A stretch of 34,185 nucleotides of DNA from a virus. Its lineage: Duplodnaviria; Caudoviricetes. The DNA lies in IMG/VR virus record IMGVR_UViG_3300020556_000014, positions 1 to 34,185 of that record. One strand, given 5' to 3'. Shown here piece by piece: positions 1 through 34,185 of this stretch. The notes under the pieces are model-generated. The model searched no databases, was not told the DNA's origin, and saw only the letters and a program-made list of their open reading frames with translations. The position numbers and the translations under genes were made by a program. Numbering within the stretch: position 1 is the stretch's first letter; each line of letters opens with the position of its first letter.

Positions 1-585
1 CCCGTCAATGTTTAACCCGCCAGTGCCAAAGGTCAGCACATTGTTGGCAACGGTGCCAATCAACGGCTTACGCGCTAGAACCATTGGTTCGTGCGCGGGC
101 TTTAGTGCGGTGCCCCAGCCTTGCCATTGCTTCGCTTCATCTGTAAATGGTGATTCCATTGGCGTTCTTTCATAATTTGGGCCACTCATTGCGCCATTTG
201 ATGTTGTTACCGCACCAGCTTTACCGCGCCAAATTCCCGCATCTTTATCTAGCGCCTTTGAGATGTTGTGCGACTTTGGAAACCCTGAACCATAAACCCA
301 CATAATCTGATCACGAATTTCAAAGCCCGCATCTTCAATCGCAACTGCCATTCGGTGATAAGTGCGCGAACCTGAAAAGGCAATCAGGTGACCGCCCGGC
401 TTTAACACTCGCAACGCCTCACGCCAAACTTCAACATTGAAAGCAATGCCACTTGAATCCCAACTCTTACCCATAAAGCCAAGCTCATAAGGTGGGTCGG
501 TGACGATGGAGTCAATTGAATCAGTTTCCATTGTTTTCATTACTTCAAGGCAATTGCCTTCAAATAAATTAAAGCGTTCGCTCAC
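1..585 (-). CDS. DNA methyltransferase (N6-adenine/N4-cytosine, beta class), N-terminal part; continues at 34178..33567 across the circular junction
   Basis: Not in the ORF track; translated by hand from GTG 585 (SD AAGGGGG): MSERFNLFEGNCLEVMKTMETDSIDSIVTDPPYELGFMGKSWD. Has the catalytic DPPY motif and later WGTALKPAHEP; open to position 1. Confidence 0.93.
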   Translation of the reverse strand, partial: MSERFNLFEGNCLEVMKTMETDSIDSIVTDPPYELGFMGKSWDSSGIAFNVEVWREALRVLKPGGHLIAFSGSRTYHRMAVAIEDAGFEIRDQIMWVYGSGFPKSHNISKALDKDAGIWRGKAGAVTTSNGAMSGPNYERTPMESPFTDEAKQWQGWGTALKPAHEPMVLARKPLIGTVANNVLTFGTGGLNIDG

Positions 586-612
586 ACTTCCCCCTTGTAA
601 ATTGTTATTGCC

Positions 613-677
613 GTGAAATGGTTGGAATCGAACCAACTGAAGGCGCTTCCCCCCGCCAACGCAAACCTGCCATTTCG
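613..677 (-). ncRNA. degenerate tRNA-like structure (T-arm plus acceptor stem)
   Basis: Perfect T-arm GTTGG-TTCGATT-CCAAC, closing stem GAAATG/CATTTC, inner hairpin GGCG-GGGGGAAG-CGCC; no canonical D-arm or CCA. Confidence 0.45.
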
Positions 678-713
678 TTCCCCGCCAACGACATTGAAAC
701 GGGGAGATTTAGT

Positions 714-1160
714 TTATTGCTTTTGTGCGCCTAATTGTGCCAAGAGTGCAGCAACTTCAGGTGTAATCCCCGCAGGTGAATCAACCACCGCAGGGGCAGG
801 GGTGTTGGCCCCGCCAATGAAAGCATTTGCTTTGGCAACTGCCGCGACATCGCCGGTGGCATCTAGCAGTATCCAGGGGGCCGACTTTCCCGGTTTTGCC
901 ACCCCGCTGGAAATACGGGCTAAAACTTTCTGCCCAACCTTTGCCTTGAGTGCGTTCTTGAGTGCGACATTGAAAAACAAAACATTGTTGTAAGTCTTGC
1001 TGTTATCAAGATCAACAAGGTTCACTTCAATTGCATCTGTTTCGCCGTGAACTGTTTGAATCCCAACTTTGTATTCAATTGGTTCGATGATTAGTAAAAA
1101 TCCTGCTAAGTCTGCGACCTTAACACTTTCGGTGGAGCTACTTGGTGCGCTGAATGTCAT
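714..1160 (-). CDS. putative single-stranded DNA-binding protein (actinophage type)
   Basis: Pattern DLAGFLLIIEP...VLARI..G.AKPGKSAPWIL with Ala/Pro-rich tail; located downstream of the Cas4-like exonuclease. Confidence 0.6.
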   Translation of the reverse strand: MTFSAPSSSTESVKVADLAGFLLIIEPIEYKVGIQTVHGETDAIEVNLVDLDNSKTYNNVLFFNVALKNALKAKVGQKVLARISSGVAKPGKSAPWILLDATGDVAAVAKANAFIGGANTPAPAVVDSPAGITPEVAALLAQLGAQKQ

Positions 1161-1303
1161 TTGACATCCCCCGTTTCTGTTTGGGTGTTGCTTGGTTGTT
1201 GGTTTTCCAACTCTATTGGTGGCTGAAGTTCAGCCAGTTCTTTTGCTATATCGTTGATTGTTTTTGCGGGAATCCCGCAGGCGCAACCATCAGTGCAGCA
1301 CAT
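1157..1303 (-). CDS. small Cys-rich hypothetical protein (48 aa, MCCTDGCACG...)
   Basis: Manual translation; coupled by TAATG and ATGA overlaps to both neighbours. Confidence 0.55.
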   Translation of the reverse strand: MCCTDGCACGIPAKTINDIAKELAELQPPIELENQQPSNTQTETGDVK

Positions 1304-1500
1304 TAGTAAAGTTCCTTTTCAATCGCTTGAATTGTTGGGCAATCGTATGTATTCATAAAACAAGCTACACAATTTGCCTCTCTGCCATTTATTTGCTGAT
1401 GCAATTCAACAACGGCACGAAGGGCTTTGTGCATACGCTCACCATTTGGGTCAGTATGCGGAGTGTAAGCCAATTTATTTAGCAATTCTTGATGTGTCAT
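1303..1500 (-). CDS. hypothetical protein with H/CxxC/C possible Zn site
   Basis: LRAVVELH...CVAC...YDCPTIQAI; ATGA overlap with the upstream ORF. Confidence 0.7.
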   Translation of the reverse strand: MTHQELLNKLAYTPHTDPNGERMHKALRAVVELHQQINGREANCVACFMNTYDCPTIQAIEKELY

Positions 1501-1613
1501 TCTTTTTCCTTTGACATTATTTTTGCAATAAGTCTGTTTTTCAAATACAAAAATAAAAGTATAGAAAGAACAATTATTGTAACGGCTGCTTGATTATTTA
1601 AGTTTATTGTCAT
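1497..1613 (-). CDS. small single-pass membrane protein (38 aa)
   Basis: ATG 1613 overlaps the exonuclease stop; hydrophobic AAVTIIVLSILLFLYL followed by basic residues. Confidence 0.55.
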   Translation of the reverse strand: MTINLNNQAAVTIIVLSILLFLYLKNRLIAKIMSKEKE

Positions 1614-2353
1614 TTGGCTTCCGTATCTCCATTGCAGGCAACGGATAAATCCGCGCTGAATGGTCTGAAATAAGGGCAATAATTGCAGTTGCGCGATGGC
1701 ACCGCAGGAATAACTGCCCACATCGTAGGTGATTTTTCAACATCAACTGTTGATAAAAGCTCATAAACATTATCTAGGCGTTGGAGTGCGCCTACGGCAA
1801 TTTGTTCATCGTAAGGATGAAGTTCAAGAAACATATCGGATATTTGGCCGCCAGTTGGGAGAAAGGCAAGCCCAACTTGCTTAACATCGTGGCCTTCTTG
1901 CGCCTTGCCGTAGGCGTACAACATAACCTGAATTATCTGTTGTTGGCTCGCACCGCTATTGCGCTTTTCTTTTACATTAGCGGGTGAGGTTGTTTTCCAA
2001 TCAATGACAATTCCGTTTTCCTTGTCGTAGAGATCAACTGTCCCGGAAAGGTTGGCACGAATCTTAACCTTACTCTCGACCTCAAAACGATCAGGAAACT
2101 TTGCAAAAATAGCCTCCAAGTGTGAGTGTATGGCCACGCCCACCTGAGCTGCCCAATTGCCCCCACTTGATTCATTCACCTTATCCCAATCAAGTAATTT
2201 GTAAGCCAATTTGCGGGTACATTCTTGCCCCACTTCACTTGGGCCAATGTAAACCTGCTGTGAACGCGGTGAATAAATACCCGCTTGGGTAATAATCTCA
2301 CCAAGTTCAATGGCTAACGCCTTGCTTGGAGTGTTCAAAGGTGTAAATGACAT
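1610..2353 (-). CDS. Cas4/RecB-like PD-(D/E)xK exonuclease
   Basis: GPSEVGQEC.RK, G.AIH, SGTVD...IDWKT, Q..LY and C-terminal CNYCPY...C cysteine cluster. Confidence 0.88.
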   Translation of the reverse strand: MSFTPLNTPSKALAIELGEIITQAGIYSPRSQQVYIGPSEVGQECTRKLAYKLLDWDKVNESSGGNWAAQVGVAIHSHLEAIFAKFPDRFEVESKVKIRANLSGTVDLYDKENGIVIDWKTTSPANVKEKRNSGASQQQIIQVMLYAYGKAQEGHDVKQVGLAFLPTGGQISDMFLELHPYDEQIAVGALQRLDNVYELLSTVDVEKSPTMWAVIPAVPSRNCNYCPYFRPFSADLSVACNGDTEAK

Positions 2354-2356
2354 CTC

Positions 2357-2674
2357 TTATTCATCATCTCTTACAACGGTGAATCGGCGGGTAGTTGAAA
2401 CTACTTCAAGCAAATCAATTACTTGAGCAGGCAGGATTTCTCGCGCCCGCTTAGTATCAAATCGCTTGCTCTCAACAACCGACCATCGAACGACAGGGCG
2501 ATTGCCAAACATCCCAACTTGAGAATCGCCAAGGGCAGATTCTAAGTGTGAACGGGCAATGTCAGCTACCTCTTGCCATTCTTTAATCTTTGCTAACGCT
2601 GACTTGTATTGTTCAAGCCACGCATTTGCATCGGCATCAAAATCAACGATGCCTTTCTCTATTTCAACGGTCAC
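2357..2674 (-). CDS. hypothetical protein resembling the helical C-terminal region of phage recombination nucleases
   Basis: GTG 2674 with GGGG SD; motif VRWSVVESKRFDTK...RRFTV; adjacent to the exonuclease. Confidence 0.6.
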   Translation of the reverse strand: MTVEIEKGIVDFDADANAWLEQYKSALAKIKEWQEVADIARSHLESALGDSQVGMFGNRPVVRWSVVESKRFDTKRAREILPAQVIDLLEVVSTTRRFTVVRDDE

Positions 2675-2691
2675 TTTAACCCCCAAAGTTT

Positions 2692-3123
2692 TTAGTACCA
2701 TTTTTTTATTTTAAAATGTTGCCAGGCAGCGCAGGGGCCACCCGAACCATATTTTCTGCCAATGTAAGCAAGGGCAGCAACGGTTTGGGCAACTTCAGAT
2801 GAACTCCGCTTTAGCCCAAGGTTTCTATAAGTTGAATCTAACAATTGCCCAACACCTGATGCTGAACTTGTTGGATTCTTTTTATCTTTCCAAGCGGATT
2901 CCTTACCCATAAGGGCTGTGAAACACTTGAAATCTTTTTTAGTAAGTAGCTCGCGGGCGAGTTCCTTGTGATTAACCTGCATCAAAATCGGCAATTCTTT
3001 GTAAATGACCGATTGAGGAATTGCAGGTGTTGGATTTACTGCTTGAACCAATAGTGAAGTCACTGTGCTAACCACCAATATAAGGGCGATTCGGTTAATG
3101 ACTCTTTTTGTGTTTGGTTTGAT
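2692..3123 (-). CDS. secreted lytic transglycosylase-like (lysozyme fold) protein
   Basis: C...L..KESAW, SSASGVGQLL, AYI..KYG..PC.AW motifs; hydrophobic N-terminus. Start uncertain: TTG 3078 or ATC 3123. Confidence 0.75.
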   Translation of the reverse strand: MKPNTKRVINRIALILVVSTVTSLLVQAVNPTPAIPQSVIYKELPILMQVNHKELARELLTKKDFKCFTALMGKESAWKDKKNPTSSASGVGQLLDSTYRNLGLKRSSSEVAQTVAALAYIGRKYGSGGPCAAWQHFKIKKWY

Positions 3124-3530
3124 TGGATTGCTCCTTCTCTAGCTGCCTTCGCAAGTTGTGCTGAAACCTTGTAAACATATTGGCTCGAACATTCAACTGT
3201 GATGGCAATTTCGTTGGCGCTTTTGTTTTCCCATAACATCTGATGAATCATAATTGCTTTTTTAGATATTACAGTTCGCCGGCTTTTGCGGTTAATACTT
3301 TGCCGTTGATCGGCTGTGTACCCGCCCCAAAATCCGTAAACAATTCGCTTGTCAAGTGCGTACTCCAAACATTCCTCTCTATGAATACAACTCCCGCAGA
3401 TTTGCTTGAGTCGGGGCAGGCGTTCTGCCTCATCGTGCTTCGTATCTGGAAAAAAATAATCTTTATCCTCAACTTTTGCACATTGGGCTTCGGTAAACTT
3501 GGGTGAATCGCTGAAAATGTCAAAGTTCAT
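3060..3530 (-). CDS. whiB: WhiB-family Fe-S transcription factor with C-terminal HTH-like extension
   Basis: Four Cys (C...FFP...CGSCIHREEC) and GFWGG motif. Confidence 0.93.
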   Translation of the reverse strand: MNFDIFSDSPKFTEAQCAKVEDKDYFFPDTKHDEAERLPRLKQICGSCIHREECLEYALDKRIVYGFWGGYTADQRQSINRKSRRTVISKKAIMIHQMLWENKSANEIAITVECSSQYVYKVSAQLAKAAREGAIQSNQTQKESLTESPLYWWLAQ

Positions 3531-3880
3531 CTCCTAGTTCCGTAGCCTGCTTCTCGAAGTAAATTGGTAATTTGTTCTAGCGACATAATCGCCCACCAAT
3601 TCGCGGTGTTGGTGACACCAACGCCGTTAGGTTTTACAACTAAAACGCCAAAGTCTGCTTTAGCGTTCTTGGTTTCCTGTTCGGTTTCTTTTAACCAAGC
3701 AGGAATCTTATATGTTTTGTGATTCTTAACTTCCCAAGCCAAGGCAGGGGTGCCTGTTATATCGCCAAGATCAAGTGCGCCATTAAGCGCCCTTCTTTCG
3801 GCGTAGGGGAAACCGTTATCAATTAAGAATTTGACAACGGCTGTTTCCGCTGAGGTTCCCTTTGCTTTGGCTTTTGACAT
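3527..3880 (-). CDS. Holliday junction resolvase (PD-(D/E)xK)
   Basis: KAKGTSAE...AERR...GDI...EVKN pattern. Confidence 0.85.
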   Translation of the reverse strand: MSKAKAKGTSAETAVVKFLIDNGFPYAERRALNGALDLGDITGTPALAWEVKNHKTYKIPAWLKETEQETKNAKADFGVLVVKPNGVGVTNTANWWAIMSLEQITNLLREAGYGTRR

Positions 3881-3963
3881 TAAATCTCACCTTCATTGCG
3901 GGCAAAAATGCCAACAATTGAAATCACGCAAATAATCATTACAACTAGAGCTAACCAAAACAT
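3880..3963 (-). CDS. tiny membrane protein (27 aa)
   Basis: MFWLALVVMIICVISIVGIFARNEGEI; SD AAAGGA; TAATG coupling to the resolvase. Confidence 0.5.
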   Translation of the reverse strand: MFWLALVVMIICVISIVGIFARNEGEI

Positions 3964-4031
3964 TTGGCGTTTTCCTTTCCGTTCAAGGTCAAGGGTGACA
4001 CACGCTACACCATAAACCTGATCGCGACACG

Positions 4032-4604
4032 CTAACGGCTAAATTGAATCTCAACCTGAAATGGTGCCGAAGTGTTCACATCAAACTTAGCTGAAAGCAC
4101 TAGGGCAGTTTTGATGGCGTTGGTGGCGGTGTCAATGTTCATTCTTTCGCCTACCGCTTCGCTGTAAACATCAGCCATTGAGGTTAAGTAGCTGATAGCG
4201 TAGGGGCTGCCCGACCCAATGCCGTAGGTGAAGTCTTGCGATTGGGAGATTCCTAGATCATTGCCGATTTCAAAGATGTTGCCATTAAAGGCAAGCAAGT
4301 AGGCAAAGCTCGCGCCTTCTTTTTGGTAATCGTAGCCATTGTCTTTGAACGCCTTGATGATGCTCGGAATTACCTTTTTACCCATAAACATCACGGGGTC
4401 TGTGCCATCGTATAGGGGCGGCTTCCAATTATAGGCAAGCACATCGCCAGGTCGCACATCGCCACATACGCCTAAGAGGTACTTGCCAACCTTTACGATT
4501 TTGGGCGTTGAAGGCGAAATGATGCGTTTGTCACCATCGGTGATTTGGCTGTCAGCTCCAAGGATGGCAAAGCCTTTGCCCTGATAAGCCGCGATCGTGG
4601 TCAT
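4032..4604 (-). CDS. Ntn-hydrolase proteasome-beta/HslV-like peptidase
   Basis: N-terminal MTT nucleophile, GADSQ, conserved Lys (PKI), GIGSGS motif. Confidence 0.85.
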   Translation of the reverse strand: MTTIAAYQGKGFAILGADSQITDGDKRIISPSTPKIVKVGKYLLGVCGDVRPGDVLAYNWKPPLYDGTDPVMFMGKKVIPSIIKAFKDNGYDYQKEGASFAYLLAFNGNIFEIGNDLGISQSQDFTYGIGSGSPYAISYLTSMADVYSEAVGERMNIDTATNAIKTALVLSAKFDVNTSAPFQVEIQFSR

Positions 4605-4699
4605 AGGGGCAATTCTACCCGTTTAAGGGGTATTTGTGGGGTGGGTAACAGGCGGGAGCAGGTTGGAAATAGGGCAAAAATAATTGCCAAAATGCTTGG

Positions 4700-4736
4700 G
4701 CGTGTCTTGACACCCTGTCGCGACAGATGCTAATTT
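4700..4736 (+). promoter_or_regulatory. sigma70/SigA-type promoter with palindromic operator in the spacer
   Basis: TTGACA (4707-4712), 18-nt spacer, TGc-TAATTT (4731-4736); perfect palindrome CTGTCGCGACAG at 4715-4726. Confidence 0.75.
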
Positions 4737-4775
4737 TCTCTTATGGGGAACGGCCCCAAAGGAAGAAGGATTTAA

Positions 4776-4931
4776 ATGTTAAAGTGCCAAATCTGCGCAG
4801 CAAGAGTTGATGTTCTAGCTCACCAAATTCGCGGTTCTGTTGAAGTAACTGTTTGCCTTGATTGCGCAAATCGTTACTACCAAGATCAATTAACAAAAAC
4901 TTTAATTGCTAACGAAAAGGCGGTTGCATAA
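4776..4931 (+). CDS. small zinc-finger protein (51 aa, CxxC...CxxC)
   Basis: Manual translation MLKCQIC...VCLDC; SD AAGGA. Confidence 0.7.
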   Translation: MLKCQICAARVDVLAHQIRGSVEVTVCLDCANRYYQDQLTKTLIANEKAVA

Positions 4932-5137
4932 TGACTACGCAACTTTGGATTCAAGATACAACAGGCGAAGTTACCTGCAAAGATCACGCAGGACATTATT
5001 TGAAATCAGCAATTGTTGCTAACCCAAAGCGCATCAGTTATTGGACAGAACTTGGCACTTGGGATTCTTACTACACTCACCTTCTCGGTGGCGAAAATCT
5101 ACGATGCGAAACTTGCAAAGAATTGGCGGTTGCATAA
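4931..5137 (+). CDS. hypothetical protein, possible Zn binding (CxxH...CxxC)
   Basis: ORF track; TAATG coupling at both ends. Confidence 0.7.
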   Translation: MTTQLWIQDTTGEVTCKDHAGHYLKSAIVANPKRISYWTELGTWDSYYTHLLGGENLRCETCKELAVA

Positions 5138-5265
5138 TGACAATTTACTACTGCATTTTTTGCGATAACAAGGTTGCTGATCGCATCTGCCTGAACTGCA
5201 ACGAATACAAGGGCGTTGTTCCTCAAGCCGAATATGAGCAATTTCAACAAGAAATAGGTGCCTAA
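5137..5265 (+). CDS. small zinc-ribbon protein (42 aa)
   Basis: MTIYYCIFC...CLNCNEYKG; TAATG coupling. Confidence 0.7.
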   Translation: MTIYYCIFCDNKVADRICLNCNEYKGVVPQAEYEQFQQEIGA

Positions 5266-5450
5266 TGTCTGCTATGAAATCGCTTTACCTTGACCTAACA
5301 ACAGGCGTTGCCGAAGTAAGCCAAACCCTTGAAGAAGGATTTGATTTACAAAATGCCACCTTTGAAACAATAGATTTGGCACTTTGCCAATCAATCATCA
5401 AGTTATCTGAAATGCGCAACACTCTAAAAGAATTGGGAGCAGTAAAATGA
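5265..5450 (+). CDS. hypothetical protein
   Basis: ORF track; translationally coupled to both neighbours. Confidence 0.7.
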   Translation: MSAMKSLYLDLTTGVAEVSQTLEEGFDLQNATFETIDLALCQSIIKLSEMRNTLKELGAVK

Positions 5451-5593
5451 GAATGACCCGCAAATGGCGTTTAGTTAGAACTGCCTTGATCATCGTAGGC
5501 GTTTGGTTAGTAATTGAGATCGCAAAGAACCTTTGGTGGACATCGGAAGGTTACTGTTGGGGCGATGCCGTCAAGTGTGTGGGTGGTCTGTAA
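5447..5593 (+). CDS. small membrane protein (48 aa)
   Basis: MRMTRKWRLVRTALIIVGVWLVIEIAKNLWWTSEGYCWG...; ATGA and TAATG overlaps. Confidence 0.65.
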   Translation: MRMTRKWRLVRTALIIVGVWLVIEIAKNLWWTSEGYCWGDAVKCVGGL

Positions 5594-5718
5594 TGGTTAC
5601 CCCGCAACGCTCAATTCGAATCAATGAAGAACTTTGGCGTGCTGCCAAAGAAAAAGCTGAAAGCGAAGGCAAGAACATCAGCGAAGTGATTGTTGCTTAC
5701 TTGAAAGATTACGCCTAG
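5593..5718 (+). CDS. ribbon-helix-helix (Arc/CopG-like) DNA-binding protein (41 aa)
   Basis: RSIRI strand, then NEELWRAAKEKAESEG and NISEVIVAYL helices. Confidence 0.8.
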   Translation: MVTPQRSIRINEELWRAAKEKAESEGKNISEVIVAYLKDYA

Positions 5719-5727
5719 TTAAAAGGC

Positions 5728-5767
5728 GAAAGAACCCCCAACAGGAACGGCTGTTGGGGGTTCTTTC
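5728..5767. terminator. likely bidirectional terminator between convergent operons
   Basis: Perfect 17-bp stem GAAAGAACCCCCAACAG/CTGTTGGGGGTTCTTTC with loop GAACGG. Confidence 0.85.
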
Positions 5768-5787
5768 TTGGGGGTGCGGTGAACGCA

Positions 5788-6054
5788 CTAAATCTCTGTT
5801 ATAGCAAAAATCTGTTCGTAGGTGTCAGCAAATAGTTTGACATATCTTGGCAATGAGTCGGACAAATTACCTGTTCGGTTCTTGTCCAATATGTAGCTGA
5901 CATCGGCATCATCATAAGCGTTACGCATTGAATTGTTGGCATCTAGGATAAACAACAAGTCATAATCATCAGGCAACAGGTTAAACATCTCCTGCAATAC
6001 CGCCGCCTGTTGAGGTTGCCCTTGTGAGGCAACTAGAAAAAGAATCTTATTCAC
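5788..6054 (-). CDS. hypothetical protein resembling a truncated GT-A glycosyltransferase N-terminus
   Basis: ILFLVASQGQP...DLLFILDAN pattern; ends before any DxD motif; GTG 6054 overlaps the upstream gene. Confidence 0.45.
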   Translation of the reverse strand: MNKILFLVASQGQPQQAAVLQEMFNLLPDDYDLLFILDANNSMRNAYDDADVSYILDKNRTGNLSDSLPRYVKLFADTYEQIFAITEI

Positions 6055-6313
6055 GATGGGCAATCTCCCCGGCAATGGCGAAGTAGGCGGCGCCATCAAT
6101 GAAGGAATCTAAATGATCAGGTGACTCAATTAACCTGGCAACCTTGACCAACGCCAACATAATCGCGGCTTGGGCGGGAGTAACTGGCGCTTCAAGATAC
6201 ACCGACCAAAGCGCCGCAATGCGTTGATGATTTGTTAGTGGGTCACCATAGTTTTTATTTCGATCACCGTGTGTGAGGCGTGAAGCCTCTTGAAGAATAT
6301 CCCCCCGGAGCAT
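6047..6313 (-). CDS. DUF6378-like (dNTP pyrophosphohydrolase-related) phage protein
   Basis: ILQEA...GDR...YGDP..N..RIA.LWS.YL...KVAR...DS..D.AAY signature. Confidence 0.8.
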   Translation of the reverse strand: MLRGDILQEASRLTHGDRNKNYGDPLTNHQRIAALWSVYLEAPVTPAQAAIMLALVKVARLIESPDHLDSFIDGAAYFAIAGEIAHRE

Positions 6314-6321
6314 TTGTTTTC

Positions 6322-7386
6322 CTATTCTGTCGGTTCTTGGCTTGCGCTTAATTTGTAAAACTTAACATTCTCTTTAAGCCTATCAATCCACGGCGCTAAA
6401 GCTACTGCCCTTTCACCGTGTTCAAGTGCCTCTTTTGGTTTGTCTAGGTTGTGGCACGCAATCGCAATTAGATCGTGTGGCAGGTATCCCCAAGCATCTG
6501 ACTCTACAAGATACTCTAGTGGTTGCTGCGTTATTCTCAATGCGGCGTGGGCGTGGGCGTAAGAATCTAGCCATAAGCCCTTTGAATAGTAATGTTGGGC
6601 GAGATCAACCCTTGGTTCTCGACTGCCTGGCGATTCTGCGATGGCTTTAAGTAGCCAAGATTCGCGTTCGGATTCATCCATTTTGGCTAAATAGCGCATT
6701 GAGGCAGCCCGTTCAGGTTTCCAAACTGCCTTTGGCAACTCTAAATGGCGTTTGAACTCTTGTATTGCCTCTGTGTATTTATTGTGAAAGAACAGTTCTC
6801 TTGCGTTGTAAAAGCAATTTCTATCATCTGTTGAATCTTCAAGCACCGATTGGGCGAGCAGTTCAAAATACTGACCCCTTGATTTTGTATCATCAGGGTG
6901 ATGATGGATTTCTAGCTTTGTCCAGGCTTGAACTTCGTTTGCTTTACAAGTCAAAACTTCGTGAACAGGGTGCTTCCACCGGTAATTCTTGCGGGCGTGA
7001 ATCTTATCCCCGCCATAAACTAAGCCAGGTGAGCCATCAGGGTTCCAACTCCAAGTGTATTTATACCTTGGGCGAGTAACTTGGGCTTCCAAAGACTCTA
7101 ATTCCTTGCGCCAGCCTGGTTGAAGTTGCTCATCCATATCGAGAGCAATGCAGTAGTCAATGTCAAGTGGGATTGCGGCAAGGGATGCGTTGCGGGCATC
7201 GTCAAAGCGCCACGGGCTAATGCCAATGTTGATAACGCTGATGCCAAGGGCGGTTGCCAGTTCAACGGTTTTATCTGTCGAACCAGTGTCGGCAATGAGC
7301 AAGAAGTCCGCATCTTTGGCAGAGTCATACCAACGCTGAACGAACTGTTCTTCGTTTAGCGCAATTGTGTAGATTGCTATTTTCAC
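6322..7386 (-). CDS. family 2 glycosyltransferase with C-terminal TPR-like repeats
   Basis: IALNEE, DTGSTDKT, FDDARN, LDMDE (DxD), W..PVHE, then helical TPR-like region. Confidence 0.92.
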   Translation of the reverse strand: MKIAIYTIALNEEQFVQRWYDSAKDADFLLIADTGSTDKTVELATALGISVINIGISPWRFDDARNASLAAIPLDIDYCIALDMDEQLQPGWRKELESLEAQVTRPRYKYTWSWNPDGSPGLVYGGDKIHARKNYRWKHPVHEVLTCKANEVQAWTKLEIHHHPDDTKSRGQYFELLAQSVLEDSTDDRNCFYNARELFFHNKYTEAIQEFKRHLELPKAVWKPERAASMRYLAKMDESERESWLLKAIAESPGSREPRVDLAQHYYSKGLWLDSYAHAHAALRITQQPLEYLVESDAWGYLPHDLIAIACHNLDKPKEALEHGERAVALAPWIDRLKENVKFYKLSASQEPTE

Positions 7387-7407
7387 TTACTTCCCCCTTG
7401 GTGGTAC

Positions 7408-7551
7408 TTAAAGTGTTGGCGTTACCGCTTGCGCTTGCTGTGCGTCATAGGTAGACTTGAGCATTGAGGTAAACTCGTTGTTGCCTCGGTCAATGATGGC
7501 GTGGGTTTGTATTCCATCTGGAGTTTCAATTTGAATTGTTTTAATTGTCAT
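7408..7551 (-). CDS. small fibre-associated protein, copy 2 (47 aa)
   Basis: Manual translation MTIKTIQIETPDGIQTHAIIDRGNNEFTSMLKSTYDAQQA...; paralog of 8600..8755; ATGA overlap. Confidence 0.8.
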   Translation of the reverse strand: MTIKTIQIETPDGIQTHAIIDRGNNEFTSMLKSTYDAQQAQAVTPTL

Positions 7552-8603
7552 AATTCTGCTGTTACTCCAATGAACGCGTCAGTTGCTGTTGCTTCAAGAT
7601 AGTAAGGTCTAAATGCTGTTAATCCACTACTACCACCTGTGTATATTTGAACAATATCTTGTGAAGCAACAGAAGTAATAAGGGATATTGAGGTGATAGA
7701 TGCTGGAGCGTTTACGCCATCAGTAACTCTAAATTTAGCAGCGGCAGCATAATCAACAGCAGTAGGAATAATTCTCATTGTAACTGGAAGTTTCCAAGCA
7801 TATCGAGCATCGGTTGTTGTTAATGCTGAACCTGTCGCAAACAATCCATTTGTGATTCCTGGTGTGCTTCGATAGTAATACCGCTGGCAAGCCGCAAGTT
7901 CACCCTGAACGGTGCCAGTGGCAGTTGTGAATGGGGTGGCTACATTGCCTGCTTCAAGTTGTACGCCAGTAATTTCAAAGTAATCAGCAGCGCCAGCGGT
8001 GCCTGTTGGGCTGTAACCAGCATAAACTGCAAGTTGTGTTGCAGTTGCGGGAATTGAAACTGTAGCGCTAATTCGCTGCCAAGTAGTAGAAGCAGTTTTA
8101 ATAGTACCAAGAGAAGTGTCACCAGTAAATCCTGAAATAAAATTTTGATCTGTTCCAGTTCCATAATTGACATTCAAGCCAAAAGCGTTGGATGTGGCTG
8201 AAAAGTTTGCGCCTACTCGTACATAAACAGAAAAGGTTATTGTTTTGCCTGCAAAAGGCACTGAAGTTCCAGTTTCTAAAGTTTGAAGAAATCTGACAAA
8301 TTGAGTAGAGGTATCTCCTGCGGTGCGTTGAACTCGTGCTGCATAGCGGATGTTTGCAAGATTTGTTGTGTCGCTGGTGGCAACTCGACTTGCTGTGATA
8401 TTCGTTGCAAATGAACCTCGATACAATTGCCAGCGATCTGATGTGAAACCAGTAGTTGTGCTTGTAGCACCAGTGAGTGATGAAGTACCCCGCTGCCAAA
8501 TGCCAAAGTCACCGTTAATTATTGCGTTCTTACCCGCAACAAATGGCGGTACGCCGCCGCCGTTGTTCTCTTGTGTGTCAGCAACATCTCTAGCTCTTGT
8601 CAT
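7548..8603 (-). CDS. putative receptor-binding / carbohydrate-binding-like fibre protein
   Basis: NAIINGDFGIWQRG...QLEAG..ATPF...[10 protein letters not shown]; paralogous to the C-terminus of 8758..11928. Confidence 0.75.
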   Translation of the reverse strand: MTRARDVADTQENNGGGVPPFVAGKNAIINGDFGIWQRGTSSLTGATSTTTGFTSDRWQLYRGSFATNITASRVATSDTTNLANIRYAARVQRTAGDTSTQFVRFLQTLETGTSVPFAGKTITFSVYVRVGANFSATSNAFGLNVNYGTGTDQNFISGFTGDTSLGTIKTASTTWQRISATVSIPATATQLAVYAGYSPTGTAGAADYFEITGVQLEAGNVATPFTTATGTVQGELAACQRYYYRSTPGITNGLFATGSALTTTDARYAWKLPVTMRIIPTAVDYAAAAKFRVTDGVNAPASITSISLITSVASQDIVQIYTGGSSGLTAFRPYYLEATATDAFIGVTAEL

Positions 8604-8755
8604 TTGGTCACCTCTGGCATCAGTTGTGGCATTGCTTGGGCGGCTTGCTGTTCGTCATAGGTCGCTTTAGTCATTGACGTAAATTCGCCGTTGCCTCGGT
8701 CAATTATGGCAAATTCGTTTTCTTTATCATCTTTAATAAAAGTTACTTTATCCAT
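8600..8755 (-). CDS. small fibre-associated protein, copy 1 (51 aa)
   Basis: MDKVTFIKDDKENEFAIIDRGNGEFTSMTKATYDEQQA; ATG 8755 lies just after the fibre stop. Confidence 0.8.
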   Translation of the reverse strand: MDKVTFIKDDKENEFAIIDRGNGEFTSMTKATYDEQQAAQAMPQLMPEVTK

Positions 8756-8757
8756 TT

Positions 8758-11700
8758 TTATATCTCCGCACTTACGCCGACATAGCCACCTGAGTTTTGG
8801 GCGTATAGGTAATAAGGTCTGAATTGTGTCGCGCCTGTAATGGCACAACTTAAATTAACTGTTTGAGGCGTTGAAGTTACCAACGTGATTAGTGTTACAG
8901 ATATATTATTATTAGCGTTATCAGCTGAAATAACTAATGACGCAGAATAATCAACCGCGCTTGGCGTTGTTCTCATTGTCGCATTAAGTGGAAAAGGTGC
9001 GACGCAAACTGTTGTTGATACAGCCGACCCCAAAGAACTTAAAATATCGTAAGCGCTGTCAGCTGTAACTCGTTGATAATACCGCTGACAAGCAGCAAGT
9101 TCGCCTTGGATGGTGCCGCCAGCGCGCACAAATGGAGTCGCTACTGACCCTAATTCAACCTTAGCTAAAGCGATGTAAAGAATCGAACCGCTTGCCAAAA
9201 CTGATTGCTGTCCAATATAAAATGCTAAACCTTTTGCGGTTGTTGGAATAGTGCCAGTAACGCTCACGCGAGTATAAGCACTTGTTGATGGTGTGTGAAT
9301 TACAGTTGCCCCCGAAACTGTTGTCCAAGTGCCACCTGTTTGAGTGTTGCCTGTCGTGTTGCTTCTAATTGTAACGTTAGTGCTTCCGTTGTAAGTTGCG
9401 TTAGCTTGTAAATAAACACTAAAGGTTACAGTCTGTCCTGCTAACTTTTCAACCTCTGATTGTTCTAAAGCGAATTGCATATTTGCAAAACTTGAACCAG
9501 CAGTTGAAGTTATTTTTACAGCGTTTGTTGCGCCTTCAGGTATGACTGAGGTTTCCTGAGTTAATGAATAAGAAGCTGAACTGAAAACAAAAAATCTGTC
9601 GCTGGTGTAAACGTTATTGGCGGTAAATGCGGCAGTACCGCGTTGCCAAATATCAAACGAACCGCCAGCAATTAAATTGTCATTAGCGGCAGCGTTGTAA
9701 CGAATACCAGTTGCGGTAGTTGAATCAGCGACCAATGATTGACCATTGGCGCCAACCGCCAATCTTGCTACTGTGTCAGCGGCAGTGGCAACAATCAAGT
9801 CACCTTTAGCATCAACTATCGCATCAGGGATAAATGCAGCATCAGATTGCGCAATTGTGTAGGTGTCAACTACTGTAAAAGTACCATAAGCAACTACCGC
9901 CAATGAATCGCCAACGACTGCGCCACTTGCTAGAACAATTGAAGTTCCAGTGCTTGCGGTGTAATCAGTAGCTCGAACAAGCAGCACACCGTTTAGGTAA
10001 ACCTGTTCAGCTCCGACTGTATAGGCAAGAGTAAGTGAGTTTAGATCGGCACCTGAAAATGTTGTTTGTCCAGCGGTGGCAGTGTAAACATAAGTAATAG
10101 CAGCCGTTGAACCTGCGGCACCGGTAGCACCTGTCGGTCCAGTGGCACCATTTGTTCCATTGGCGCCCGTTGGACCAGTTGGACCTGTAGCTCCATTTGT
10201 TCCATTGGCACCTGTCGGTCCTGTCGGACCTGTTGCGCCATCAATTCCGTTAGCACCTGTTGGTCCAGTTACACCCTGAATTCCTTGAATACCTTGCGCA
10301 CCTGTTGGTCCTGTTGCGCCATCTGCTCCATTAGCACCTGTCGGTCCAGTAACACCTTGAATTCCTTGCGCACCAGTTGGACCTGTTGGACCAACCTCAC
10401 CTTGAATTCCTTGCGCACCTGTTGGTCCAGTTACGCCTTGAATTCCCTGCGCACCAGTTGGACCTGTAGCGCCAACTTCACCTTGAATACCTTGCGCACC
10501 CGTTGGTCCAGTCGCACCTTGAATACCTTGCGGGCCAGTAGCTCCAACGGCGCCAGTGTCACCTTGAACACCTTGAACACCTTGAATTCCTTGAATACCT
10601 TGCGCACCAGTAGCACCAGTTGGACCTGCGATACCTTGAGCGCCTGTAGGTCCTGTGGCACCTACGGCGCCTGCTGCGCCTGTTGGTCCAGTTGCGCCAT
10701 CAATTCCCGCAGGGCCAGTGGCACCTGTCGGACCTTGTGCGCCTTGCGCACCCGTTGGACCTGTTGCCCCGGCATCGCCTGTTGGACCTGTGGCACCTGT
10801 GGCACCTGTTGCGCCTTGTGGACCCGTAGCTCCTGTTAAACCAACTGCGATGGTAATAAGTGAAAGAAGTTGAAAATTTGTAAAGTTAGTTGTGCCAGTG
10901 CCGCCTGATGAATCAAGCACAACTGAAAGTTCAACATAACCAGTTAGCAGTGTTGGGGCTGCGGTAATTTTGAACTTTTGAAAGTTGTTGTTGACATCTC
11001 GATCTTGAATAATAATAAAATCATCTGTTTTAAGTAACGCAAGCAAGAAGTCAATATCCTCGCCCAAATCGTCAATGTGATCAATGTTGATGCGTGTTGA
11101 GTTAATCTGTGTGGCATTACCCCAACGAATATCACCCGCACCTGGTCTGCCCGTGGTTGATGACGTGTCTGCTGAATAGTTAAAAATCGTGGCCGAGCCA
11201 CCATTGGCACCTGCGGGTCCTGTCGCACCTGTTGGGCCCGTTGGACCTGTAACTGTTGAGGCAGCACCAGTAGCACCAGTTGGACCTGTTGGGCCAGTGG
11301 CACCTTCAGATGCGGCGGCTCCCGTTGGACCTGTTGGGCCTTCAATTCCTTGTGCGCCCGTAGCACCTGTCGCACCAGTTGGGCCTGTAATTGTTGAGGC
11401 AGCACCTGTGGCTCCCGTAGCACCTGTTGGGCCAACAATACCTTGTGGACCCGTTGGGCCAACTTCGCCTTGAATACCTTGAACACCTTGAATACCTTGA
11501 GCGCCTGTTGCGCCAACTGCACCCGTAGGTCCAGTTTCACCTTGGATACCTTGAGCGCCTGTAGGTCCAGTTACGCCTTGAATTCCTTGTGAACCCGTAG
11601 GTCCAGTTTCACCTTGAATACCTTGTGCGCCCGTTGGACCTGTTACACCTTGAATTCCTTGAGCGCCTGTTGGCCCCGTAACACCTTGGATTCCTTGTGA

Positions 11701-11928
11701 ACCTGTAGGTCCAGTTTCACCTTGAATACCTTGAGCGCCTGTAGCACCAGTTGCGCCGGTGGCACCTGTAGCGCCTGTGGCACCTTGGATTCCTTGTGAA
11801 CCTGTTGGGCCTGTTGCCCCTGGCGGGCCTTGTGGGCCTTGAAGGTTTGAAATAATAACTTCGGCAGGTGAGGCAATTTCAGCAATTACATCAGTTGTGC
11901 TTGATGATACATAAATGATTGAACTCAT
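8758..11928 (-). CDS. collagen-like fibre protein with C-terminal carbohydrate-binding-like domain
   Basis: Two long Gly-X-Y tracts around a globular insert, [18 protein letters not shown] motif, and a C-terminal WQRG...[10 protein letters not shown] domain. Confidence 0.88.
10110..10836 (-). repeat. collagen Gly-X-Y coding repeat tract 2 (boundaries approximate)
   Basis: [12 protein letters not shown] triplets. Confidence 0.9.
11200..11838 (-). repeat. collagen Gly-X-Y coding repeat tract 1 (boundaries approximate)
   Basis: Includes 12-aa units GPTG(A/S)QGIQG(V/E)T. Confidence 0.9.
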
Positions 11929-12272
11929 CGAGTCACCTCTGCGCTAATAGCAAGTTCACCTTGAACTAAGCGGGTTACGGTTGCGTTGGCAGCGATAAGT
12001 TCAAGGTCATAAACATAAGTGCCAGCAGGCAAAAGTGTTGTTTGTGTGGCTGTTTGATCTAAGCTGATTGTGCCAGCAGCGCCGCCAAGAGTAATGCCAC
12101 CGTTTGCGGTTGTTAGCGTTAAAATTGTTTCAGTATCTTCAACATCAACGCGTGCTTGTAGGCGGGCAGTGTAATTAGTTAGATTGACTGCAACATTGTT
12201 AATTTTCCAAGTCAAAAGAAGGTTAAAAGTTGCCCCTTGCTCAATGCTAAAATCTAAAATACCTGCTGCCAT
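11925..12272 (-). CDS. fibre adaptor / Ig-like virion protein
   Basis: IEQGATF...[11 protein letters not shown]...YVYDLEL...RLVQG pattern, typical upstream of fibre genes. Confidence 0.65.
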
Positions 12273-12299
12273 TTGATTACTCCAAAAACTAGGGGTGGG

Positions 12300-12485
12300 T
12301 TACTTTGAGCCTCTGCCGAAATCTGCGGCTGAATTATCTAGCCATTTGAGGATTGGACCAGCAGCGCCAGCAAGGGCGGCATATCCAAGAGTCTTAAAAT
12401 CTGTTTCTCCGGCAAGGTAAAGAGCTACTGCAGATGCAGCGGCAGCGCGAAACCAAGTTAATGAGATTTGTTTAAATTGTTCCAT
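12300..12485 (-). CDS. putative holin
   Basis: 61 aa, two hydrophobic segments, directly after the endolysin. Confidence 0.65.
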   Translation of the reverse strand: MEQFKQISLTWFRAAAASAVALYLAGETDFKTLGYAALAGAAGPILKWLDNSAADFGRGSK

Positions 12486-12996
12486 TTAATTGCTCCCTTA
12501 TTTTTTTGTCGTGTAGTTTACAACAGGTGCAGACTTCGGCTTTGTCAACTTTTTTAGCAGGAATTGGTACAATTTTAGCACCAAGTTGTGCAATTATTTT
12601 AGGCTGATTCATCCACCAAAACCAAGGTGATGTGTCTTTTGAAAGTTCCTCTTTAATTGAAATGTGAAGATGCTTGGTGTGTTGGTTTGAGCCTGTGTAT
12701 TTGCGGTTGCCTTCTTTAGCTCTTGCCTTTGACCAAATCTTGCCGTTAAAAATTAAATACTCAACCCGCTTATCATCTTTTAACTGCTCAAATATGTCAG
12801 CACAATCAATGCCGTGTTTAGGGTCGTGGGTAAGGTCCACGGCTAAACCTGTGTTGTGATCTGAAGTTGGGTTTTGCTTTTGATGGGCAGCAGATGGCAA
12901 TAATCCATCAGATGCCTTTTTGCGTGATGGCTTTAGGGCAGTTGCCTGGCGTAGCACTGCCAACGCCGCTGGTGTTGCTCTTTTTGCTATTTTCAT
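12472..12996 (-). CDS. putative endolysin, M15-like Zn peptidase
   Basis: SDH..GLAVD and H..HLHIS metal-binding motifs; flanked by membrane proteins. Confidence 0.75.
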   Translation of the reverse strand: MKIAKRATPAALAVLRQATALKPSRKKASDGLLPSAAHQKQNPTSDHNTGLAVDLTHDPKHGIDCADIFEQLKDDKRVEYLIFNGKIWSKARAKEGNRKYTGSNQHTKHLHISIKEELSKDTSPWFWWMNQPKIIAQLGAKIVPIPAKKVDKAEVCTCCKLHDKKIREQLNGTI

Positions 12997-13184
12997 TTTT
13001 TCACCAACTCTAGGATTAGTTCCATTTGAGCTTCAAGTCTGTTAATTGAATCGCGCATTGAACTGCCACCGTTGGGCTTAAGCTCTGCTAGGTAATGCTT
13101 TACAAGCCATCTTACCGCACCTGCAAATGCGCTTACAATTGCGATTACAGATACGATCAAGCCTGCCCAGTTTGCTGGTGTCAT
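12993..13184 (-). CDS. membrane protein of the lysis cassette
   Basis: One TM helix, then LKPNGGSSMRDSINRLE coiled coil. Confidence 0.7.
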   Translation of the reverse strand: MTPANWAGLIVSVIAIVSAFAGAVRWLVKHYLAELKPNGGSSMRDSINRLEAQMELILELVKK

Positions 13185-13202
13185 TTGCGCGGTTTCCCGT
13201 TC

Positions 13203-13319
13203 TTAGTTAGCGGTTGGATTTGAAATTTGTGCTTTAAGGATTGCGTTTTCCTGGGCAAGTGCGCCGATAGTTTCACGCATATTTTTTAAGATTTCCTGAA
13301 TGTCAACTTCTTGTTCCAT
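13203..13319 (-). CDS. small coiled-coil protein (38 aa)
   Basis: MEQEVDIQEILKNMRETIGALAQENAILKAQ...; SD GAGGGGG. Confidence 0.6.
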   Translation of the reverse strand: MEQEVDIQEILKNMRETIGALAQENAILKAQISNPTAN

Positions 13320-14909
13320 TTATTCCCCCTCTAGTGCTTCGATTCTTAGGATTGCTTCTTTTAATGCGCCAGTTAGATATGGAATCAAGTTAGTTGCCAA
13401 GATTGACTGATAAGCGGGGTTGCCATCTTCATCAATAGCATCTTTCTCGCCCATAACTAAGGCTGGCAATACCTCTGCCAATTCGTGAGCAATAAAACCA
13501 ACTTGAGGTTCTTCAGGGTCTTTAATGAATTCAAAAGAACGCAAGTTGATTTGCTTTACTATGGAAGCGGCAGAATCGTAACTTTGGATGTTTTGCTTTA
13601 ATCTGTAATCCGATGCGTTTCTAAATGCGGGTACACCACCTGATGTGGTTGTGATGCCGCCAGCATCTGCGCCGTTGTAAATTAAGCGAATTAGTTCTGA
13701 AGTGCCGCTGGCGTTGTACCTATGAGCAAAGAGTGCAATTTGGTTATCTCGGCGGCCAATAACTGCCCCCGTTGAGGACAAGAAAACACCCGTGGTTTGG
13801 CTTGTGCTTGAAGAGGTATTTGTGCCAGCAGTAATTGTGCCAGCACTTGAGGCAATATCGCCAGCGTTAATGGTTGCCATTGTTGATGTGCCTGAAATGC
13901 TAAGTGTGCCAGTTGAAATAAGAGTTTGAGTAGTAATTGTGCCAGTGCTGGCAGAGATTGTTCCCCCACTTGCGGTGATATTTCCACCGCCAGTTAAAAT
14001 GTTGGCTCCGTTAAGAAATGAAAGACCTGTTGTGCCAGATGCAGCTCGAATTGAAATGTTGTTAGTAATCAGCGCGCCGCTGACAGAATTCCACTGATTT
14101 CCAGTTCCGTCAGAATTGCTTGCGATAAACCCGCCGCCGAAATACCAAGGGCCAATTTGCGCACCTGAAGCAAAAAGAAAACCTGAACTAGCAATTTGAA
14201 ACGCAGAACCTACGGTGAATGAGCCACCTGTAATTGTTGCGCTGCTAGATGTAATGGTGCCAGTAAAAGTTCCAGCAGAAGCAAAAACTGTTCCAGTAAA
14301 AGTTCCTGATGTCGCAGTTATCTCCCCTGTAATTACTGCGCTGCTGGCAAACAAAGCTCCTGTTGCGCCATTGACTGAGAAATTGCCTGATGGGTTTGAA
14401 ATTCCAACCGCTGCCGTCAGGGTTCCAGTGGTGATGTTGCCAGCATCAATGTTGGCAATTACTAAGCCCGAAACTGTGGTTTGTGTCCAAGAGGTGCCAC
14501 CAGCGCCCATATATTGCGCAATAATTCGCCCCACATTTGGACTTGTTGTTCCATATTGATACCAAATATCGCCAATTGCGTTTGCCGTTGTTCCTGGCAC
14601 TGATGTTGAATAGGTAACTTTGTTTTTACCATCGGCGGTTGTTTGCGCGACTCCCGCTGCGGTGTTGGCAGCAATCGCCGTGGCATTTGCGGTTGCCGCG
14701 TTAGCAATAGCGGTGTTAGCAGTTGAGATAGCAGTTGCTGCCTCAGCTTGTGCGATAGCCGCAGTTGCCTGCGCAGATGTTGCACTTGATTGCGCAGCTC
14801 TAACTTGTGTTGTTGTCGCAGAAACTACTGGCAAAACGCTTGAAACTGTAAAATCTGCAGTTTGTGTAACTGTAATTGGTGTGTTAGTAATTTGCGGGCA
14901 TAGTGGCAT
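13320..14909 (-). CDS. tail spike/fibre with C-terminal intramolecular chaperone (Peptidase S74)
   Basis: ADGKNKVTY, Gly/Thr-rich beta repeats, SDYRLKQNI and GFIAHEL motifs. Confidence 0.85.
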   Translation of the reverse strand: MPLCPQITNTPITVTQTADFTVSSVLPVVSATTTQVRAAQSSATSAQATAAIAQAEAATAISTANTAIANAATANATAIAANTAAGVAQTTADGKNKVTYSTSVPGTTANAIGDIWYQYGTTSPNVGRIIAQYMGAGGTSWTQTTVSGLVIANIDAGNITTGTLTAAVGISNPSGNFSVNGATGALFASSAVITGEITATSGTFTGTVFASAGTFTGTITSSSATITGGSFTVGSAFQIASSGFLFASGAQIGPWYFGGGFIASNSDGTGNQWNSVSGALITNNISIRAASGTTGLSFLNGANILTGGGNITASGGTISASTGTITTQTLISTGTLSISGTSTMATINAGDIASSAGTITAGTNTSSSTSQTTGVFLSSTGAVIGRRDNQIALFAHRYNASGTSELIRLIYNGADAGGITTTSGGVPAFRNASDYRLKQNIQSYDSAASIVKQINLRSFEFIKDPEEPQVGFIAHELAEVLPALVMGEKDAIDEDGNPAYQSILATNLIPYLTGALKEAILRIEALEGE

Positions 14910-14917
14910 TTTTCCCC

Positions 14918-16066
14918 CTAGATTGTAATGCTGTAAGGGTTAATGTCGGATGTATTAAATGAAACAATCCAATTGTTTTGGGTAATGGTGTGCTTCATAC
15001 CTTCAACCACAAGATTAAATTGTAAAGGTCGGCCATCATAGGTTGTGCGTTGAACGCTTACCTGATCGGCTAACTCTGTTGAAAGAAAATCAGGATAGAG
15101 CAAGCCATTTTTAGCCACAACAAGGCCGTTAAATTCAATGCGCTCAACATAAGTATCAGGTGTGGCAAGTTTGCGTGATTCATATAAAGCTAGATTTGTT
15201 GCGCTTGTGTCGGTATTTACTGGCGCAAAGATTTCCTTTTTCACCACACCATAAGCGGCAACACTTGGGTTATATGTTGATGTAACTTGGTTGTTATCGC
15301 CACGCATAATAATTGCTTGATTCACAACATACTTTGTGCCTGGGTTGGTTATCAAATCAGAATATGTAACAGTGTTAGATGTGTTTGAATCGCTAAAAAG
15401 CAATTGTGTTGGGCGGCTAAACTTATCGGCTAACGGCACCAATGTTGCCACGCCTGATTTTGAAATGTAAAAGCGGCCAGCGATAGCATTAACGCACTCT
15501 GTAATTGCTTGCATACACCCGCGGTTTTGAACTGTTGCCAACATAACAACTGAACCCGTCAATGAACGTGAAAATCCATTGGCAGTTGTCCAACCAGCAA
15601 TGTCTAACATTCTGCCTGCTCGAACTGCTGCTGTTTCTGAGTTGGCGGCAACGGCTAAAGCCGGTGCGAAGCCATCGGCAATATAGCCAATGCCATCGTA
15701 GAAAGTCATTGTGACATTTGGTAAGAAACCTTGATTTGTAAAATTGTTTTCAAGGAATCCGTAAAATAATGGGTAAGCTGTTGAATTCCAAGTCGCAACA
15801 ATTCGCATTTGTAAACCATCGCGCAGGATGCTTGTGCCGCCAACAACCCAAGGGCTTGAAACGCTTGTGTTGTCAGGGTCATAAATGCCACTGGTGTTGT
15901 TAAATACAATGCTGGCAAACCCTGCCTCATCGCGCAAATCTGCGCGTTCACGACCACGGCGAAAATCAATTTGAACAACATCGCTAATTGTAACTGAAGT
16001 CCAAGTTCCGCTTTTAAGAAACTGAACTGCGATGCTAGGCGAAGTTACTCCGTCAAATGCTGGCAT
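14918..16066 (-). CDS. minor tail / tail-tip protein
   Basis: Directly after the tape measure; RRGR...AG.ASIVFNN..G..DP pattern. Confidence 0.75.
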   Translation of the reverse strand: MPAFDGVTSPSIAVQFLKSGTWTSVTISDVVQIDFRRGRERADLRDEAGFASIVFNNTSGIYDPDNTSVSSPWVVGGTSILRDGLQMRIVATWNSTAYPLFYGFLENNFTNQGFLPNVTMTFYDGIGYIADGFAPALAVAANSETAAVRAGRMLDIAGWTTANGFSRSLTGSVVMLATVQNRGCMQAITECVNAIAGRFYISKSGVATLVPLADKFSRPTQLLFSDSNTSNTVTYSDLITNPGTKYVVNQAIIMRGDNNQVTSTYNPSVAAYGVVKKEIFAPVNTDTSATNLALYESRKLATPDTYVERIEFNGLVVAKNGLLYPDFLSTELADQVSVQRTTYDGRPLQFNLVVEGMKHTITQNNWIVSFNTSDINPYSITI

Positions 16067-17655
16067 TAGGCAATCAAGAATCCTGGTGCGAGCGCACCTC
16101 TAGGAACACCGTTACGGCGGCCTGTGGCTTCAAGGCCGTTTTGAACAACCTCAATAAGAGCATCAGCTGAACCAACAACATTGCCTGCGTAAACATTAAC
16201 ATCAATCTTACCCTGATCATTGCGAGTGCTGTAAATCTTACTGCCGCCACCGATGGCGATTGAAGAGCCACCTGAAAGTGCTTTTTGGCGTGTTGCTAAT
16301 TCTTTCATTGCGTTTGCTGTGGCAATATCCATTATTGACTTGGTGTTTTTATTGAGAGCAAATGTATTCTTAAATAATGCGGTAACAACAGGGTCTTTAG
16401 TTGGGGTAATTTTACCAATACCAGAAAGGCGGGCAGCGTTTTGAGAATCTGTAAACCCACCGCCGCCTGTGGTGCTGCCTTTTGCAGGAGCTTTACCATT
16501 AGCCATATCAAAGAGATTCTTGGTAGTAAGTCCAAGTGCGACTAGGCCACCAAGAGCAGTCAAAGCAGTTCCAACGCTTACTCCGCCAGTTGCAAAGGCT
16601 GTGGCAACTGCGGCACCAGCAGCCGTAGTTCGCAAAAGCGCCATTGCGGTTGTAAGTGAGCCAAGCATAATAATAAATGCTGATATACGCCCCGCAACAA
16701 ACATTCCCGCAATAATTACTGCCAATGTTTTTACTGTACCTGTGTTGTTCGCAACCCAATTACCAAAAGCAATTGCCACATTCAAAAACTTAACGGCAAA
16801 CTCTGCGGCAACGGCAAAAGATGCTGCTAATTGATTTTTGTTAGCATTAACAAATTGCTCAATCTGTGGCAAAACCTTTGTAATTAGAACTGCGGCAAAC
16901 TTTTCCATAACCGGCAACAGTGCTGAGCCTAAAGTTGCCTTCATATTTTCATATGTTGCGTTTACTCGCTGAAGTTGCGCGGCGAATGTGTCATATTCAC
17001 GGCGGGATTGCCCCTGGGCTGCCGTGGTTTTTGCCAAAATAAGTGCATACGCCTCTTGCGCTTCAGCAGCTTTGAGTGCGTCACCCGTTAGTTTGCCCAA
17101 TCCCTTTGCGGCAACGCGGGCGGTGATGTCAGATTTACGAATGGCAACACCGTAACGCTCAATTGGGTTGTATTCACCCTTGAATGTAGAGCTAAGAGCC
17201 GCAACTGCATCGGCAGTTGTTCCACCGTAAGTTGCTGCTAAATCTGCGGCAAGAATCTGTAGTTTTTGTGTGCGTGCAATAGCATCTTGCTCTTCAAGCC
17301 CTAAACCTTTAAGTTGAGTGCCAAGCAAAGCGGCATATCGAGCAGCATCAGCGGTTGATAAACCGTAATCAACCATTGACTTTGAAAATGTTTTTAACTG
17401 CTCAGAATTTGAACCAAAAACGGCATCAAGTGCGCCAAACTGTTGAGATAGGTCAGAGGCAGCCATAATTGAGTCTTTGCTGATCTTGGCAAGTGCTGCC
17501 GCTGATGCCAAGGCTGCCAATCCAAAGGCTCTTGCGGATTTTTTAGCAAAAAAATCAATGTTTTTGCCAAGTTTGGCAATGTCTTTTTGAGCAGCCTTTG
17601 AACCTTTGTCCGAATACTGTGTGAGGATGCGAGCTACAATTGCGCCAACTGCCAT
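16066..17655 (-). CDS. tape measure protein (529 aa)
   Basis: Ala-rich helical protein, ADLAA..GG...A..AL....GE..P.ERYG motif, hydrophobic segments; synteny. Confidence 0.9.
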   Translation of the reverse strand: MAVGAIVARILTQYSDKGSKAAQKDIAKLGKNIDFFAKKSARAFGLAALASAAALAKISKDSIMAASDLSQQFGALDAVFGSNSEQLKTFSKSMVDYGLSTADAARYAALLGTQLKGLGLEEQDAIARTQKLQILAADLAATYGGTTADAVAALSSTFKGEYNPIERYGVAIRKSDITARVAAKGLGKLTGDALKAAEAQEAYALILAKTTAAQGQSRREYDTFAAQLQRVNATYENMKATLGSALLPVMEKFAAVLITKVLPQIEQFVNANKNQLAASFAVAAEFAVKFLNVAIAFGNWVANNTGTVKTLAVIIAGMFVAGRISAFIIMLGSLTTAMALLRTTAAGAAVATAFATGGVSVGTALTALGGLVALGLTTKNLFDMANGKAPAKGSTTGGGGFTDSQNAARLSGIGKITPTKDPVVTALFKNTFALNKNTKSIMDIATANAMKELATRQKALSGGSSIAIGGGSKIYSTRNDQGKIDVNVYAGNVVGSADALIEVVQNGLEATGRRNGVPRGALAPGFLIA

Positions 17656-17658
17656 TTG

Positions 17659-18213
17659 TTATCCTCGCTCTTTGTTTAAGTATCTTTGAAGTTGAGCCTT
17701 GGCATCGTTAAGAGCCTGTTCAACATTTTTTTCAATTTTTGCTTTATCTTTATCAACAACACGCCATACTACACGCGATGCAGCGCCAAATCTGTTCCCC
17801 AAAGTACGCAGAAACTGAGCGCTACTGCCGCGACCAGTGGTACTTTTAGTTTTACGGCCAGCAACTTCAAAGATTGAACCCGCTGCAGATTTATTTAGCA
17901 AAGCGCCCGCACTTGTGGTGTAATCTTTACGGACTTTGCCTTCGGCTTTTGTTTTTGTGATCTTGCTTTTGACTTCGCCGGCATTCCAACCTGGCCAACC
18001 AGCACCACCGCGAGTGCGACCTTTGGTAGCATCTACTTTGCGCCAACCACTCATCGGCGGGTCCTCATCAATCAAACCTTTGGCATCTTTTTCAGCGCCT
18101 GCAAGTTCATTATTGATAACTTTGTTAAACCGCCTGACTGCATCTTTATCAAATTCTTTCAATGCAGTAAGCGTTTCTTTAACGCCGTAAAGAACAATTA
18201 CTTCATCAGCCAT
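17659..18213 (-). CDS. putative tail-completion / HK97-gp10-like protein
   Basis: Basic protein, GVKETL..LK start, AGSIFEVAGR motif; lies in the tail operon. Confidence 0.55.
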   Translation of the reverse strand: MADEVIVLYGVKETLTALKEFDKDAVRRFNKVINNELAGAEKDAKGLIDEDPPMSGWRKVDATKGRTRGGAGWPGWNAGEVKSKITKTKAEGKVRKDYTTSAGALLNKSAAGSIFEVAGRKTKSTTGRGSSAQFLRTLGNRFGAASRVVWRVVDKDKAKIEKNVEQALNDAKAQLQRYLNKERG

Positions 18214-18358
18214 TAGATTTAGCTCGTTCCTTTAAGTAAATCGTCATTGCTTCAAAAATACCTTCAGGGGCATCAAGTAATTCATTGGGTGAAATACCCG
18301 TTTCGCAGGCCACCGCAGCAACCGTATATGTCAGGCTGTTGCGGTGGATTCGAAAGAA
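18206..18358 (-). CDS. -1 frameshift extension of the tail assembly chaperone (gpGT-like)
   Basis: The -1 frame is open from 18358: FRIHRNSLTYTVAAVACETGISPNELLDAPEGIFEAMTIYLKERAKSNG. Confidence 0.7.
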   Translation of the reverse strand, partial: FFRIHRNSLTYTVAAVACETGISPNELLDAPEGIFEAMTIYLKERAKSNG

Positions 18359-18624
18359 CTATCAGCATCCAATTCGGCGTTTACGATTGAATCTAAATAC
18401 TCTGGGCCAAAAAGTTTTACGGGTGTTCCACCGTTATTTTGAGCATCAATCTGTTGGCATTTCCAAGCCAGCCAATAGATGTGTTCGACTTTTTGTTGCT
18501 CCCCAAGCAACTTAGGCATTCCTGCACCAAAGTTTTGTTCAAACGCAACAATTATGCGCGGTGTTAACTTATATGACTTTTCAACACCATCAATTGTTTT
18601 TACCTTAACTGCTAATCCATCCAT
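18331..18624 (-). CDS. tail assembly chaperone
   Basis: Between tail tube and tape measure genes; IVAFEQ.F...YWLAW pattern. Confidence 0.8.
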   Translation of the reverse strand: MDGLAVKVKTIDGVEKSYKLTPRIIVAFEQNFGAGMPKLLGEQQKVEHIYWLAWKCQQIDAQNNGGTPVKLFGPEYLDSIVNAELDADSSFESTATA

Positions 18625-18642
18625 CTTTTCCCCCTTAGTTGA

Positions 18643-19077
18643 TTACGGTGTGATTGATTTTGTAATTTGACCTGAGATAGGCCAAGTTGCACTAATTGTT
18701 GCAAGTTCGCCCACGGCACCTGATACCGCTTGCCATTCTGCCACAAGCGCGTTAAAGGTATATTTCGGATTGCTTGCGCTTACTGTTGTGTTAACTGGGC
18801 GAATTTCCATTGCCGCAACTAAACCAACAGTTCCATTTGTTGTTGTTGTGCCATTGATTAGTTCTTCAAGGGCATTGTCTGCGTAATCTTGATTAAACTC
18901 AATTGTGATTGAGTTATCAGCAAGGCCAGCAACGCGGGTGCGAGCTGCGCCTGTAGTTGAAATTCCAGTAGTGTCAATAACATCATAGCTCGTGCTTAAA
19001 CTTATTGAGGTCACATATTGAGAGATGTCATTGCTTGCGAACACCACATAGGCATTTGTTAAAACTAAGCGTGGCAT
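18643..19077 (-). CDS. major tail tube protein, paralog 2
   Basis: RTRVAGLAD..T.EFNQD...SNP.YTF...GAVGELAT...TWPISG. Confidence 0.85.
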   Translation of the reverse strand: MPRLVLTNAYVVFASNDISQYVTSISLSTSYDVIDTTGISTTGAARTRVAGLADNSITIEFNQDYADNALEELINGTTTTNGTVGLVAAMEIRPVNTTVSASNPKYTFNALVAEWQAVSGAVGELATISATWPISGQITKSITP

Positions 19078-19080
19078 ATA

Positions 19081-19500
19081 TTAAACCGCCTTCGTGATTA
19101 CGCCTGAGATGGGCCAAGTTGCACTAATTGTGGCCAACTCACCAACGGCGCCGGAAAGGGCTTGCCATTCGGCTACAACGGCTGAGAATGTGTAGCTAGG
19201 ATTGCTCGCACCAACTGCTGCTGATGTTGGCTTTACAACACAAGTTACATTTGTTCCAACAAGTGATGAACCAACTGCGTTAATTGTTACTTCAGGCGCA
19301 GATGTTGCAAAATCTTGATTGAACTCAAAGGTAACTGAATTATCAGCAAGTCCTGATTGGCGTGTACGCGCTCCAGCAGAACCCATCCCGGTAGTGTCAA
19401 CCACATCTTCGCTGGTGCTAAGGGCAACGCTCGTAATAAATTCAGAAAGATTGATGCCGTTGATTACAACTGAAGCATCTGTTAAGACTATACGGGCCAT
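19081..19500 (-). CDS. major tail tube protein, paralog 1
   Basis: Same motifs as 18643..19077. Confidence 0.85.
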   Translation of the reverse strand: MARIVLTDASVVINGINLSEFITSVALSTSEDVVDTTGMGSAGARTRQSGLADNSVTFEFNQDFATSAPEVTINAVGSSLVGTNVTCVVKPTSAAVGASNPSYTFSAVVAEWQALSGAVGELATISATWPISGVITKAV

Positions 19501-19668
19501 TTATTTTGTTTCCTCTACTGTTGCGGGTTTAGTTGTTGCGGTTTTTTTGAGATGCTCGCCTGTAATTAGTGCTTCAATGTTCAAGCCTGATTCAAGCAAT
19601 TCTTTTTCGGTGATTGAATCACCCTTTGTTTTGCCTTCAAAATTATCTGAAGTGATTGTGTAGCTCAT
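19501..19668 (-). CDS. small virion-module protein (55 aa)
   Basis: ATG 19668 with SD AGGAG; GDSIT..EL..G.NIEAL..G.HL. Confidence 0.65.
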   Translation of the reverse strand: MSYTITSDNFEGKTKGDSITEKELLESGLNIEALITGEHLKKTATTKPATVEETK

Positions 19669-19676
19669 TTTTCTCC

Positions 19677-20075
19677 TTATCCCCAAACGGTAATTCGGTA
19701 ACGGTACGAAAGAAATTCCATATCTCCAGCGGTATAACTTCCCGCTTCGGCTGATGTGACACGCAAAGTGTTACAAGCTCCACCAAGAGTTAGATCAGCT
19801 TCAATTGCTGCCTTGATTGAAAAATCCCCGCTGCCCGCAAGGTACTTATCAAGTTCATTTTGACCTGAACGCTCTGTGAAGCGTTGAACCAAAACAACAA
19901 CATCTAGGTTTGCCTGGTCAAGTCCACGGGCATTGTTTAAGTCAAATGTAAAGTCCAACTGGCCAACGATGGCTGCTGGGGCAACTGGCACCGTAGGAAT
20001 TAGCTCGTAAGTACGCATCCCTTTAATTGCCTCTAGGTTGGCTTTTAAGCCGTTTCTAACCTCACTTGGTAGCAT
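19677..20075 (-). CDS. tail terminator-like protein
   Basis: Position after the head-tail adaptor; SIKAAIEADLTLGG motif. Confidence 0.7.
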   Translation of the reverse strand: MLPSEVRNGLKANLEAIKGMRTYELIPTVPVAPAAIVGQLDFTFDLNNARGLDQANLDVVVLVQRFTERSGQNELDKYLAGSGDFSIKAAIEADLTLGGACNTLRVTSAEAGSYTAGDMEFLSYRYRITVWG

Positions 20076-20683
20076 TATACCGCCAAGCCGTTGTTCTTGC
20101 GTAGGGGGCGCAGGAGTGCCTCAACATCAGCATCTAACTTGGCAGCCAAACGCACTGTTCCTAAATCTGTATTACCAGCAATTCCAAATGGTGACTGGTT
20201 ACGCAGGAACAGGCGAGAGGCTTGAATCTTTGCTGCGGTCTTTACTTCGTATGGCACCGCTGACCATCCAAAAACGCCCTTAACCCGTATGGATTGAGGC
20301 AGGTTAAATGGGAAAACATAAGAGCCAACTGCTAACAGGCGGCTCATTGGCCACCCACGGGAAGGATTATTGACGGGTTCAAACATCGCATCGTCTGCGG
20401 TCCACACTGTAAGGTACAAGCGGTCAAAGTTGTCATCGGTTGCGATCTCGCTAATGCTTACAAAATCATCAACAGGTTGAATGTAGTAATCGGTTGGCGT
20501 GTAATAGCGGGTTGCTGGCAATAACTCAGTGCCATCCTTGTAAAAGAAACGGCCACAATAATCATCTATCTGGCGTGAAGCGGTAGCAATTGCCATTTCA
20601 AGAGCTGCGTTATCAATCGAATCTTCAAGATTGAGTGCATCCTTAACTTCATTCAGGGTTACATACCCGTTAGTGATCGCCAC
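20075..20683 (-). CDS. head-to-tail adaptor
   Basis: YVTL.EVK..L...ASRQID.YCGR.F, GWSAVP..VK.A, D.DVEALL.P. Confidence 0.85.
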   Translation of the reverse strand: MAITNGYVTLNEVKDALNLEDSIDNAALEMAIATASRQIDDYCGRFFYKDGTELLPATRYYTPTDYYIQPVDDFVSISEIATDDNFDRLYLTVWTADDAMFEPVNNPSRGWPMSRLLAVGSYVFPFNLPQSIRVKGVFGWSAVPYEVKTAAKIQASRLFLRNQSPFGIAGNTDLGTVRLAAKLDADVEALLRPLRKNNGLAV

Positions 20684-20795
20684 GCGTGGTTCTCGTTTCT
20701 ACTTTGGGAAGCATTGCGCGTTCCAATTGCGGAACGGCGGTAGCGGTTTCCTTTAATTTTACCTTAATTCTTAAAATTCTTTTTATGCGTTCCAT
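20670..20795 (-). CDS. small basic protein (41 aa)
   Basis: MERIKRILRIKVKIKETATAVPQLERAMLPK...; overlaps both neighbours. Confidence 0.55.
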   Translation of the reverse strand: MERIKRILRIKVKLKETATAVPQLERAMLPKVETRTTRGDH

Positions 20796-21460
20796 ATATC
20801 GTGCTGCCTATCATCTAACCAATAGCTCTTTGAGTGAGGCAGTATCGCGCCTGTATTCACATAGATTGGAAAACCAAGTGAACGAACACGGCGGCAAAAT
20901 TGTAAATCCTCGCCAATCCATTCACCGTTGATAGGTCCATCCCAAAACCAACACCAATCCTGCCCTTGGTGTGGGTCGGCATCTGCTCTGATTGCTTCCA
21001 ACACGCTGCGGTGGATTAGTAAACATCCAGTGCCTGCGGCATCTACTTGGAAAATTGAATCTTTATCGTACTTGTTAAGTGGCAAAAAGCCTTCAGGAGC
21101 ATCTTGAAAAATTGTTGGCACTGGTTGCGGGTATGGATAACCTGTTTCAAAACTAGCAAATACCAACCCTGCTACAACTGGGCGTTCTTTATCGTGTGCG
21201 GTTTCAATTAACTTATCAAATGCTTCAACGGATAGTTGCTCATCTGAATCCATCATTAGTAACCAATCGGATTTAGTTTCTAAAAATTGCTTAACTAAAC
21301 GATTGCGTTGCTTTGAAAGTAAACCTGAACCCTTAATTCTAATGAATGGGCCAAGGCGTGCTGATCTTGATTGAGCAACTTGAATTAAACTAAATGCAAA
21401 CCCGCCGTTAACTGTTCCTGGGTCGCAACTGCCAATTGAAACTTTATGTGCTGATTTCAT
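20783..21460 (-). CDS. GT-A fold glycosyltransferase
   Basis: RN.LV..FL...WLLMMDSD (DxD), GTGCLLIHRSV, GEDLQFC.R. Confidence 0.88.
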   Translation of the reverse strand: MKSAHKVSIGSCDPGTVNGGFAFSLIQVAQSRSARLGPFIRIKGSGLLSKQRNRLVKQFLETKSDWLLMMDSDEQLSVEAFDKLIETAHDKERPVVAGLVFASFETGYPYPQPVPTIFQDAPEGFLPLNKYDKDSIFQVDAAGTGCLLIHRSVLEAIRADADPHQGQDWCWFWDGPINGEWIGEDLQFCRRVRSLGFPIYVNTGAILPHSKSYWLDDRQHDIWNA

Positions 21461-21484
21461 AGATTCCCCCGAATCGTTTAAGAA

Positions 21485-21526
21485 GTAAGAGGCGGGTTAG
21501 CCGGGGGAGAAAAACCCGCCTCTTAC
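21485..21526 (-). terminator. hairpin/terminator after the major capsid gene
   Basis: 14-bp perfect stem GTAAGAGGCGGGTT/AACCCGCCTCTTAC followed by TTCTT on the minus strand. Confidence 0.75.
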
Positions 21527-21543
21527 AATTTGTTAACTTTGGA

Positions 21544-22896
21544 TTAGAAAGTTGGAGCTACTAAACCAGTACCGCTAATGATTGAAGCGGCCTTTGGATA
21601 ACGCTCAGCAGAGAAAGCACCAAATCCGTAAACAACGGACTTGATTGTGAGAGTCGAGGCACCAGTTGCATCAAATGACAATGCGAATGGTGAACCTGGT
21701 TGCTCCCAAAGGTGCATTTCAGGTGCTGCTACGCAGTAGATTTCATCCTGATTTGTTGCGGCACCGTAAGCGGTTCCAACATTTGCATCAGAGATGATTG
21801 GCAAACCAAGCATTTGATAGCCAGTGTTTGCGTATGCTGCAACGCCTGCGCCTACACCTGATGCGTTCATTGGACCGTTAGCAGTTGGAACTACTAATGG
21901 GCGGCCTGAAGTATCAACTGCTGCTAACAAGAATGCTAGACGGCGTGGGTGCATAATCCAGTGTGTAGGTGTTTCAAACACATTTGACTGAATTTGCTGA
22001 ATTGCATCAGCTAGTTTTGGATATAGCAAAGCAACTGTTGGTGTTGTTGCTGTGAATGTGATTGCGTTTCCACCTGAATTGCGGATTCCCTTGAACTGGC
22101 CGTTTGAGCCTGTTCCGTTTAGAACCTGAGCATCAACTGTTGTGTGCCAAGAACGGATTAGGTCAGCAACAACGAATGTGTCAATGCCTGTTCCGCGCTC
22201 GATCGCCTGGCGTGATAGGTCCTGTTGTCCGGCGATAGTCCGGACAGGAATTGATAGCAATGTATCATCGGCATCAGTTTCTGAAACTGCAGTGTTCTGA
22301 GTTTCTTGAACTGCTGTTGATGTGCCTGTGGTCATACGGCTAATTTCTAGCGACATACCGGCTACTGGAAGTGTGTGCTTCGCAGTTGCGAAGTCAGCCG
22401 CCGGACGGCCCGCTCTAGCAAATGGTGCAGCTAGGTCCACTAAATACTGGGGAACAACTAAACCAGCGAAGTTTGATGTGTCAACATCGCGGCGCTCAAT
22501 TGATTCTTCCTTTGTGTGGCGAGCAAGGCGCTCTTGTGCGTTGTAATCTCCGCGAACCTGTGCGTTGAATACATCCTTAACGAATGAAGCGCCAGCCTCT
22601 GGTGAGTATGTGCGAGCTTCGCGTGTAACTGTTGCTCCACCAACGCGTGGTGTGATTACTGCTGCAACTGATGAGCGCATTTCTGCAACCTTTGCATCTG
22701 CTGCTGCCTGTGTTGTGAACTTTTCAATCTTTGCATCTAGTGCGCGTGACTCTTCAACGAGAGCATCAACCTTTTCGGTTTCCTCTGCAGTAAGATCGGT
22801 GCGTGATTCTGCGGCTACTGCCTCAAGAACTGCATCCATTTCTGACTTCACTGCATCACGGCGCTCAAGAGCAACATCAAGATATGACTTTGACAT
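21544..22896 (-). CDS. major capsid protein (HK97 fold, N-terminal coiled-coil delta domain)
   Basis: GLVVPQY, SRQAIE, LNGTG..GQ..GI, WIMHPR, LGLPII; synteny. Confidence 0.95.
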   Translation of the reverse strand: MSKSYLDVALERRDAVKSEMDAVLEAVAAESRTDLTAEETEKVDALVEESRALDAKIEKFTTQAAADAKVAEMRSSVAAVITPRVGGATVTREARTYSPEAGASFVKDVFNAQVRGDYNAQERLARHTKEESIERRDVDTSNFAGLVVPQYLVDLAAPFARAGRPAADFATAKHTLPVAGMSLEISRMTTGTSTAVQETQNTAVSETDADDTLLSIPVRTIAGQQDLSRQAIERGTGIDTFVVADLIRSWHTTVDAQVLNGTGSNGQFKGIRNSGGNAITFTATTPTVALLYPKLADAIQQIQSNVFETPTHWIMHPRRLAFLLAAVDTSGRPLVVPTANGPMNASGVGAGVAAYANTGYQMLGLPIISDANVGTAYGAATNQDEIYCVAAPEMHLWEQPGSPFALSFDATGASTLTIKSVVYGFGAFSAERYPKAASIISGTGLVAPTF

Positions 22897-23008
22897 TATT
22901 TCTCCAATGAGTTTTGTAATTGTTTTGAGGTGGTGGCGATGCTTTCCACGGCGCTTTTAGGGTGTGGGATTCGCTCCGACTTCGATCTGCTACTTGTGCA
23001 GCAGAAAC

Positions 23009-23953
23009 TTATTTTGTGTTGTTGATAATTGCTTTGGCTAAGCGCAGGGAAATTGAACGCGCTGGCACATCTGTTGGCTCTAACTCAATTTCAGGTTCTT
23101 CAACTTCAACAGTTGGCTCTAATGTGTTAAGCCCAAGCAAAACTTCAAGCATTGTTTTTCCTTCTTCAAGGCTGTCATAAGAATCAGATACCTTTTCAAG
23201 AATTGAATTGATAACAAGAGTTGATTCGCCATCTAATGCGCGACCTTCTTTAATTGCTTCCATTGCGTTTTTAATTGCCTCTCTTGCTTCAACTGAGGTG
23301 GTTGGGTAGGCCGGATAAGTAACCACGCTGACATCGCCGTCAGCCAATGAAACTTCGGTAAGCGTGCGAGTTGAGCGATCTTCGCTCCACTTTTGGCGAA
23401 TCACGCGGAAAGCAAAACTCATTTGGTCAACATCTCCGCGCTCAACTAATTTGTAAAGGTCGCGGCCTTCTGTTGTGTCTGCAATAACTGCATCCATAAA
23501 TAAACCGCGCCCATCTTCGCTCAAAGTTAATGTGCCATTCTTTGTGCGAGCTAATGGCAAACCTTCGTGATTGATAAGCAAGCGAACATCAGGTGTTTCG
23601 CTTAATGTTTTGCGGAAAGCGCCTGGGGCGATAGTTTCCTTAAATGGCAGGGGAACGCTGGCATCATTGAACACTGCTGCGTAACCACGCAACCGCATTG
23701 TTCCATCCTCTGCCTGGCGTGCTTCAACATCTTGAACCGTAAATGTACGGCGTTCAATTTCTTTCACTTTGCTCCTTGAGTTAACTTCCCCGCCTGGTTC
23801 CATATCTTCAGAGATTGAAACCGCAACCATTTGATCTATTGCTTCTTGCTTTGTATCGTGACACGCAAGCGTTGTATAAGAACCATCTGTTTCTTGCTTT
23901 ACTGTTGCCCATCCTGAACAATCAGTTTGTTTATCGCTAATAAAGTAAGGCAT
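23009..23953 (-). CDS. HK97-family prohead protease with N-terminal extension
   Basis: GYAAVF, E.IAPGAF, LLINH, MSFAF, DVSVVTYPAY. Confidence 0.95.
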   Translation of the reverse strand: MPYFISDKQTDCSGWATVKQETDGSYTTLACHDTKQEAIDQMVAVSISEDMEPGGEVNSRSKVKEIERRTFTVQDVEARQAEDGTMRLRGYAAVFNDASVPLPFKETIAPGAFRKTLSETPDVRLLINHEGLPLARTKNGTLTLSEDGRGLFMDAVIADTTEGRDLYKLVERGDVDQMSFAFRVIRQKWSEDRSTRTLTEVSLADGDVSVVTYPAYPTTSVEAREAIKNAMEAIKEGRALDGESTLVINSILEKVSDSYDSLEEGKTMLEVLLGLNTLEPTVEVEEPEIELEPTDVPARSISLRLAKAIINNTK

Positions 23954-25347
23954 TACTTAACCTCATAAACTGCAGTTGGGTCGGCTGGGTCAATTGTTGA
24001 AATCTGTTGTAGCTGACTTGATGGAACTCCTGTGTGCTTCATATCAGGTAAGCCAACTGCCTTTGTTACTGCTGCAGGGTCAAAGCCAACTTGAATCAAT
24101 GCGGCAGCAATTTCGGTGCGCAGCTTGAGGCCAACATCCTTGGCATCTGTTGCATCAATGTTTTGTAATGGCACGCGGTATTGATCGCCGCTTTCAATTG
24201 GCGCCATATCTTCGTAGGCGTGAACATCGTTGAGTGAAAGGAAACCTTCGCGCAATCCCTTAGTGTAGGCATCATAACGCTCAAGAGTTGTGCCACGAAG
24301 TAGCGCATCAAGGTTGAATCGAATAAAACCGTCAGGTTCAGGTAACAATGTTGAAAGAGATTGTTCAATTCGCTCCAAGATTGGGCGCAATGAGTGCTGA
24401 ACAAATGAAAGATTCTGCGCTTCAACTGAGGCAAATGACATCGCACCGGCAACAGGGTGACCTAAAAGGCTAAGCGGAACGCGAAAAATTCGGGCAATTT
24501 CTTCCACTGAGAACCGGCGTGTGTCTAATAGCTGGGCATCCTGGGCGTTAATCTGTAGCGGTTGGAAACTCGCACCGCCCGAAAGGATGCCAATCTTGCC
24601 AGCGCGGTAAGGACCAGTGTGTGTGAGGTTCCAATCACGGCCAATATCTTGTGCCTGTTCTTCAGTTAGCTCGCCGGGAACTTCAATGACACCGCCAGGG
24701 TTAGCAGCGTTGCCAAAATAAGAGGCGGCATAAACATCGGCTGCCATTGCTGCGCCAAGTGTGGTGCGGCAGGCGGCGATAGGTGAAAGCCCGTAACGCT
24801 GACCTGGCAAACGAAAATCAGGAATGTGTAAAAGTTCTTTATCAGTTAGGCGTTCTTCATATACGCCTTGTGTATCTCTAACCTTTACATAATAAATTAA
24901 AGGCTCGCCTACTCTTGGGCGCTCAATGCGCACGCCAACTGGGTCAAGCACATAAAGCTCTTGAACATCGCCTAGTTCATCGCGCATTGTTAAAATGTAA
25001 GCGTTGCCTTCAAGTTTGAATGAAGTAACAATTTGCTCATAAAACTCAAGGCGTGTTGTTTCAGGGTTTGGGCGTGACACCCAAGCTGGTTGATCGCCAT
25101 AAATTGTTGAGTATGGCAAGCGGTTACGGCCACGGCGCACATAAGCACCAACTGGCAAAGATGAAACTGTGTCTGCCAATAGGCGAACGCAAGAATAAAC
25201 TGTGGACATCCGAATTGCAGTTTCTGAATCTACAGTCACGCCAGCAAGAGATTGAAATTGTGGGCGCCCTGGAATCAATGGTTCGACATATTGATTGTTG
25301 GCAGATCGCTTTGAACCTGACCCCGCCAAACGCTTTGATAAACTCAT
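23953..25347 (-). CDS. HK97-family portal protein
   Basis: VYSCVRLLA..VSSLP, GNAY, GLSPI, EIARIFRVP. Confidence 0.96.
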   Translation of the reverse strand: MSLSKRLAGSGSKRSANNQYVEPLIPGRPQFQSLAGVTVDSETAIRMSTVYSCVRLLADTVSSLPVGAYVRRGRNRLPYSTIYGDQPAWVSRPNPETTRLEFYEQIVTSFKLEGNAYILTMRDELGDVQELYVLDPVGVRIERPRVGEPLIYYVKVRDTQGVYEERLTDKELLHIPDFRLPGQRYGLSPIAACRTTLGAAMAADVYAASYFGNAANPGGVIEVPGELTEEQAQDIGRDWNLTHTGPYRAGKIGILSGGASFQPLQINAQDAQLLDTRRFSVEEIARIFRVPLSLLGHPVAGAMSFASVEAQNLSFVQHSLRPILERIEQSLSTLLPEPDGFIRFNLDALLRGTTLERYDAYTKGLREGFLSLNDVHAYEDMAPIESGDQYRVPLQNIDATDAKDVGLKLRTEIAAALIQVGFDPAAVTKAVGLPDMKHTGVPSSQLQQISTIDPADPTAVYEVK

Positions 25348-25487
25348 TAGTTAGCCTTCTCTGTAATCCATACTAGAAAAATACCCGCAACAACTAAAGC
25401 AAGTGGAACTGAAATCATTGCAAGTCCAGTTGTAACCAGTGTTACCCCAACAATTTCTACTGCAACTGATAAATCAATCTTCTTCAT
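25347..25487 (-). CDS. small two-TM membrane protein (46 aa)
   Basis: Manual translation MKKIDLSVAVEIVGVTLVTTGLAMISVPLALVVAGIFLVW...; SD GGGAG; between terL and portal. Confidence 0.7.
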   Translation of the reverse strand: MKKIDLSVAVEIVGVTLVTTGLAMISVPLALVVAGIFLVWITEKAN

Positions 25488-25495
25488 TTTGCTCC

Positions 25496-27019
25496 CTATA
25501 CCTGAATTGAAAAGAATCTAGCCACTGGTGCAGGTGGTTCAGCCGGTTGTGTTGCGCGGTCATATCCAAAAATGGAAGCAACGGCGGCATCTACCTTGCG
25601 GCGTGAACTTGCTTTAGCAACCATAACTCCGCGAGATGATTGCTTTGTCACGCAGTTTGCGATGTGTCTAGCAAGTGCGGGGTTACCATCGTGAGTAAAC
25701 GATTGGTTCACAACTGCTTCGTAGAATTTTTGCGTGGCGGGAACCATTCGTTCAGCAGAGTTCGGATAGCTGACAACGGGAAGCCCTGCCTCATCCAATA
25801 CCATAAAAGTTCGCTGCCAACGGGCGGGGTCAAAGACAATTTCTTTGACACTGAATCTTTCATCTCTGAAGGTGGCAATGATTGTTTCTTCAACTTCGGC
25901 AACGGGGATGTGCCAATCTTGTTCGGCATCATCTGGCCTTTCCCATAAACCAACAACCATCAAATGCGGCTTATCGCCACCAAGCAACCAAGCAACAAGT
26001 GCCGTTGAGTCATTTGAAAACGCACCATCAAAGGCAAGAATTACATCTTCGCCAATTTCAGGGTAACGATCTTGGTCCTCTAACGCTTCCCAAGCACCTG
26101 TTGGCAACCAAGCCACCGAAGTATTTACAAAACAATTAAGGCGCTTGGTTCTAAACTCAGCTTCAGGTGTTCGCAAAACTGCCGAACGCATCTCATCTAA
26201 GTCGGTAATGTCACCAAGGCCAGGGTTTGCTTGAGGCCAAAGTTCTTCGTTGCGGTGATCGCCTTCAGGCTTCTCAGGTTCCCACCAAGCAAAGAAAAAT
26301 GATTGATCTTTCTTTTCTTCTTTAATTATTTGCTGCCCGTATTGATAGAGTGAGTAGCAAAGAGAATCTTGGCCGTTGCTTTGTGACTTAATGCCCGCAG
26401 TTGTAATACCTAAAAGCAAAGAATCCTCACGCGCACCACCGGCAAGTGAAAGCACATTCCACAATTCCCAGCTAGGTTGGGCGTGAACTTCATCAAAGAT
26501 AACAAGCGGGGAAGGGTTCAAACCTTCTTTGGAATACGCTTCAGCAGAAAGCACTCGATAAACTGAACCCTTATCTTTGAATTCAATCGCATCGCGGTAA
26601 AGCGTGAACATAGATGAAAGCTCTTCATCCATCTCAATCATTCGCTTGGCAGTGCCAAAAACAATTCGCGCTTGTTCCTTATCGGCTGCGCAAGAATAAA
26701 TTTCCGAACCGTTACCGCCCAAGGTCAAACCTGCCAAGCCGATTGAAGCGCCAAGTGCTGACTTGCCTGACTTACGCGCCATCCCAATCAGGGCGGTGCG
26801 GTGGCGAAAGCGCCCGTCATCGCGGCGGGCAAGGGCGTGGTTTAACAATTCCTTTTGCCAATCGCGCAAGACAAGCAACTTGCCCGCAGGCGAGCCAACT
26901 GAATCTTTAGTCACTCGGCAAACCGCTTCAGTAAAGTTGGCATAGAGCGGGCCATCGCCGCGTTCACGATCTTTAATCGGAACAGGCGTGAGCCATTTAG
27001 GGGGCCAAGAATTAGTCAC
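25496..27019 (-). CDS. terL: terminase large subunit
   Basis: Walker A ARKSGKS, Walker B VIFDEVH, ITTAG, nuclease FDG...DSTA, KVDAAVA. Confidence 0.97.
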   Translation of the reverse strand: MTNSWPPKWLTPVPIKDRERGDGPLYANFTEAVCRVTKDSVGSPAGKLLVLRDWQKELLNHALARRDDGRFRHRTALIGMARKSGKSALGASIGLAGLTLGGNGSEIYSCAADKEQARIVFGTAKRMIEMDEELSSMFTLYRDAIEFKDKGSVYRVLSAEAYSKEGLNPSPLVIFDEVHAQPSWELWNVLSLAGGAREDSLLLGITTAGIKSQSNGQDSLCYSLYQYGQQIIKEEKKDQSFFFAWWEPEKPEGDHRNEELWPQANPGLGDITDLDEMRSAVLRTPEAEFRTKRLNCFVNTSVAWLPTGAWEALEDQDRYPEIGEDVILAFDGAFSNDSTALVAWLLGGDKPHLMVVGLWERPDDAEQDWHIPVAEVEETIIATFRDERFSVKEIVFDPARWQRTFMVLDEAGLPVVSYPNSAERMVPATQKFYEAVVNQSFTHDGNPALARHIANCVTKQSSRGVMVAKASSRRKVDAAVASIFGYDRATQPAEPPAPVARFFSIQV

Positions 27020-27483
27020 TTAGACTTTTGCTGCTCTAACAACTGAGCTAACTTGCCCTTTGTTGTTACTTCAGCAACCCCCAACTTACTGCGATCAACT
27101 GGCGTTAAGCCAAGCAATGAAAGCAATTTTACAATGTCATTCTCAACTGTGTTTAACATTCCAAACAACGGGTTGGCATAGGCGTAGCCCTTGTCGGTAA
27201 AAAGCACATAGTCCGTAGCAGCTAGTTTCTCTTTTAGCTCGTACTTCTTATCCATCTTTTCACAAAGTTCAATAAGCAATTTGGCATCGGTGTTAGCAAT
27301 CCAGGGTGCCATTGATCGAACATCTGCCCACATCTTTTGGCCAGCATCGCTAAGGTGTAGCGGCGCATCGCCTTTGATTGCTGGCAACGCAATCACATTC
27401 TTTAGGTCAGGCAATGAACGCTTGCCTGGGTTTCCGTTCTTACGCTTTTGTTCTACCGGCTTTGGTGGTCTGCCTGCTGTCAT
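27016..27483 (-). CDS. terS: terminase small subunit (P27 family)
   Basis: GRPPKP...GNPGKR, P.HLS, NP, LGLTP..RS. Confidence 0.92.
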   Translation of the reverse strand: MTAGRPPKPVEQKRKNGNPGKRSLPDLKNVIALPAIKGDAPLHLSDAGQKMWADVRSMAPWIANTDAKLLIELCEKMDKKYELKEKLAATDYVLFTDKGYAYANPLFGMLNTVENDIVKLLSLLGLTPVDRSKLGVAEVTTKGKLAQLLEQQKSK

Positions 27484-27492
27484 TTGTTCCTT

Positions 27493-27891
27493 TCATAAAT
27501 CCACCGCCCCCGGTAGATGAACCGCCTGCGCGATTGGTAAAAAGCCAACGGCTTTTTCAACCAGCTGCGCATTGCCAAAATCTGTTGTCGCAGGCATCGG
27601 GTGATTTTCCCAAGTGACTTGAACCTTATGCAAGTTGAACGCATAGATTCCCTGCGGTGTTGCGTTGATGTAGCAAGGAGCAAAGCCTATTTCATCAGCT
27701 CGCTCAACTAGCGCATCAAACTTCTTTTTCTCAATTAGTAAATCGTCATAGTGAGTTCGCCGGCACTTGAGTTCAATGTGCAGTTTGGCAAACTCGGATT
27801 CGCAATCAAAGCGCGAAAATTGCTTGGCGCTCTTTTTCAAATCAGGCAAAAAACTTTTGCGCAAAATCTCAAACAGTTCTAATTCGGACAT
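27493..27891 (-). CDS. PD-(D/E)xK-like nuclease
   Basis: ATG 27891 with GGGGG SD; SRFDC...IELKCR..HY..LLIE..K. Confidence 0.7.
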   Translation of the reverse strand: MSELELFEILRKSFLPDLKKSAKQFSRFDCESEFAKLHIELKCRRTHYDDLLIEKKKFDALVERADEIGFAPCYINATPQGIYAFNLHKVQVTWENHPMPATTDFGNAQLVEKAVGFLPIAQAVHLPGAVDL

Positions 27892-28007
27892 TTGGTACAA
27901 ACCCCCCAAATTCAATTTCGCGGAAAGATGCGCGGTGAGGGCATCGGGGTGTCTATCGTCTAAAACAAGCGTAAATATACCCCGTACCCGATAGTGCCAC
28001 GGGGGGG
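27892..28007. other. candidate cos/packaging region
   Basis: Non-coding gap after the HNH gene and before the terminase block, with G/C runs and imperfect inverted repeat GGGTACGGGGT...ACCCCGATGCCC. Confidence 0.45.
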
Positions 28008-28304
28008 CTATTTGTCCGATTTGCGCGAATTGCACCTTCTGCATAAAACCTGAACATTCGACCACACAGACAAGCCGCCATCGGCAAGGGGGCGAATATG
28101 ATCAGCGGTTAAATCTTTTGTGCTTTTACAAATAGAACACCAAGGCTGAGCCTCTCGCGCTGCCTTAGATAACTTGCGCCACTCGGCATCGTAGCCACGA
28201 TCTAATCTTGATGGGCGCTTGCGCTCCCGCACCCTGGCACAAGTAACACATCGAGCAGCTCTAACAACAACACCGCAATCAACACAAGGTCTAGGTAGCA
28301 TCAT
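28008..28304 (-). CDS. terminase-associated HNH endonuclease
   Basis: RGYDAEW, CSIC, DHI.P...GG...N...LCRRCN. Confidence 0.92.
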   Translation of the reverse strand: MMLPRPCVDCGVVVRAARCVTCARVRERKRPSRLDRGYDAEWRKLSKAAREAQPWCSICKSTKDLTADHIRPLADGGLSVWSNVQVLCRRCNSRKSDK

Positions 28305-28665
28305 CTGTTCTTAGTAAATAGTTAACGGCTTCATTCAAACTGTTGATGTTGTCTTTGAAGTAACCAAGGCCAACATTACATCTAACGCATAACAACCCAC
28401 GCACTTGATCTGTTGCGTGGTTATGGTCAACTGCTAATCCGTTCTTGCTTTCCTCAGCATTGACACCACAGATAGCGCACGAATAGTTCTGCGCTTGGAG
28501 TAACGCTTCATAGCGTTCTTTCGGAATATCAGTAATGTTGCGATGCTTACTACGACAATCCCGGCAAACATCGTAACGACCATCAGGAGTGCGCTTATCA
28601 TTGTGGAAAGCATCTAAGCTCTTTTTCTCTTTACAATTGCGGCAACTCTTTGTTTTATTCGTCAT
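28291..28665 (-). CDS. endonuclease VII-like protein
   Basis: CRNC...CRDC, Q...CAIC, VDHNH....RGLLC..CN..LG.FKDN. Confidence 0.88.
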   Translation of the reverse strand: MTNKTKSCRNCKEKKSLDAFHNDKRTPDGRYDVCRDCRSKHRNITDIPKERYEALLQAQNYSCAICGVNAEESKNGLAVDHNHATDQVRGLLCVRCNVGLGYFKDNINSLNEAVNYLLRTDDAT

Positions 28666-28834
28666 CCCGATCAAAGTCACCAATAGGTTCAGGCATTGAG
28701 GAATAGAGTGCGTAAGCGTTAAGAGATGATGTTGAAGCGCGTGATAACAATGTTTCAATAGCATCAAATGAGATTGCTTGGTCAGTGCTTACTTCAGTGC
28801 ATACATCACCGATTGAAACGCTAATCATTATCAT
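28655..28834 (-). CDS. hypothetical protein (59 aa)
   Basis: Manual translation MIMISVSIGDVCTEVSTDQAISFDAIETLLSRA...; ATGA coupling. Confidence 0.6.
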   Translation of the reverse strand: MIMISVSIGDVCTEVSTDQAISFDAIETLLSRASTSSLNAYALYSSMPEPIGDFDRDDE

Positions 28835-28980
28835 TTGCTTAACTCCAATCGGCTATCAAGTAAATCATCAATAAACTTATTCACAAGATGTTTCTTGCTA
28901 TCAATTGTTGTTTTGCGTGAGGCAATGGCGTGAGCTAAGGCTTCATCAATCTCTTCAATAGTTTCGGTGTCGTTATCCAT
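28831..28980 (-). CDS. hypothetical protein (49 aa)
   Basis: MDNDTETIEEIDEALAHA...IDDLLDSRLEL; SD AGGA. Confidence 0.65.
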   Translation of the reverse strand: MDNDTETIEEIDEALAHAIASRKTTIDSKKHLVNKFIDDLLDSRLELSK

Positions 28981-28996
28981 ATCATTCCTGTAAATG

Positions 28997-29027
28997 AAAA
29001 AACCTCACCTGTTGGATAACGGTGAGG
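28997..29027 (-). terminator. intrinsic terminator in the late-operon leader
   Basis: CCTCACC/GGTGAGG stem followed by TTTTTT on the minus strand. Confidence 0.7.
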
Positions 29028-29051
29028 GTAGTGATTAGATAGCGATTCCTG

Positions 29052-29091
29052 TTACACATAGTGTAAGGCATAAATTTGAACCAACTGTCAA
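29052..29091 (-). promoter_or_regulatory. putative late promoter with long spacer
   Basis: TTGACA (29091-29086), 20-nt spacer, TACACT; inverted repeat TTACAC-TAT-GTGTAA over the -10. Confidence 0.55.
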
Positions 29092-29093
29092 GT

Positions 29094-29855
29094 TTAGTTG
29101 GTTTTATCTCTCATCTTGATAATTGCTGCTAAGTCAAACAACTTACCCTTTTGCGGTATCTGATTGCCCTTAACGATCTTATACACCGCCCGTTGCGTGA
29201 TGCCAAGCCATAGGGCAATTGCCTCAATGTCTAAATAGAACCGCCGATTGGGATTGCTCATCGCAAGGGCAATCAATCTGATAACACTCCAAGAGTTCTT
29301 ACAACCGTGACAGGTAACGCCTTTCTCTAAGTTCTCAACATCAATCACCACGAACTTTCGGCAATCATCAGTTGGACAAGGGATACGCCTTGGTTGTTCC
29401 TTAAATTGTTGTGCCGCTGCCATTCCCTTTGAATGTAGCTCTTTAACTTCATCGGCAAAATCTTTAGCCCAATCCTGATTGACAATCCAATCAAGGTGGG
29501 CAATATGGAATTGGCAGGTTGCCTCAACCTCTTTGGCAGTTGTTGATTCCTTGACCATCAGCGCCGGTGGTGTGAGTCTGCGCTCTGCCCTGATGATCTG
29601 CTCCCAACCGTGAAGGATGGCTATAAGTTCAGTTGCCATTGAGAAATCCAAGGCGTTCACATTGATTCCAATTGAACGCTCTGTTGATGGTGAGCCTGAC
29701 CCTGATCGCCCTGGTGTTAGGTATTCACTAGCCTTGATTTGGAGTTCAGGCAACTCAATCAATTGACTCTGTAAGTTAAATCGGCAGGTGAAGCAGGCAC
29801 CCTCATTGCGAGATGGTCGAAGGCAGATGTTGCAGGTTAGTTGCTCGGTTTCCAC
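29094..29855 (-). CDS. putative late transcription regulator (Zn fingers plus C-terminal HTH)
   Basis: CxxC..CxxC N-terminus, CP...C/CxxC, and IEAIALWLGITQRAVYKIV HTH; last gene before the packaging block. Confidence 0.65.
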   Translation of the reverse strand: METEQLTCNICLRPSRNEGACFTCRFNLQSQLIELPELQIKASEYLTPGRSGSGSPSTERSIGINVNALDFSMATELIAILHGWEQIIRAERRLTPPALMVKESTTAKEVEATCQFHIAHLDWIVNQDWAKDFADEVKELHSKGMAAAQQFKEQPRRIPCPTDDCRKFVVIDVENLEKGVTCHGCKNSWSVIRLIALAMSNPNRRFYLDIEAIALWLGITQRAVYKIVKGNQIPQKGKLFDLAAIIKMRDKTN

Positions 29856-30205
29856 TAGAACGGTATCCCATCGGTTGAAGTAGCTGATTTGGGTGGGAAT
29901 CCACCATTGCCAAAGTAATCGGGCATCTCTTGGGCAAATAGCCCGAAGTCACGGCATTGATGCTGGCCAAGCACAATTGGACTCTTTGCCCACATCCTTG
30001 CCCCGACCCTTGGCGTTGCCTCAAAGGTTCGCCCTAATCGGTGGATTTGGTAGGTTCGCAACCCGCCAACCTTGGCTGTAATCTCTGCCAAAAGGTTGAG
30101 TGGGGTCGGGTCAAGTTTGGTTGGCACCCCTGTTGAGCTGTATCCAAACCAAATGAGGTTCCCGCAGTTTCGGCAATCAATGGCTTGGAATAAATACTGG
30201 CTCAT
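29855..30205 (-). CDS. hypothetical protein with CxxC...HxC
   Basis: ORF track; ends with DGIPF. Confidence 0.7.
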   Translation of the reverse strand: MSQYLFQAIDCRNCGNLIWFGYSSTGVPTKLDPTPLNLLAEITAKVGGLRTYQIHRLGRTFEATPRVGARMWAKSPIVLGQHQCRDFGLFAQEMPDYFGNGGFPPKSATSTDGIPF

Positions 30206-30231
30206 AGTTCCAATACCGTCATTCTTATTAT

Positions 30232-30286
30232 GCCACCCTTATATAGGGTGGCCTTAATAAGGTAAAAAGTTACCTTAATAAGGTAA
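30232..30286. repeat. AT-rich palindrome cluster, candidate replication origin
   Basis: GCCACCCT-TATAT-AGGGTGGC; CCTTAATAAGGTAA twice (30252-30265, 30273-30286). Confidence 0.6.
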
Positions 30287-30311
30287 TTTTTTATGGTACT
30301 AGAATTCACGC

Positions 30312-32432
30312 TCAATTTGCCACCGACCCTTGCTCCCAATTACCGAAATGATCTGCTGGATACCAGACAGTTGTTCGCCCCATTTCGGATGTTTTGACCT
30401 TGTGATGCCTTAAAGCTGCATCTCGACCAGCCTTCAAACCCTTATCGTCATAACGCTTTCCAAGAATATCTGAGAGCTGTGAGGTGGATAAGCCAGGGTT
30501 GGCAGCAACCACATCAATCCACATATCTTCAAGGCCACGCTTTTTTGCCATTCTTGAATCAACACCGCCCAAGGTCAGCGAACGGGTGGTTTCGTCAAAG
30601 GTGAGCATTTGTTCCTCTTGAAGCACATCTCGCCCATCGGCTGAGAAAAATCTGCCGTCTTGAGTCTTTTTCAGTAGCCAACGCACATCGGCCCAATCGT
30701 CAAGGCGAGTGGCACCGCGAGCGCGGTCAACGCCATTCTCTTGAGCGCGGCCTGTGTGAATAGGTAGAACAAGGTTCGAAACGCCTGCTCTTTCTTTAAT
30801 CACATCCAAAGTATCTAAGAACACGCCAACATCGCTGTTTGAGTTCTCATCACCGCAACCCGTAAAGGCGCGGGCGAACGGGTCTAAAATCCAAGTCTGA
30901 GCATCTAAATCTTTTAGGATAGAAACGGTCAAATCCTCAACCCGCGCAACCGTTAGCGGCAGCCTCTTGCCTCTTAGGTGAACCAAGGTAATCTTGTCAG
31001 AACTCTCAATTGCCACATCATTCATCCACCGGCGGTATTGATTTTCAGAAACTTCATAGTTAAAAATTACAATTCTGCCCTTATGGTCAGGTTGGTCAAA
31101 GTAATTCAGAAACTTCTCGCCATCAGCTAATGATTTGGCTAGTGAGTTGATTAGGGTGGTCTTACCCGCCTTGTATTGGGCTGTAAGGGTCACATTCGCC
31201 CCCGTTGGGAATACATCCTTGATTGTCCACTTAACTTCCTCAATTGGCAGTTTAAGCTCATCTGTGAGGCTGCGAACATAGATTGGCGTGTGGTAATTAC
31301 TTGCCGCTTCCTCGGCATCAAGTAACTTTTTGGCGGTGCGCTTTGCGCGGCTCATTTTGATCTCTTGAGCCGTTAGGTAGTCAATCTCGGTTGAGTCGGT
31401 GGCAGGTACGCCATCCGTTGCGATGATCTCGCCCGTTGTCGGGTTGTATTCGTAATTTGCTATTTCATCCCTGCCCACGCCAAAGCCTAAAAAGCGCAGG
31501 GCTTGGGCAGCGGCCTTGAAATCATCGTGATGATTTAGGTGGGCGTAGGTGGCAAACTTTGAATAGCCTTTTTCGCTTTGAAATGTGGTTGAGGTTGAGA
31601 ATACAAAGAATGTGTCATAGCCGCCGTAGTTAGTAGATGCGCTGATTCCTTCATCTTTATTCGGTCTGCGCCAATAGGTAACTTGGGCTTGGGTGTAAAC
31701 CTTTTTCCAACCCAACGGCTCAAGTATTTCTTCCCAAGTCATTCTTTGGTTGTAATCATCGCCTGGCAGCGCAGGATTGAATTCCCGCTTTGTCAACTCT
31801 TGTTTAGTTATCTCAGACTTAGGCATCTCATCAAAGGTTTTTAAGATTGTAAACAATTCCCACAATTCCTTTTCGGTAATCGTTGGGATGTTCTCAATTG
31901 ACCCTGCAATCATTGTCCAAGATTTGCCGTTGGGGTGGGCAGTGCCGCCTGAAGGTGCGCAGATGCTAAAACCACCAGCCCCGCGAGTTTCGATTAGGCA
32001 GCCGCCATCCTCGCCCGCTTTAGAGGCAAGTTTGGTGTTGCCCTCAATTGGTGCGCCATCAATCTTAACTAGAAAGTGAATTCCCCCCGATGGTGTCATT
32101 TCTGAATAGCCATTGGTCAGGGTTTCCCATAGGTATTCAAGCCCTGATGCCTTCATTGCCTCTTTCGCGGCAAGGTGAAGTTTCTGCTCAATGGCGCGGC
32201 CTTCCCATTCAATCATCAATAGATTGTTTGAAATCGGCCCTGTTATGACACCAAGCCCCTGCACTTGGTCATTGTTAAACCAATTAAGCAGCTCATCTTG
32301 CGTGGGTTGGCGTTCTTGGTATTGCTTCCAAGAGCCAACGCCAGGGCGCTTGCTGCCATCGGTTGCAACAGGCACCACAACAATCCCTTGGGCGGCAAAG
32401 CGAAGGGCGGTGGTTAGGATTTCGTTAGTCAT
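30312..32432 (-). CDS. bifunctional primase-polymerase fused to RecA-like (AAA_25-type) helicase
   Basis: SKRP...WK.YQ, TPSGGIH, ETRG.GG...APS; Walker A AQYKAGKTT, ILDP, HTGR...RGATRL.DWAD. Confidence 0.92.
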   Translation of the reverse strand: MTNEILTTALRFAAQGIVVVPVATDGSKRPGVGSWKQYQERQPTQDELLNWFNNDQVQGLGVITGPISNNLLMIEWEGRAIEQKLHLAAKEAMKASGLEYLWETLTNGYSEMTPSGGIHFLVKIDGAPIEGNTKLASKAGEDGGCLIETRGAGGFSICAPSGGTAHPNGKSWTMIAGSIENIPTITEKELWELFTILKTFDEMPKSEITKQELTKREFNPALPGDDYNQRMTWEEILEPLGWKKVYTQAQVTYWRRPNKDEGISASTNYGGYDTFFVFSTSTTFQSEKGYSKFATYAHLNHHDDFKAAAQALRFLGFGVGRDEIANYEYNPTTGEIIATDGVPATDSTEIDYLTAQEIKMSRAKRTAKKLLDAEEAASNYHTPIYVRSLTDELKLPIEEVKWTIKDVFPTGANVTLTAQYKAGKTTLINSLAKSLADGEKFLNYFDQPDHKGRIVIFNYEVSENQYRRWMNDVAIESSDKITLVHLRGKRLPLTVARVEDLTVSILKDLDAQTWILDPFARAFTGCGDENSNSDVGVFLDTLDVIKERAGVSNLVLPIHTGRAQENGVDRARGATRLDDWADVRWLLKKTQDGRFFSADGRDVLQEEQMLTFDETTRSLTLGGVDSRMAKKRGLEDMWIDVVAANPGLSTSQLSDILGKRYDDKGLKAGRDAALRHHKVKTSEMGRTTVWYPADHFGNWEQGSVAN

Positions 32433-33138
32433 TGTTTGCCTCTTTTGGATAAGGCAAAACCTGGTAACGCAATTTTTCTAATAATTCCAATTTTCGTTTC
32501 CCCCTGGCGTTAAAATAAATGTAACGGTGCTTTCTTGAGCGTTCCTTGAAGTAAACATTATCTTTGCCAAATTTCTCAACTACTTGTTTATTGGTTAAAC
32601 CGTTGGCATAAGTTGCGTGGTGCTGATTCTCTAAACCTTTGACTTTTGGGTCAAGAAACTTGGCGCTTAACCCCGTGTAAATGAAATTAGTTGCCTGGTA
32701 AACAACTCCAATATGAGCTTGAGAGCTGTCAGCGTAAGAAACAATGATTTCCCTATCTAATCGCTTGATTGTTCTGCCAATTAGGTAACTTTCACCGTTT
32801 TTCGGAATTGAGTCATCAACCCACAAGCGATTTAGTTCATAGACATTAAACTTTTCGCTTTCCCCGCAAATACCTTTTAGTAATGTTGAACTTGGGCTTA
32901 CGCCATAAGTTACAACGCCAACTGGCATCAAACTTGAATAGTTAAACAACCCAAAAGCAAAACTAACAGGGCATTTTCGGTGCAGATAATGTTTTTCAAC
33001 AACAATATCCATTGCCAAGCTGTAAGAAATTGGCTCAATCCAATAATTTTGGAGCGATGAGGTCGGAATTGAACCGCCAATTGCAGGTTGGAATACCTGC
33101 CGTGTTTCCATTACACCATCACCGCAAGTTGCCAACAT
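32425..33138 (-). CDS. mom: Mom-family (GNAT-fold) adenine DNA-modification enzyme
   Basis: HYLHR..P.SFAFGL, GVVTYG, ELNRLW...PKNGES..I, IVSYAD....H.G.VYQATNF.YTG, KHRY. ATG 33138 follows the upstream stop and AAAGGGA. Confidence 0.82.
   Translation of the reverse strand: MLATCGDGVMETRQVFQPAIGGSIPTSSLQNYWIEPISYSLAMDIVVEKHYLHRKCPVSFAFGLFNYSSLMPVGVVTYGVSPSSTLLKGICGESEKFNVYELNRLWVDDSIPKNGESYLIGRTIKRLDREIIVSYADSSQAHIGVVYQATNFIYTGLSAKFLDPKVKGLENQHHATYANGLTNKQVVEKFGKDNVYFKERSRKHRYIYFNARGKRKLELLEKLRYQVLPYPKEANND
33050..33125 (-). tRNA. tRNA-Gly(TCC)-like element, non-canonical, inside the mom CDS
   Basis: GCGGTGA TG GTGT AATGGAA ACAC G GCAGG TATTCCAA CCTGC AATT GGCGG TTCAATT CCG(A)CC TCATCGC T CCA: four stems, U73 discriminator, encoded CCA. 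Confidence 0.85.
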
Positions 33139-33145
33139 TATCCCT

Positions 33146-33283
33146 TTACCATTCCAACGCCATCCAAAAGATGCCGAAGTCAATTGATAGTGTCCACTTA
33201 TCAATCACAATTCCCAACCCAAAACCTTTGCGCGTTCCAAATGACATATACAAACCATCTTTGATTCTGATTTCTTTCACCAT
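33146..33283 (-). CDS. hypothetical protein (45 aa, aromatic-rich)
   Basis: MVKEIRIKDGLYMSFGTRKGFGLGIVIDKWTLSIDFGIFWMALEW; TAATG coupling. Confidence 0.65.
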   Translation of the reverse strand: MVKEIRIKDGLYMSFGTRKGFGLGIVIDKWTLSIDFGIFWMALEW

Positions 33284-33453
33284 TAGTCTTTACCCCAACC
33301 CGTTCCCTTAAAATGAACGGCAGGTGCCGCCCAAACCCGTTCCATTGCTATCTCGCAATTGCTGCATCCATATAGAATCTCAGCTTCATCCACTTTGCGA
33401 AAGATTGGCATTACCACTTCGCACTTTGGGCATTTGTAATCAATGATTGGCAA
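33283..33453 (-). CDS. FmdB-family zinc-ribbon protein (56 aa)
   Basis: MPIIDYKCPKC...CSNC...MERV.AAPAVHFKGTGW. Confidence 0.85.
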   Translation of the reverse strand: MPIIDYKCPKCEVVMPIFRKVDEAEILYGCSNCEIAMERVWAAPAVHFKGTGWGKD

Positions 33454-33580
33454 GGTAGCCTTCTTTCCTTAATATCGCAGCAATCACCTTCGCCATTCGC
33501 CAAGGCGTATCAGGCAAAGATTCTTCATAAGATTTCCAAAGCGCAAAGGCGATGGCACCCTCAAGGCTATCGCGGCTCAA
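33440..33580 (-). CDS. hypothetical protein (46 aa)
   Basis: TTG start overlapping the MTase end; MSRDSLEGAIAFALWKSYEESLPDTPWRMAK...; fills the gap. Confidence 0.45.
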   Translation of the reverse strand: MSRDSLEGAIAFALWKSYEESLPDTPWRMAKVIAAILRKEGYLANH

Positions 33581-34178
33581 AGTCTAACTCGCCTTCTTTA
33601 TCTCTTAGGGCAAATTCAATCCGCGCCTTAGCAATTGGCAAGTATTCAGGCGTTAGCTCAATTCCAATAAAGTTAAATCCTTCATACATCGCAGCTTTAC
33701 CTGTTGAGCCTGAACCAAGGAACGGGTCAAGCACAATGCCGTTTGGCGGTGTTACAAGCCGCACTAGGTATTGCATCAGCGATGTTGGTTTGACGGTTGG
33801 GTGAGTATTTGCCCGCGCCGCTTTTACTGCACCATAAGCTGCGGCTGCTTTTTTCAATCTTTGAGAATCTTCATCTTCTCCATAATTGTCTAAAGATCTA
33901 CCGCCACCGCCTTGAGTTTCTTTAACCTCAAACCCATCCAACCCCTCATTGCGATCTTTCTTGCTTGCCTTCGCGCAGTAAAAGAATCGGGCAGGTTCGC
34001 CAAGTAAGTCAGCAACCTCATCGCTGCCATCGTGAATGAAGTTGGCAGGGAAGCGGCCAGCGGTGTTCTGTTCCCATCCACCTGAACCGTCACCGCCACT
34101 TGCGGTGTCTTGCGTTCCAAATGTTGCTGTTCTATTTCCAGCCGATGAATCATCGCCATCAGCTCTACCAACCCGCGA
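33567..34178 (-). CDS. DNA methyltransferase, C-terminal part (whole protein about 398 aa with 1..585)
   Basis: GRFPANFIHDGS, RFFYCAKAS, HPTVKP, SAM-binding DPFLGSGST; in frame with 1..585 after removing the 7-nt overlap. Confidence 0.93.
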   Translation of the reverse strand, partial: SRVGRADGDDSSAGNRTATFGTQDTASGGDGSGGWEQNTAGRFPANFIHDGSDEVADLLGEPARFFYCAKASKKDRNEGLDGFEVKETQGGGGRSLDNYGEDEDSQRLKKAAAAYGAVKAARANTHPTVKPTSLMQYLVRLVTPPNGIVLDPFLGSGSTGKAAMYEGFNFIGIELTPEYLPIAKARIEFALRDKEGELDFEPR

Positions 34179-34185
34179 CCCGTCA
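34179..34185. repeat. 7-nt terminal overlap with positions 1-7
   Basis: CCCGTCA at both ends. Confidence 0.85.

Follow-up and report, generated by a model that had tools for sequence, protein, structure and literature searches.

A gene for a DNA-modifying enzyme that carries, read in frame within its own first codons, the sequence of a glycine tRNA raises the question as to whether this RNA is real and, if so, whether it serves the enzyme in whose message it lies. The gene in question is a homologue of mom, whose enzyme family disguises DNA, and the stretch of DNA in which it was analysed (hereafter the window) is a 34-kb virus record of 34,185 nt with genes that include terminase, capsid and WhiB; because of the WhiB gene, the host of this phage is probably an actinobacterium. 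On one side of mom lies a small ORF and on the other a primase-polymerase/helicase gene, and promoter and terminator counts between positions 30000 and 34185 do not exceed those expected by chance. The zinc-ribbon gene upstream was considered as a Com-like activator and found to be unsupported in that role, its matches being to Zn_ribbon_8 (below the cut-off) and to an FmdB-like PHROG. Four sequencing runs contain only small shares, all as contigs. A lake-metatranscriptome contig of 160 nt with a depth of 3.7 spans positions 32980-33121 over the CCA junction and was set aside as evidence because it reveals neither RNA ends nor transcription. The features discussed below are collected in Table 1.

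Table 1. Features of the mom locus in window coordinates.
Feature	Position	Strand	Basis or remark
Complete mom ORF, counted from the upstream ATG (237 aa)	32425..33138	-	ORF translation, structure model
Mom catalytic core, GNAT fold, residues 32-237	32425..33045	-	Pfam, PHROG, 8bv8 by sequence and fold
Upstream candidate start ATG, 13 nt before G1	33136..33138	-	7 nt past the stop of the upstream ORF
tRNA-Gly-like RNA, 76 nt, in frame with mom	33050..33125	-	ARAGORN, Rfam, folding, model R1
SD-like GGTGAT, acceptor 5' strand	33118..33123	-	-9.1 kcal/mol; mostly paired in cloverleaf
D-loop ATG, second candidate start, in frame	33109..33111	-	Sole start in several close relatives
Anticodon arm, 6-bp stem and 6-nt loop; TCC at 33092-33090	33083..33100	-	Fold, covariation alignment
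Bulged A in the T-stem, flanked by pairs 50-64 and 51-63 (standard numbering)	33063..33063	-	Covariation, fold
Discriminator U73 and encoded CCA; also Mom allele exchange point between related phages	33050..33053	-	

The protein is a member of the Mom family, as an earlier note on this DNA had supposed: it matches the Pfam profile PF25680 at 1.1e-40 (139.9 bits vs a curated cut-off of 27.1), belongs with PHROG 1384 and aligns in phmmer with Mu Mom (8bv8) at 1.7e-14. Its predicted structure, computed from an alignment of 35 rows (44 intended) in replacement of a single-sequence model that reached a pLDDT of only 33, has a mean pLDDT of 84.3, and the best fold match in the PDB is again 8bv8 (E 2.3e-12; next-best 4.6e-5). 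Residues 1-23 fall below a pLDDT of 50 in this model and are probably disordered. In the phmmer alignment, H58, Y59, R111, S124, D149 and Y159 of Mu Mom have identical counterparts in the window protein; taking the Mu-essential R111, S124, D149 and R151 together with H58, Y59 and Y159, six of seven are identical. The window protein and Mu Mom share family and fold and differ at R151 and W48 (Mu numbering), both of which align with Ser, so that the activity of the window Mom is not assured.

Within this gene, ARAGORN detects a tRNA, called as tRNA-??? with its anticodon not assignable; the element scores 33.4 bits with Rfam model RF00005 (gathering score 29), and a cloverleaf is the predicted fold of the isolated 76-mer (-26.6 kcal/mol). 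The surrounding 106-nt region, folded alone as a single sequence, does no better than its shuffles (z -1.33), and the case therefore depends on homologues; model R1 gives the window element 91.6 bits, a score to be read with the window element being part of the alignment behind R1. The cloverleaf and the glycine identity bases that the earlier note had pointed out are all there (G1-C72, C2-G71, G3-C70, U73, a TCC anticodon and an encoded CCA), and U8, the D-loop GG and the TTC of the T-loop are intact. The same note's description of a full tRNA-Gly stands for these features and fails for others: the bulged A, which is conserved and flanked by covarying pairs, leaves no uninterrupted 5-bp T-stem, the anticodon arm has 6 bp and 6 nt vs the canonical 5 bp and 7 nt, with the extra sixth pair present in 49 of 51 5'-type elements, and a start codon possibly lies inside the D-loop.

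The reading frame offers two candidate starts. The purine run ahead of the upstream ATG is weakly SD-like (anti-SD duplex of -5.3 kcal/mol). The D-loop ATG, which had been overlooked, is the only start available to the relatives L010-L014, because an in-frame stop lies directly upstream of it, and may be the real start of the window mom; if so, only positions 15-76 of the element are coding. Between the CCA and the Mom core the translation contains no ATG or GTG, as had been noted; the first TTG and ATG are codons 41 and 43, which fall inside predicted helix 39-49, after strand 32-36 of the structure model. From the sequence and this model, mom is probably translated through the element, and the claim that the element lies inside the coding sequence holds in that the frame very likely continues through it, with the true start possibly within the element itself. 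Among 58 dereplicated 5'-type elements from the listed matches, none has a stop in the Mom frame, whereas 51 and 47 have one in the other two frames, a count with some circularity, since an open frame was a requirement for one of the two sets and L082 was left out; L082, L170 and L217 are exceptions with their own start codon after the CCA. Lengths of 73, 76 or 79 nt are found in all 58 of these elements, compared with 25/40 in that length class for the 3'-type, and 77-nt fused forms are present in the genome sets. An in-frame ATG at most 33 nt upstream accompanies 32 of the 37 elements that lack a D-loop ATG and 7 of the 21 that have one. At four loci (L335, L360, L370, L427) the element is read through in another frame, from its own upstream ATG, so that the nesting recurs and the peptide does not.

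The element belongs to a wide, mom-linked family whose members are fused to the 5' end of the gene, follow its 3' end, or stand free with a promoter of their own. Pattern 2, a DNA pattern constrained at the bulged T-arm and the CCA alone, lists at least 119 loci in the viral collection, out of about 330 estimated, and a Mom-like ORF is found in the fetched flank at 112 of the 119 listed once the element-coded residues are masked: 51 elements are fused in frame at the mom 5' end, 56 lie past the Mom C-terminus and 5 have mom otherwise placed, leaving 7 with no match; several of these remaining loci have short flanks. An overlapping set from pattern 1, which fixed the glycine features, likewise lists at least 119 viral loci, 109 of them beside a Mom-like ORF; its identity counts are left out since TTCCA and CGCTCCA were fixed, and all locus counts include shared ancestry, being uncorrected for kinship. 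PF25680 is passed by 14/14 divergent partner ORFs, hand-picked across subfamilies. In a sample selected by protein, 301 genomes of the class of G001 (a Dehalococcoidia MAG), the element accompanies 15 of 17 strong Mom matches, or 11 of 13 with G001 removed, a count also given because that MAG had originally been found through the element. In the prokaryotic genome collection, mom lies near 46 of 95 element matches; by reading, 36 of the 49 others are not tRNA-like, and some 13 seem to be genuine members of the family whose fetched flank lacks mom.

Among the 80 closest viral Mom homologues, 14 have an in-frame 5' element and 66 do not, and within 1.5 kb of those 66 there are four canonical tRNA-Gly genes and two weak matches. 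In a FastTree phylogeny with some long branches, the clade of the window Mom comprises 44 rows, 39 without the element; across the tree the element occurs on many branches, the 5'-fused label requiring 8 changes, of which 5 are forced by starred branches. At L244 the element is a separate gene convergent with mom and equipped with a 12/12 sigma-70 promoter and a terminator. Among 50,697 cultured phage records, blastn gave no match to the element; Bacillus phage BC-6, whose Mom aligns from residue 5, was considered as a carrier and rejected, the element being absent.

The fold covaries among these homologues, a test that the earlier note had proposed, and it also accompanies mom. In a set of 51 dereplicated 76-nt 5'-type elements from the listed matches, from which relatedness was not removed, 96.2% of cells are paired and 16 of 22 pairs show two-sided changes; none of 500 shuffles reaches the covariation score, and slid controls give 42-53%. 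The identity bases are retained where no pattern had fixed them: G1-C72 and C2-G71 in 91/91 distinct listed elements, U73 in 88/91, and CC in the anticodon in 98/100, one miss looking like a parser error. The protein-selected set agrees, with GCG...CGC, U73 and CCA in 15/15 and the bulged A, flanked by covarying pairs, in 14/15; the TTC of the T-loop is lost in several of its members. These bases (G1-C72, C2-G71, U73, C35, C36) are the determinants reported for bacterial glycyl-tRNA synthetase (GlyRS) (PMC9976931), and the kept CC of the anticodon points to that enzyme because Mu Mom accepts all three isoacceptors. The decoding features decay: U33 occurs in only 15/47 of the 3'-type elements, positions 34 and 37 also vary, mainly in 3'-type copies, the anticodon loops are mostly 4-6 nt, relatives carry non-glycine triplets such as ACC, and 5'-fused elements keep U33 (36/42) and U34 (37/42) more often than the 3'-type. 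Compared by codon position, differences are spread almost evenly in the element (0.13/0.19/0.22) vs the third-position bias of the core (0.27/0.18/0.58), a contrast that is clear in two subfamilies and weak in a saturated third; on this basis, protein selection on the element-encoded peptide was rejected. Selection acts on the RNA and not on the peptide that it encodes.

The RNA and the enzyme beside it also have separable histories. Four loci (L145, L106, L095, L151) have neighbour genes in common with the window and an element 99-100% identical over the first 76 nt, and their Mom cores are only 34-35% identical to that of the window; DNA identity ends at or just past the CCA and returns near the 3' end of mom. 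L119 and L142, with identical elements and different Mom subfamilies, form a second such pair. These sequence comparisons indicate that the RNA is retained while the Mom enzyme is exchanged.

The element is thus real and non-random, and its role can be approached through what is known of Mom. In assays with E. coli tRNAs, Mu Mom moves glycine from Gly-tRNA-Gly onto adenine, and each of the three isoacceptors will serve (Silva et al. 2026, PMC13219725), so that the glycyl donor that the earlier note had mentioned is now in print for the Mu enzyme; the modified base characteristic of the family is N6-carbamoylmethyl-dA. Keyword searches of that paper, covering its main text and two supplements, returned no tRNA-like element or phage tRNA gene. 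We infer, with somewhat better than even confidence, that the element is Mom's private non-ribosomal glycine carrier, processed from the mom transcript. Host RNases (RNase P and 3' processing) would excise it from some mom transcripts, and host GlyRS would charge it with glycine. Once charged, it would escape EF-Tu and the ribosome by virtue of its T-stem bulge and shortened anticodon loop, leaving its glycine for Mom to transfer to adenines of the phage DNA. As a by-product, a transcript cut into tRNA would lose its start codon, each transcript giving either enzyme or carrier, a choice that would also cap a toxic enzyme, with regulation possibly a second effect. The motive for such a carrier would be that EF-Tu withholds ordinary Gly-tRNA from a transferase: it sequesters it from FmhB, for which staphylococci keep a non-proteogenic tRNA-Gly (PMC7826273), and EF-Tu affinity is set by the first three T-stem pairs (PMC3239215, PMC7826273). 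The element is optional, because Mu Mom works with host tRNAs; the absence of a 5' element from most of the closest homologues speaks against its necessity, and the more frequent U33 and U34 of 5'-fused elements are left unexplained by the donor model. Nor is the module self-contained, as had been suggested, since host GlyRS and RNases are needed and so many homologues do without it.

The nearest competing account, one we consider unlikely, is that the element is a tRNA mimic that only regulates in cis, limiting a toxic Mom by hiding the ribosome-binding site, by RNase P cleavage or by binding Mom or GlyRS, and is never a donor. Overexpression of Mom is lethal, and Mu keeps the enzyme under tight control (PMC7261163); the predicted fold takes up most of the internal SD-like stretch and of the upstream ATG in base pairs, elements relying on the D-loop ATG have a stronger SD-like acceptor (median -7.5 vs -5.1 kcal/mol, p=0.045 uncorrected), and a similar model has been proposed for selC nested in selB (PMC8124441). 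However, copies located 3' of mom or free-standing cannot gate initiation and yet keep the same design, including full GlyRS identity and the CCA. With 56 of 119 listed elements past the Mom C-terminus and L244 a separate gene, the element likely acts in trans, and the comparative evidence favours a donor over an mRNA mimic because the same RNA also sits after the gene and free-standing.

The allele swaps could in turn suggest that the element is kept as a homology cassette, a handle for recombination or integration, since in both groups of phages elements are shared across divergent Mom enzymes and, in the first, identity ends at about the CCA; but sequence identity is what such a handle needs, rather than compensatory pairs or a bulge that is conserved. 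The swaps make better sense as a consequence, and we consider this account very improbable. Slightly less credible again is that the RNA is charged and non-ribosomal but has a different task, for example as a decoy against defence enzymes that target tRNAs or as the donor of another transferase, and only accompanies mom: for some family members the fetched flank contains no mom, and most close Mom homologues do without the element, but on many branches of the Mom tree the RNA abuts mom or is nested in it, at one end of the gene or the other. The least credible is that this is a normal decoding tRNA-Gly supplementing the host pool, its overlap with mom being fortuitous; the Rfam match and the intact TCC, U8, D-loop GG and T-loop of the window copy would fit it, but the conserved T-stem bulge, the extra anticodon-stem pair, the free positions 33, 34 and 37 and the non-glycine triplets of relatives do not.

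The donor reading can be set against three known systems. McMurdie et al. (2011, PMC3146451) described a 76-bp tRNA-Gly-like "pseudo-tRNA" that sits in the first 150 bp of the mom homologue carried by Dehalococcoides ssrA islands and varies at its first anticodon base ("DCC"); the available passages propose no function for it. Compared by description, it is like the element of the window in length, in its likeness to tRNA-Gly and in its place inside the first 150 bp of mom; elements from the class of G001 score 46-80 bits with R1, have the bulge in 14/15 and, by reading, adjoin a ParB-like gene, their genomes not being equated with the records of that paper. The window differs in being a tailed phage with a probable actinobacterial host, and the 3'-located, free-standing and other-frame forms and the allele swaps seen here are absent from those passages. 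Both the nested element (2011) and the Gly-tRNA donor of Mom (2026) are already in print; no paper linking a mom-nested tRNA-like RNA to Mom's glycine donor was found in open-licence PMC or bioRxiv.

By analogy, the element resembles the staphylococcal tRNA-Gly NP1-3, which serve FmhB, FemA and FemB and in which GlyRS identity is kept, the T-arm and anticodon loop are altered and EF-Tu binding is weakened through A49-U65, U50-A64 and A51-U63 (PMC7826273). Common to both would be retained GlyRS identity, an altered T-arm and anticodon loop and a GNAT-fold aminoacyl transferase as partner, and the loss of the T-loop TTC in several protein-selected elements is as in the NP tRNAs. In contrast, the NP tRNAs have A-U pairs, are stand-alone chromosomal genes and serve the cell wall, whereas the window element has a bulged A, is nested and would feed DNA; its pairs 49-65, 50-64 and 51-63 are G-C, G-C and C-G, plus the bulge, and NP-type A-U pairs are absent. 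The element may thus work like an NP tRNA but is not of that lineage. In the selC/selB case, for which an either-or processing model exists (Mukai 2021, PMC8124441), a tRNA (tRNA-Sec) likewise lies inside the reading frame of the protein that binds it; selC is, however, a ribosomal tRNA nested at the 3' end, in a case that is bioinformatic only, whereas the window element lies at the 5' end and is read here as non-ribosomal.

We would give an even chance to the broader proposal that phages and islands widely carry non-ribosomal tRNAs for DNA modification, in which a transcript serves as message or, once cut, as charged carrier, EF-Tu is kept off by an antideterminant of one bulged A, and Mom variants are exchanged at the CCA as junction. 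The donor claim is directly testable with the existing GlyRS-coupled Mom assay and EF-Tu competition, and a one-base EF-Tu antideterminant would help to build orthogonal aminoacyl donors. If true, the claim would say what an element that has lacked an explanation since 2011 is for, and how Mom obtains Gly-tRNA in competition with EF-Tu during infection; it would add a second instance in bacteria of a tRNA encoded within the gene for its user protein, and the reach of dedicated non-ribosomal tRNAs would extend from the staphylococcal cell wall to DNA modification.

In L238, another viral locus in which the tRNA-Gly-like element overlaps the 5' end of a Mom gene, the acceptor strand contains the sequence GGAGGT and the sole ATG start lies in the D-loop. 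With both signals placed there, the entire translation-start region of L238 would, as read from its sequence, fall within the tRNA. At several element-bearing loci (L086, L104, L106, L119, L120, L137 and L147), the Mom gene is followed by a second Mom paralogue of a different subfamily, so that a single element RNA might serve both enzymes.

Among the elements that lie after the Mom C-terminus (3'-type), those of L230, L240, L267, L272, L298 and L306 measure 69-70 nt and have almost lost the D-arm; their acceptor is still present, as are the bulged T-arm and the CC of the anticodon. In the 3'-type elements of L253, L262 and L369, the anticodon CC has been lost and the acceptor and bulge are kept. 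Some Mom homologues devoid of a 5' element are also found near tRNA-Gly sequences. A canonical, unbulged tRNA-Gly(TCC) is encoded on the opposite strand about 500 nt downstream in L031, L033, L035 and L036, and a degenerate, ACCA-ended tRNA-Gly-like sequence, weakly matched by R1 (a model built from an alignment that includes the window copy), immediately precedes the Mom ATG in L071 and L072. Other element-less homologues (L049, L051, L059, L060, L063, L066 and L067) carry an N-terminal Q-x-x-L/M-F peptide, which we take to resemble sliding-clamp-binding motifs; Q-L-x-F is frequent at the same place in the element-coded peptide.

Coordinates of features in the window and in related viral loci
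Feature	Locus	Position	Remarks
Promoter-like sequence, sigma-70	L238	1111-1083	11/12; ends 7 nt before G1 of element
Element	L238	1076-1001	
Canonical tRNA-Gly(TCC)	L031	2602-2675	strand opposite to mom; no bulge
Degenerate tRNA-Gly-like sequence	L071	683-761	R1, 30 bits
Degenerate tRNA-Gly-like sequence	L072	1358-1436	R1, 30 bits
DNA methyltransferase-like frame	window	1-636	same strand as 33567-34185; runs off window end
DNA methyltransferase-like frame	window	33567-34185	same strand as 1-636; runs off window end
FmdB-like zinc-ribbon gene	window	33283-33453	two ORFs upstream of mom
Proteasome-subunit-like protein	window	4032-4604	
Family-2 glycosyltransferase (one of two)	window	6322-7386	
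Family-2 glycosyltransferase (other of two)	window	20783-21460	
Long collagen-like (Gly-X-Y) protein	window	8758-11928	

Within the window, a Com-like role was considered for the zinc-ribbon gene and receives no support from its family matches. The two methyltransferase-like end frames look as if they were a single gene cut where a circular genome had been opened, in a record that is classed as linear. A methyltransferase would lie a short way upstream of mom.

Follow-up and report, generated by a model that had tools for sequence, protein, structure and literature searches.

In phage Mu, the Mom protein transfers glycine from Gly-tRNA-Gly to the N6 of adenine in double-stranded DNA, accepting all three tRNA-Gly isoacceptors of E. 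coli (PMC13219725). The locus studied here raises the question of why a mom gene should carry a tRNA-Gly-like RNA of its own, encoded by the same bases as the beginning of the enzyme (Table 1). It belongs to a virus record of 34,185 bases, the whole of which was analysed (hereafter the window). The HK97-type head genes, tail genes and WhiB-like regulator found in the window annotation suggest a tailed phage of Actinobacteria. The record was classed as linear by the tool although an N6/N4 DNA methyltransferase gene is split over its two ends, the 5′ part lying at 1-636 (minus strand); because of this split, it is probably circularly permuted. The tRNA-like/mom locus sits on the minus strand between the methyltransferase region and a primase-polymerase gene, and the phage has genes for a methylase and for Mom, both on that strand. 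Elsewhere in the window, two glycosyltransferase-like genes (20783-21460 and 6322-7386, minus strand), one of them directly behind the major capsid gene, are possibly involved in virion glycosylation, and two adjacent short ORFs at 18643-19500 (minus strand) both match the same major tail protein families.

Table 1. Features of the tRNA-like/mom locus and its neighbours (window coordinates)
Feature	Position	Strand	Remarks
tRNA-Gly-like RNA, Mom-linked, with bulged T stem	33050..33125	-	76 nt; family covariance model R1, 84.5 bits; covariation
Acceptor stem, 5′ strand (G1 C2 G3)	33119..33125	-
Anticodon loop, 8 nt	33088..33095	-	holds UCC (33092-33090); extra base on 5′ side
Bulged A of T stem	33063	-	9 bp from acceptor end; between pairs 51-63 and 50-64
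U73 discriminator and encoded CCA	33050..33053	-
Mom-family GNAT gene	32425..33111	-	228 aa from D-loop AUG; first 21 codons lie in the tRNA-like element
In-frame AUG in D loop	33109..33111	-	one of two likely Mom starts
Alternative in-frame AUG, 13 nt before G1	33136..33138	-	weaker SD, -5.3 kcal/mol
N6/N4 DNA methyltransferase gene, 3′ part	33567..34185	-	upstream of mom, same strand; context
Primase-polymerase/AAA gene	30312..32432	-	start overlaps mom stop; same strand; context

The element presents a 7-bp acceptor stem beginning with G1-C72, C2-G71 and G3-C70, a 4-bp D stem and a 5-bp anticodon stem. Folding confirmed the cloverleaf with intact acceptor stem, U73 and CCA that had been proposed from the sequence (the original prediction), as well as the 8-nt anticodon loop and the bulged A in the T stem. 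RNAfold draws the anticodon arm as 6 bp and 6 nt, because the first and last bases of the 8-nt loop can pair. Taken alone, the element has only a modest folding advantage over shuffled sequences, 5 of 200 of which did as well (-26.6 kcal/mol, z -2.46); in a 171-nt context, the cloverleaf is the minimum-energy fold, yet the region is no stabler than its shuffles (z -0.07). The Rfam tRNA model RF00005 matches it at 33.4 bits (E 0.002) and ARAGORN calls it tRNA-???, without an amino-acid assignment. The D stem, the GG of the D loop, the TTC of the T loop and the UCC anticodon are all retained; the 7-nt anticodon loop and regular 5-bp T stem of a regular tRNA-Gly are not found. The glycine identity set G1-C72, C2-G71, U73, C35 and C36 (PMC9976931) is complete. 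The element is single-copy in the virus record, and a scan for promoters and terminators gave counts at chance level. Four runs examined for expression contained under a tenth of the words; a 160-nt contig from a lake RNA library spans 32980-33121, across the CCA into mom codons, but a contig cannot reveal RNA ends, strand or level, and we draw nothing from it.

The overlapping gene encodes a clear Mom homologue. It matches PF25680 with an E-value of 1.5e-40 (139.5 bits, cut-off 27.1), the Pfam domain beginning directly after the CCA (about 33045), and also matches phrog_1384. Its similarity to Mu Mom (PDB 8bv8) is detected in sequence (E 1.7e-14) and in fold (E 2.2e-12, the top fold match), and six of seven Mu active-site residues are retained in the alignment (H58/Y59, R111, S124, D149 and Y159), the essential R151 being replaced by Ser. 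In the predicted structure, the tRNA-coded residues 1-22 form a coil, with pLDDT values of 66-74 over residues 1-20 versus more than 90 in the GNAT domain. The 5′ acceptor strand of the RNA (33123-33118, minus strand) is also Shine-Dalgarno-like for the D-loop AUG and, in an identical copy (L007), pairs with a generic anti-SD at -9.1 kcal/mol; the same generic anti-SD was used in all start scoring. This AUG is the only nearby start in three close relatives (L023, L025 and L030). As a family-wide start or operator it was rejected, since only 32 of 86 5′ contexts have one and most start shortly before G1; it enters below only as part of an alternative explanation. In 80 of these 86 contexts, no start codon (ATG, GTG or TTG) lies between the CCA and the Mom domain, and the RNA must therefore be translated; in ten, the start lies solely inside the RNA, and in eight of these it is a D-loop AUG preceded by an acceptor strand that resembles an SD (-8 to -11 kcal/mol). 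Wherever a later start is missing, excision of the tRNA would thus destroy the mom message. An identical 76-mer stands at the head of Mom genes (L639, L654) whose proteins share only about 40% identity with that of the window, and the window's element subfamily also heads the Mom of a third clade; from these sequences, enzyme bodies appear to have been swapped right behind the CCA. Three pairs of loci (L639/L380 on one contig, L661/L444 and L657/L381) seemingly contain neighbouring Mom genes from two clades, or share one RNA cassette ahead of Mom genes of different clades.

The association with Mom extends far beyond this phage. A pattern search for the bulged 3′ end in viral sequences gave 119 loci (39 with only 300-nt flanks; near-copies kept), of which 107 lie within 300 nt of a Mom match, one lies farther away and 11 have no Mom. 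These 107 comprise 62 elements placed 5′ in frame, 1 5′ free, 32 3′ in frame, 9 otherwise 3′ and 3 antisense. In bacterial genomes, 33 of 45 such matches lie beside Mom (within 300 nt), as against 1 of 135 unbulged tRNA ends collected with a pattern allowing either spacing, and 28 of the 29 neighbouring ORFs checked match PF25680. The tie to a modification enzyme that had been proposed is thus borne out by a family-wide comparison (107/119 viral bulged ends versus 1/135). A partner tRNA-dependent GNAT transferase is present in that the element overlaps the Mom gene, and we infer that Mom uses the RNA.

Because the 3′-end pattern itself demands the bulge, Mom loci were also sampled by their protein, 80 from each of three clades, and scanned with the covariance model. 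Since ordinary tRNA-Gly reach 51-55 bits with this model, unbulged partners would not escape it. An element was found within 300 nt of Mom in 29, 64 and 63 of the 80 loci, rates valid for those clades only, since loci with the element had supplied the queries and a second Mom gene is present in a few loci. Removal of model matches more than 300 nt from Mom and of duplicate sequences left 144 distinct copies, of which 120 are placed at the 3′ end, 22 lie clear of the ORF and 12 run antisense. In one bacterial class, 15 of 401 genomes contain 21 Mom loci, 17 with the element and 16 with the bulged A. A quick Mom tree with many weak forks is used only to show that 5′, 3′ and element-free loci cluster and interleave.

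The element is far from universal. Among the 80 closest homologues of the window's Mom, a bulged element is present in 14 and absent within about 1.5 kb in 66; in four (L029, L033, L034 and L036), an ordinary tRNA-Gly lies antisense about 460 nt past mom. A model rescan of 49 element-free close homologues returned only the ordinary antisense tRNA-Gly of L029 and L033 and a weak match in L071. The latter (L071:683-761) is an unusual group of tRNA-like hairpins that has A1-U72, A73 and UCC in a loop and precedes the Mom gene by 28 nt. In 15 mom regions of cultured phages (0.8-1.2-kb flanks), nothing was found in ten, Mu included. Two have bulged copies (Salinibacter phage B2_17 and Psychrobacter phage vB_PmaS_Y8A), two have unbulged versions (Arthrobacter phages BarretLemon and Sicarius2) and one, Microbacterium Phonegingi, has an ordinary antisense tRNA-Gly. 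The copies of Y8A are two tandem, unannotated, D-arm-less RNAs of 68-69 nt with the bulged A, located after mom (L625:1444-1511 and 1516-1584). The unbulged versions overlap the mom 3′ end (L623:1374-1447 and L630:1395-1468 in the Arthrobacter phages, L276:901-969 in an uncultured phage) and form natural controls for the bulge. Ordinary-looking tRNA-Gly genes, often on the opposite strand, occur near other Mom genes without a bulged element (also L626:1436-1510 and L601:1177-1250). A blastn search of cultured phages with the 76-mer gave only weak partial matches. Several further observations concern the surroundings of these loci: a ParB-like nuclease-domain gene just before mom in cultured phages L624, L625, L626, L623 and L630, as in Dehalococcoides modules; 78-nt bulged copies with no Mom match within 1.5 kb in three Terriglobia genomes (L330, L339, L374); and short tRNA-like genes of 72-77 nt with shrunken anticodon arms, 1-1.8 kb before mom, in gut phages (L538, L539, L547, L549, L552).

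What is conserved and what drifts in this family can be read from two data sets. The alignment A1 has 91 rows (the window and 90 of 134); eight non-family matches were left out before the 134-row table was made (L094, L168, L331, L333, L343, L366, L368 and L369; L185 repeats L168). L094, L168 and L185 represent an unrelated tRNA-like RNA of 89-90 nt with a GUA-containing loop, which matched the bulge pattern with no Mom nearby. Comparison is far more telling than the fold of the single element: in the 91 homologues, 86.5% of the cells pair, compared with 69.9% in shuffles and 41-49% in slid controls, and two-sided changes occur in 15 of the 22 pairs, non-synonymous changes included. Across the 144 protein-picked copies, G1-C72 and C2-G71 are invariant, and the third pair is G3-C70 in 133, G-U in 8 and C-G in 3. 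U73 is found in 134 (A73 in 10), an encoded CCA in 102 (42 being without) and a CC-bearing anticodon hairpin in 139. The bulge position also holds an A in 139 copies, and the bulged register pairs best in 137 and not better in 7. Among chromosomal copies, 16 of 17 have the bulged A, and the pairs 49-65, 50-64 and 51-63 each switch compensatorily around it. The bulge is retained across all three frames of the 3′ overlap (86/86) and in 29 of the 34 copies that are free or antisense; because of this persistence in every frame and outside the coding strand, it is, by comparative evidence, selected as RNA. Nine loci (L546, L555, L575, L576, L581, L599, L600, L607 and L608) form a subtype with four T-stem pairs (two, bulged A, two) and no encoded CCA, often antisense to the mom 3′ end.

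The marks of decoding, in contrast, drift. U33 is present in 62 of 128 scorable copies, and position 34 is an A in 43 of 128 versus none of 34 controls. The D stem is absent in 47 of 139 copies and the GG is missing in 64 of 139; the TTC of the T loop is found in 45 of 144 and missing in 99, and purine 37 is lost family-wide together with U33, the D arm and the T loop. All canonical decoding marks occur together in only 5 of the 144 copies versus 28 of 37 ordinary phage tRNA-Gly, used as controls after removal of L267 and L276. The proposal that the unusual features do not reflect decay is therefore upheld: pairs covary two-sidedly, and identity marks for glycyl-tRNA synthetase (GlyRS) are kept while those for decoding drift. 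The bulge proved conserved when homologues were compared.

The 8-nt anticodon loop fared differently. In a local subfamily, picked on the first 24 bases only, all 41 copies are 76 nt long and share loop register, bulge and UCCA; in 39 of them the reading frame continues into Mom. Across the whole family, the additional loop base is the exception: among the 128 scorable copies picked by protein, 21 have it and 102 show a loop of normal size, a class that takes in 5-nt loops whose closing pair is 32-38, as seen in the controls. The identity of the additional base also changes (A, G, C or U). The loop was thus rejected as a family hallmark, and a role as a second conserved diverting device is not supported. 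The original prediction that two insertions divert the RNA from the ribosome to the enzyme is upheld in part: the bulge is family-wide and lies inside the pairs governing EF-Tu affinity, and the loop is conserved only in the local subfamily. Since element length is constant modulo 3 in 5′-placed copies (22/22 and 60/62) and not in 3′ copies (46/37/33), the extra base may be held by the mom reading frame. In the window copy, an 8-nt loop would still hinder decoding. Known +1 frameshift suppressors of the sufD type are tRNA-Gly with a four-base anticodon after U33 and an otherwise normal body. Here no conserved four-base anticodon follows U33, the body is bulged and the loop extension is absent from most copies; the suggested +1 frameshift suppression finds no support, because both the extra base and U33 vary. 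We also discarded selection on the encoded GGSxPT peptide, which is frame-fixed only in pattern-picked 3′ copies. This is a bias of the pattern, since protein-picked 3′ copies are spread over the three frames (48, 24 and 14).

Judged by covariation and conservation, the Mom-linked RNA is real and conserved, and we consider it probable that it serves as a dedicated, non-translating glycine carrier for Mom. RNase P and 3′ trimming would release the RNA from the mom transcript, the host GlyRS would charge it with glycine, the bulged A would keep the charged RNA off EF-Tu and the ribosome, and Mom would use it to place glycine on DNA adenines. In the window copy, one transcript would yield either the RNA or the enzyme, because the stretch from the CCA to the Mom fold offers no usable start. 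The retained positions agree with the glycine identity set, and the antisense copies (12/144) and tandem D-arm-less copies of Y8A fit a product acting in trans. The bulged A lies among pairs 49-65, 50-64 and 51-63, which set EF-Tu affinity (PMC11231383), and weak EF-Tu binding is predicted here. A bolder version, possible but rather doubtful in our estimation, is that the bulged A, at its 9-bp distance from the acceptor end, excludes EF-Tu and at the same time serves as a positive mark for Mom, that each 5′-embedded transcript is either cut or translated, so that tRNA processing sets the enzyme-to-donor ratio, and that many Mom enzymes have their own orthogonal tRNA. Several observations weigh against a dedicated carrier. 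Mu Mom works with all three host isoacceptors (PMC13219725), and a search of the 1.5-kb mom region of Mu turned up no element; in principle, then, Mom can do without a dedicated RNA. Most of the closest homologues of the window's Mom (66/80) and of the cultured-phage mom regions (10/15) lack a bulged element, unbulged versions exist (L276, BarretLemon, Sicarius2), and some copies show no advantage of the bulged register (7/144), no encoded CCA (42/144) or A73 (10/144). Thermus GlyRS also reads C50-G64 (PMC9976931), and the family mostly has G50-C64. Finally, the essential R151 of Mu is Ser in the window's Mom.

The same marks can be read otherwise. The RNA might be a tRNA mimic that limits Mom output in cis, its cloverleaf hiding the ribosome site and start, or offering an RNase P cut or a binding site for Mom or GlyRS. 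The leader of thrS is a cis-acting tRNA mimic of comparable kind. We regard this explanation as unlikely on the whole, although 5′ copies agree with it: the RNA must be translated in the 80 of 86 contexts without a later start, starts inside the RNA occur in ten, mostly behind an SD-like strand, and length is constant modulo 3; the translation of Mu mom is also controlled, by Com according to annotation. Against it stand the 120 of 144 copies at the 3′ end, the 22 off the ORF and the 12 antisense ones, the two free tandem copies of Y8A, and the retention of U73 and an encoded CCA, for which a purely cis operator has no need. A brake of this kind could be compatible with a carrier role. Acting in trans, the RNA might instead be a decoy that binds Mom, or host factors attacking tRNA-Gly, without being a productive donor, and so restrains a potentially toxic enzyme or soaks up defence. 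This seems to us somewhat less credible than the cis mimic. The conserved parts are indeed those of the acceptor-T helix thought to be read by Mom (PMC13219725), the constant spacing between bulge and 3′ terminus suggests that a protein takes its measure from the CCA, and TacT also reads U73 and G71 of tRNA-Gly. The anticodon CC, required by GlyRS and not obviously by Mom, is nevertheless kept in 139 of 144 copies, which indicates charging, and a charged copy is most simply a substrate.

The two remaining explanations are much weaker. That the RNA is a working translational tRNA, or a +1 frameshift suppressor, supplying glycine for phage proteins is highly improbable. The window copy taken by itself would agree, having a D stem, a GG D loop, a TTC T loop and UCC, and being scored as tRNA by Rfam; the family does not, as U33, purine 37, the D arm and the T loop are lost family-wide, A34 occurs in a third of the copies versus none of the 34 controls, the extra loop base varies and the bulge lies inside the pairs contacted by EF-Tu. 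Hardly any credence is left for a decayed tRNA or attachment-site relic kept only as coding sequence for the Mom N-terminus, a reading largely refuted by the two-sided covariation in 15 of 22 pairs, non-synonymous changes included. The element is in frame, the same GGSxPT-type peptide recurs in 5′ copies and most close homologues have no element, as such a relic would allow. Yet the RNA is kept in other frames, free and antisense, the peptide that it encodes is the low-confidence coil of the predicted structure, and no integrase was found among the ORFs scanned in the window (short ORFs covered in part).

A dedicated carrier for Mom would have counterparts elsewhere. In the non-proteinogenic tRNA-Gly of staphylococci, T-stem pairs reportedly cause weak EF-Tu binding. 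The NP1/NP2/NEW tRNA-Gly of S. aureus, donors for the Fem enzymes, share glycine identity and a GNAT-fold transferase partner with the window element; they bind EF-Tu weakly, which is only predicted for the window element, and have lost elbow nucleotides (PMC4574755). The window copy keeps G18/G19 and U55/C56, although the family often misses the GG (64/139) and the TTC (99/144). The staphylococcal tRNAs are free chromosomal genes with UCC anticodons that serve the cell wall, and no T-stem bulge is mentioned in the parts of that paper covered (PMC4574755); the window element is of a viral or island-borne kind, overlaps the gene of its enzyme, has the bulged A and would serve DNA. The EF-Tu antideterminant box of tRNA-Sec (pairs 7-66, 49-65 and 50-64; PMC11231383) occupies the same acceptor-T stretch as the bulge. 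It is a set of base pairs in a tRNA that translates through SelB (PMC11231383), whereas the bulge is an unpaired nucleotide and no dedicated elongation factor was seen here. The Mom-linked element may thus be placed with non-translating donor tRNAs by resemblance. Mu Mom (PDB 8bv8; PF25680) shares its fold and most catalytic residues with the window's Mom, but scavenges the three host isoacceptors and keeps R151, and no such RNA was found by its gene.

The embedding itself was already known. McMurdie et al. (2011; PMC3146451) described a 'pseudo-tRNA' of 76 bp, resembling tRNA-Gly and embedded near the start of mom in the ssrA genomic islands of Dehalococcoides, and assigned it no function. 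Like the window element, it is 76 nt long, lies in the first 150 bp of mom and has an NCC anticodon (a variable 'DCC' in the paper; PMC3146451). It is very probably of the same family, since 17 of the 21 Mom loci in the bacterial class sampled above carry a match, 16 of them bulged. Mom is described there as methylating, and the parts of the paper covered contain neither the bulge nor a link to Mom chemistry (PMC3146451). To this, the present work adds a phage, a family survey and the 3′, antisense and D-arm-less forms. The sections and supplements of the Mom paper that were searched make no mention of a phage-encoded or embedded tRNA (PMC13219725), and no proposal of a Mom-dedicated tRNA or of the bulge was found in the literature covered, which included the Mom paper, its preprint, a jumbo-phage review and part of the Mom supplements and left most subscription journals outside.

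In many phages, then, a tRNA-like RNA and a protein are coded by the same bases, and annotation misses such RNAs, as with the two unannotated copies in the cultured Psychrobacter phage Y8A. The bulged A is a single testable structural mark, for which nature provides a series with and without it. The use of charged tRNA-Gly by Mom competes with phage translation, and late expression has been suggested as a way round this (Silva et al., 2026; PMC13219725). If the carrier reading is true, a Mom carrier ignored by EF-Tu would be a second way round this competition, and a chargeable tRNA scaffold to which EF-Tu is blind could serve tRNA-dependent enzymes in vitro. The known range of non-translating donor tRNAs would then extend from cell-wall synthesis to DNA modification.
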